Origin: Eledone cirrhosa
Lineage: Eukaryota
Reading direction: 5' to 3'
Length of the DNA: 64,000 nucleotides
Assembly (NCBI GenBank): GCA_964016885.1
Contig: OZ024740.1
Coordinates: 402,132,001 to 402,196,000, forward strand
The notes under the pieces are model-generated. The model worked only from the letters and a program-made list of their open reading frames with translations, searched no databases and was not told the DNA's origin. Below are positions 1 through 64,000 of the stretch, piece after piece; position 1 is the first letter of the stretch; every line of letters starts with the position of its first letter. A program made the translations under genes and the position numbers.

Positions 1-61
1 TGTTGGATTTGAACTCAGAATGCAAACTGCCGAAACAAATGAAGTAAAGCATTTTGACTGG

Positions 62-162
62 CGCTTTAGCCATTTTAAAAAATGCTTTAGCCATTTTCAA
101 AGATGCTTTAGCCATTTTCAAAGATGCTTTAGCCATTTTGAAAGATATTTTAGCCATTTTGC
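62..162. repeat. Tandem ~21-bp repeat (gatgctttagccattttcaaa) x5 inside a degenerate SINE
   Basis: Five consecutive tttagccatttt units visible at 62-162. Confidence 0.85.
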
Positions 163-740
163 CAATCAGTTCTAAATAAAGTTAAATAGGATTGTTGCTT
201 TCAACAAATGGCTACCAAAATCAAATCGATTTCAATCACCAGTGATGATACATTACAAAATGCTGATCAACAGATCTTATTAAATTTGTTTTTTTTTTAT
301 TTGAAACCCCGATAGAAGGCGTCCTCATGCGGCTGCCTAGAGATTAAAATAGTCGTAATGATGTTTTTTGTTTATTATATATACATTTTAAACACCTTTA
401 TTAATGTATATATATACATAAATTATGGCCACGAATTTCACCTCAAACAGGGAATTATTTTCAAACTAATAAATGACTCCTCGTGTAACTCAGAGAATTT
501 AATATACATATTTATAACACATTAATTTCTAACATAATATTGCTATGAACACTATATGTTCAAGAAGTCCTGACATTCCGATGAACCATGAGAGTTGACT
601 GTCAACAAATTAGGGATCAATATAACAGAAAGAAACACCCCAGCTAACATATAGAGAATTACGGAGGACGATATGTGCCAAAAATCGATGTTTTCTCATA
701 CTGTCAATGCTAATTTGTATATACGAGTACCAACAGGAAC

Positions 741-1387
741 ATTAATTATATGCAAATTAGTACGTCCTAAGAGCGATTTGGTACATAAAGCCATCAAATA
801 TATCTTTCCTAAATTAAATGATATACACGTCTGCTGAAAAAGGTTCCTTAAGATCTGAAAATCGATTAGAGGTATTTATCAATTTTACAATTTACAGGGT
901 AATTAGTATTTTCTGGCATGTTTAAATGCCTACATATTAGATAAATATGAATATTTATACACGTTGTTGCAGTCTCGGTTAAGCACTCTGTATTTATACA
1001 CATATAACTTTATCATTCACTTCGGGTGCTAGGGCACTTCTCAATAATCTGTTAATTACGAGCACGGGCAGTAATTATATGCAAATTCGTACGATCATTT
1101 CAGAATAATACGACGAGCGTATTTGTATATATACCCAGCAAATACATGATTCCTTATGGTCAATCGGATGACATACACGTCTTCTGATGAGGGTCCAGTT
1201 AGAAAAAACATTCGATCGTTTTTTTTCACTTTACAGAGTCTTTACATTCCTATGTTCTGGCATGTTTTCATACCTACATATTAGATATGTGTATATATTT
1301 ATACGCATTGTGGCAGCCTAGGTTACACACTATATTTATACAGATAAAACTTTATCATTCACTTCAGCTGCTAACATACTTCTCAAT
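741..1387 (+). repeat. Diverged tandem duplication, unit ~330-340 bp, each unit with a degenerate hammerhead-like core
   Basis: taattatatgcaaatt at ~743 and ~1072; cattcactt...cttctcaat at ~1014-1045 and ~1356-1387; ctgatgagggtcc at ~1184. Confidence 0.75.
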
Positions 1388-1491
1388 GCACACAAACGCA
1401 TACACATACGCACATATTTATATATATAAATAAATATGTATGTATGAATTTATCTACTGCCATATATGTGTGAGGGATGGGGTGTACAAAC

Positions 1492-1528
<37 letters not shown>

Positions 1529-1875
1529 TATATACAGACTTATGCTTGTACGTATTTATATATATAATCACACACATATATATAGGCATAGTACCCAGCA
1601 CACATGTCTACTTATACGTACATTGAGATTCTTGTGGGAGTAAGTTAAGAAATACGTGAAGAATTCTTTGCATTATATCCCTAAGTAACGTTAACATTAC
1701 ATTATCACTATCGTTTGTTAAAGTGAGCGTGCATAAAGATACACAAATATATACTTCTGCGCGCACATGCATGCACTCAGGCACGCGCATATGTATATAT
1801 ATATATCTGTGTGTGTGTGTGTGTGTGAGAGAGAGAATGTGTGTGAGTGTCTCTGTGTGTGTATATATATATATG

Positions 1876-2062
1876 GATATTGTAAATGTCGCGACTCAAC
1901 GGCCGAGCTCTTCCCGTTTCACAGCTAGTTCCAGACTGGAAGTAGCTGTCGAGACGACAAGAGATCAGCTGTTGGGTTCCGTCTCTTTATCACATAACAA
2001 TACTCTACTGACCCAAGTCTGTTGAGAAATCATCTAACCAGTACCTCAATGTTTCCATCCGG

Positions 2063-2066
<4 letters not shown>
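1876..2066. mobile_element. Small fold-back element between (TA)n tracts, distant relative of the 51.1 kb family
   Basis: Imperfect inverted repeat ~1894-1980 centred on ttccag/ctggaa; shares the gaaacgg..gagctc..gccgt motif. Confidence 0.55.
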
Positions 2067-2107
<41 letters not shown>

Positions 2108-2112
<5 letters not shown>

Positions 2113-2485
2113 GGAAAGAATGAAACGAAATTTCATTTCCCACTCTTAGTACGGCTGTTACTTAAATATAAGTATGTATACGTACATACATATATGCAAA
2201 CAGACGTACAGTAGTATGTATATATATATACATACATGCACACATATATATATGTACGTGTTGTCAGTGTTGAACAAAAGGGCAACGATGGTTGCGAAAC
2301 ACTGTACGGCTTAATTCGGGATGTTTGTTTACAAACAAACCGAGCATTATAATAAATGTTCGGTAAATCCATACGTACATTTATATATATGTGTGAATGT
2401 ATGTATATATATACATACTAGTGTACGTCTGTATACATATATGTATGCACGTGTACATACTTATATATATATATATATATATATA
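2108..2485. mobile_element. Truncated fold-back copy of the 32.4 kb hammerhead element family
   Basis: 2108-2255 matches 32402-32550; 2261-2375 matches 33071-33185; flanked by (TA)n. Confidence 0.85.
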
Positions 2486-3041
2486 GTACGATCGTATGAA
2501 TTGAAATGTGTATCCGGCAAACGCGGTTTGTGTACATCTACTTTAAATTAACTAAGCAGAAATAATTGATGTAGTTACTCAAGTGCAAGCTGATAATTTT
2601 TAAGAGGAATACCAACAACACGTTCAGCTATAGCAACAGCAGCGGAAACAAAAAACACCTAATCTAACAATTCATTAGGCAGGCAACAGATAACTTAGTA
2701 ATTTAAGTTTGCTCATTCATCAGTCTTTATATACAGTGCTTTAAGAAGATAAATTCATGGAAGCTGAAGGCATATAACACCCACGCATGTGTGTGTGTGT
2801 GTGTCGGTGTGTGTGTATGTGTGTGTGTGTGTGTGTGTTTGTGTGTGACACGCGCACTCACACACAAATAAAATGTATATATATATATTTCTCTCTATAT
2901 ATATATAATGTTTTTTTTCTTTCAGTTTACAGGAAAATTCATAATTTTTGGCATGATTACATGTGTAGATATAAAAAAATTGTGTATGTTTCTATACCCT
3001 TCGGTGCAGTTTCAGTTGCTTACTGAGATATAACTTTATAT

Positions 3042-3309
3042 CCACGACGTTTTTTTCCGTTAGGATGGAGGAAACGTTTTTCCGTTGGGATGGAGGCCAA
3101 CTGAAAACGTGGCTTACGACAGTGAGGCAAGACTCCGAACTGACCTTAGGCCCACGCCTGTGCTGGGTTCGGCGATGGAACCGCGAATGGCTGACACTCA
3201 TATCTTCGATAGCGTCGGACCCTCGTGCTTGGTCGGCCTTCATTCGTGACACGGTAAATTCGTTGGATGGAGCCGGCTCAACCGACCCAGGAGGAATGCC
3301 GCCACACAC
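3042..3309 (+). mobile_element. 5'-truncated RTE-clade LINE 3' fragment with 14-bp TSD
   Basis: GGQLKTWLTTVRQD...RRWNREW...AWSAFIRD resembles an RTE ORF C-terminus; TSD atataactttatat at 3028-3041 and 3310-3323. Confidence 0.7.
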
Positions 3310-3344
3310 ATATAACTTTATATATATACATAAAACAAAGAGGT

Positions 3345-3575
<231 letters not shown>

Positions 3576-3643
3576 CAAGGTCTAGCAAATAGACAAAAAG
3601 TTTTAAATAAATTTAAAAAAACCTCGCTGTAGTTACTATATGT

Positions 3644-3725
3644 GCCTTTACCGCGGTTTCATGCTCCAGAATAAACGGAAAATCCAAGCGGATTTCCATT
3701 GAGAAGGGAGCAATCTTCAGAAGGC
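3644..3725 (-). ncRNA. Minimal type-I hammerhead ribozyme within a ~265-bp insert (3571-3837) between (TA)n tracts
   Basis: Minus strand: GCCUU-CUGAAGA-U-UGCUCC...GGAGCA-U-GAAAC-CGCG-GUA^-AAGGC; perfect stems I and II, palindromic stem III ACCGCGGU. Confidence 0.85.
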
Positions 3726-3836
3726 TCTTCTCCCTCGGATAATATAAAATTCCCGATTTCAAATCACAGACCGACGCCATACAAAACCATTCCCAAATGA
3801 GAGCGGATGATGAAAGAAAGAATTCTGTCTGGTGCC

Positions 3837-4321
<485 letters not shown>

Positions 4322-4349
4322 GATTGTATTCAGCCATGTAGAGCGATAA

Positions 4350-4381
<32 letters not shown>

Positions 4382-4407
4382 GTGGCTAATAAATAAAATC
4401 ATTATTT

Positions 4408-4698
4408 TGCCGAGGTTGACTTTGCCTTTCATCCTTACGGGGTCGATAAAATAAAGTACCAGTAATGCACTGGGTAATTGCTGGCCTTGTGCCTAAAGTA
4501 GAAACAATTATTATTATTATTATTATTGTGAATCGGCAGTATCGGTAGAGGGTCGGACGCTATGCTTTGACGCATAGAGTTACGGCCCTTGCCATTCTGA
4601 TTTCAAATCCCGCCGAGGTTAACCTTGCCTTTCATCCTTACGGGGTCGATAAAATAAAGTATCAGTAATGCACTGGGATAATTGATGGCCTTGTGCCT
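4408..4698 (+). mobile_element. Two tRNA-derived SINE copies (Meta-domain-like body)
   Basis: Body gcctttcatccttacggggtcgataaaataaagtaccag; tail gtgcctaaagtagaaacaat(tat)n. Confidence 0.85.
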
Positions 4699-4849
4699 TA
4701 AAATAATGGTTTACTTGAAATGTGCAAATCTCCCGAGTTTCAATGTCGGAAATAGTACATGATGGCTATAGCGTGAATGATAGTGACGTTGTTGTTTTTT
4801 GTTTGGGTGGGTGAGGGGGGGGGGGGGGTGTATCAGGCACAACTTACTC

Positions 4850-5110
4850 ACCACATTTGGCCAATTGCGGATTGGTATGGATATTTAACCCATAGTTGGG
4901 ATGGATAGCCGTGTATTCTGAGGGGTTCATCCGCTTTTGTTAACCTCCTTATCAGACCAGGGTATGAAGGAGGAGCCGGTTTAGTTGCAGACCACTCGAT
5001 CATAACGCAGGTCGATTTGAGGCTGATATACTTTCCGTGACCATATAGAGCCATCCACGTTGAATTGATGATCGTTCTATTGGAAGTTAGAGCGAAAGAG
5101 ATAGCTCTGA
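4850..5110 (-). mobile_element. Probable RTE-clade LINE 5' end fragment
   Basis: GC-richer segment with actaaaccggc...ccttcataccctggtc; layout parallels the RTE 5' end at 24843-24935. Confidence 0.4.
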
Positions 5111-5132
5111 TAATGATAATAAAAGATAGATA

Positions 5133-5520
5133 TATTTCTTTATTTGCCACAAGGGCGCACAAGAAAAGGGGACAATACGAAGACATATGGCAGGGGTTTT
5201 ATTTACAGTCGTGTAAAAAAAGTTTTAACATAAAATATAACAATAGAAATCCCCAGTAGGGAGTAGGTGTTACAGATGGGTTGCTTTATACCCCGTAGAT
5301 AGAACAACCCTCAACTGCAGGAGCATGTTGTGTAAGTACTCCTTTCTTCCTTTTGTTCTTCTCTTCAACCTACAGGCTTATATATAGAGAAGGTCCAATC
5401 ACTCCGGCCATTTTTGCCACATTCACCCACCTTTCAGTAAATTTACTGGGGTACAGTACCTCTCTCTCCACTTTGATTCTCCTTCTAAAGTGGTACCTAA
5501 AGAAGAGTTTGAGTTGTTGT
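5133..5520 (-). mobile_element. Tx1-clade LINE, 5'-truncated 3' end (copy 1)
   Basis: Homologous to the ORF2 C-terminus and 3' UTR of the 12871-18693 element; TSD ataaaagatagata (5119-5132) / atgaaagatagata (5521-5534). Confidence 0.9.
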
Positions 5521-5777
5521 ATGAAAGATAGATAGGGACTAAATGAGAAGACGAGTGAAGATAAAAGGAAAATAAATTAAGTTATTATAAAGAGGATATG
5601 GAAGGATGAGAGGGGTGAATTCCAATTAGAGGCGGGGCATATCAATGATGCTATTGAAGATACAGGAAATTCTTTTCTTGCCATTAATGAATCTATAGTG
5701 GGAAATAGATATTTGCTGATGAAGATGGACGAAACTGAATATATTGATGTTGCTCCTACTCTGCCGTTACCGATGGT

Positions 5778-5970
5778 AATAATTGTTTCTACTTTTAGCA
5801 CACAGTCAGTAATTATCCCAGTGCATTACTGGTACTTTATTTTAGATACCCTGTAAGGATGAAAGGCAAAGTTAACTTCGGCGGGATTTGAAATCAGATC
5901 ATAAAGAGCCGTTACTCTATGCTGAAAGCATGACGCCCGACCCTCTACCGATACTGACAATCCACCGCCT
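5778..5970 (-). mobile_element. Full-length tRNA-derived SINE
   Basis: Reverse complement of the SINE head (A/B boxes), body and tail. Confidence 0.85.
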
Positions 5971-6228
5971 TTATAATTCTTTCTGTTTACCACATAGGTA
6001 AAATGTGGGGAGACATTACAATGATAATTTTAAAAAAAACGTAGGAGTTTTTTTGGTAATGGGAAACAAAAGAAAGATATGCATGGAAAACAAGTGTACA
6101 GAGGGAATAAAATAACATGACGCTATAAGCAACTCAGCCACATAGAACCCTCCAACGAACCGCATAAATCCCGAATAATTATGAATATATAGGATTTGTG
6201 CCATCACAAACTTAGCAATAATTAACAT

Positions 6229-6785
6229 ACGAACAACAGCGAAACCACCAAAACCACCACTACCACCATCACCCCTACCACCAACACCAACACCAACACT
6301 ACCACCAACACCAACACCAACACCGCCAACAACACCAGCACTGCCAACAACACCAACACCACCAACACCAACACCACCAACACCAGCACTACCAACAACA
6401 CCAACACCACCAACAACACCACCACCACCAACACCAACACCACCACTACCACAAACACCACCAACACCAACACCACCAACACCACCACTACCAACAACAC
6501 CACCAACACCAACACCACCACTACCACAAACACCACCAATACCAACACCAACACCAACACCACCAACAGCACCACTACCACCAATACCAACACCACCAAC
6601 ACCACCACCACCACCACCACTACCACCAACACCAACACCATCAACACCATCAAAACCACCAACACCACTAACACCAACACCACCAACACGACAACCACCA
6701 ACACCAACAACACGACCACCACCAACACCACCAACACCAACACCACCAACACCACCAACACCACCAACACCAACACCAACACAAC
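6229..6785. repeat. Cryptic (ACC/AAC)n trinucleotide array
   Basis: Mixed acc/aac/act triplets over ~550 bp; gives a spurious poly-V/L ORF. Confidence 0.9.
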
Positions 6786-7019
6786 ACAGATGAAGATTTC
6801 TTTGAAATAATTACAATAAGGATGATAATTGCTGCCAATGTTGACAAATCACAATGCCGTTTATTCCAGAAGATGTGCAGGAATATGAATTCCTGTCATT
6901 TCTTTAATTGTTTGGTTGAATATAAAATTTCCCGTTGGAGAATATTTTCTGTATTATTTTATATTGTTACGTTATACTTTACCATTTCCACATTCCAGTT
7001 TTTATTTCACGTCTCTCAC

Positions 7020-7375
7020 TCAAGACATTCTCTGCCTATGACCAATTCCACACCTCTCTCACTCTCTCTATCTCTCACTCTCCCTCAAACTCACTCTCTC
7101 TATCTCTCCCTCTCCCTCTCACTCATTCTCTCTATCCCTCTTGCACTCCCTCTCTCATTCTCTATCTCTCTTGCACTCTCTCTCTCTCTGTCTCTTTCTT
7201 CTATGTCTCTCTCTCTCTCTGCTTCTTTCTTCTATGTCTCACCTTCTATCTATCTCTGTCTCTTTCTTCTATGTCTCTCTTTCTCTCTCTCTCTCTCTCT
7301 TTCTCTTTCTTCTAAGTCTCTCTTTCTATCTCTCACTCTCTCTGTTTCTTTCTTCCATCTCTCGCTCTCTCCCTC

Positions 7376-7436
<61 letters not shown>

Positions 7437-7560
7437 CTAAGTCTCTCTTTCTATCTCTCACTCTCTCTGTTTCTTTCTTCTATCTCTCTCCCTCTCTCTC
7501 TCGCTCTCTTTCTTCCATGTCTCTCTTTCTATCTCTCTCAACTCCATACATTTCTTTCCT
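7020..7560. repeat. Degenerate (CT)n polypyrimidine tract with internal ~120-bp duplications
   Basis: ttctaagtctctctttctatctctcactctctctgtttcttt repeated at ~7310 and ~7435. Confidence 0.85.
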
Positions 7561-7698
7561 GCTTATTTTCTCTTTCACTACAAGTATTTCTCTTCTCAAA
7601 TATTATATTTCCCCAAGCTTACTGTTACAGTATTTGTCTTTATCCTACACACACATAGACACACTAATATCTATCTGTCGCACAATACATATATACCT

Positions 7699-7785
<87 letters not shown>

Positions 7786-7925
7786 TGCGTGTTTGTGATA
7801 GAGAGAGCGCGGGAGAGAAAGTCTTTACTCAATATATTTGTTTGAAAATATTTGTCATTGTATGCTTGACAGGAATCGATAATCGAAATTCGCATCTCTC
7901 TCTCTCCACATCTCCCCCATTTTTC

Positions 7926-8008
<83 letters not shown>

Positions 8009-8649
8009 TATATGTATATATATATAATATTAATATTATATATATATATATATGTATATATATGTATATATATGTATATATACATAATATAATTGTTTCT
8101 ACTTTAGGCACAAGATATATAATTGTAATAATAACATATAATACCTATATAATGTATGTGTGTGTGTGTTTTCCTTTCCTTTCCTTGTCCCTTCATGCAT
8201 TTCAGTTGCAATGTTGTATCTCTCTCCCCCTTCTATCTCTCCCTCGCCCTCTCTCTATCTCTCTACCTCTGCCTCTCTCTCTCTCCCTTGTATATTATTC
8301 ATTATAATTATTTTATGTTATTTGTTCCATTTCTTCTACTTTCTGTGTTCAGTTATATTTCCTATATACTGTGTTTATCCCTTTCACTTCTATGTTTTTT
8401 CTTTTGTAGCCACTTGATTTCCTTTTTCATTACTATTTTGTGATGTTTTGTTACTCTATTTCATTTCTTCTTTATACTTTTATCTATTATTTTGCGCAAC
8501 ACTGAATGATATTTATATATTTACGTGTGTGTACTTGCGTGTGTGCCTGTGTGTGTGTGTGTGTGTGTGAATTTATGTAGGTATATATATATATATATAT
8601 ATATTTATTTATATGCATCTATATATATATATAATACACACACATATAT

Positions 8650-8682
<33 letters not shown>

Positions 8683-9075
8683 CATACACACACACACACA
8701 CACATATATTTCTATATCCCATAAAATCGATTCCAGCTCGAAGTATCCGGTTTGTCTGCGATGCAATAAAATTTCTAGTAATGAGCAGGAAGGTATTTTC
8801 ATTGGAGCAAGAGGAAACAGTTGCTTGGAACAAGACAAAAGCAGACCGTTCTGCTTCCTTTATGATGAACAGGAATAAAAAATATATTTGTGAAAACAAA
8901 TAAAATAATATAAATCCAGAAGGAAAATATTTTTTACTCCATTTCTAATATAACGTACAGAAAATAAAATTTTACCTTATTGGCTGGAGCTGCGTTTCGC
9001 CACACACATCCCCATTGTTTACTGTAAGGATATGCAAGCATACACACACACACACACACATACACACACACACAC

Positions 9076-9120
<45 letters not shown>

Positions 9121-9418
9121 TATATATTATGTATATAGGTGGCATTCTATGTGTGTATGTAAATGTGTATGCCCGTGGATTTATAAAAATGTATATATCT
9201 ATGTACATTTGTATACACATTCCTACGCATAAACACATACTCACACATACGTAAATATATACACACGCACACGCACGCACACACACACACACACACGCAT
9301 ACATAGACACACATATGTATATATATATATATATATATACACGAAACGTGCTTGTGTTTGTGTTTATACATATAATCACAAATTGATATGTATATATATA
9401 TTGTTAAATAGATAGATA

Positions 9419-10256
9419 AATTTCTTTATTAGCCACAAGGGCACAAAAGAAGTGGACAAATACAAATGAGGAGTTTACATACAGTATATGAAAATAAAAC
9501 TATTAATACAATAACAAATAACAATTGAAATCCCAATAGGGGGGAGGTGTTACACAGGGGTTTTACACACGCCGAAAAAAAGTACAAACCTCATCTCCAG
9601 GAGCACCAAGCGTGAGTACTCCCTTCCTCTCTTCCTCTTTTTCTTCAACCTACTGGCTTATATAGAGAGAAGGCCAAACCACTCGGGCCATCTTTGCCAC
9701 ATTCACCCACTTTTTATAAAATTTGCTGGGGTACAGCACCTCTCTCTCCATCCTGATTCTTCTTCCAAATTGATATTTGAAAAAACGAATCAGTTGCTCG
9801 CCGGAGAGAAAGGTGTCTGACCTCAGCCCTTTTAACTTCGTCCACCATATAACCTCTTTCACCATAGCCATAACACATAGGAAAACCGCCTCTCCCTCGT
9901 TTTTGAAGGAGGGCGGCGGTTTGATCATGACAATGGACGCGGGGGTCAACTGGATTGGTCCCACCCGCGACAATAGTCGTTCTACATAGCCCCACAGGTC
10001 GGTAACGCCCGGGCAGTGTACAAATGCGTGTGCGACGGGTTCCGCGTCGCGCACGCAACTTGGACAGATCTTTTTCGAGGGGTCCCTACCCGGGCCCCCG
10101 TGTTTGTAGAGCTTGTCTCAAACTGGTAGAGCTCTTCGGTAGCACTGCCAGGCCAGGGACTTTTGGAAGTTGTCCATTGGTCCCGTGCGGAAGGTCCTAC
10201 CGAACAGACTGGCCAGTTCGTCCTCCTCTACGCCTAGAGTTTCTCCGAGCATGTCA
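9419..10256 (-). mobile_element. Tx1-clade LINE, 5'-truncated (copy 2)
   Basis: ORF 9650-10054 matches the ORF2 zinc-finger C-terminus; TSD ttaaatagatagata at 9404-9418 and 10257-10271. Confidence 0.92.
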
Positions 10257-10323
10257 TTAAATAGATAGATAGATAGATAAACAGATAGATAGATAGATCA
10301 ATAGATAGATAGATACATAGATA

Positions 10324-12674
10324 TATTTCTTTATTTGCCACGAGTGCGCACAAAAAAAGGGGATTTTACATACAGTCGTGTGAAAAAAAAATATAAAACA
10401 AACAAACAGTTATAACAATCGAAATCCCCAATAGGGGGGAGACGTCACAAATGGGTTGTTTAATACCCCGTCGATTGAACAACCCTCAACTTCAGGAGCG
10501 TGTTGTGCAAGTGCTCCCTTCTTCCTTTTGCTCTCTTCTTTAACCTACAAGCATATAAACAGAGAAGGCCCAATCACTCGGGCCATTTTCGCTTCATTCA
10601 CCCACATTTCAGTAAATTTACTGGGGTGCAGTGCCTCACTCCCCACTCTGATTGTTCTTCTAAAGTGATACTTAAAGAAGGGAATCAATTGTTGTCCGGA
10701 GAGAAAGGCATCTGTCCTCAGTCCTCTCAATCTCGTCCACCATATAACCTCTTTCATCATAGCCACTGTACAAAGGAATACCGCCTCTCTTTCGTTTTGA
10801 AAGAGGTTGGCGGTTTGATCCTTAGTATGGACTCGGCAAGCAACTGGATTTGTCCCATATGCGACAGCAGTTGTTCTGCATAGTTCCACAGATGCGTTCC
10901 CTCTTGGTGAGGTATTCAAGGGGACAAGGCACGACAGTCAAGCGGTAGTAGACGACGGACGCTATGAAAGTGTTCGCCACCTCCGCTCGACCTTTCAAAG
11001 ACAGTTTGCACTCTGCCCACTTCTGGGTGAGCGCAAATACCTTGGCCAAGACCTCGTTCTAGTTTTTGTCCACCTGGAGGTTTGGACCGAACCAGAGCCC
11101 GAGCAATTTCACCGGTCCTTCCGTCCAGTGTCCGACGACGCTGTCGGACGGCATCAGTTTTCCTCTCCACGTTCCGAGTTGCAAACCGACAGACTTGTCC
11201 GGGTTCAGTTTTGCTCCTTTGAACCTTTCGTATTCCCGTAGTAGGTTGCCGATTACCTCGATTTCCGAGATTTTCGACACCATTACATTCACGTCGTCGG
11301 CATAAGCCGACGCTGCTTTTCGCATTCCCGGTTCTAAAGGGATGCCCTGCAAAAGCTCCAACTTCCGCAGTAGTGTCTCTAGAGTCAATACGTACAGAAT
11401 GGAGGAGAGAGGGCATCCCTGTCGAATGGAACGCGTGATTGCGAACGGCTCCGATAGGTAGCTGTTCACCTTGACCTTCGAGCAGATGCTGGTGTGCATC
11501 GCCTTGATCCAGCCTCTGAAAACGGGACTGAAACCGGCCGCCTTGAGAACCGTTTCCAAGTATCGATGGTCGACCCTATCGAATGCCTTAGACGGATCTA
11601 AATTGATCAGAGCCCCACCGAAGCCGGGTTTACACCCCTCCCTCTCTATGATGTATCGCATGAGGTGGAGGTTGTCGTGTATTGACCTGGTCGGGATTGC
11701 ACATGTTTGCGCTTTCCCTACCAGGTTTTCGATGACAAGCGCCAGCCTCGTTGCTAGCACCTTGACCAAAATCTTTTACTCTGTGTTGAGCAGAGTTATG
11801 GGCCTGAAATTGTTTATTTCGTCCCCCTTGTTCTCGTCTTTCCTGATCAGCGTTACTACGCCCTTGCCTGCAGAACTGGGAATTGTCCCGTTCTGCTGCC
11901 AATTGCAGTAGATGGCTTCGAGGACGCCAGATAACATTCCGGCATGTCTATGTAAAACTCATAGGGTATACCATCTAGACCGAGTGATTTGCGTTTCCCG
12001 CAGTGGGCCAGAGCGTCCCCTATCTCAGTAGCTGTGATCGGTCTTTCTCAGAACTCGGCGTCCATGCTCGAGAGACGCGGCAGGCTGTCGATGTATGAAC
12101 CAAAGTTCATTGCCCCGTTCGGTGCATCGTCGTTCTGTTCAAACAGTCGCGCAAAGCACCGATGAAAGGCCTCGCACATATGCCTGGGATCAAGTAGCAC
12201 GCGTCCGTTTTGAAAGACCGAATCATGGACTTGTTGCCACTTTTCGCTTCCGCCACTCGGGCCCAGCTAACAGCTTTTGCTCAATCGTTTCCTAGAGCAC
12301 ATGATTTACTTCTGAACACGCAGCTTTCGTGTTTCGCGTCGAAGAACTGGTCCAGTGCCGTTCTCAATGCTAGCACTCTAGCTGCGTTGCCACTCCTAAG
12401 CGCCTCTTCTACTTTGGCTACTAGTTCTGTTTCTGAATTGTTTTTCTCGAAAGCTAATTCTCTGCTAAACCCTATCGATTCTACTCTAATTGCTCTCTTG
12501 AGTTAGTACCACCATATATTGTTGACGATGGCTCCCGTCAACTCTTGCTTAACTAATCTACTTATCCGTTCACTGTAGGCTTTTCGTGCCGGTAACGACA
12601 CGTTCAGCTTCCAGTATCCGGGTCTTTGTCTATGTATTCTATCACGGTTGACTATGCAGACGACTAGTTTGTGA
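10324..12674 (-). mobile_element. Decayed Tx1-clade LINE (copy 3), 5'-truncated, with an internal deletion near 10890
   Basis: RT motifs SKAFDRV, SIRQGCPLS, YADD in ORF 11059-11769; stops and frameshifts; jumps from KRERI to the zinc-finger region; (GATA)n at both ends. Confidence 0.92.
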
Positions 12675-12688
12675 TAGATAGATAGATA

Positions 12689-12862
12689 TCTTTCTTTATT
12701 TGCCACAGGGGCGTACAAAAATGGGACATTACAAGACGGCGGGGATTTTACATAAAAATAACTTTAACATTAATAAATAACAATAAACTATATATAATAA
12801 AATAACAATTGAAATCCACAGTAGGGGAAACGTTACTGCAGGGTTGTTTTACACTCCGTGAA
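12689..12862 (-). mobile_element. Tx1-clade LINE, 3' UTR-only copy (copy 4)
   Basis: tttctttatttgccacaggggcg terminus shared with the other copies; truncated at the ccgtRgatag motif. Confidence 0.85.
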
Positions 12863-13085
12863 TAGATAGATTTCTTTATTTACCATAAAGGCATAAAAAG
12901 AAGGGACAAATACAAAGGGGGAGTTTACATATAATCGAGTAAAAAGGGTGTAACATGAAAATAATCGAAAATAACCTCAAAAGGGAGGGGACGTGATGGG
13001 GGTTGCACACGCCCCCGAAAAAGTGTGCAATCCTTTGCCCGGGGAGCACATGGAGAAGGTGCTCCCCTCTCCTTTACTTCTTTAC

Positions 13086-16000
13086 CTACAGGATGGTATA
13101 CAGAGAAGGCCCATTTACACGAGCCATTCTCGCCACTATCACCCACCTTTCATAAAACTGCCTGTGGCCAAGCACCTCTCTCTCCATTCTTATCCTTCTT
13201 CCGAAGTGATATCGGAAGAAGTAGACCAGACTATGGCCAGAGAGGAAGTTGCCTGACCTCAGACCTTTCAATCGTGTCCACCAAACAAACTCTTTCAACA
13301 TGGCTATTACGCACAGAAAAACCGCCTTTGCTTCCTTTGTGAAGAGGGGAGGCGGTTTGATTGTCATCACGGACTCGGCGGTCAATTTAATCGGCGCCAC
13401 CCGCGACAGCAGTTGTTCGGCGTAGCCCCACAGATCAGCCACGCCCGGACATTGCACCAATGCGTGCGCTACGGTTTCTTCGTGACGCACGCATCTAGGG
13501 CAAATCTTTTTTGAGGGATCCCTGCCCGGGAGCCCGTGTCTGTAGAGCCTCTCTCGAACGGGTAGAGCCCCTCGGTAGCACTGCCAGGCCAGTGACTTCT
13601 GGAAGTTGACCATTGGTCCTGGGCCGAAAGTCCTACCGAACAGGCTGGCCAGTTCGTCTTCTTCCATGTCCAGCGACTCTCCAAGGGTGTCATCGCCCCT
13701 GCTAGCCACCAGCCCTCTATAGAATGATGAGGTGGATTCTCCACCGATGGCCCGGCCCGCTTGCCAGAGAGCCCTGAGCGCTTGAGCACACTCAGTGTGC
13801 CAGTCTCCCAGTTTTCCGGATCTTTGCTTGACCCAGGACTGTAGCTCAGTGAGTGAGACGAGTCTCGGAAAGGCTCGTTTCACGAACGGAGCCCACACCG
13901 GTTGACCAGTGAGGAATACCTGTAGGTGCCGTAGCCTTAATGCGTGCCTACGCATCATCAACCACGGCATCCCCAGCCCTCCTTTCGAAGGTTGTTGGCA
14001 GCAGATGGATCTTCTCACCATAGGAGGACGCTTCTTCCAAAGAAATTGGAAGAGCATGCGTTCCATGGTGGTGAGTGTTTCCTTAGGGCAAGGCACGACA
14101 GTCAGGGGGTAGTAAGTGACGGACGCTATGTAAATGTTCGCCACCTCCGCCCGGCCTTTTAGGGACAGCTTACACTTGGCCCATTTCTGGGTTAGTGCAA
14201 ACACCTTGTTCGTAACCTCGTTCCAGTTCTTTTCCACCTGGAGGTCCGGTCCAAACCAGACCCCAAGCAACTTTACCGGGCCCTCCGTCCAGTGTCCGAC
14301 GACACTGTCGGGAGGCATCGGTTTGCCTCTCCACGTTCCGAGTTGCAGCCCGATGGATTTTTCCCGGTTCAGTTTCGCTCCTGACAACCTTTCGTACTCC
14401 TCCAGTAAGGTACCGATCGCCTCGATCTCCGAGTCGATTGATACCATTACTGTTACGTCATCGGCGTAGGCCGACACCGCTTTGCTCAATCCTGGTTCCA
14501 GGGGGATACCCTGCAACAACTCCAACTTCCTCAGTAAAGGCTCGAGAGTCAATACGTACAGAAGGGAGGAGAGAGGGCACCCCTGTCGAATGGATCGTGT
14601 GATTTCGAACGGCTTCGAAAGGTAGCCGTTCACCTTGATCCTAGAACAGATGTGGTTGCTATGTAGGGCAGTGATCCAGCCTCTGAAAACAGGACCGAAC
14701 CCAGCCGCCGCTAGCACCGCATCCAGGTAACCATGGTCGACCCTATCGAAGGCCTTAGACTGATCCAAGTTGATCAGGGCCCCACCGAAGCCGGGTTTGT
14801 TGCCAACCCTCTCTATGATGTATCGCATGAGGTGGAGGTTATCGTGAATGGACCTGGATGGGATAGCACATGTCTGCGCATCTCCCACCAGGCTACCCAC
14901 GACAAGCGCCAACCTCTTTGCTAACACCTTGGCCAAAATCTTTAACTCTGTGTTTAGCAGGGTTATGGGCCGAAAATTATTTATACTATCCCCCTTGTTC
15001 TCGTCCTTCCTCACCAGCGTGACTACGCCCTTGGCTACAGAACAAGGAATTCTCCCGTTCTGCTGCCAATTGCAGTAGACCGCTTCGAGGAGTTCGGAGA
15101 AGAAGACCGGCATTGCTAAATAAAGTTCGTAAGGTATACCATCGAGACCTGGAGATTTGCGTCTGCTGCATTGGCTCAGCGCATCTCCGATCTCATCAGC
15201 CGAGATTGGTCCCTCGCAGGACTCTGCCTCTTTGTTCGAGAGACGCGGCAGGCCGTCGAGGTATGGACCGAAATCCACGCCCCGGCCCGGACCATCGCCT
15301 CCCCCGAACAATCGGGCAAAGTGCTTTTGAAAGGCCTCGCACATCTGCTTAGGCTCCCGGATCACTCGTCCATCTTCGTCTTGCAACGACCGGATGGTGG
15401 ATCGATTTCCACTTTTAGCTTCTGTCACGCGGGCCCATCCAACGGCTTTGGCCCCCTCATTACCTAGAGCACGTATTTTACTTCGAATGACGCAGCCTTC
15501 ATGCTTTGCATCGAAAAACTGGTTCAAGGCCGTCCTCGATGCCAGCACTCTGGCCACATCTTCGCTCTTGATTGCCTCTTCTAATTTACCTGTTAATTCT
15601 TTCTCGTTTCTATTCCTATTGGCAGCTAACATCTTGCTATAACTTATTGATTCTGTTCTAATCTCTCTTTTGAGAGATGCCCACCATCGGTTGTTGACGA
15701 TTGCACCCGTCAACCTCTCCTTAACTAATCTGCTAATCCGGTTTCTGTAAGTCTCTTTTGCCGGTAAAGACAAATTAAGTTTCCAGTAACCGGGACCCTG
15801 TCTATGTGTTTTCTCGAGATTGACCACGCAGGTCACTAATTTGTGATCCGTGTAGCCAACCGTGCGCATTTCTGGACAGCTTAATATGTCCCTATCCTTA
15901 CTTCTAACTAAGAATCTATCTAAGTACGATCTAGATTGACCACTGTGGTTTCTCCAAGTCCAGGTAGGCACAGTTGGAAAATCTAGTCGATATCTATCGA

Positions 16001-16523
16001 CCAAGTTAAAACGGTCGAGTAACCCCTTGAGGCTGTTACACCCCCCTCTATTAGGACATGCTCCTGCATAGTCCCAACGTGCATCCAGGATGTCATTCCA
16101 ATCCCCCGCTAGAAGCAGGGAACGCGACGTTCCCAGAAAAGTCTCCAAACGCTGGAAGAAGTCGGGCCGTTCAGCTCCGAAAGGGGAGTAGACGGCGACC
16201 AGTCTCAAGGCCGCACTTTCACTACTGCCAACGTCTAGCACCAACAAACGACCCTCCGGGTCCGAGTGCACAACCTGTACGGCAAGACCCAGGTGTTTTT
16301 GCAGCAGCACGACAACCCCACCCCCACCTCCAGATTGACAGAGAGATGCATGCACCTCAAAGTCATCGAAGGTGGGGGCCAGCTGCCGCATGACGCTGAT
16401 TCGAGTCTCACAGATAACCATTACATTTATACTACATGACCTGAGGTCATTTAGAAGCTTTGCTTGCTTCCAAGTTGAGCCCAGGCCACGTGCATTCAAA
16501 CATCCTACTCTTAACACATCCAT
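13086..16523 (-). CDS. LINE ORF2: AP endonuclease + reverse transcriptase + C-terminal CCHC zinc finger (1145 aa, intact)
   Basis: APE motifs CLNARGL, ETR, VYSP, GDWN, SYLDRF, TDH; RT motifs KSPGLDG, FRPITLLN, DQSKAFDRV, RQGCPLS, YADD; CPRC...H...C. Confidence 0.97.
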   Translation of the reverse strand: MDVLRVGCLNARGLGSTWKQAKLLNDLRSCSINVMVICETRISVMRQLAPTFDDFEVHASLCQSGGGGGVVVLLQKHLGLAVQVVHSDPEGRLLVLDVGSSESAALRLVAVYSPFGAERPDFFQRLETFLGTSRSLLLAGDWNDILDARWDYAGACPNRGGCNSLKGLLDRFNLVDRYRLDFPTVPTWTWRNHSGQSRSYLDRFLVRSKDRDILSCPEMRTVGYTDHKLVTCVVNLEKTHRQGPGYWKLNLSLPAKETYRNRISRLVKERLTGAIVNNRWWASLKREIRTESISYSKMLAANRNRNEKELTGKLEEAIKSEDVARVLASRTALNQFFDAKHEGCVIRSKIRALGNEGAKAVGWARVTEAKSGNRSTIRSLQDEDGRVIREPKQMCEAFQKHFARLFGGGDGPGRGVDFGPYLDGLPRLSNKEAESCEGPISADEIGDALSQCSRRKSPGLDGIPYELYLAMPVFFSELLEAVYCNWQQNGRIPCSVAKGVVTLVRKDENKGDSINNFRPITLLNTELKILAKVLAKRLALVVGSLVGDAQTCAIPSRSIHDNLHLMRYIIERVGNKPGFGGALINLDQSKAFDRVDHGYLDAVLAAAGFGPVFRGWITALHSNHICSRIKVNGYLSKPFEITRSIRQGCPLSSLLYVLTLEPLLRKLELLQGIPLEPGLSKAVSAYADDVTVMVSIDSEIEAIGTLLEEYERLSGAKLNREKSIGLQLGTWRGKPMPPDSVVGHWTEGPVKLLGVWFGPDLQVEKNWNEVTNKVFALTQKWAKCKLSLKGRAEVANIYIASVTYYPLTVVPCPKETLTTMERMLFQFLWKKRPPMVRRSICCQQPSKGGLGMPWLMMRRHALRLRHLQVFLTGQPVWAPFVKRAFPRLVSLTELQSWVKQRSGKLGDWHTECAQALRALWQAGRAIGGESTSSFYRGLVASRGDDTLGESLDMEEDELASLFGRTFGPGPMVNFQKSLAWQCYRGALPVRERLYRHGLPGRDPSKKICPRCVRHEETVAHALVQCPGVADLWGYAEQLLSRVAPIKLTAESVMTIKPPPLFTKEAKAVFLCVIAMLKEFVWWTRLKGLRSGNFLSGHSLVYFFRYHFGRRIRMEREVLGHRQFYERWVIVARMARVNGPSLYTIL

Positions 16524-16556
16524 GTGGGCGGCAGAGCCAAAGGAGAGTGTAGAGAC

Positions 16557-18345
16557 CTACCTTTCCGCTTCCCGGGGTTCGGGTTGCACGACTTCCATGG
16601 GGTCGGGGGTGTTGGGTGAAGGGGTGTCTTGTGGTGGTGTGGGGTCGTCAGTGTGTGGTGGGGTTGGGGTGTTTGGAGTTGTGTTGGGGAGGGGAAGGGG
16701 AGGGGGAAAGCTTTTTAGTAGGACGCGGTTTATGGGTTTGACAGAGGGTGGTCCTACGTCCTCCTTAAAATCCTTTTTTAGTTTTTGGTAGAGGTTCATT
16801 GGGATTTTTATTAGTTTTAAATGTGGGTGGTTTTCTGACGAAACAAAGTTTACACCTTCGGTTTGTACCGAAGGATTATTGTATATGAGTTCATTTAATT
16901 TATTATTGTTTCTGTTGATGTAAGTATAGTGTAATGTCTTTTTTTCCGATGGTGTGAGTGTTTCGAAGAGGGGAGGGGCTGGTTTGGTTTTGTTTGCTGC
17001 TGGAGGGGTGTTTTCTGTTTTGTTAGATTGTGTTGCGATTTGGGTGGGGGTTTTTTGTCCTTGTGTGTTTTTCACATGTTTTCTTTTTTTCCTTTTAATC
17101 TGTCTGAAGGACTCCGTTTCTTCCTCCGAATTCGTTGGGTTATCTTCAGTGTTGGAGGGAAGAGGTATGTTTGCTGGTAATGTTTCCGTGTTGGTTTTCT
17201 TTGTGGGGGAGATGGATGTCACTATGTTAGACTGTGTTGTGTGTTGTGTCTGCGGTGGTTGTGTTGTTTTATTGAGTGAGAGGTTGGGTGGGCCTGTATT
17301 TTGTTTTGGGGTAATGTGTTGTGACTGTTTGTGTTGTGGTGGTGTTGTGGTGTTACTGAGGGACGGGTTGGGTGGAACTGAGTTTTGTTGTTTGTTTATC
17401 TGTTGTGGTGGTGGTGGTGGAGCTGGTGTTGGTAGCAGGGTTTTCTTTTTGTTGAGTTGGGGACAAGCGGCCTTCAGGTGCCCTCTGCCTGCACAGATAT
17501 GGCAGGACGGCCTTCTCCCCTCCACGCTAATGTTTATATACCCGTGGTCCTCCAATAGGATTCTGTCGGGTATTTGGGCGATACGTTCAGGCTTCATTTG
17601 TACTACCAGCTCTATACCTGTTCCACTGAACGCATTGCCTGTGGTTTTCCCAATGGAAATCACGTTGTCATTCACTGGATCGATGAAGCCAGCTATGCGC
17701 CAGCAGTAGTCCACATCTGGCATCATTGCATCCAGCCATATGCGTTGAGTTTTTTTTCCCCATATAAGATGGATAAAAGGTGCAATTTTTCGAACGAATC
17801 GGTGACAAAGCACATTTTTTTGCCGCCGATTCGTTCTTCATGATAATTGCTAGGCTTCCATACAGTCTGTCTTTTCTTATGAAAGTTGTTTCATTCAGTA
17901 CTTCTGTGAGTACTGTTTTGATATCTGCTTGAGAAGGCTGTTCAGGTTTTTTTGTACTGTTGTTGATGGTCCGAAACTTGACCGTTCGGCTTTCAATGTC
18001 TTTCGTGAATTCTTGAGGCATTTTTACCAATAAAATACCATTCTCACCTTCACTTATGTATTGTTTTGCGTCCGTGATCCTTCGTACCACATCTGAAATG
18101 TTTTCCGCTATATAAGTCAAAGATTTCTTTGTTTTCTGTGCAAATGAAATCTTGTCGTCTGCTTTGTTTTCTGATATGATGTTATTTTCAACTGTTATTT
18201 TTTTGTTTGTTGTGTCTTTGTTTGTGTTATTAGTATTGTCATGCAATTTTTCAAATTTTTTTTTTTCGTTGTTGGAATCCAAGTCCAGATTTATGTTTTC
18301 GTCATTTAATTTTTACTCCGCAGATTCGTCCGTTTTTATTTTCAT
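16557..18345 (-). pseudogene. LINE ORF1 (gag-like, CCHC knuckle, Pro/Thr-rich tail) disrupted by a frameshift and probably an upstream stop
   Basis: ORFs 17668-18282 and 16557-17813 join at an A8 run (17750-17757) to give SYMGKKTQRIW; CHICAGRGHLKAAC knuckle; in-frame TAA near 18313 downstream of the ATG near 18345. Confidence 0.8.
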
Positions 18346-19276
18346 TTTTCCTTCCTTCTCTATGACGTTAGTTGGGAAGGAAAGGAGGACTAAAGCGTGC
18401 GAGCTTACAACTCTTACCGCTGTCCCCCTACCACTATTTTCTTTCGCTGCGTTTAACATTTCTGTTAGACGATTGAAATTTTTTACACAACATTTTTTAA
18501 AACAGGTTTTTCACCTCTAGGAGGGGTAAAGATGAGCTAACCCACCGCCTGACAGTTCAGACGGAGGGTCAAGCTACACAATTGTATCAAAATTAAGTTT
18601 GAACTCACAAAATTTCCTCAATAAATTTGAACAAAACTTCTGTGCGAAGTGAATGACATCCACACTGTAGAACAGACGACAGCTAGATTATTCCTCCGTG
18701 GATAGATAGATAGATAGATAGATAGATACTCAAAATGGCAAAGGGTTAGTACGTCAGGATAAATGTTTTTCAGAACTCATTCCGTCTCTCTACGCTCTAA
18801 ATTTCGTTTGGCATATGCTATGGGCGATAGACTTAAAAAGAGAAAATAGACATTGCTTGTATTGTATTTAATCAAGAGTTATAGTTAATATTGTCCTGGA
18901 ACTAACAAACATTGAGATTAAAACAACCATCTATATATCACTGAGTTAAAAACTAATACGAATGGCGTAAAGAAAAAAGAAAATAAAGATAGCGAACAGA
19001 AATAAGAATATATGTTTGTGTAGCAACAGTCGGAAAATGTGTATAGTTTTAAAATGTATTTTATAAAACGTTTGTCATAACTCCATGTGAAATATAATTC
19101 ATGTGTAGATTACTTCTTCCCAAAATATATCTTAAAGCAAAAATAATTATCATAACTATACTCATATATCTAAAGGAATATTATCTGATAATGTTCAGTT
19201 TTCCTTCTTTGATTAGCAACAATTTACTGATATGTACACACACACACATACACACACACAAACACACACAAACATA

Positions 19277-19348
19277 GTGGGTAATAGGAAAATGTTTAAC
19301 GCCGTCGAAACGGCTTGAGCTCTGCCGTCAGGGTTAAACATTTTCCTA
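19277..19348 (+). mobile_element. Short fold-back copy of the 51.1 kb family (hammerhead 3' half)
   Basis: cgaaacggc-ttgagctct-gccgtc-aggg flanked by the inverted pair taggaaaatgtttaac/gttaaacattttccta. Confidence 0.75.
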
Positions 19349-19367
19349 TATATATATATCTATATAT

Positions 19368-19565
19368 ATTGTTATATTTTGGGAGGGTCATGCTGCCAAT
19401 AAAAACACAGGCACCTGTTGGTTTTCACTTCAATTTATTATAAATGAATACCTCTGGGGCGTGTGTTTTCATTGGCAACATGACTCTCCCAGAGTATAAC
19501 AATATCTGTTTCAACACACGTTTTCAGCTATGTAATGTCGCTAAACAAATTCAAAAACAAATATA
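19368..19565. mobile_element. Fold-back element in (TA)n, same family as 33425-33815 and 63208-63768
   Basis: Inverted ttgttatattttgggagggtcatg / catgactctcccagagtataacaa followed by tgtttcaacacacg. Confidence 0.8.
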
Positions 19566-20120
19566 TATATGCATACATATATAATGGTAATATTAATTGT
19601 TTCTACTTTTGGCGCAAGGCCAGCAATTATCCCAGTGTATTACTGGTACTTTATGTTATCGACCCCGAGAGTTATATTTCCTCATTTACTAGGTGTATTT
19701 TATCTCAATGCAATGATAGGATCATGCCGAGTCGTGGTATAGTTACAATTTGCTTACAAACCAAATATTTAAATTTGAAGGCATTTAATCACTGACAATT
19801 GTTTCTTCCCATAGTGATATAACACAAATAGCAAATTGTTTTATTTACCAATTTGCCATCAGTTACCATAGACTATAGGTGTCATCAGAGTTTAATGAAA
19901 ATACCAATTCAAATCACACAAGAAAACACCGATGATATATATCACTTACCAAAGTTATTTAGAAGAATAGTAGTTTTCCTAAAATGAATTGGAATTTATA
20001 GTTTTAATAAAGCAATATTCAGAGTTAGCTCGGACACTCCATCGAATTTAACCCAGTTTTGACACATAATACCGTCTTTAGTTGCTTCATATTTACTATC
20101 AGTGTGATACAGACTGAGTT

Positions 20121-20460
20121 TCAATGTGTCAACAGTACAATTGGTGTGACATCTTCATAGATATACAGAGCAACCCCACCATCAGTTCTCTCCTTCCTGT
20201 CCGAACGAAATACAGTATATTTTGGTATATGTATTTCCGCATCTGCTATACTGCTTGTCAGGTGCGTTTCGGTTAGTGCCATGCATAATGCTTGATTGCT
20301 TATCGCTAAGTCTGCCAGGTAGGTAATTTTACTCATGTTAGTGAGTTTCACCAGGCCTCTAACATTCAGCAGCAGCACTGGTGTGACATTTGGGGCGTCA
20401 GCAATTGCTTTCGGTGTGACACTTGGCCTGGTGTCAGCGGCGGCCACCCTGGGTCCCTTA
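20121..20460 (-). pseudogene. AP-endonuclease fragment of a CR1/L2/Jockey-group LINE
   Basis: LLNVRGL...ALTETHL...Y.VFRSDR...GGVALYI APE motifs. Confidence 0.8.
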
Positions 20461-20546
20461 ATTATATATATATATATACATTTGTGCGTGTGAGTGAGTA
20501 TACATGTATATATATATATACGTGTATATATATATAGATATATTTA

Positions 20547-20630
<84 letters not shown>

Positions 20631-20642
20631 TAGATAGATATG

Positions 20643-20919
20643 TATTAAAATAACAGATTAATGTTTAAGCAAAGAATCGCTGCTTTCAACCTTAACGGGA
20701 TCTTCTGAAACTAACAAAGTTTTTAAAATATTCACTTCTGCGTTTACACTTTGACATTGTTAGTTTCAGAAGATCCTGTTAAGGGTGAAAGCAGCGATTT
20801 TTTGCTTAAACTTTAATCTGTTATTTTAATAAATATTTGCTCTACGGTTCTTATATATTTGATATATATTTATCCTTATCGAGCCGTCTTTGGATTTTAG
20901 TCTTCAAATTTATTATTAT

Positions 20920-20925
<6 letters not shown>
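20643..20925. mobile_element. Fold-back element (75-bp arms) in (TA)n; family also at 25772-25895, 58280-58372, 63025-63170
   Basis: 20643-20717 inverted with 20757-20831; shared tail tttgctctacgg...ggattttagtcttcaaatttattattattac(ta)n. Confidence 0.85.
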
Positions 20926-20965
<40 letters not shown>

Positions 20966-20971
<6 letters not shown>

Positions 20972-21326
20972 GTTTGTATATGTATAATAAAGCCAAAACA
21001 ATGCAGGTATGGACATAGAATAAAGAATGCAAATGCAAAAGATATTGTTGACAATTAGTCTTTTACCTTAGGTTTATTTAAATGTCCTTAATTTTCGAGA
21101 TAATATCTCTTCTTCGGAGTCAGCATGACCTTGCAAGCTATTTAGAACACTGGTTTAACCGCTTTACTTCCCTCCGAAGAAGAGATATTATCTCGAAAAT
21201 TAAGGACATTTAAATAAATCTAAGGTAAAAGACTAATTGTCAACAATATCTTTTGCATTTGTATTCTTTATTCTATGTCCATACCTGCATTGTTTTGCCT
21301 TTATTATACATATACAAACGTTTATA
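20966..21326. mobile_element. Fold-back element with ~150-bp near-perfect arms; hammerhead-like variant core at 21170-21206
   Basis: 20966-21117 is the reverse complement of 21172-21326; CCGAAGA-A-GAGA-uauua-UCUC-GAAA-AU-UA-AGG. Confidence 0.8.
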
Positions 21327-21391
21327 CCTCATTACACAATGCTTGAAGTGAATAATCAACACAATATGAACCACAGTATTACTAACTACCG

Positions 21392-21488
21392 CCGAGGTTG
21401 ACTTTGCCTTTCATCCTTACGGGGTCGATAAAATAAAGTACCAGTAATGCACTGGATAATTGCTGGCTTTGTGCCTAAAGTAGAAACA
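21392..21488 (+). mobile_element. 5'-truncated SINE with 17-bp TSD
   Basis: TSD agtattactaactaccg at 21375-21391 and 21489-21505. Confidence 0.9.
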
Positions 21489-21892
21489 AGTATTACTAAC
21501 TACCGAAATTATTCTATTGACATCTTAAAACACGAACGTATATTTACTCCTTTCCTACAGAAGCCACAAGTAAACTATTTTTTATCAAAGCTGTCATTTT
21601 ATTAAAGCTGTTATATTTCTCGGTATGTCATTCTGCCCATTAAAAAAATCTCCAATTTCAGCATGACAGAACAGGGGATAGGTTGACTGCCATCTTCCAC
21701 ACAAACTGATTTGACACAATTTTATCACCACGTACCCCAATTGTATTCGCTTACAACTGTTCAATGAAACGAGATTTTCTGCTCACATTTAATTTTATTC
21801 GTATGAAGAATCTCCATTAGGCTAGTATATATATATATATTTATATTTAATTTGTTGGAATTCAACAGATTAGTGGAGTAAATACAAATCTG

Positions 21893-21958
21893 TATTTTAT
21901 CTGATGATAGCGCACCATAACTTGCCTTGGTTGCCCTTGAAATATCTATAATAAAATA
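21893..21958 (+). ncRNA. Minimal type-I hammerhead ribozyme (family also at 52426-52490)
   Basis: UAUUUUAU-CUGAUGA-stem II-GAAA-UAUCU-AUA^-AUAAAAUA; 8-bp stem I. Confidence 0.7.
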
Positions 21959-22141
21959 AATATGGTTTTATAAATATAGTTTCCATTTATTAATATATAT
22001 ATTGGCTTAGTTTGTTTGGCCTTTATAACCTATATTTATTGCTCTGGTCTTTGTTTAGTCCATGGAGCGCTTGCCAGCATAACTCGGATATTGCGTTTCG
22101 CTTTGTTTTCGACAACTACTGAAATTCAATCTCGCTGAAAT

Positions 22142-22217
<76 letters not shown>

Positions 22218-22519
22218 TTTACTCTTTTACTCTTTTACCTGTTCCAGCCGTCCGGCTGAAGCCATGCTGAGGCACTGCCCTTGATGCTACACGCTCTATC
22301 TCCAGTCTGTGTTGGCTGGCCATTGGTGTAAGATGGAGTTCGATGATGGTGCCCTTATATATAATTTAATATGGAAATAGCTTCTACAGGGCTAAAAATG
22401 TTTCATTCGCAAGGATCATCATAAACATTTGTATATACACAACGAATGTATATTGAGTACTTCACTTACTCTGATTAGCCCAGATTGTACCCGGGACTCA
22501 CACACAAACACACACACAT

Positions 22520-22554
<35 letters not shown>

Positions 22555-23166
22555 CATACATATATATATATTCCTCTGCTGCTACACCGTCTTTTTCGTT
22601 CTATGTATCTTTACCCTTTCTAGCAGTCTCTTTCTCTGTTAGCCTCTTCCTCACCCTTCACTCACTCATTCTCCGTCACTACCTCTCCTCCGCCTCTTTC
22701 TTCCCGTTTGACCTGTGCGTAATTCTTTTCTCTCGCACGCTCCGCCAAGCTGGTCGGAATTTTTTCTCTCTCTCGTCTACGATTTCACAGAACTTATGTT
22801 TACCGAATTCGCAGACCAGAACCCTTCTTCCTCCCGTTAGACCTGTGCGAAATTCCTTCCTTGCTCACATTTCAACCAGGTTTGATGGTCTTTATTCTCT
22901 CGTTCGCGATTTCACCGAATTTAAATTCATAGAAATGTGGGACTTGTCTCCTTCTTCCTCACTTTCTGTTGCTTCACCATTTTGTTTGTTTACACTCGCG
23001 TCCCCTTTATTTACGTGTCCCAACGACTTTTTTTAGCCGTTGCTCGCACCAACCGGAGGTATATGCTCTTTAAAGCGATGAAATGCCTATGATGGTTGGA
23101 AGATCACTGATGAAGGACAAACTTTTTTCATATGTAACCCATTTGCAACTCCGCAGCTCCCTTATT

Positions 23167-23228
<62 letters not shown>

Positions 23229-23772
23229 GTAATGTTTTACACCTTTGATGTACTGATTAGCTACTAATATGAATATTTAGATGCATACCTCTATAGACAT
23301 GTGGGACCGTGGAAGAACGTCTTTTCATTATTTCTTCCAAAATATTTACGTATTTAGATAAAATCTAAAGAATCTATTGAAAGATATCGCAGGAGATATG
23401 TTCTCAATGTTTTGTATCATGGGACCATTTTAAGAAATGACTAATATAGAGATAAGAAAACGGAATATAATGTCTTTCTATGTTTAGCATGATGTTTCTC
23501 TTAATTTTACGATATAAAATTTGTTTCATCGAAACTAAGACCATATGCTTGAAGCAAAGTAAAACACAAAATATAACAAAAAAAAGCTGAAAAACAAAAC
23601 AAAAAAAAACGTGAAGAGTGATCATTCTACAAAATAAAAAAAAATTAAAATATATAATATCCATTTTTATCTATATGATCATAAAAGGATATGAAAGGTC
23701 AGAACAAAGAAAATTATTGTTTTTATTATTAACTAAAAATACTTCTAAAACTTATCAATACACATGCATCCC

Positions 23773-23805
<33 letters not shown>

Positions 23806-24654
23806 TGTATGTATGTATGTATGTGTGTGTATATATGTATGTATGTGTGTGGGGGGGGGGTGCGTGTGTGTGCGTCTGTGTGTGTGTGCTGAGGCATATT
23901 GAATTGCAGTATGCATGAAGCACACACACACATATATATATATATATATACGCTTCATACATACATACAAGCATACATACTAAAATACATACACATACAC
24001 ACAGACACACATATATATATATATATGTGTGTGTGTGTGTATGCATGTATGTATGTTTGTATGTATGTTTGTTTGTATGTATGTTTGTATGTTTATATGC
24101 ATGTTCTTCTGGTTTTATGATTTCACAAATATTTTCCCAATAAAGAGAGAGTTGGTTGCTAACATAGACACAAGACTCTCTCAATTGGAATTTACACAAC
24201 ATCAACTAGGTAGATTATGTATGCATGCATGTGTAGATATGGATGTTATTGAATGTGTGGATGTATATGTTTTGAGTTGTATGTGTGCATGTGTATATGC
24301 TTTGCATCTGTACATGTGTATATGCAGTTATTAGATGCAACATTTTTGGAATGTTTTAGATATTTTTACTGTTCCATTAATGGATTGTACTTGTAATTTC
24401 CTAACCAGTTGTGTTCTTTCTGTTCCTGTGAAGCCTAGCTTCTCAAGATTTGTATTGAGGCAGTTACAAACATACCTCAGTGGCCCAATAATCACAGGCA
24501 TAAATCTGAAGGTGTATGTATGTGTGTATGTTTCTATGTACGTATTTGTGTATGTATGGATGAGTGTATGTATGTATGCATGTACGTAAGTATGTTTGTA
24601 TGTATGTATACATGTATATAGTAAGTACGTATGTGTGTATGTATATATGTGTCA

Positions 24655-24800
24655 ATATTTGTCACAAGTGTAGTGTTTGTACCGGAGTTTTCAAATCGCT
24701 GGCTGGACTAAAAAGTCACACTTGTTCAGCACATCGGTAGGGGTTCTCCTACATGGATATAAAGTAGTGGCCGTACTCGAAAACGAGTTGGCAGCCACCA
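24655..24800 (+). mobile_element. RTE-clade LINE 3' end in (TATG)n
   Basis: Encodes the HKCSVCTGVFKSLAGLKSH C2H2-like motif; 3' UTR ends gcagccacca followed by a tgta-type repeat. Confidence 0.75.
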
Positions 24801-24842
24801 TGTATATATGTGTGTATGTATGTATGTTTGTATGTGTGTATG

Positions 24843-25450
24843 ATGTCAGGTCACCAGTTGGTGCTACTGGTAACATGTATCCCAGTACTACCTGTCTCAT
24901 GGTCGGGTCGTTGGCGACTAAACTGGCAACCCCACCAAGGTTTATTGGTGAGGAGGGTGACTGCACATCCTGCAGGAATAAAAACAAAACCTGTCAAAGG
25001 GCAATGGAGCTCTAAAGAGCCAATGGCCATCCAAAATCACCGGGAGAGATGACTCTTTAGCCTTTGTCAAGGCAGAATTCTAGAAGGAAAACTCTGATAT
25101 AACACCTGCAACCCTGATGATTTCCAATGATGTTGACTTGTTCTTCTTTTTGGTAAATATCATCTTGGTTAAGAGAGTGGGACTGGCTTTGTGCAGTGCC
25201 TTTGCTCACTATAAAAGCTTCACGGCACAGGCATTGCTTTATATCTGGAAATCTCTCTGCAATTGTCGTCACATGGTACCATGGGCCCAGCACTATGTGT
25301 CAATAATTGTCACAAGTGTAGTGTTTGTACCAGAGTTTTCAAGTCGCTGGCTGGACTAAAAATTCACACTCGTTCAGCGTATCAGTAGGGGTTCTCCTAC
25401 GTGGATATAAAGTAGTGGCCCTACTCGAAAACGAGTTGGCAGCCACCATG
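24843..25450 (+). mobile_element. Internally deleted RTE-type element (putative 5' UTR fused to 3' end)
   Basis: 5' part ggtcgggtcgttggcgactaaactggcaacccc; 3' part ~25075-25450 matches 56750-57124 and ends in (tgta)n. Confidence 0.65.
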
Positions 25451-26429
25451 TGTGTATGTATGTATGAATGTATGCGTGTATGTATGTATTCATGCATTTA
25501 TGTATGTATATATCCTGTTTTACTTGGTAAACGCGCACCCATATACTCGCAAATGTCCGTAAAGATATATTTCTATTCCTATGTTAATACCTATATATAT
25601 AAAGTACTTAGAGCATGTATGAAAGATAAGAAGATAAACAGGCGATTGTAGATTTCAAAGCATATAGGTATAAATAGAAGAAGGGATAGATATAAATACA
25701 TAAATATACATAACTAATTACAAGGAGACACATACCAAGAAATACACACTTATATATATATATATATATATAGTAATAATATTAAATGTGAAGACTAAAA
25801 TACGAAGAGGGCTCGTTAAGGATATTGCATGTATACATATATATAAAACCGTAGAGCAAATATTTATTAAAATAACATTAAAGTTTAACCATAGAACATA
25901 TATATATATATATATAAAATAGTGGGGGGGGGGGGCGTGTGTGTGTGTGTGTATGTGTGTGTTTGTGTGTGTGTGTGTGTTGATTCTACTTCATACAAGA
26001 TGTATCATTATATATGCCCTTTTAGGTAATTTTAACAGATATTTTATACAAAACCATATAAAAATAAGTCGCATTTATATTTTATCTTTCTGAAAATACT
26101 CTTTAATTAACAACCTTTTGTACTTAAATATCTGCAATAATTAATTGATATTGTTAGCAAAAAACACTTATTTATTTGTAATTGGCATTGAAATATAATT
26201 TGAATTAATTTACAATTAATTTAAATATATTATTTTAGTAATTATACATAAACATTATTCCATTTATTAAACATACATAAAGATATACTTTGCCCTATTC
26301 ATATGTGTTTTACTTATGTACGTAATAATATATGGAACAAATTTGTATGCATAATGTCTTGTTTTGTTTTTCTCTGGATAAAAACGAGCTTATTTATAAG
26401 TGATTTATTAAAGGCAGTAAACAATAGAA

Positions 26430-26913
26430 ATAGCTCAAGGATTAATGAGAATAATATAGGGATCCCCAATAACTATCTTACGTATGGCTGTAATTTCACA
26501 AATAGAAGCATTTGCCCCATACATGGAAATTGTTTGATTAATAATCTAATATATAAATGCTCTGTGTCTACTACAGACTCCAACAAAACATATATAGGAT
26601 CTACAGCAAACACATTTAAGAAAAGATTTTACGCACACTCTAGTAGTTTCAACAATACTAAACTAGCTAAAACCACAGCTTTAACTGAAGCGGTAAATAA
26701 TTATAAAAAGAAAAAATAGATTTCAAGTTATCGTGGAAAACCATTCTACAAAGAACTCCATATCTTGGGAACAGGAGGGAATGCAGATTATGTTCAGGGG
26801 AGATCTTGAAAATTACTAAATCTAAGGACGATTTATTAAATAAAAGACAAGATTTGATCATAGTTTGTAATCACCGTATAAGAAAAACATTTAAATACTA
26901 TAAACCTAATTAA
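26430..26913 (+). pseudogene. Penelope-like element GIY-YIG endonuclease relic, Naiad-like
   Basis: C-x-[F]-x5-C-x5-C linker, LIYKC...TYIGST...FKKRFYAH; after a frameshift in the A-run near 26710: SWKTI...PY...CRLC..E...LLNKR....CNH, stop at 26911-26913. Confidence 0.85.
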
Positions 26914-27137
26914 ATATTCTAAAAAGCAACTCACTATAATTCCATATAGAGTAACATTTATTACTACCTCTTTCCCATAATTATATGCATTCATGCTTAT
27001 CTTTTACCTTTTAATGTTTTAGCTTCCTTAGATTTATGCGTTAATGACTAAAGGCAACAAGATACACAACCACCCCTAATTGCATGAGTAAATATATATC
27101 TATGTATGATATGGAAATATATTTATGTGTGTGTATG

Positions 27138-27193
<56 letters not shown>

Positions 27194-27752
27194 AATACAA
27201 TAACAGAGATAGTTTAAAGATAAACTCTGACTGGTAACCATCTCACTCAACAAACATTAAGTTATATTTAAATATAAACCCAATTTAAGTGTTTGGGGTG
27301 CTAACAATATGTATAATGTGGAAAAACCAGTTGTATTATATATAATCAAAGTTAAAGTATATCTCTCTTTCCAAACAATTGTTTCATTATAAGTTTTCTA
27401 CAAGTTGCGAGAATATTTCCAGTTTATGTAGAAGCCTAATATATATTCATGTAAGAATATATTTAGGTGGGCGTTTATAAATCATCAGTGGAAGCCCATT
27501 AAACTTTGATATAAGAAATAATTTCTTACCGCAGTCAAAAATCGTGTCTGTTAAGTTGCTCCTTCTCGCATCGAATGACCGCCAAATTTGAAATTTCAGC
27601 AGTTTTTGACTGAGGAAGTATCATAGCGACACGAAGCGGGAAGGGGAGACAACTACAATCAACGAAAGGAGGAAAAAAATAATATACACGCGGGTAAATA
27701 TATATATATATATGCTTGTATATGTGTGTATGTGTGTATGTGTATTTATTTA

Positions 27753-27899
<147 letters not shown>

Positions 27900-28039
27900 T
27901 TGTATGTGTTTATGTGTGAGTATAGGTGTATGAGTGTTTATGTGTGAGTATGTGCACATGTATGAGGAGTGTACATATACTCACACATGTGTATATATAT
28001 AAATGTGTATGTGTGTGTGTATGTATATATATGTATATG

Positions 28040-28104
<65 letters not shown>

Positions 28105-29103
28105 GTGTGTATATATATGTATACGTGTGTGTGTGTATATATATATGTATGTTGTGTATGAGTGTGTGTGTATATATATATATGCATATATGTGTATGCG
28201 TGGATATATATGTGTATGGATATGTATGTATATGATTATATGCATGCGTGTATATGTGTATTTAGTTTTGCATCTATTTGTGCGTATGTATGTTTTTGGT
28301 TGGATATCAATATAACTGTTCCTCTCTCTATATATAATGTGGATATATGCACTTTGTAATCTATGAAATGTATGTGTTTTAACTATGCCAACATGTATTT
28401 ATCTGAGTTTGTTTATTTATGCATAAACATACTTGATAGTATTTTAGAGTGTATCATATGCTATATTATACTAAATGGAATTTACCACACAGTACTATAT
28501 TGTGTTGGTTAGGTTGTATATTATCGCATTACTGTATTTCATTATCCTATTATAATTTTCATCTTTTAATATACTATCTTTCCTAGCCATAACCTTAATT
28601 TATATTCACCTTAAAACTCAATACAACACTAATCACCATTTATTTTTACATCCCCTTTAAATTCACTATACCAGATACATTCAACTATCGGTTTGACAAT
28701 CCCTTTCCTCCTAATAGATTTGTATGCCAAATCTACTATTAACACCTTTCAACCATTCCTTTCAAAGGGTCATGACCTCAACTAAAGTGTATTACTTTTG
28801 ATCTTAACACCATATGAAAAAAACAATTTGATTCGTTAGTTCTTCAACATCCTCCAAATAAGGACATGATACTAACATACTACTAATTCTGAATAAAATC
28901 AATATTGAATAAAATTATTATTGCTTTTGAAAACAGCTGGTGATATACATGTAAGTAAATATTCTCTTTATCTCATAGTTTGTAAATAACCTTACATAGA
29001 TCAATTACTGAGTATAGCTACAATGTATTATCATCATCTAGAAAGGATCGTAAAACAGTGAAGTATATCTCTAATGACTTGATTTTTTATGTCATTGTTT
29101 TAA

Positions 29104-29251
<148 letters not shown>

Positions 29252-29576
29252 TGTATGAGTATATATCAGTTGAGACTTTACGAAATCAATTTTATTCACG
29301 TTGGGCATAGTTGTTTTAGAGAATTTAATAACATAATGTAAAATTTGAGTATCACATTCGGTAGAGTTTTATATATATATTCAGTCTAATGTCTATCTTA
29401 GAAGGTTCTGTGACACAGCATCTGTAGTAAAACGCCACCGGGCAAAAGCGAATGTGTGTGTGTTAGTGTGTTTATATATGTACATATATATATATATTTA
29501 TGTATATATACACACGCACACATATACACACACATATATCTAAAGGCATGTGTATGTATGCATAGAAATACATCTA

Positions 29577-29631
<55 letters not shown>

Positions 29632-30379
29632 TTATATATATATACATATATATACATGTGTGTGTGTATGAGTGTGTGCATATATATGTAGGTATATGTG
29701 TATGGTTTACGTAATATATATATCCATATATCCTATGTGTGTATGCATATGTACATTTATATATATACATGTGTTTGTGTGTATGTATGTGTGTATGTAT
29801 ATTGATGTGATTCATACTTAATGATGGTTTGTTGATGGATTTAGATGATTGCATAGTTATTACCTGACGAGTATTTACTTGTCTGCTCAGATTACTTGAA
29901 AATGTCAGCCAATTTATCTTAAAATAAGATATAGGACCTATTTCATTGGTAGTTATATCTTTCAACTGACGAAAGAATTATTTTACTACGTGAGTGCTTT
30001 CCAAAACTATTTTCAGCAATTTTTATCCCTTTGAGAATTTCGAAGGTAATGGGTATTATTTCTAAATGGCTTAGTCAGAGAAGAAAAAACAGCGCCCATG
30101 TCATTCTTCCAGGATATTTAACTGAGGAAAGAGAAGATGATATGCTCAGACTACAGATCTGGCTCGAAACGTTACAAACATAGTCTTCTCCGCTTAACTC
30201 AGCTAAAGGACAAGTTCATCCGTGTGAACACATTCTAAATACATGTATGAATATTTCCACAATTTGATTGATAATGACTTCTTCGTAAAGTGTCAACACT
30301 AGAGTGTTCATAGTACTTTCTACTGATATTTATTGTGCCATTAGGTCAATCATTCAAAATTGTGATTAAGAGTATTGAC

Positions 30380-30586
30380 CAGGTATGTCAAACTGAGGGT
30401 ACCCGAGAGCCACATGGGTCACATATGTGTTGTATGAGGCGCACACATGACAACTAATTGCACACATTATAACTAATATTTTGAAAATTTTATATTGCGC
30501 TCGCGCTGTAAAAACCTTTGTGCAGGCCGCATGTGTGCTTGTAAATGGCCGCTTGTGGCGCGCAGGTCACATGTTTGACATTTCTG
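30380..30586. mobile_element. hAT (Charlie-type) MITE
   Basis: TIRs caggtatgtcaaac / gtttgacatttctg; 8-bp TSD gtattgac (30372-30379) / gtatagac (30587-30594); subterminal ggccgc repeats. Confidence 0.85.
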
Positions 30587-30713
30587 GTATAGACAACCAT
30601 CTCCCAAATCAATGTTTCGAATCTTATTTTTATCTCTATCGTTCTTTTTATCCTGTTTTGTCTTATCTAGAATCCTATGTGCATATGTTGCCTTAAGTCA
30701 CTGAATGTATTGC

Positions 30714-30757
<44 letters not shown>

Positions 30758-31772
30758 ATCAACAGACAGTATTGTACGTATCTAGATTGTTATGTGTTTG
30801 TTATGCCTAAACCATTCCAAATCTACTTGTTATTATTTTAATTGTTTCTGTTGATTCTTCCCAAATCAGGGACATTTATGATCAACTAAATGCCAAAGCA
30901 CATTACCTTTTATTCGAGTTAAAATATATTTCAATTCGACGTAGCCATGGTCGATATATCGATAAAGATCGTTGAAAACAATTATATCACTAGTTAAATC
31001 CGCATACCATCCTTCGACCAATGAATAAATTCGATCAATAAAAAATAAACGTATAATGACTAGAAAAGACATGAACATTCATAACATTTTTTTTTTCTTT
31101 CTGAGAGAACCACAAATAAACCCCGGGGGGGAGGACAAAATCATTGATATTTCGTTGCTGAAAGTGGTCACGGGGAAGAATCTTTAAGCGACGGTTTACA
31201 TGAGATGTAGCATCTAGTTATGTAAGTTTATGAACCTGGTTCAAATACCACCCAGATTGATTTTGTTTTTACTACCACACAAAATGTTTACTTTTTGCTT
31301 ATATTAGAAATCTTTAGTATTCTATATTTGATAAGAAACATTCTTCGCATTAATTTCAAATATCTTTAAACATTTTCTCATCAACATTTTTCTCCCTTAT
31401 CTTTATGAGTCACATTATAGAAATATGCTTTCTTTGAAAATTTAGCAATAAATAATAGCTAATATTGTGTATTTTACATAATTTTCACTCAGAAAATATT
31501 TCTGATAAACAACAATGTTAACAACAACTACAACAGCAAAACAACAACACCAAATGTCAAATGATTTTTATCAAGTTTTTTTCTATATAATTAATTTTAG
31601 GCCGAAGTCATATCTCTACATGGAAAGAAACAAGAGAGGTCTATGTTTAACATATCTATAAGTACATATCTCTTGCCTGACTCTTATGCAACAAGAAAAA
31701 ACTTACAAAGCCAAAATAAAACAAAAATCTAAATCAAATACACTTTACCCACCTCTCTCTCTCTCTCTCTAC

Positions 31773-31820
<48 letters not shown>

Positions 31821-32669
31821 ACGTCTCTCTCTCTCTATGTATGTCTCTCTCTCTCACACTCTCTCTCTCTCTTTATCCCGCTCCCTCTCTTGTATACACA
31901 CCCACATGAGCGCGCGCACACACACACACTTGTATATATATATATATATATAATAGGGAGAGAACGAGAGGGATAGTGTGTGTGTGTTTGTGTCTGTGTG
32001 TGAGAGAGAACGAGACAGAGAGCGTGTGAGAGAGAGTGAGTGCGAGAGAGAGTTAGGGAGAAACAGACAAGTACTTTTACGAAAATAGATACGTAAACGA
32101 TAATGAAGTTAAAAATATATGGTAAATGATGGCAAGTGCTATTCAATTCGATAAAATAATTTTAAAAGCCAGGAATAGCTTCTTAGAGAGAACACGTTTT
32201 AAACTAAAGGAAAAGCAGCTAGAAATCAAGTATAGATATAATAAACAATAATAATAATGAGAAAACGTGAACTAAAAGCACAGGTTCCTGTTACATAATA
32301 TTTCTAATATATAAAAATATATGCAAATTCGCATAAAGTAATTAATATTATATACATACATCCGAAATACCGTTTCAAAACCACTATACATACATATATA
32401 TAAACGGAAAAAATGAAACGAAATTTCATTTCTCACTCTTAGTACGGCTGTTACTTAAATATAAGTATGTATACGTACATACATATATGTATACAGACGT
32501 ACAGTAGTATGTATATATATATACATACATGCACACATATATATATGTACGTATGGATTCACCGAACATTTATTATAATGCTCGGTGTGTTTGTAAACAA
32601 ACATCCCGAATTAAGCCGTACAGTGTCTAGCAACCATCGTTGCTCATTTGTTCAACACTGACAAAGGAA

Positions 32670-32710
32670 CGGTGTACTAGTTTCAAGCTTATTAGCTATC
32701 GTCAGCAACG
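32670..32710 (-). ncRNA. Minimal type-I hammerhead ribozyme (left-arm copy)
   Basis: Minus strand CGUUG-CUGACGA-U-AGCU-aaua-AGCU-U-GAAAC-UA-GUA^-CACCG (one stem I mismatch). Confidence 0.8.
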
Positions 32711-33024
32711 TATACCTTCCTGTCAGATGATTGAACGTCTGAAAGTATATACTTTCCTTATGCATATTAACGGCTGAGCAGCCTAATTTCCATATCGAGT
32801 GAGTTAATCTGTATACATATATGTATGTACGTATACATACTTATATTTAAGTAACAGCCGTACTAAGAGTGAGAAATGATATTTCGTTTCATTTTTTCCG
32901 TTTATCGTTTTCGGTGCACCCGGCCGATTAACTCACTCGACATGAAAATTAGGCTGCTCAGCCGTTAATATGCATAAGGAAAGTATATACTTTCAGACGT
33001 TCAATCATCTGACAGGAAGGTATA

Positions 33025-33065
33025 CGTTGCTGACGATAGCTAATAAGCTTGAAACTAGTACAGCG
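33025..33065 (+). ncRNA. Minimal type-I hammerhead ribozyme (right-arm copy)
   Basis: CGUUG-CUGACGA-U-AGCU-aaua-AGCU-U-GAAAC-UA-GUA^-CAGCG; palindromic stem III ACUAGU. Confidence 0.88.
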
Positions 33066-33258
33066 TTCCTTTGTCAGTGTTGAACAAATGAGCAACGATG
33101 GTTGCTAGACACTGTACAGCTTAATTCGGGATATTTGTTTAGAAACATACCGAGCATTATAATAAATGTTCGGTGAATCCACACGTACGTATATATATAT
33201 GTGTGCATGCATGTATATATACATACTATTGTACGTCTGTATACATAAATGTATGTAC

Positions 33259-33290
<32 letters not shown>

Positions 33291-33291
<1 letters not shown>

Positions 33292-33420
33292 TTTATCCTG
33301 GGTTCAATCGGGGGTAACCACACTAAGTAAGATACTCAATACATAGCAGAGTATTTATTCCTGATGATTTCTCCCGACTGAACCAGTTCTAGTCCTGTAG
33401 AAGCTAATTCTATATTATAT
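33291..33420. mobile_element. Small (TA)n-inserted element, family shared with 33825-34020 and 62220-62262; partial hammerhead core
   Basis: gggttcaat...actcaat..cat..agcagagt shared; cctgatgatttc...cagttctagtc. Confidence 0.6.
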
Positions 33421-33424
33421 ATAT

Positions 33425-33815
33425 ATATATTGTTATACTTGGGGGGGGGGGGGGGGTCATATTGTTGTAATAATATTGCCAGAATTAATAACAGAACACA
33501 CTCACAGTTTGGTTGATTTTCACTTCTGTATCTTCTATATCAGTTAATTCATTCGGTCCTCAATGTTTACCATTGAGTGACCAACGGTCAAAAATACAGA
33601 TATAATATAGATATAAACAAATATATATAGTCTAACAAAGTTCTTTCGTTGCACATCTGCATGATACAAAGGATACAGAAGTGAAAACCAACCAAACAGT
33701 GAGTGTGTTCTGTTATTAATTCTGGCAATATTATTACAATATGACCCTCCCCAAGTATAACAATATTTGTTTCGACACACGATTTCATATCAAAAACCTC
33801 GCAAAACAAATACAT
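33425..33815. mobile_element. Fold-back element with ~100-bp arms in (TA)n
   Basis: 33430-33533 inverted with 33672-33766; related to 19368 and 63208. Confidence 0.85.
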
Positions 33816-33824
33816 ATATATATA

Positions 33825-34020
33825 AATCCCGGGTTCAATGTGTGGTAAACACAGTAAGTAATTACTCAATGCATTAGTAGAGTGTATATACAAATCGTAA
33901 TATAGAAATTGCTTCAACTGAACTAGAACAGTTTCATTGGAAGGAAATCACCAGGAAATCTTTCATTCGAATGAAACAGTTCTAGTCCTGTAGAAGCCAT
34001 TTCTATATTAGATTTGTTAT
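33825..34020. mobile_element. Fold-back element, same family as 33291-33420
   Basis: acaaatcgtaatatagaaattgcttc...actagaacagtttcatt inverted with aatgaaacagttctagt...gaagccatttctatattagatttgt. Confidence 0.7.
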
Positions 34021-34605
34021 ATATATATGTGTGTGTGTGTGGTGTGCGTGTGTGTGTGTGTGTGTGTGTCTACACATTAGTGTTAATGAACACGAGCAAA
34101 CTTATTCGAATTATTTCTTCTTTACTCTTGATTTTTTAATAACGTAAAAGTGCATTTTATTGTCACATCAATTTCACTTAGTAGGGTGGTCTGGATGTGT
34201 TTTCTAAAAATTAATATCTATGATGAAACTCAATAACTTGTAGGGCGAAAATTCTATGCAACTAGGACGAGTCGTATTCTTTCTTTTCCTCTATTTTTGT
34301 TACGAATAGGAAAGAGATAACTTGATAAACAATGGAAAAAGGCTTCCTAGTAAAACGGTTTATTATTATCTAAAACATTGTTTGAAAGCCATCTTTCAAT
34401 TGAAGAAAATTCGTTCAGAGAGAGACATAAAAAGAATGAGAGCGATCGTTCTGAGGAAGAGAGTATTATTACTTTTAGAAAGAACACAATACATCATAAT
34501 TCCAGAAGCATCAGGTTTCACACATTGAGGAATGCTTAGAAAAATAGGCAAGAGAAAATCATTAACTGTTTCATTTTTAAGCAGATATTATTAAGATATA
34601 ATTTA

Positions 34606-34790
34606 GGGCGGTGAATTGGCAGTATCGGTAGAAGGTCGGATATGCTTTCTAGCAGAGTTATGTCCCTTTATGATTTGTTTTCAAATCACGCTGAGGTTAA
34701 CTTTGCCTTTCATCCATACGGGGTCGATAAAATAAAGTACCAGTAATGTAGTGGGTAATTGCTGGCCGTGTGCCAAAAGTAAAAACAATT
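34606..34790 (+). mobile_element. Full-length tRNA-derived SINE
   Basis: gggcggtgaattggcagtatcggtag head, body, gtgccaaaagtaaaaacaat tail. Confidence 0.85.
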
Positions 34791-35714
34791 ATTTTACAAA
34801 AGAAAAATAAGATTTGGTAAGATTTAAATTAGTTACGACAGGTCGTAATTAGCACTTAAACATCCCTAGTAATGGTTGTAGATGACTAGTATTGCTACGC
34901 ATCGGGTGTTAAAAGATTTAGGGTCAGTTTCTTTAGAGAATTAATTTCTATTCCGTATCATAAGTAAGAAATATTTAACAAAGAAGGCATCCGTTATTGT
35001 TCAAACGAGCGTTGAGTTTTAGGAACTGAAATAATTTGAGCCAAGATTATATCGTGCTCCTTAATAGTTTTACTAACTACCCTACCATCGTCGTAATAGG
35101 TGAGAACTGCTTTAATTGTTTTGTTGGCAATTATACTAGATACCACTGATAGGAAAGTGCTGATGGCATTTGTTCCAATAAAGGTTAACTTCGTTAACTG
35201 GGATAAGTGTCCATCATCTTGAGATACAGTGTAGCAATTATTGTGATTGTGAAGTGGCATCTGATGATATGCTTGTTTTCAGAACTATTTTGATGTAAAA
35301 ATTATTATAGAAAATACAAGGCACAAAATCCTCAACTTTAGAAAGTAGATACACATTTCGGTAGCAGTAGACGTTATTTATAAATAGTCAGTAACAAGGT
35401 GTTGTTTCACACTGTTTCTAACTACTACCACTAGTAAACTTCGTTGATCACTGAGGACTCAATAATATTATCATCACGTATTATGGAAGGCTCCAAAATA
35501 TTGTGACATAAGATCCAAAGTCAAATTTGTTGCCATTTTCGTGGATGCAGTTAGAATTTTAAAAACTTTATTCTGCTTTTAAATGAAGGATATAGATTTA
35601 TATAACTATTCATATAATAACAATTTATATAATAACAAGGGTATTATTTCAATATTGCAGTCAATTCTTATTATTATTATCGTCCTTCTCCTTTTTCTCT
35701 TTTTTCTTCTTCGT

Positions 35715-36115
35715 TGCCTACTCATTCCAGTGAGGGTCGTGGCAGCACAGAACTCAGACACACCATCTAAGGGTTTCTATGAAACACAACCGTATCAAAA
35801 TGATCCGACTAGATTACCAACTAAGACTGATTGAGCTTATGGGTGTTATTAATCCAAACATCTTATTCGTGGACTACCTTTCATCTTCCTAACGGATATG
35901 TGATCAATCGATACGGAATAGTAGAGGTTCTGTCTGGAGTGACATTCCCGTCTCTAGAGAACGTGGTGTGATACGTTCACTAAATATTAGGATTAGCTGA
36001 GAAATTAATGGATTCCTCTCAGACGTATAAGCAACCCGATGAATTCCTCTCAGATATATAAGCAGCACGGACCAAATAGCGGTAAGCTGCTACGGGGAAT
36101 GGTCTATGTGTGGCA
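35715..36115 (-). mobile_element. Old LINE (probably RTE) 3' fragment
   Basis: GC-richer segment ending next to a (ttc)/(tta) tail; weak resemblance to RTE 3' ends only. Confidence 0.35.
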
Positions 36116-36184
36116 CTGTTAATTCTTATGAAAACTATCACAAAGAAGTGATTTCTAATTTTACTAACTTCTATTCACGAATAA

Positions 36185-36790
36185 AAATGTTCTCTGATTT
36201 AGGCACATTGCCAACAATCATGAGACAGTGAAAAACTCAATTAAATCGACCCAGTGCGTTACCGGTACTTTATTTTATTAAATTCGTAAGGATGAAAGGC
36301 AAATGTTACCTCGGTGGGATTTGAAATCAGTACGTAAAATGCTGTAACTCTATGCCACGAAGCATGATGACCGATGCTCTAACAATTCTGCCCATCTATC
36401 ACATTCTAGTTACTATTAAGAATGGATTTTGATTTAGGCATGCCAACAATTTGGGTGGGTAGTCGAGTAAATCGACCCCACTGCGTTACCGGTACAATAT
36501 CTTCACGTAAGGCTGAAAGACAAAGCTAACCTCAGTGGGATTTGAAACCAGAATGGAAAAGGCCGTAACTCGATGTCGCAAAGAATTTTATGCAATGCTC
36601 TATCTCATTCTATCTACCTCATTCTACTAACTATTAATAATGGTTTCTAAATTAGGTACAAATCCAACTATTTGGGGGGAGGAACAGTCTATTAAATCGA
36701 TACCGATGCGTTAGAAGTACTTTATTTTATCAACCCCGTAAGGAGGAAAGGGGAAGATAACCTCGGCGGGATTTGAACTCAGAACTCAGA
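36185..36790 (-). mobile_element. Three tandem diverged SINE copies
   Basis: Repeated gtaaggatgaaaggcaaa...cctcgg.gggatttgaa at ~36285, ~36507, ~36738. Confidence 0.8.
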
Positions 36791-37054
36791 ATATATAATA
36801 TACGTTTGTGTGATTCTACAAGGTGGTCCGAAAATGTTGTCACCACCTACCAAAGAGTAATGAGAAACAGTTTATGTTCCCATCGCAGTATTGTCCTCTT
36901 CGGGGGAGCTGGTTTGCCGAATTTTGCAGTGTAGTCTTATCGCACATCCTCCATGCTCTTGCCAGAATGCAGTCAGCCTCTCTTCCAAATCGTAGGAGCT
37001 CTGAAATAGAAAATTATATTATTATAATTATATATAATAATAATAATATAATTT

Positions 37055-37250
37055 TGGCGGTGGATTGGCAGTATCGGTAGAGGGTCAGACGCCATGCTTT
37101 GACGCATAATAGAGTTACGGCCCTTTCCATTCTGAGTTCAAATCCCGCCAAGGTTAACTTTGCCTTTCATCCTTACGGAGTCGATAAAATAAAGTACCAG
37201 TAATGCACTGGATAATTGCTGGCCTTGTGCCAAAGGTAGAAACAATTATT
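37055..37250 (+). mobile_element. Full-length tRNA-derived SINE with Pol III A and B boxes
   Basis: A box tggcagtatcggtag; B box gagttcaaatccc; body and (tta/taa) tail. Confidence 0.9.
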
Positions 37251-40200
37251 ATATAATAATAATAATAAATATGATATTATTAAAACAAAAATAACGTAAG
37301 TTAAAACAATATGTAGCAAGGTGTGACAAGACTTTCGGACCACTCTGTACAATTAGTTTTTCAATTGTTCATTAAGTGCATGTTAAGACACAAATCTATC
37401 AAGTCTCAGAATGCTGAAATATAAATGTATATACAAATAAGTACAAACTTATTGTGACACTAATATCGATATACATAAATATATAGTTGTACAGGCTTAC
37501 ACAGCGCACATGAATCCTACATAATTAAATATATGCATGTATTTAAAACATAACATTAACAATAGATGTCTGCTGTATTTTTCCTTTAATGCTATGAGAA
37601 AAAATTGGAGCTTTACGAAAGCTGAGTACAAATTTATATTGTTAATATATAATTTCACATGAATAAGAATTAAAAACAAAAATTAATTTCTTTTAGAAAT
37701 TACTTCTCGCGTCGCATTGAATAGAAACTTTATTTTAGAATACAAAGTTTATTTCTCTATCTCGACGGGAATATCACACTTAGTTTTCACATACATCTCT
37801 ATAATTCCTTTGTGATGAAAATAGCAAAGCATGATTCAACATAATATTCCTGTAAAACATCTCAATTAAATAATGTACACTATTAATATTTCGCTGATAC
37901 TGGAGGTGGTGGAGTTAACTGAAACAAAAGATGTACCGAGCTACATGAGTTATAATATTTAGTCTTTAACACACTGCGACGACATTTCAAACCTCCCCGG
38001 GAATTAATTAAGCTTTGTATTGTAAAACCAGTAATATATAGGATTTATTCGATAAGAGAATACATTTCACGTCAAATTTCAACGTTAGGACTGTTCCTAA
38101 ATAAATATTGTTAGGATTTTAAGAAACATATAGACAAGTGATATGGAAAAGTGTTAGCCTAACAACCTTACAGTTTCTTGAACGTTATTGTTTTTCATTT
38201 CAAATCCTTTGGAGAAGATGACTTAGAATTTCATCACTTCGAGATTTGACGCAAAAATGTTTGAGTGATGTAACTTACTTCACAGATGGGGTTCCCGTTT
38301 CTGTCAATAAAACGCCTTAAAATATCGGTTTGTTTCGTTCTTTCAGCGACGAGTAAATGGGACACCGTGAATAGAATGCCTTATCTAAATAAATTGGTGT
38401 TATAAGTGAAATGAAATTGATTCGCCCGAGAATCAGAACCTGATCCTGGGAACGATTGTCTGGGAGTTTGCATTACAATGCTCAAAAAATAAATTTGCTC
38501 CGATTGATTTAAACAGGAGGTTGAAACCAGATTTCATTGTAGCCATTCATTAGCAATATATAAGCGAAGAGAAGTAGTTTTAATCAACACGATTTTAGTT
38601 GCGTTCTCTAGAAGAAACAAGATAATAGATATTTCTAATTTTGCAGTAAACACATTCTTCTTAAAATGATGTGTGATGAATAAAAGCTAGATATGCTTCT
38701 AGTTGTTTTAAGACCCTCTATATTCACGTTGTCATTAACCACATTGATGGTTATTTGTGCCTTAGAGTAATGATAATAAGCTATGCTCTAGTATACACAG
38801 GTGAGACAAACTGAGAACCAAATAAAATTTAATAGCATAAAACCTTTAAATCGGTGCTATGCCATCATTATGTCTTTGTTTAGCGCAATAACTCAGCATA
38901 TTGTGAAACAGTAAAATAGATTTAAATCAGTATATGATTCGAAAGTGGCTTCCTCGACACTTGTTTACTAAGCAAAATATCTCAGAATATAACTATATAC
39001 GTAACTAAATACTGCAACTATTTCTCTGTAATGACTTCACCTGTTTAATAACTATCTGCCAATAACTCAATAAAGTAATTGATTATAGTACTATAATAGA
39101 ACGTATATTATATAACATCCAAAGTATGAACGATCGCAACTAGATTCAACCCAAATGGGAATTCAACACCTAATGTAAAGATACGTTAAAAATAGTGAAA
39201 ACTGTTTGCCCGTTGCACTTATCAATTGGGAGATTCACCGCTCACTGTTTCCAAAACTGTGAATGGCTTAAAGTGTGTGAGAATGAAATTGATAAAAAAA
39301 AAAAAAGAATATCATCTCGGTGGACATTCGAAACCTTGTATTTGAAATTTGACAGGAATACGGAAGGGAATGTATTGATAGATAATGTGTTGTTAAGTTA
39401 CTTTACGTGATAATATATGTTTTCACATCTTATATTGGAAACCACTGAATGTGTAAGATTATGAAATGAAACTCTGATATTAGGCACGAATGTTAATCTA
39501 ATTAGTAGAAGTATAAAAGTAGTGAATGATATACAGTGTTTCACATGTCAACACTTTTCATTTCACTGAACATTCGATATGCCGTGTGAAAGAATGCCGA
39601 ATATTTCGAAACACTAATGGTTTATATTAATATATGCAATGGATTCGAACATACACGCCTTCGTTATCCGCATACAAAATAAAAATATATATATACGTCC
39701 ACCCGGGTGGAACGTATATATACGCCCTATATATATATATTTCTAATTTCACACACATAAATGCACAGAAATAATTGTTTTCCGCATCTTAAGTGTTTAA
39801 AGCAAGGCAGTTTTTAACAAATGCTATCGGAAATAGATATTTACAGACACAATCATTCTTTTGGGGGAATGGGCGATGGGCTTCACAACCTTTCCGAGGC
39901 CTGATGTTATGTTTTCTGCAACGTATCTACGAACATATTTACTTTTTTATAAGTTTCTGCAAGAAACACAATTTATCTTTTTATTTATGAGTATAGAGGG
40001 TGTGAGCTATCGGTAATGCCCCAGGTTATAGTAAAGCAGTCATGTCTTTCCCAATAAAGGACAGAGATGGATTTGCCACTGTCCTCTGATTTATATGAGT
40101 TCACGAGTTGGCTATGTGGTTCATTGAAGTCGTAAGCAGTAAATTCCGTACTGTTCCACTGGGTGCCGTTTGAAAAAGTGTGTGTAATTCTAAATATTAT

Positions 40201-40812
40201 GGCCATAGAATAACAAAACTTATTCCGCAAGATTGCATTTTTGAGATTAGATTTGATTTCGAAATTTCTGGATGGGAACTGTTGTGTGCGTGTGTGTATA
40301 TTTTCGTTTCTAACGAGAAGCGTCTTTATATAGGCAAATATATATAACCTTAATATTAATGTATATTGAAGAGTTTGTGGTATTTGTATGTTGCTGAAAA
40401 GGTGTACTTTACAAGGAATAGAAAGATACTAGCAATATTTGTAATTACATCTAAAATATTAAGTGAATTGAACTAAATAACCTTAAGGTTGCGAACCGAA
40501 GGTGGTGGTAGGGGTTTCCTGTATAGAGAGAATTCCCACTGAAGACCGGCATAAATTATATCGCCTTCACAAGCTAATAACACCTCACCGTGTTTTATAC
40601 AGCAGTCTATACAATTTTCATAAACTGATTCGACTAGTCCAATGAAAACTTATCTTACAAGCCTTCTCAGGTGAACTCAGGCGAGGTTTCCTCATCGCCT
40701 CTGTCGCGATCATGACACCTTAGGTTATGGAAGTACAATTTAACCACAACAACTCTAAGTGAATACATAGTTCAATGTATTTCACATAGTGAGTCTCCAT
40801 ATTTTATTTGTA

Positions 40813-41004
40813 ATAATTGTTTCTACTTTTGGCACAGGGCCAGCAATTACCCAGTGCATTACTGGTACTTTATTTTATCGACCCCGTAAGGATGAAAGGC
40901 AAAGTTAAACACGGCGAGAATTGAACTCAGAATGGAAAGGGCCGTAACTCTATGCGTCAAATCATGGCGTCCGACACTCTACCGATACTGCTAATCCACC
41001 GCCC
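40813..41004 (-). mobile_element. Full-length tRNA-derived SINE
   Basis: Reverse complement of 37055-37250. Confidence 0.9.
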
Positions 41005-41818
41005 TATTTTATTTGTAATAATTATTTCAAATTACGATACACACACACATGCATATATTTACACATCTCTCTTTTCTCTCTCCATCTCTCTCACTCGCTC
41101 CCTCTCTCTCTCTCTGTGCATATGTAAACCTGAATCAGGCAATTTAGAGTTCGATTATATCATTAACCACACAAAATATGAACACGTGAATTAGACGTAT
41201 GTAATTAATGTTATGCACATTTTTGACATTAATTTCAAGATAACGCTCTATCAATAAATATATTAATAAATGAATATTGTTTCTTGGCTGTTCATATTCC
41301 TATCTGGGTTGAGAAATTAATACTTTTAAGAGAAATTTAACGAGTTACTGTTTGGGAGAATTTTCGAATCGTTTCATTTCTTTTGTTTTATTAAGTAGAT
41401 AGTTTACATTTGGTCTTCTTTTCCCACCGAGAGGAGACAGTGAGGAAGAGAAAGACTGGAATAAGTGAGAAAGAGAGACATATGTGCTAGCGACAAATAT
41501 AAGAAGGAAACAAGTAAGACAATGTGATGAAATCAGAAGTGATTATAATTCGCTGTGTATTTAATTATAGTGAAAGTTAATAGTCCAAAAACTAGTTACA
41601 ATAAAAATATCTACAAATTATCTTGCATAACCAGAGAATAAATTAACTTTAAACACATACGTTTTATTCATTTATGAATGAATCAAATATCAGGAAAAAG
41701 GAATATCAGAAAATATAGATCGATATATTGATATATAGACAGACAGGCAAATAGACACACACGCATACATACACACACATATATAGATGTGTGTATGTTT
41801 ATGTATGTATATCTATAT

Positions 41819-42426
<608 letters not shown>

Positions 42427-44430
42427 CGTATGTATGTATGTATGTATGTATATAATACATACATATATATATACATATATGTATTGACGATAGATTGATA
42501 AAGATAAATAATGCATATTTAGATATATCTACAAAGACACAGATAGTTAGATACATAAGAATACCCGTATGTACTTTTTGCAATAAAGCATTATTCCATG
42601 CTGCAGTGCACGTGTGTATTTACAACTAATCACTTTGAAATAATATTTATTCATCGTGTCGAAATATGGAATCGAATAGAGTTAATGGAAACAAAATCGA
42701 CATTTTGATTGACGTTTGATGAGGGTTGTTTAACAGAAAATGTAGTTCCGGATTATTCCACCAGATGATGTTAGCGTAGCATTTGAATTCGAAAAGAAAT
42801 TGTGAATGTTAGAGTTTCACTTTCTTACAAAACTGAAATGTCACATTTTTCTGCTACCTGTTTTGGAGCATGTGAATACGTTATCTGCGTAAGTGTCTTT
42901 GCCACAAAGAAATGCATTTTGGTTACCGGATATGAATTATGGTCCCGTCACACCAACAGCCGAACCATATAGGGTAATCAAGTTTCGAATCTGTCATTAA
43001 ATGATGTGTAATTAACGAAACATACAAATTAAAATTATTTGAAGATGGATGCAATGATTTATTTGAGTCTGGATGACTCTTTGTCATCGATTTGATAAAC
43101 ATGCTGAAGGAGGCGAATTGGTATAATCGTTAGAGCATCGAATGAAATGTGGTGCGGTATTTTAACTGATTCTTTACATTCTCAGTTGTCAACTTTCACT
43201 TTCGTGCTTCTAAGGTCACTGGAATATAGTATCGGTTGAGGGCGGTGGATTGGTTGAATTGTTAGACCGTTGAATAAAACTGATTTACGGTATTCATTTG
43301 TTATTCACGTCTGTGTGCCAAGGTTGGTTTGGCATTTTTTGTTTTGTACCTAATTGATAATATGAAGGTAACGGGAGACGGCATTTCAAGCTCTGTGTTT
43401 ACAGAGCACACTTCGAAACGGATGTTGAAACCTAGTCCCACTATATTTTCAGTTTTCTTTCTGCTGATTAGAGTTGTCATGCGTTCTATTCATGTTCATC
43501 TAATATAGAAAGATTTCGCTCATTACATACAATTAATTTGACAAAGACAATTAGTTTGTATTAATTAACACAGTACGCGGTGTATTGTAATACTATGCAT
43601 CACACAACATTAAAATGAAAATAAACAACAAGAAACAAATGTGACCATTGCTTGAAAACAAAAGAGCAACATAATTTAGCAAATTATTTGTATATTTCTC
43701 CATAATGAATTTGAATTCTTTTTAGCAATGAGCAATTTTCTCTTGAATTTAAATGAATGTTTGTTGTATGATAATGCAGCACCCTTTTCCTCTTCTTTAT
43801 ATATTAAATCTCGTGAATTTGGAGTGGGCGAAAGAAAGCGGTTTGACTGACTCTTTAGAACATTAGATAAATGCCTTGCATAATTTACAGCTGACTGTTA
43901 ACCCTCTGATATCAGATTCCTTGGAGGTCAGCTTGGCATTTCATCCTATCAGGAATAAAATTAAGTAGCAAAACAGTATTCCTTAGATATCTTCAAGAAA
44001 GTGACTATGTATGTAACTTTTGTCGGTGCTGCTTGCGCTATAAGAGCAAATGGGTGTTTAAGCCACAACGCTGGCACAATATTTCCGTGAGGTACAGTGG
44101 TCGTAGGAATTATTAACTTTAAAAGACATAATAACAGAACAATGCCGTGAAATTCCTATAATTAACGGGATACGGTGGCTCATTCATAATCGGCATGATG
44201 CATGACACATTCAGGTCGAGGTAAAAGGTATTGAAAAGGCTAGATATTATATTATATATATACATATATATATAACGTTGAAAGAGATGGAAGGCTAAAC
44301 AAGGCAAAATGGATTGTAAGTTGAGGTAACGAAAAGTAAGTTACCTGGTAATCTTTGTTTTGTTTTTGTTGTTCGCTTTTCTGTCCACTATTCGGGACCT
44401 AAAAGTCCCGAAGCAAACTACAAAACATTT

Positions 44431-44555
<125 letters not shown>

Positions 44556-44754
44556 TATATGTGTGTGTGTAACGATGATGTAGAATGACTTTAGCATCAA
44601 ATTATGTTTGAGAGGAATGTATTATCATGCCACCTATGGAGTGAAAAGAAACCAGGTAGTAATGAAATATACAATTGCCTCGTGGCTGGGTTGACACAAA
44701 AATATAAAGAAAATGAAAAAACTGATTATATGAAATAATTGTTTCTACTTTAAA

Positions 44755-44936
44755 TAAATGTTTCTACTTTTGGCACAAGGCCAGCAATAACCCAATGCAT
44801 TACTGGTACTTTACTTTATCGACCCCGTAAAGATGAAAGGCAAAGTTAACCTCGGCGGGATTTGAACTCAGTTTGTCAAGGGCCGTAACTCTATACGTCA
44901 AAGCATGGCGTCCAACCCTCTACCGATACTGCCAAT
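44755..44936 (-). mobile_element. tRNA-derived SINE
   Basis: Same family as 37055. Confidence 0.88.
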
Positions 44937-46337
44937 ATGAAATAATGGAAAGCTGAATTTATCTAAGGAACAACCGGAAAAAAAGCAAGAAGATGGTTAG
45001 TTACTAGTTTTGCACGTTTTACTCTTTCACTTGCACTCTTACTATTTCATTGCATATATACAGTAATTTCCTAAGTTTTGTTATACATATATCGAAAGAA
45101 GTACGTGTACAATTTCTCTCATCCAGTCCTCTTACTCCCTTTTTCTCTTCTTTGTGGTTATTTCATACCATAATCAACATTTATTTTCTATTAGTCTTTC
45201 ACATATTCTTCTTCTGAACTTCAATTTATATAATATTTGATTCTTTTTTTTTTTCTAAATGGCTTTTCAGTGATAAAAAGAAAGAAAAGAAACATTTGCC
45301 AACAAGAGCTATCTTATTTCAAGTACTTCATGAGAATTTTAATCTAATCTCTCCTATTAATCTTTGAACAAATATGAAAAGAAATAGCATTATTTGAGAA
45401 GAAAATATATAAATGAGTGAACAAGTCGCTGTGTCAATAGTTTTTTTTCTATGACGAAGCAGTTCCCCACGTTCCAGTATTGTTAAATTCACAATCAAAC
45501 TGGTTTTGTAGGTTTTGTTCTCCTTAAAAAACGCTGAACAAAAAAGTCATTTTTGGAAACATGCTATGAGGTTAATTCGTTAACTTTTCTTCTGTTTGAC
45601 TACAATGAATACGAATCGTATCGAAAGATGTTATAAATAATTCCATGCCCTACCTCTATTGTTCGGTCAGCAAGTTCTCATTTAGTACACAAACAACGAG
45701 CGTGGTGAGAGTAAAATTCCGGAATAATTTTCCAGTTCAGCCTTGTAAGAATGTGTTGGTTTACATAAAAGAAGAAAACCGTCAAATGTTCGTTTTTTAA
45801 AAACAAAAATAGTATAATATAATAAAAGAAAAGAAAGATTCATTATTTCCATATCAAAATTTAAGTGCCAAACTTTGAACAGATTTTATGATGTGAAAAC
45901 AACACAAAATGCTGAGCGTTTGTTATGCTATTTCTGAACAGTCATGACAATTATACTCGCTGAACTCTCCCACTCTCCCACATTATTAGTTATGAGGACA
46001 AACTTAAGACAACACGTATAGACTGATGAAAAGCGGCATGAAGATGTCATCAGCGAAAATTATTTAACAAACCAATTGATGTTCGCACATGAAAAGCCAG
46101 CTTGATTCACATATTGCACTAAATCTACTTAGCTTTTAATGAGTGTTATTCATTTGTCTCCTACTCTTTTTTTGCAGGTTGTTTTCGTTAAATCCTATAT
46201 TATACCGAGAGAGATCTCTGAACAGTGTACTTAAATGAATATATTCATAAGTATATTACAATGTGAATCTGATTGAGAGCTCAATCTCTCACTCAAAATG
46301 CTAGAAATAGCAGCATAAAAGTTTACAAAAAATGAAT

Positions 46338-46442
46338 ACCCACAGCTAGAGCTTCCAAGGCGAGCGGGGCTTTGCCCAGCGAAGACGAAGGGAGCTCTAG
46401 CCACAGACCCACAGCTGGAGCTTCCAAGGCGAGCGGGGCTTT
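46338..46442. repeat. GC-rich 35-bp direct repeat x2
   Basis: acccacagctRgagcttccaaggcgagcggggcttt at ~46338 and ~46407. Confidence 0.8.
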
Positions 46443-46833
46443 CGCTTCTACTCCTACATTCTGCCTTCTTTTAGTTTGCAAAAGTAGAAAGAAAAAAAAA
46501 CTTCTTGGTGGCGTTAGGAGATTAAAATTAGCAATTATGCACTTGCATAACCAACTGCTGTACCACTAAACCACCGATATTGCTCGACATTCAAAGCATT
46601 TTCTAAAGTTATATCGTAAATATTAACATTTTGAATCTCTATGGTCTTATCTACTTTACAGTTACGTATGGATTTAGTGAAGTATTTTACATCGTTGGAT
46701 AACGGGTTCGATTATTCTATCAATGATTAAAGACTAAAATTTACTTTTAATTATTTAATCATTTTCATTTATATCTGTACAAATAACTAATTCTCTCTCT
46801 CTTTCTTTCTCTCTTTATATCTTTCTCTCTCTG

Positions 46834-46873
<40 letters not shown>

Positions 46874-46900
46874 AAGAAAGACAGAGAGAGAGAGAGAGAG

Positions 46901-46949
<49 letters not shown>

Positions 46950-47021
46950 CAGAGAGAAAGACAGACTAACATGCCTACACAGATATTCATAGATACGTTC
47001 GAGCGTGTTGTACAAATATAG

Positions 47022-47932
47022 CCGAATATACAAATATCTTACCGTATATATAAATATTCTTACCGAATATACAAATATCTTACCGTATATATAAATATTC
47101 TTACCGAATATACAAATATCTTACCGAATATATAAATATTCTTACCGAATATACAAATATCTTACCGTATATATAAATATTCTTACCGAATATACAAATA
47201 TCTTACCGTATATATAAATATTCTTACCGAATATACAAATATCTTACCGTATATATAAATATTCTTACCGAATATACAAATATCTTACCGTATATATAAA
47301 TATTCTTACCGAATATACAAATATCTTACCGAATATATAAATATTCTTACCGAATATACAAATATCTTACCGTATATATAAATATTCTTACCGAATATAC
47401 AAATATCTTACCGTATATATAAATATTCTTACCGAATATACAAATATCTTACCGAATATATAACTATTTTTACCGAATATACAAATATCTTACCGAATAT
47501 ATAAATATCTAACCGAATATACAAATATCTTACCGAATATATAAATATTCTTACAGAATATACAAATATCTTACCGAATATATAAATATCTTACCGAATA
47601 TACAAATAACTTACCGAATATATAAATATCTTACCGAATATACAAATATCTTACCGAATATACAAATATTTTTACCAAATATACAAATATCTTATCGTAT
47701 ATATAAATATTTTTACCAAATATACTAATATCTTATCGTATATTTTTACCGAATATACAAATATCTTACCGTATATATAAATATTCTTAACGAAAATACA
47801 AATAACTTACCGTATATATAAATATTCTTACCGAATATATAAATATCTAACCGTATATATAAATATTCTTACCGAATATACAAATATCTTACCGTATATA
47901 TAAATATTCTTACCGAATATACAAATGTCTTA
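47022..47932. repeat. Minisatellite: alternating 20/21-bp monomers forming a 41-bp higher-order unit
   Basis: ttaccgaatatacaaatatc + ttaccgtatatataaatattc repeated ~22 times. Confidence 0.95.
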
Positions 47933-48010
47933 CTTTGCAACTGGAAGTCAGTTTACTTGAAAACCTCTCAATATCACTTTTAATAACTAGAAGAAAACGA
48001 TATATATATA

Positions 48011-49108
48011 TATAAAGAATTAGTATATCTAGTAACATATATATACACAGATGCATACTTATGCTAGCAAATATATAGGTTTTGTCTTAGTAACTTTGTG
48101 GTTCAATGCATGGGGTTGCAGAATAATAATATGAGAGACGTAAAATAAGAAAATTATAAAATTAACTTACTTACTAAAATTTCACTCCCAACTAATTAGT
48201 TTCTGAAAGGGAATAAACATACTTTCCGAAGAAGAGTACAGAGAAGCCTTTCGTAATCAGGGAAGTCTATTCTCAGCTAAGTTTCCAGGCAATATGTGGA
48301 CACAGGGAACTTATACAAAAATAATTCAGTGGATGGAAAAAGCAAAGCGTGGACTAAATTCCAAGCCATTGAGAAAATCACTGCCTACTGCGTCGGTGGC
48401 AAATTCAAAAGAATTAATCACGTGACATCGAGGTCAATCAGTGGAGAGTGGTTTGTTAAGAAGACAACAGCCGGACTGTTACTATAGCAGCAGTTTTTGG
48501 CCAATTTTTGCTCGATAAATAATTTGGAGATAATTATAAAGAATTAGTATATCTAGTAACATATATACAATTTTCTTATTTTACGTCTCTCATATTATTG
48601 TTCTGCAACCCCATGCATTGAACCACAAAGTTACTAAGACAAAACCTATATATTTGCTAGCATAAGTATGCATCTGTGTATATATATGTTACTAGATATA
48701 CTAATTCTTTATAATTATCTCCAAATTATTTGTCGAGCAAAAATTGGCCAAAACTGCTGCTATAGTAACAGTCCGGCTGTTGTCTTCTTAACAAACCACT
48801 CTCCATTGATTGACCTCGATGTCACGTGATTAATTCTTTTGAATTTGCCACCGACGCAGTAGGCAGTGATTTTCTCAATGGCTTGGAATTTAGTCCACAC
48901 TTTGCTTTTTCCATCCACTGAATTATTTTTGTATAAGTTCCCTGTGTCCACGTATTGCCTGGAAACTTAGCTGAGAATAGACTTCCCTGATGACGAAAGG
49001 CTTCTCTGTACTCTTCTTCGGAAAGTATGTTTATTCCCTTTCAGAAACTAATTAGTTGGGAGTGAAATTTTAGTAAGTAAGTTAATTTTATAATTTCCTT
49101 ATTTTACG

Positions 49109-49117
<9 letters not shown>
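48011..49117. mobile_element. Inverted, circularly permuted dimer of a ~524-bp hammerhead-containing non-coding element (retrozyme-like)
   Basis: Left arm 48011-48568 (redundancy at 48011/48535); right arm 48569-49117 (redundancy at 48569/49092); arms near-identical in reverse complement but in different phase. Confidence 0.92.
48981..49063 (+). ncRNA. Type-I hammerhead ribozyme with extended stem II and palindromic stem III
   Basis: ACUUCC-CUGAUGA-C-GAAAGG...CCUUUC-A-GAAAC-UAAUUA-GUU^-GGGAGU; the minus-strand twin at 48184-48266 has a CUGAUUA core mutation. Confidence 0.8.
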
Positions 49118-49177
<60 letters not shown>

Positions 49178-49327
49178 TATCTCTCCCGCCAGTACATATC
49201 TTATTAGATCCACCAATTCAAATTTTGCTCAGGACTACCTATCATCCTTCTAAGGGTTGACAAATTAAACTATCATTTTTTTTTAAAAATCATATTCTAA
49301 GCATTCATCTCTTTATATATATCTATA

Positions 49328-49641
49328 TAATTGTTTCTACATTTGGCACTAGGCCAGTAATTACTCTCAGTGCATTACTGATACTTTATTTTATCGACAC
49401 GGTAAGGATGAAAGGCAAAGTTAACCTTGGCGAGATTTGAACTCAGAATGAAAAGGGTCGTAACTCTATGTTGTAAAGAATGGTGTCTGACGCTCTACCG
49501 ATATTACCAATTCACCACCTTCTTATATATATATAATTGTTTCTACTTTTGGCACAAGGCCAGCAATTATCCCAGTGTATTGTTGGTACTTTATTTTATC
49601 GACCCCGTAAGGAAGAAAGGCAAAGCTAACCTCGGCGGGAT
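49328..49641 (-). mobile_element. Two tandem SINE copies
   Basis: ataattgtttctac tail and body at 49328 and 49533. Confidence 0.85.
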
Positions 49642-50227
49642 TATCCTTCCATAGTCGTTTATTCTATCATTTTTCAGACACTACTTTTAATATCATTTAT
49701 TTTAATATTTTCCACTACAAACATACACACAACTAATGATATATATATATATATACCAAAATCTGAGGTTTTTCTAAGTGTGAATTCCACACGTGCTTTT
49801 TCGAGACTCTGTGTCACTCACAAAGTTGGTACAGAGCAAAATACCTGTTGATAACGTGATATTCCTTGTTCGACCATTATACCTAAAGCTTATAATTTTA
49901 AGCAGACATTATTTTGATATAGGTGTCATAGAAACCCCGCATTTGGAATTTAACATCAATTATAAGGGGTCTAGGTCTGTGTTTTCTTTATCATTTATTT
50001 TATTTTGTTTTTGACCTGTTTAGCTTGATTTGCTTTTTGGTTTAGGTGGTTGACGCTTTCTTGACCACTATTTCAGTTTTGTATGGCTTCTTAACATATT
50101 GTTTAGCTCTAGTTTTTTAATTATCGAGCGCTTGCCAGTATCATATCTGATTTTTGCGTTTCGTTTCGCCTTCTCTACCCGCCGAAATGCGATTCTCGCT
50201 GAATCTATATTTATATATATATATATC

Positions 50228-50345
50228 ACCGTTCAAATGGCGTAAGCTCAACCGTTGGGCACCAGCTTTTCTCTATACTTACACTCTACATTCTTAAGTA
50301 TTAAGTACATAGCTGAATATGATCTTACTAGACTAAACCGGTAAG
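50228..50345 (+). mobile_element. Diverged copy of the 51.1 kb family
   Basis: ccgttcaaatggcgtaagctcaaccgttggg...actctac...taagtattaagtac. Confidence 0.55.
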
Positions 50346-50444
50346 ACACGATCTCTCTCTCTCTCTCACTCTATCTCTCTCTCTATTTCTCTCTCTCCCT
50401 TTTCTTCTCTTTATACACACACACTCACACACACACACACACAC

Positions 50445-50478
<34 letters not shown>

Positions 50479-50934
50479 TGAATTAGCGCTTTTGTAAGGC
50501 GGTTATGAAGTATTTACGAAACAGTGAAGCGTGTTAAGTTGTTTTGAGTAGTATGATTTTTCTGCTTCCTCTTTAAACAAAGGACACACGCTCTCAGTTT
50601 TTGGCATACAAGTCATATCATTTTTATACCTTTCTCTGCACATACGTATCTTTCTAGCACTATATGTTTTGAGGTGTTGTCATATTATTATTGAGAAACT
50701 GAATTCATCCTCATTCACAATGCTGCCTGTTTTCCTTCATTCGATCCGCTGTCACCGTTCTGTTGTCTATATGTCATTAACCTTAACTAAACGTACATAG
50801 ACACAAATATGCATAAAGATAGGCCCGGATACACAAATTTACTCATTCATACGATGATAAACAAAAACGAAGTAGCTCTCTATATCTCGTACACTCTCGC
50901 TATATATACGCATATTTATAGATACACACACACC

Positions 50935-50965
<31 letters not shown>

Positions 50966-50995
50966 CGAGCCCTCTTCACATTTATTATTATTACT

Positions 50996-51081
<86 letters not shown>

Positions 51082-51082
<1 letters not shown>

Positions 51083-51293
51083 CGAAGGAATTGTGGTAAG
51101 GAACCAGATGGACCATAACGCACCAGAGTACTCAATACTTAGGGTAGTAGACTGGGTAATAGGAAAAAGTAAGACCCCCGACGGCAGAGCTCTAGCCGTT
51201 TCGACGGATATTTCTGGACTAAATTAGTATTCTAATTTAGTCTAGAAATAGCCGTTCAAACGGCTTGAGCTCTGCCGTCGGGGTCATAATTTC

Positions 51294-51297
<4 letters not shown>
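51082..51297. mobile_element. Fold-back element in (TA)n carrying a hammerhead 3' half (GAAAC-stem III-GUC)
   Basis: Inverted arms ~51172-51228 / ~51232-51286; GAAAC-GGC-uagagcucu-GCC-GUC-GGGG on the minus strand. Confidence 0.75.
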
Positions 51298-51334
<37 letters not shown>

Positions 51335-51770
51335 GAGGCACGAAGAGAGTCATTATATTGTTGATCGGGCTACTAGAAATAGCAGACAGATGTATTTATA
51401 GATATGCGAGGCCCATGACAGACGAGGTTTTGTGGGCTAGAATACTTTTCTTCAGTTTGATTCGTTCGATCTAACCCGATTCATAACAACGTTATCAAGA
51501 ACCAAATACCTATGCATACACATAACATGGCATGTGTGACCATTGCTTTTTAGTCCCAAGTAATAGCTGATTGAGAAAATATTTATTTTCTAATTAATTC
51601 CTGGCGTAACACGACCATTTCAGACAATGAACTATATGATCAAATGTATATTTTCTGAACTTAAGACACTTGAAAGAAAAAAGCGGTTCTGGAAAACACT
51701 CTCTGCAGTCTCTAGCATGTCACATGTCTACGTAGAAGCTCACTTGTTAGTTCGTGTATATACATAATAT

Positions 51771-51863
<93 letters not shown>

Positions 51864-52102
51864 TTGGTGGTCACCGATCTGTCCAGCTCGTTTGTCTACC
51901 AGCATATCATGAAAAAGATATACATCTATGTATTTTGGCTGAAGAGGACATGTTTTGCTTTATGTTATACATTAAACTTTACTTCTTCGAAATATATATA
52001 ATAAAATAGATAGAGATGATATAAAGTATATATCTTTCGTTTATTATTATTATGTATATATATATATATATATATATACTGTACACACACATATATATAT
52101 AT

Positions 52103-52290
52103 AATTGTTTCTACTTTAGGCACAAAGCCAGCAATTACCCAGTACATTACTGGTACTTTATTTTATCGACCCCGTAAGGATGAAAAGCAAAGTTAACCTC
52201 GGCGGGATTTGAACTCAGACTGTAAAGGGATGTAACTATGCTAGAAAGCATGGCGTCCAACCCTCTAGCGATACTGCCAATTCACAGCCC
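52103..52290 (-). mobile_element. tRNA-derived SINE
   Basis: Same family as 37055. Confidence 0.88.
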
Positions 52291-52425
52291 TCTCTCTATA
52301 TATATAATATATAAAAGATAGTGTTAAGATAGTGACATATTTTATTTAATGCACTTAATGGTATAAGTCCATATATATATATATACGATATTAACAAATA
52401 GAAACTATATTTATAAAACCATATT

Positions 52426-52490
52426 TATTTTATTATACATATTTCAAGGACCCCACGTTAAATTATGGTATGCTTTCATCAGACAAAATA
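52426..52490 (-). ncRNA. Minimal type-I hammerhead, homolog of 21893-21958
   Basis: Minus strand UAUUUUGU-CUGAUGA-...-GAAA-UAUGU-AUA^-AUAAAAUA. Confidence 0.65.
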
Positions 52491-53128
52491 CAATATAGAT
52501 CAGTTTTATAAATAATTAAAAAATATTTCCTCTAGTCACATAGCACAAGTTAACGAACGAAAACAAAGCAAACTGAAAAACATTTTTTTAAAGACAAACC
52601 TTAAAAATTATTTTTTTAAAAATAAAATTACAAACGAAAGACACAGAACTCTACGGTCATCGGACACAGAAATGGAGAAAATTCCTCAAACGCTCCTGTC
52701 TGTCGATCTCACCCAGATACTGAGGTAACCGTAAAAGTAAAACCCCCATAGTCAGGTTTATATAATCATATTGTATATGGTTTCATATAAACCTCTATGA
52801 TGAATCACGTTATGTGAGTATTACTGCTAATATATAAATATGTGTGTGCATATGTGTGTTTAGGAGTGTGTGTACTAGTAGTAAAATATTATATTTAAAT
52901 TGTATGCTTTAGTATATATATATTGTTGAGAAGTATGTCATAATTATTGATGATTTTCCGACACACCTTTCCCCAACATTACTTTGGACGCCGTCGAAAG
53001 GCAATGACAAAACTGGGTCACTTTGTTTTCCTTTTCTCGCATTCATTTCTCCATTTGCTCCATTTCACTGACACGTTCTTTCTTGCAATTATCATGGCGT
53101 CACTATTTTTCACAGACACATACACGCA

Positions 53129-53254
<126 letters not shown>

Positions 53255-53318
53255 TATAAATACACATAGATATATATCTCTGTGCGTGGCTCTATGGTTG
53301 AGTGTGTATATAAATATG

Positions 53319-53381
<63 letters not shown>

Positions 53382-53395
53382 CAATCAATTTCTAG

Positions 53396-53453
<58 letters not shown>

Positions 53454-53458
53454 CATAT

Positions 53459-53579
<121 letters not shown>

Positions 53580-53621
53580 AATATATTTGAAAATTTCAAA
53601 CTTGTATGTCACTACACAATA

Positions 53622-53660
53622 TGAACCTGAAGATTGCGAAAGCATGAAAGTACTTGTTCA
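53622..53660 (+). ncRNA. 39-nt minimal type-I hammerhead ribozyme
   Basis: UGAAC-CUGAAGA-U-UGC-GAAA-GCA-U-GAAAG-UA-CUU^-GUUCA; GNRA-capped stem II, palindromic AAGUACUU. Confidence 0.85.
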
Positions 53661-54531
53661 ATTAACACTTAACATTTAATATTCTACCATACTATTTCAT
53701 TATAATATCATTATAATTTTAAAGGATTGTAAGTAAAACGAGTAAATCAAACAAAGTTGGAATTCCTTTTATTAATATAATCTTCTGTACACAATCATAC
53801 ACACCCGTGTATATTTATATATATATATATATAGATATATATACGAGGGTGAATGTGAGCATGCGTATCTAATAGATACTTAATTATATATTTGTGTACA
53901 TACATATATATACATTAGCAGTCACACATTGACATTCAGTATTCCTTGTTTTGTAAGTATTGACGAGAGTGAGAACATTTGAGCGTAAAATCGGATTTCA
54001 ATTATTACACTATCACTATCACGCCCTGGGTTTTTACTCTGCAAACCTATCATTGGGTGGGGCTGATCTATATACTGGCAGGCAACAATATATTGCTAAG
54101 TTTGTTATTTTTTCTGTCACGACCTGGGTCAAACATTTTGGAGCAGATACATTTTAATGTGTACAGCAGATATTATTTTCAGACATATCATACCCAGTAT
54201 TACATTAGCGACGTCTTTGTTTTTGAGGCGGTATGGAGAAGATATAGATGTTACTAGCTTCAGCAACTACATAGAGAGTCCGTCAGAAGCCAGTATTAAA
54301 CACTAAACACTAAATTTAACAATAGCAAAATTCGATAATGTTGTATATGCCCCAAAAATGAAGGAATGCAGCCTTATTTATAACAATCTATTTTCCCCTC
54401 TCTAATTGGCTTTAAGATACATGGAGAACATTCTTTCTTCTTGGTTATTACTAAAATGTTGCTTCTAATAATAAATATGTTTATATCATATATATTTATC
54501 TACCTATCTCTCTCTCTGTATATATATATAA

Positions 54532-54668
54532 AGGTGTGGTGAGATACCAGGCGGACCATAACGTACCAGAGTACTCGATATTTAGGGTAGTAGAGTGGGT
54601 AATATGAAGAGTCAGGACCCTGGCGGCTGAATTCCGGCCGTTTCGACAGATAGATCAGAACTAAGCCA
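54532..54668 (-). mobile_element. Copy of the 51.1 kb family
   Basis: gataccaggcggaccataacgtaccagagtactc...ggccgtttcgac. Confidence 0.75.
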
Positions 54669-54718
54669 GCAGTATTAGAACAGCGTGAATCTATCTATCT
54701 ACCCCCCCTCTCTCTCTC

Positions 54719-54774
<56 letters not shown>

Positions 54775-54802
54775 GAGAGAGATTCACGCTGTTCTAATAC
54801 TG

Positions 54803-56420
54803 AATGCGCAGGTGTATTTCTGCATCCAGCAAACAATCCCTCAACAATGCACCGCCCAGGTAAAGAAAAGTATCAACTTCATCCAATCTAGTTCCGTGCA
54901 CCATTATATTTGGCTCAATGTATGCTTCCACTGGTAGTGGGGCGAATATTACCTTTGTCTTTTTCAGATTAATTTTCATACCAATGGCATTACCTGCAGC
55001 TGAAAAACAATCCATGATGCGATGCATGTCATCTTGAGAGTCAGCCAGGAACACCTTGAACTTGAACCTGCATAGGTCAAAGATTCTTCCTGTAGTTCTA
55101 ACCTGCAATAGAACACCCATTGTACAGACCTGGAATGCATGAGTCAGCATCACGGCAAAACATTGAAAACAGTGTGGCAGCTGGGATATTTCCCTGCATC
55201 GCGCCATTATCAACTGGGATTTCATTAGACAATTCTCCATTGAAGACAACCCGAATCTGCATCTTTTTGTGCAGTCGGACGAATATATCAATACAGTTTC
55301 ATGAGCCCCCTATTTTCCCTATTATCTTCAACTTCTATTTCTAAACCTTCTCAGCTCGCGTTGTAAGGGGATTTCATATTTTTTGCATACCTTTTTAAAA
55401 TCAGAAATCTTTTCATGAGGAGCTTGTTTTTTTTCCTTAGTAGTGCCGATAAATTGATTATTATCATCAAACCAATCTCTATGTTGTTTTTCGTCTTGAA
55501 TCCAGGTTCTTTGCTCCTGATTTATGCAATTGATTCCTGATATTTATCCATGTTCCATCAAAGTTAATATTATCCAAACGTTTATTCAAAGCCTCACGTA
55601 ACTCTTGTTGTTTTAACTTTCAAACATAAAAACACTTCAGTGTTTTGATGCCACACTTACGAGTCTTTTTCCGAACACATAATCTAAACTTCCCCCGAAT
55701 CATCTTATGGTCTGCATTGCACTCTGCCCTACACGTGATGTGCGTTACAGACATCATTCATGATGCATCTCCGGGTTTATATGCAATCTATCATGTGACC
55801 ATCTTTTGATCTTGGGTGCATCCAGGTAACTTTATGCTTTTTTTTTCGGTGGAAAAATGTATTGCAAATGGCTGGTTTGAGTTCCGAACAAAGTTCAAGA
55901 GAACTTCAAACTATTGGCATTCATTTTAACGATGATGTAATGACCCAGTGCATCCAATTTCTCACGGTCACTGTCGACATGGGCATTGAAATAACCAAGA
56001 ATTATCACTTTTTCCTCAACTGAAGTAGATGTAATTATAGTGCCTAGGAATTTTAAGAAATTCATAATAATTTCTTCACTGGCTTGGAGAGTTGGAGCAT
56101 GAACTGAAGTAAGTATTGCACATCGCCCACATGCAAGTGGAATGTGGAACTTCATTATACGGCCACTGATTCTAGAGGGACTCTTTAAATGTTGTGCTAG
56201 AGGATCCAGCACCTCGCCGTTCTCCTTATACATGCTTCAGTCACCTGATAATACCCTAACAGGCGTGTTTTTGACAAGGCTGCAATATCTATATTTAATC
56301 TTTGGAGTTAATTTATTTACCAGTGCGGTTCTTCTTTCTTTGATGCGTTTCGATCCAAAAGGGTTCTAACATTCCAGGAAAAAGTATTGCGTTTCACTCC
56401 ATTTTTAATAAATATTTTAC
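54803..56420 (-). pseudogene. Heavily decayed RTE (BovB-like) LINE: APE and RT remnants
   Basis: APE: SGRIMKFHIPL...SVHAPTL...ILGYFNA; RT: DCFSAAGNAIGMKINLKKTKV...VDTFLYLG. Confidence 0.85.
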
Positions 56421-56748
56421 TATGTCCTTCACTTTTTCTATCCTGCTTGAATAAAACACCGCAGTTTACTTCCCAACGAACACAGAATCCCTTTGGAATA
56501 AGTTTATTGGAAAAGTTATAGTGTGTTGTTATGCGTAAATAGAGAAATTTTGCTTAAACTTCTTTATCAAGATCTTATACAAACAGAAAAGACGCAGTCA
56601 TATTTTAAATCTAAGATAAAACTACAATAACCAGCACATGGCTTGTTGCTAAATGTATTTTGAGTTAATATTTAGATTCCGTGAAGGGAGATAATATATT
56701 ATGTTAATATAATTCATTGTATGTATGTATATATGTATGTATGTATGT

Positions 56749-57124
56749 AGAATTCTAGGAGAAGGAAAACTCTGATATAACACCTGCAACCCTGATGGTA
56801 TCCAATGTTGACTTGTTCTTCTTTTTGGTAAATATCATCTTGGTTAAGAGAGTGGGACTGGCTTTGTGCAGTGCCTTTGCTCACTATAAAAGCTTCACGG
56901 CACAGGCATTGCTTTATATCTGGAGGTCTCTCTGCACTTGTCGTCACATGGTACCATGGGCCCAGCACTATGTGTCAATAATTGTCACAAGTGTAGTGTT
57001 TGTACCAGAGTTTTCAAGTCGCTGGCTGGACTAAAAAGTCACACTCGTTCAGCGTATCGGTAGGGGTTCTCCTACATGGATATAGAGTAGTGGCCGTACT
57101 CGAAAACGAGTTTGCAGTCACCAT
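56749..57124 (+). mobile_element. RTE-type 3' fragment flanked by (TATG)n on both sides
   Basis: Near-identical to 25075-25450. Confidence 0.85.
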
Positions 57125-57329
57125 GTATGTATATATGTATGTATCTATGTACGTATGTATGTGTGTATATATGTATGTATGTATCTATATATGTATGTGT
57201 ATATATATATGTAGATATGTATGTCTGTATGTCTGTATGTATGTTCGTACTAATTTATGTAAGTATTTCTATATACATACATAATTTATATCCATCCATA
57301 CATATATATATATATACATATATATAGAT

Positions 57330-57361
<32 letters not shown>

Positions 57362-57393
57362 TTATTTATTTATATATACACACACACACACAC

Positions 57394-57473
<80 letters not shown>

Positions 57474-57478
57474 CGAAA

Positions 57479-57537
<59 letters not shown>

Positions 57538-57796
57538 TGCCTGACTATTTATTATTGTTATTGCAGTCGCCGCTATCGTTTTGGCCTGTTGTTAATTTTG
57601 TACGCGCCATCTTATCAGTCGGGTAACAATAACATTACTTGATGTTTAAAATTCCACTTGAGAAGGTTAAGTGAATGAAATTAGTATTCCTGTTTAATCT
57701 CTTATATGATTATACCCAGCCAAATACACATGTATATTTGTGTATGTGTGTATGTATATATATATATATAATCTATATAAATATATATTTATATAG

Positions 57797-58112
<316 letters not shown>

Positions 58113-58188
58113 AATATATATATGTGTGTGTATATGTATACATATAAATATATATATATATATATATATATGTGTGTATGTTTGTATA

Positions 58189-58253
<65 letters not shown>

Positions 58254-60067
58254 ATATATATATGTATATATATATATTTGTATTTGCTCTACGGGTCTTA
58301 TATATCTGATATATATTTATCCTTATCGAGCCCTCTTTGGATTTTAGTCTTCAAATTTATTATTATTACTATATTTATATATATATATGTATATATATGT
58401 ATATATATATGTATATATATATTTATATATATGTGTATATATATATATACTTTCATATATATATATATATACATATATATATATGTGTATATATATATAT
58501 CCTCCCCCCCCCCCATATACACACAATCTCAAAAGCGGGTACCTAAACCACCATTTGTACTGCATCTCTCTTTTTTGTTCCTGTCTAATATTTTACTATA
58601 TATTAATATTTATATATATATAAACTTAAATATAATCTATGTAAGTTTATGTATATATATATATATTTAGTTGTGTGTGTTTTATACATATAGATACATT
58701 TAATAGATAAAGTTATAATTAATTTGATACTATATATAGATCAAAGTTCATTACACGGAAAGTTCTATGTAAGATTTATAAGAACATGGAATGTGTATAT
58801 GTGTATGTTATATTTAAACTCACGCACTCGCATGTACTTCCACACACACTTACACACACATAGAAATATTTCGTGTGAGTAAGGAGAGAGAGTGGGGAGT
58901 GAAAGGCCTGAATACGGGCATTACCAAAAGTTTTGGGATAAAATATTCACTTCTCGTTCATAAGGCCTTGGTTAAATCTACTGTGGTATCTTATCATAGC
59001 CTCCTGTCGATCCAAGTATTCGTGCCGTTGAGCTTAGAGCAATTATCCAGAATGTGGAAAATAGTGAATTGGTTGTTTCGTAGCAGCCGCTGGCTACTTT
59101 TTGCGTCCATAGAAGTATTTTACCGGATTTTATATCCTATTATTTAAAGCATTCGACAGGGTTTACAGTAATTTTCTGCGACTGAGATTCCTATTTTTTT
59201 AATGAATTTTATAACTACTCAGCGATTCGATAATTCATAAGCCCCCCCCCCCCCCCCACACACACACACACATACACATACACAAAACGCACACACATAT
59301 ATATATATATATATTTAAAGGTTAAACAAGGTTCAATGAATAAATCAAAGAATATAATTCATCACAAGAAGTTCTATTTTTGTTAATATTTTGAATTAAC
59401 ATATATATATATATATATATATATGTTTGTGTGTGTGTATGAATTTCTACAAATATATATACACACACACCCATAAACTGCACACACACACGCACACACA
59501 CACATATAGTGAGAGATATAGATGTATATACGCATTCGCACACAATATATGTATATATATAATATACATACGTACATACATATACGTACACAAATGTCGA
59601 CGCACATATATACACAGTTTCTGTGTGAGGGAACAAAGCTCCTATGTGTGTAGTTAGTAAATTAGATGATTTTATTTACTTTTACTGATTTCTCACCAGT
59701 AAGTTGTGTGATAGCATCATTTCTCGGTCATCAAACGTAACAGACTGGCGGAGCTTCATATAGCAATCCAGACACGTTTACATTATTCTTGATGAGAAAT
59801 CAACGACGGCGATTTCTTTCACTTTTCTCATTATATTTATTTTTCTTCTCATTTTAATTGTTTCTTACTTATTAATTCGATACTAATTTTTGTTAAGCCA
59901 AAGATTTCTGACTGTTTTTTTTTTTGTTATTATCTTTGTTATTGTTTCTTTTTATTATTTGTTATTGTTATTGTTGTAGTTATTCTTAGATCCATTTGTT
60001 CAGTTTGTTCTCCTCTGAGTTAAATATCTAATATTTTCGAAATCCCATACTTCATGTACGCCTATAT

Positions 60068-60146
<79 letters not shown>

Positions 60147-60182
60147 CTCTCTCTCTCTCTCTCTCACTCTCACTCTCTTACG

Positions 60183-60279
<97 letters not shown>

Positions 60280-60584
60280 TATTTATTTATTTGTGTGTAT
60301 ATATGTAAAATTATACACACACACACACACACACGCATATATATATATTATATACATATATACATACATCCATAGATACATCATATATATAAGTGTGTGG
60401 GGGTGGGGGATTTTGGGTGGGTGTGTGAGCAAGAAGATAATCATATGGGGAAATATTTCCATGTATATGCACATACGCATTCACAAATAATTCACGTGTG
60501 TTTATATGTCCCCGTCTAACATTTTATGAATGTTTACACATGCTCGCTCAAAAAAATTCAAATATATATTCTATGGGATTAATA

Positions 60585-60778
60585 ATTTCTACTTTGGTCA
60601 GAAGTCCAGACGTCGAATAAGTAAGCCCCAATACGTAACTGCTACTGTATTTGATCGACCTCATAAGATTGAAATGCAAGTCTACCGCCGGTGGGACTTG
60701 AACTCATAACGTAAAATGACGTAATAAAATGTAGGAAACATTGTCCGACGATCAACTGATGTTGCCAATCTACCAACC
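60585..60778 (-). mobile_element. Diverged SINE
   Basis: tgatcgacctcataagattgaaatgcaagtctacc..ggtgggacttgaactca. Confidence 0.6.
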
Positions 60779-60918
60779 TTATATTTTGCACATTAATAAA
60801 TATCCACGCAAAATATACTCAGTCTCATTTTATATATACGAAACTACGCTTACAATACACTCAACATTATACACACACACTCCATCTTTCTCTCTCACTC
60901 TATACTTATATATAGGAA

Positions 60919-61039
<121 letters not shown>

Positions 61040-61481
61040 ACATAGTGAGAGAGAGAGACAGATACATATATACACACACAAACACACATATATGCGTGTG
61101 TGTGTGTATCTGTCTGTCTGTCTCTCTGTGTATGTGTAATCAATGTTATCTGGAATACTCTACACAAACACTTGATGACAACTCGGTAGCAATGAATTCC
61201 TTGTTAGAAAGTTACAAAATATACAAGGTATCGATGTAAGGGTTATCTTTTAAACAAACATTACATGTTAATATGACTGGTTTCAGACAACACCAATAAC
61301 ACTGTTTATCTGAAGATACAAGGCTTTCTTTTCTTCAGATTCCAAATGAGAGGATTCGTTAGTAAAACTTACAAATTTAAAAATAGCTCTGAAATTACTT
61401 TTTGTATGGATGATGGGAGGGCGTATTGTTTTAAAATCAAATATAATTTCATACCTATCTATCTATCTATCTATCTCTTTA

Positions 61482-62177
61482 ATCATGGGCGCCCGGGCAG
61501 GGACCCTGCAAAAAAGATCTGTCCGAGGTGCGTGCGAGACGAAAAAACCGTCGCGCACGCATTCATACACTGCCCGGGCGTCACTGACCTGTGGGGCTAT
61601 GTAGAACGACTATTGTCGCGGGTGGGACCAATCCAGTTGACCACCGAGTCCATTGTCATGATCAAACCGCCACCCTCCTTCAAAAACGAAGGAGAGGCGG
61701 TTTTCCTTTGTGTGATAGCTATGGCGAAAGAGGTTGTATGGTGGACAAGGTTGAAAGGGCTGAGGTCAGACACCTTTCTCTCCGGCCAACAACTGATTCT
61801 TTTTTTCAAATACCACTTTGGAAGAAGAATCAGGATGGAGAGAGAGGTGCTGTACCCCAGCAAGTTTTATGAAAGGTGGGTGAAAGTGGCGAGAATGGCC
61901 CGAGTGAATGGGCCTTCTCTCTATATCAGCCTGTAGGTTGAGGAAAAGGAGGAGGAGAGGAAAGGAATACAAGCTCTTCGTACTCCTGGAGATGAGGGTT
62001 GCACATTTTTTTTTCGGGGGTATGTGTTACCCATATAAACTGTCTCCCTCTATTGGGGAAAATCGACTAACTTTTAAATTCCATCTGTGATAACATTTTA
62101 CACGTTTTTATTGTATGTAAACTTCCCCCTTTGTATTTGTCCCCTTCTTTTGTGCCCCTGTGGCTAATAAAGAAATA
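61482..62177 (+). mobile_element. Tx1-clade LINE, 5'-truncated (copy 6)
   Basis: ORF2 C-terminus KKICPRCVRDEKTVAHAFIHC...; TSD tatctatctcttta at 61468-61481 and 62178-62191. Confidence 0.93.
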
Positions 62178-62277
62178 TATCTATCTCTTTATCTATATCA
62201 AATTTAATTTATCCTTTTACCTCACCTACTGTGGTGCCCCCTATTGAACCAGAAACTCACACACACATAAGTATATA

Positions 62278-62371
<94 letters not shown>

Positions 62372-62401
62372 AAAGTATAGAGGTGTAACACACGAGTTAT
62401 G

Positions 62402-62733
62402 ATATATTGGTAAAAGGAAAAGAAAATGCTGATCAATTGTTCCCAGTGAAAAATAGTTTAATTAGGAATAAGTAAAAATTAGTAATAGTATTGGTTAGTA
62501 TTCAGTTTTGGTTTTAAGTTTTACCGGTTGCGTATTTCTAATGCTTTTCAAAAATAATTTTGAGATAGAGCGCCCGTGATGTTTGCTCTAATCAGATTAG
62601 AACAAACATCACGGGCGCTCTAAAACTTAAAACCAAAACTGAATACTAACCAATACTATTAATAAGTTTTACTTAATCCTAATTAAACTATTTTTCACTG
62701 GGATCAATTTGTCAGCATTTTCTTTTCCTTTTA

Positions 62734-62742
<9 letters not shown>
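62402..62742. mobile_element. Fold-back element with ~120-bp arms plus an inner 27-bp hairpin, in (TA)n
   Basis: 62402-62523 inverted with 62620-62742; tagagcgcccgtgatgtttg / caaacatcacgggcgctcta. Confidence 0.85.
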
Positions 62743-62765
<23 letters not shown>

Positions 62766-63166
62766 ACCTGTTAGTTTTTTCGTTACTTTGGTATTGTGTG
62801 GTTAGGTTAGGTTTTGCCTACCACAATGTTCAATTTGTCAAGCTATTTAAACATATGTTATTATTCTAAGGACTCTTATTGAGTGCTTTTCTAACTCATT
62901 CATACTTTATGTCGACTTTGCTTTCGCACAGCCAAAGCTTCGATTTTTCTAAGCTTCCACTTGTATACTGAACTTGAACTATTGGTGTTAAACTAACACA
63001 TAATCTTATATATACGTTTGTATGTAGAAGATCCCGTTAAGGATGAAAGCAGCGATTATTTGCTTAAATTTAATGTTATTTAAATAAATATTTGCTCTAC
63101 GGTTCTTATATATTAGATATATATTTGTTCTTATTGGATTTTAGTCTTCGCATTTATTATTATTAC

Positions 63167-63207
<41 letters not shown>

Positions 63208-63210
<3 letters not shown>

Positions 63211-63762
63211 CGTTTCTGAATTTGTTTAGCAAGATTCTTTATCTAAAAACGTGTGTTGAAACACACAGAAATGACGCAATGTTTAGACAAATCACAGAGG
63301 CAATAAACATAAATGAACTCCAACCAAATTAAATAGAAAGCATGAATGGAATTGCAACATCACAACTTACAATTAAGGACAAAATGAAAACACACACACA
63401 CATAGAACAAACAACCAACCAGTAACATGTTAATGAACAAATAAATAAACAAATAAAAACACACACAGACACCCTGCTGTAACACATGCGCAAACTAAGC
63501 ACACAACACACACAAAAACAAGATAGCGTAGGACAGAACAAAGGAGAGGCACAAAACAAAGAGAAGAATCCTCAGTCACTGAAGAGGTCACAGAACGTGT
63601 GACGAAAGAATTTTGACAATATATGATCAACCGTCCGGTTGTGGAACCAACCAACTAACCGGAAATTTATAAATTCTTAAATTTATAAATTTAATTTATA
63701 ATAAATTGGAGTGAACATCTGGTGCGTGTGTTTCTTATTGGCAACATGACCCTCCCAAATAT

Positions 63763-63768
<6 letters not shown>
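63208..63768 (+). mobile_element. Longer copy of the 19368/33425 family with a hammerhead-like motif at 63575-63617
   Basis: GUCA-CUGAAGA-G-GUCAC-agaacgu-GUGAC-GAAA-GAAUUU-UGAC; 3' end gaccctcccaaatataacaa(ta)n; short inverted 5' arm 63208-63265. Confidence 0.7.
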
Positions 63769-63828
<60 letters not shown>

Positions 63829-63879
63829 ATCTATTTAGCTAGCTGTCTGTGTCTCTATCTATCTATCTATCTTAATGTC

Positions 63880-64000
63880 TCTTTTTTTCAAATACCACTT
63901 TCGAAGAAGAATCAGGATGGAGAGAGCAGTGCTGTACCCGAACAAGTTTTGTGAAAGGTGGGTGAAAGTGGCGAGAATGGCCCGAGTGAATGGACCTTCT
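63880..64000 (+). mobile_element. Tx1-clade LINE 3' fragment (copy 7), runs off the window edge
   Basis: Matches 61800-61920; preceded by (tatc)n. Confidence 0.9.

Follow-up and report, generated by a model that had tools for sequence, protein, structure and literature searches.

The window, by which we mean the whole 64-kb stretch of DNA that was analysed, carries at positions 48011–49117 two arms of a repeat unit joined head to head. We designate this repeat family A. The features of the locus are as follows:

48000–48013 (no strand): left target, a short (AT)n run into which the left-arm 3′ end merges through TATA microhomology (read from the sequence and the junction)
48011–48567 (minus strand): left arm, whose 3′ end falls at the putative "tailed" start site X, the more downstream of the two (phase 48713; from the repeat and the alignment)
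48011–48043 (minus strand): left-arm terminal redundancy of 33 nt, second copy at 48535–48567 (exact match)
48184–48266 (minus strand): left-arm hammerhead, minus-strand cut after 48190; core changed from G8 to U at 48255, predicted to be inactive
48560–48572 (no strand): head-to-head junction of the two 5′ ends, with TA-rich microhomology and one extra C
48568–48680: single-copy loop of 113 nt between the two 5′ ends
48569–49117 (plus strand): right arm, whose 3′ end falls at the putative tail-less start site Y, the more upstream of the two (phase 48594); no long ORF, GC content of 35%
48595–48713 (plus strand): segment of 119 nt between the 3′ end sites Y and X, the putative equivalent of the "tail" of Penelope-like elements (PLEs)
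48981–49063 (plus strand): type I hammerhead with an intact core, cut after 49057; stem III and its loop form a perfect 12-nt palindrome (dimer-type)
49092–49117 (plus strand): right-arm terminal redundancy of 26 nt, first copy at 48569–48594, with one mismatch
49115–49175 (no strand): right target, a (TA)30.5 microsatellite

The left arm, which runs from 48567 to 48011, is 557 nt long and comprises a 524-nt unit plus 33 nt (1.06 units), and its terminal direct repeat has a period of 524. The right arm, which runs from 48569 to 49117, is 549 nt long and comprises a 523-nt unit plus 26 nt (1.05 units); its terminal repeat has a period of 523 and contains a stretch of 21 exact nt. These redundancies agree with the ~30 bp and ~25 bp given in the original prediction. 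When both arms are expressed in right-arm coordinates, the start and end phases are 48681 and 48713 for the left arm and 48569 and 48594 for the right arm. The two arms are thus offset on the unit by 112 nt at their 5′ ends and by 119 nt at their 3′ ends, as expected from the claim that the inverted arms begin at different phases. The 3′ ends of both arms point outward and run into (TA)n through TATA or ATA microhomology, and both arms traverse the hammerhead cut site; these two points had also been read correctly from the sequence, but the G8→U change in the left-arm core had been overlooked. Any target-site duplication is unreadable within the (TA)n. A reading of the locus as a MITE or a DNA transposon was rejected: the arms are permuted and their outer ends differ. 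A 41-nt minisatellite of 22.5 copies (47022–47933) ends ~80 nt to the left of the element, and no link between the two was found.

Alignment of the reverse-complemented left arm with the right arm revealed 550 identical bases among 556 aligned, with 6 substitutions and one 1-nt indel. The palindrome is read from the assembly, and an assembly or chimeric-read artefact has to be considered. However, the arms of a fold-back chimera would be identical and share their phase, whereas these arms differ both by the changes just described and in phase. Furthermore, the left arm, not the right arm, has the family-majority letter at two of the differing sites, and the same architecture recurs in other families of the window (described below). 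An artefact is therefore highly improbable.

Family A is a multi-copy family. It occupies the single locus 48011–49117 within the window, and one arm (553 nt) was covered by 2437, 2402, and 2501 contigs, at a range of identities, in 3 runs of one sample (X1–X3), in which about half of the sampled words were present and which may represent a related population or species. A RAD run from a different study (X12) gave 6095 reads on the same 553-nt arm. The 523-nt unit (35% GC) has longest stop-free frames of 63 aa in sense and 72 aa in antisense, and an ORF with a reverse transcriptase (RT) plus GIY-YIG, which would define an autonomous EN+ PLE, was not found in it. Beyond TA-rich bits, no homology to the unit was seen elsewhere in the window, nor was a partner PLE with homology to it found there. 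The circular minimum free energy of the unit is −101.4 kcal/mol (z −1.2), and 11 of 60 shuffled sequences were as stable; as modelled, a family A circle is not unusually self-paired, unlike the described retrozyme circles.

The contigs of X1–X3 commonly pass head to tail from 49089 to 48569, with the listed pieces being shorter than 180 nt. Position 48569 is thus not a fixed 5′ end of the family, because the contigs continue from 49089 back to it. One contig of X2 joins 48593 to 48710 on opposite strands, an ambiguous joint in which either a Y end abuts an X end or a different centre is seen. Two other signals were set aside: (i) a joint from 49057 to 48569, seen in one contig in each of X1–X3 at the edge of the aligned stretch, cannot be read as a circle junction; and (ii) the pile-ups of read ends in the RAD run, of which 6 of 12 were listed, were rejected as element ends for these 6, 5 of them lying exactly on AATT sites of the reference and the sixth (48597) lying off such sites.

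The right-arm hammerhead, a predicted self-cleaving motif, is composed of a 6-bp stem I, a 6-bp stem II above a C·A apposition, and a stem III that lies in the 12-nt palindrome. A descriptor search of the window returned 4 matches, 3 of which had a stem I of at least 6 bp, compared with 1 such match in 30 shuffled windows. Rfam gave no match at the gathering threshold and no hammerhead family at E values up to 10, where only miRNA-type matches to the palindrome and the (TA)n appeared. The ribozyme assignment therefore rests on the descriptor and on read variation. In X1–X3, the substitution 49060 G>A, which converts a U·G pair of stem I into a U–A pair, accounts for 39%, 58%, and 50% of the contig depth, respectively, and in the loose ends of contigs the hammerhead core is kept and stem II has diverged. 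The hammerhead fold (−15.1 kcal/mol) is less stable than a competing fold (−17.6 kcal/mol), a gap of 2.5 kcal/mol. The left-arm core reads CUGAUUA, and the left-arm hammerhead is predicted to be inactive, with the requirement for G8 taken from the G8C mutant in the study of the PLE protein PAc (PMC11167929).

Typical traits of the minimal hammerheads of PLEs are that helix III is palindromic and that A9 is followed by an unpaired base (Cervera & de la Peña 2014, PMC4209133). The hammerhead of family A has both traits, together with a long helix II that opens with a G-C pair, as in the minimal PLE hammerheads, but differs from them in an extra A before G12 (the C·A apposition), in a 36-nt loop II, and in the lack of an Rfam match here. 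Hammerhead pairs on opposite strands, 100–700 bp apart, have been noted in Schistosoma (PMC4209133); the 2 cut sites of family A lie ~870 bp apart. According to the same source, dimer-type hammerheads cleave poorly, and in vitro cleavage was reported absent for 8 of 9 predicted Xenopus retrozymes (Li, Clavereau & Pollet 2026, bioRxiv 10.64898/2026.07.22.740005). A search of metagenome and viral contigs with the hammerhead-core pattern gave no match.

The window contains 10 local inverted structures. Besides family A, 4 repeat families (designated B to E) have copies that can be compared with one another:

2107–2469: B2, an inverted pair of family B with arms of 0.36 and 0.48 units, without a hammerhead core
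32400–33277: B1, an inverted pair of family B with arms of 0.95 and 1.07–1.10 units
21890–21995 (plus strand) and 52385–52495 (minus strand): hammerhead family C, copies 85% alike, both ending ~40 nt past the cut in (TA)n
33430–33790, 19366–19560, 63690–63770, and 63212–63263: family D, inverted pairs with a tail of ~55 nt at one end and spacers of 119 and 52 nt
20638–20922, 25773–25896, 58281–58369, and 63026–63166: family E, an inverted pair with a tail of ~85 nt

Family B has a 428-nt unit with its own hammerhead, in which stem III is palindromic and the cut falls after 33060, and is represented by 2 head-to-head insertions (B1 and B2). Its similarity to unit A does not exceed that of shuffled sequences. 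Its circular fold has a z of −6, a strength that is probably inflated by TA-rich palindromes. The X ends of B1 and B2 are identical, and their Y ends coincide to within 13 nt of TA-ambiguous sequence. The 3′ end is at the same place in both copies of family C; the tail-less end is common to all 3 copies in family D (3/3), in whose short arms no hammerhead core was seen; and the tailed end is common to all 4 copies in family E (4/4). In these sister families, 3′ ends are fixed and 5′ ends vary. The fixed 3′ ends rest on the sister families, with family A itself providing one locus and its 119-nt offset. It had been proposed that variable phases would support a circular template and that fixed ends would refute it; this test was mis-set, because 3′ ends recur in independent copies of families B, C, D, and E. 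The discriminating feature is arm length piling up at one unit, not phase.

Each of the 5 inverted pairs whose ends are callable, which is the case only where a second copy exists (B1, B2, D1, D2, and E1), has one tailed and one tail-less end; the pairs at 4021, 20972, 33898, and 62408 were left uncalled. Such mixed ends in 5/5 pairs indicate a single insertion event. This bears on the possibility that 2 family A elements inserted independently, back to back, in one (TA)n tract. In its favour are the multi-copy nature of the family and its (TA)n targets, the TA-rich sequence around the junction, and the 7 differences between the arms. Nevertheless, the pairing of tailed with tail-less ends in the sister families speaks against it, no host sequence lies between the arms, and the arms share uncommon letters. 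Among the 40 variant positions listed (143 further ones exist), the right arm is in the minority at 16 in all of X1–X3, and at 14 of these 16 the left arm has the same letter as the right arm, having the majority letter at the other 2. The 14 shared minority letters indicate that both arms came from one source or sub-lineage, and 2 independent insertions are quite unlikely.

A gap of 110–119 nt between the two 5′ ends was noticed, after the fact, in 4 of the 10 inverted structures (A, B1, B2, and D1). A constant central spacer of this length was rejected: the other 6 structures have gaps of 13, 39, 52, 52, 97, and 147 nt, and even within family D the spacer varies between 119 and 52 nt. Inverted pairs adjoining (TA)n were also seen at 4021–4321, 20972–21319, and 33898–34010, with a CUGAUGA core at 4193 (minus strand) inside a spacer.

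The geometry of the locus can be compared with what has been reported for PLEs. PLE insertions often have an inverted 5′ copy and a 30–40-bp tail at one end, and the Naiad elements favour (TA)n targets; how PLEs form tandem and inverted structures is stated in that source to be open (PMC8557442). The head-to-head arrangement is the commonest form of rotifer Penelope, for which self-priming of the antisense strand was proposed (PMC3846280), and partial tandems are the active form of Drosophila Penelope (PMC2377424). Purified PAc, a PLE protein of the anole, cleaves and extends both strands in vitro and initiates at 2 internal RNA sites, which mark the limits of the tail; its main substrate is uncut RNA, and RNA cleavage is dispensable in vitro (PMC11167929). 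Like the EN+ PLEs (Penelope/Poseidon, Neptune, and Naiad; PMC8557442, PMC3846280, PMC11167929, and PMC2377424), locus A has head-to-head arms, a putative extension at one end, AT-rich or (TA)n targets, a hammerhead upstream of the putative start sites, and a cut site that is read through. It differs from them in that (i) it has no RT–EN ORF; (ii) its offset is 119 nt rather than 30–40; and (iii) each of its arms is an entire permuted unit, where PLEs have a truncated pLTR.

Animal retrozymes have been tied to PLE pLTRs in a 2026 preprint (bioRxiv 10.64898/2026.07.22.740005). Family A resembles the animal non-LTR retrozymes (PMC7229834 and the same preprint) in its non-coding, low-GC, multi-copy unit with one type I hammerhead, its head-to-tail continuity, the proposed circRNA template, and the proposed mobilisation by PLEs. 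A tandem of at least 2 hammerhead units, as in those retrozymes, is absent at 48011–49117 itself, where the arms are inverted and of ~1.05 units each (1.05–1.06 units per arm), and the unit is weakly self-paired in comparison. The unit length of 523 nt is above the range of 170–400 nt given in PMC7229834 and within that of 51–972 nt given in the preprint.

The original prediction had explained the different phases by reverse transcription primed from both target strands at different positions on a circular or concatemeric RNA. The two-strand priming stands, since it fits the geometry and the behaviour of PAc (PMC11167929); freely chosen phases do not, and the offset is most likely a PLE "tail" bounded by 2 fixed start sites. 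The element very probably works like a PLE-mobilised non-LTR retrozyme, in effect a non-autonomous PLE, inserted by two-strand priming. In L1 twin priming, both target strands likewise prime on the RNA and the cDNA ends are joined head to head. Compared with L1 twin priming, locus A has no poly(A) and no readable target-site duplication, its starts are internal and apparently fixed, and its arms overlap over their whole length.

An inverted arm could also be made by self-priming or fold-back on an antisense template, the explanation proposed for head-to-head PLE repeats with junction palindromes in rotifer Penelope (PMC3846280). A junction hairpin of this kind is present in another inverted pair of the window (62568–62621), but there is none at A. 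Moreover, simple fold-back requires one arm to be nested in the other, and neither arm of A is nested (offsets of 112 and 119), as is likewise the case in B1 and B2. For family A, fold-back is thus very unlikely. The pair with the hairpin, at 62370–62736, has a possible left tail of 38 nt and resembles the rotifer Penelope junction palindromes in its own right.

Two-strand priming by PLE machinery with a circular monomer as the template has, in our judgement, about an even chance of being the correct account of locus A. The steps would be the following. The transcript of a tandem or more-than-unit copy would be cut by its dimer-type hammerheads into monomers, some of which would be ligated into circles. 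A PLE protein would nick both strands of a (TA)n, and each 3′-OH would start a cDNA at one of 2 fixed internal positions, which lie 60 nt and 179 nt past the cut. Both cDNAs would cross the cut site, for which a ligated or uncut template is needed, and would stop after one turn plus 26–33 nt, at about the point at which the enzyme would run into its own, anchored cDNA. The 2 cDNA ends would then be joined via TA microhomology, and the 7 differences between the arms would have arisen later.

Provided that the start sites are as proposed, copying of a cut linear monomer of A would yield arms of 60 and 179 nt at most, and the template must therefore have been ligated or uncut. The choice is thus between a circle and a linear read-through RNA, a dimer or partial tandem of at least 1.28 units for a single template, primed on both strands by a PLE protein with the inner hammerhead left uncut. 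On such an RNA, near-unit arms would result from a 5′ end made by a ribozyme or a promoter, or from chance. At A, the right arm begins 34 nt past the upstream cut phase, and this locus is equally well explained by a linear RNA whose 5′ end was made by a ribozyme and in which one ribozyme stayed uncut. Consistent with read-through, uncut RNA is the main substrate of PAc (PMC11167929), partial tandems are the usual active form of PLEs (PMC2377424), dimer-type hammerheads cut poorly (PMC4209133), and the continuity from 49089 to 48569 is common in the contigs of X1–X3. By contrast, the arms of B1 are about one unit long although their stops lie 293 and 175 nt away from any cut phase, which a ribozyme-made 5′ end cannot explain, and none of the 6 mapped arms of families A and B exceeds 1.1 units. 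We regard the linear read-through RNA as possible but not probable.

Under a simple exponential null, coupled random stops would fall within 0.9–1.15 units in 6–9% of cases. B1 is the only independent case of one-turn arms (n = 1), because locus A was picked for this property. B2 stops 10 nt from the cut, as would be expected of a linear monomer. The summed contig depth of family A from the cut to X is 3.1–3.7-fold above that elsewhere; this depth does not measure copy number and falls wherever the reference diverges, and the threefold step is weakly suggestive of a circle. A circular template is modestly favoured over an uncut multimer. A circle predicts that arm lengths pile up at one unit for both start sites, which a linear multimer does not predict. 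We tentatively propose, as a less than probable extension of the circular template, that PLE enzymes, working as a pair and primed by both target strands, go round the ligated retrozyme circle once and then stall, such that insertions derived from circles would have 2 one-unit arms at fixed, different phases and those derived from cut linear monomers would have short arms ending at the cut. If so, both products would lie in one window (A and B1 versus B2), and the distance between 2 enzymes on one RNA would be given by the gap of roughly 110–119 nt that separates the 5′ ends in A, B1, B2, and D1.

A circular template for more-than-unit copies was proposed in 2014 for PLEs (PMC4209133) and in 2020 for retrozymes (PMC7229834); in the literature surveyed, the circRNA step of animal retrozymes is proposed and not demonstrated at the level of insertions. 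The word "inverted" is absent from the main text of PMC7229834 and, in the main text of the 2026 preprint, is confined to the title of a reference. Searches of open-access main texts revealed no retrozyme insertion described as inverted with one-turn arms. Penelope-like families with recent activity are listed in a paper on Octopus vulgaris repeats, the main text of which contains no mention of hammerheads or retrozymes (PMC13282606). Short non-autonomous units such as these make the topology of the template readable from DNA alone, and the locus links retrozymes to the PLE machinery by insertion geometry, beside the arguments from co-occurrence and homology. If the circle is correct, the locus would be a genomic footprint of hammerhead circRNAs that serve in animals as genuine intermediates of retrotransposition; otherwise, it would be an ordinary PLE-type insertion of an unannotated retrozyme family.

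The surrounding window is AT-rich animal DNA with many microsatellites, SINE-like repeats, and LINE remnants, and its repeats resemble those of an octopus. A frameshifted C-terminal GIY-YIG remnant lies at approximately 26500–26912 (plus strand; Pfam E value of 5e-4, below the curated cut-off), which from its motifs we take to be of the PLE type; a solved-structure search with it returned nothing useful. The presence of this remnant counts in favour of mobilisation by a PLE. A diverged direct repeat of ~330 nt at 740–1387 (70% alike) has a CUGAUGA...GAAA motif at 1184 and is possibly an old tandem retrozyme. Another repeat, at 22062–22147 and 50123–50211, is 73% alike, and both of its copies end in (TA)n. 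An open frame of 1155 aa at 13086–16556 (minus strand) contains endonuclease, RT, and zf-RVT domains and represents a LINE, and further LINE remnants are located at 9400–12900 and 61277–62200.
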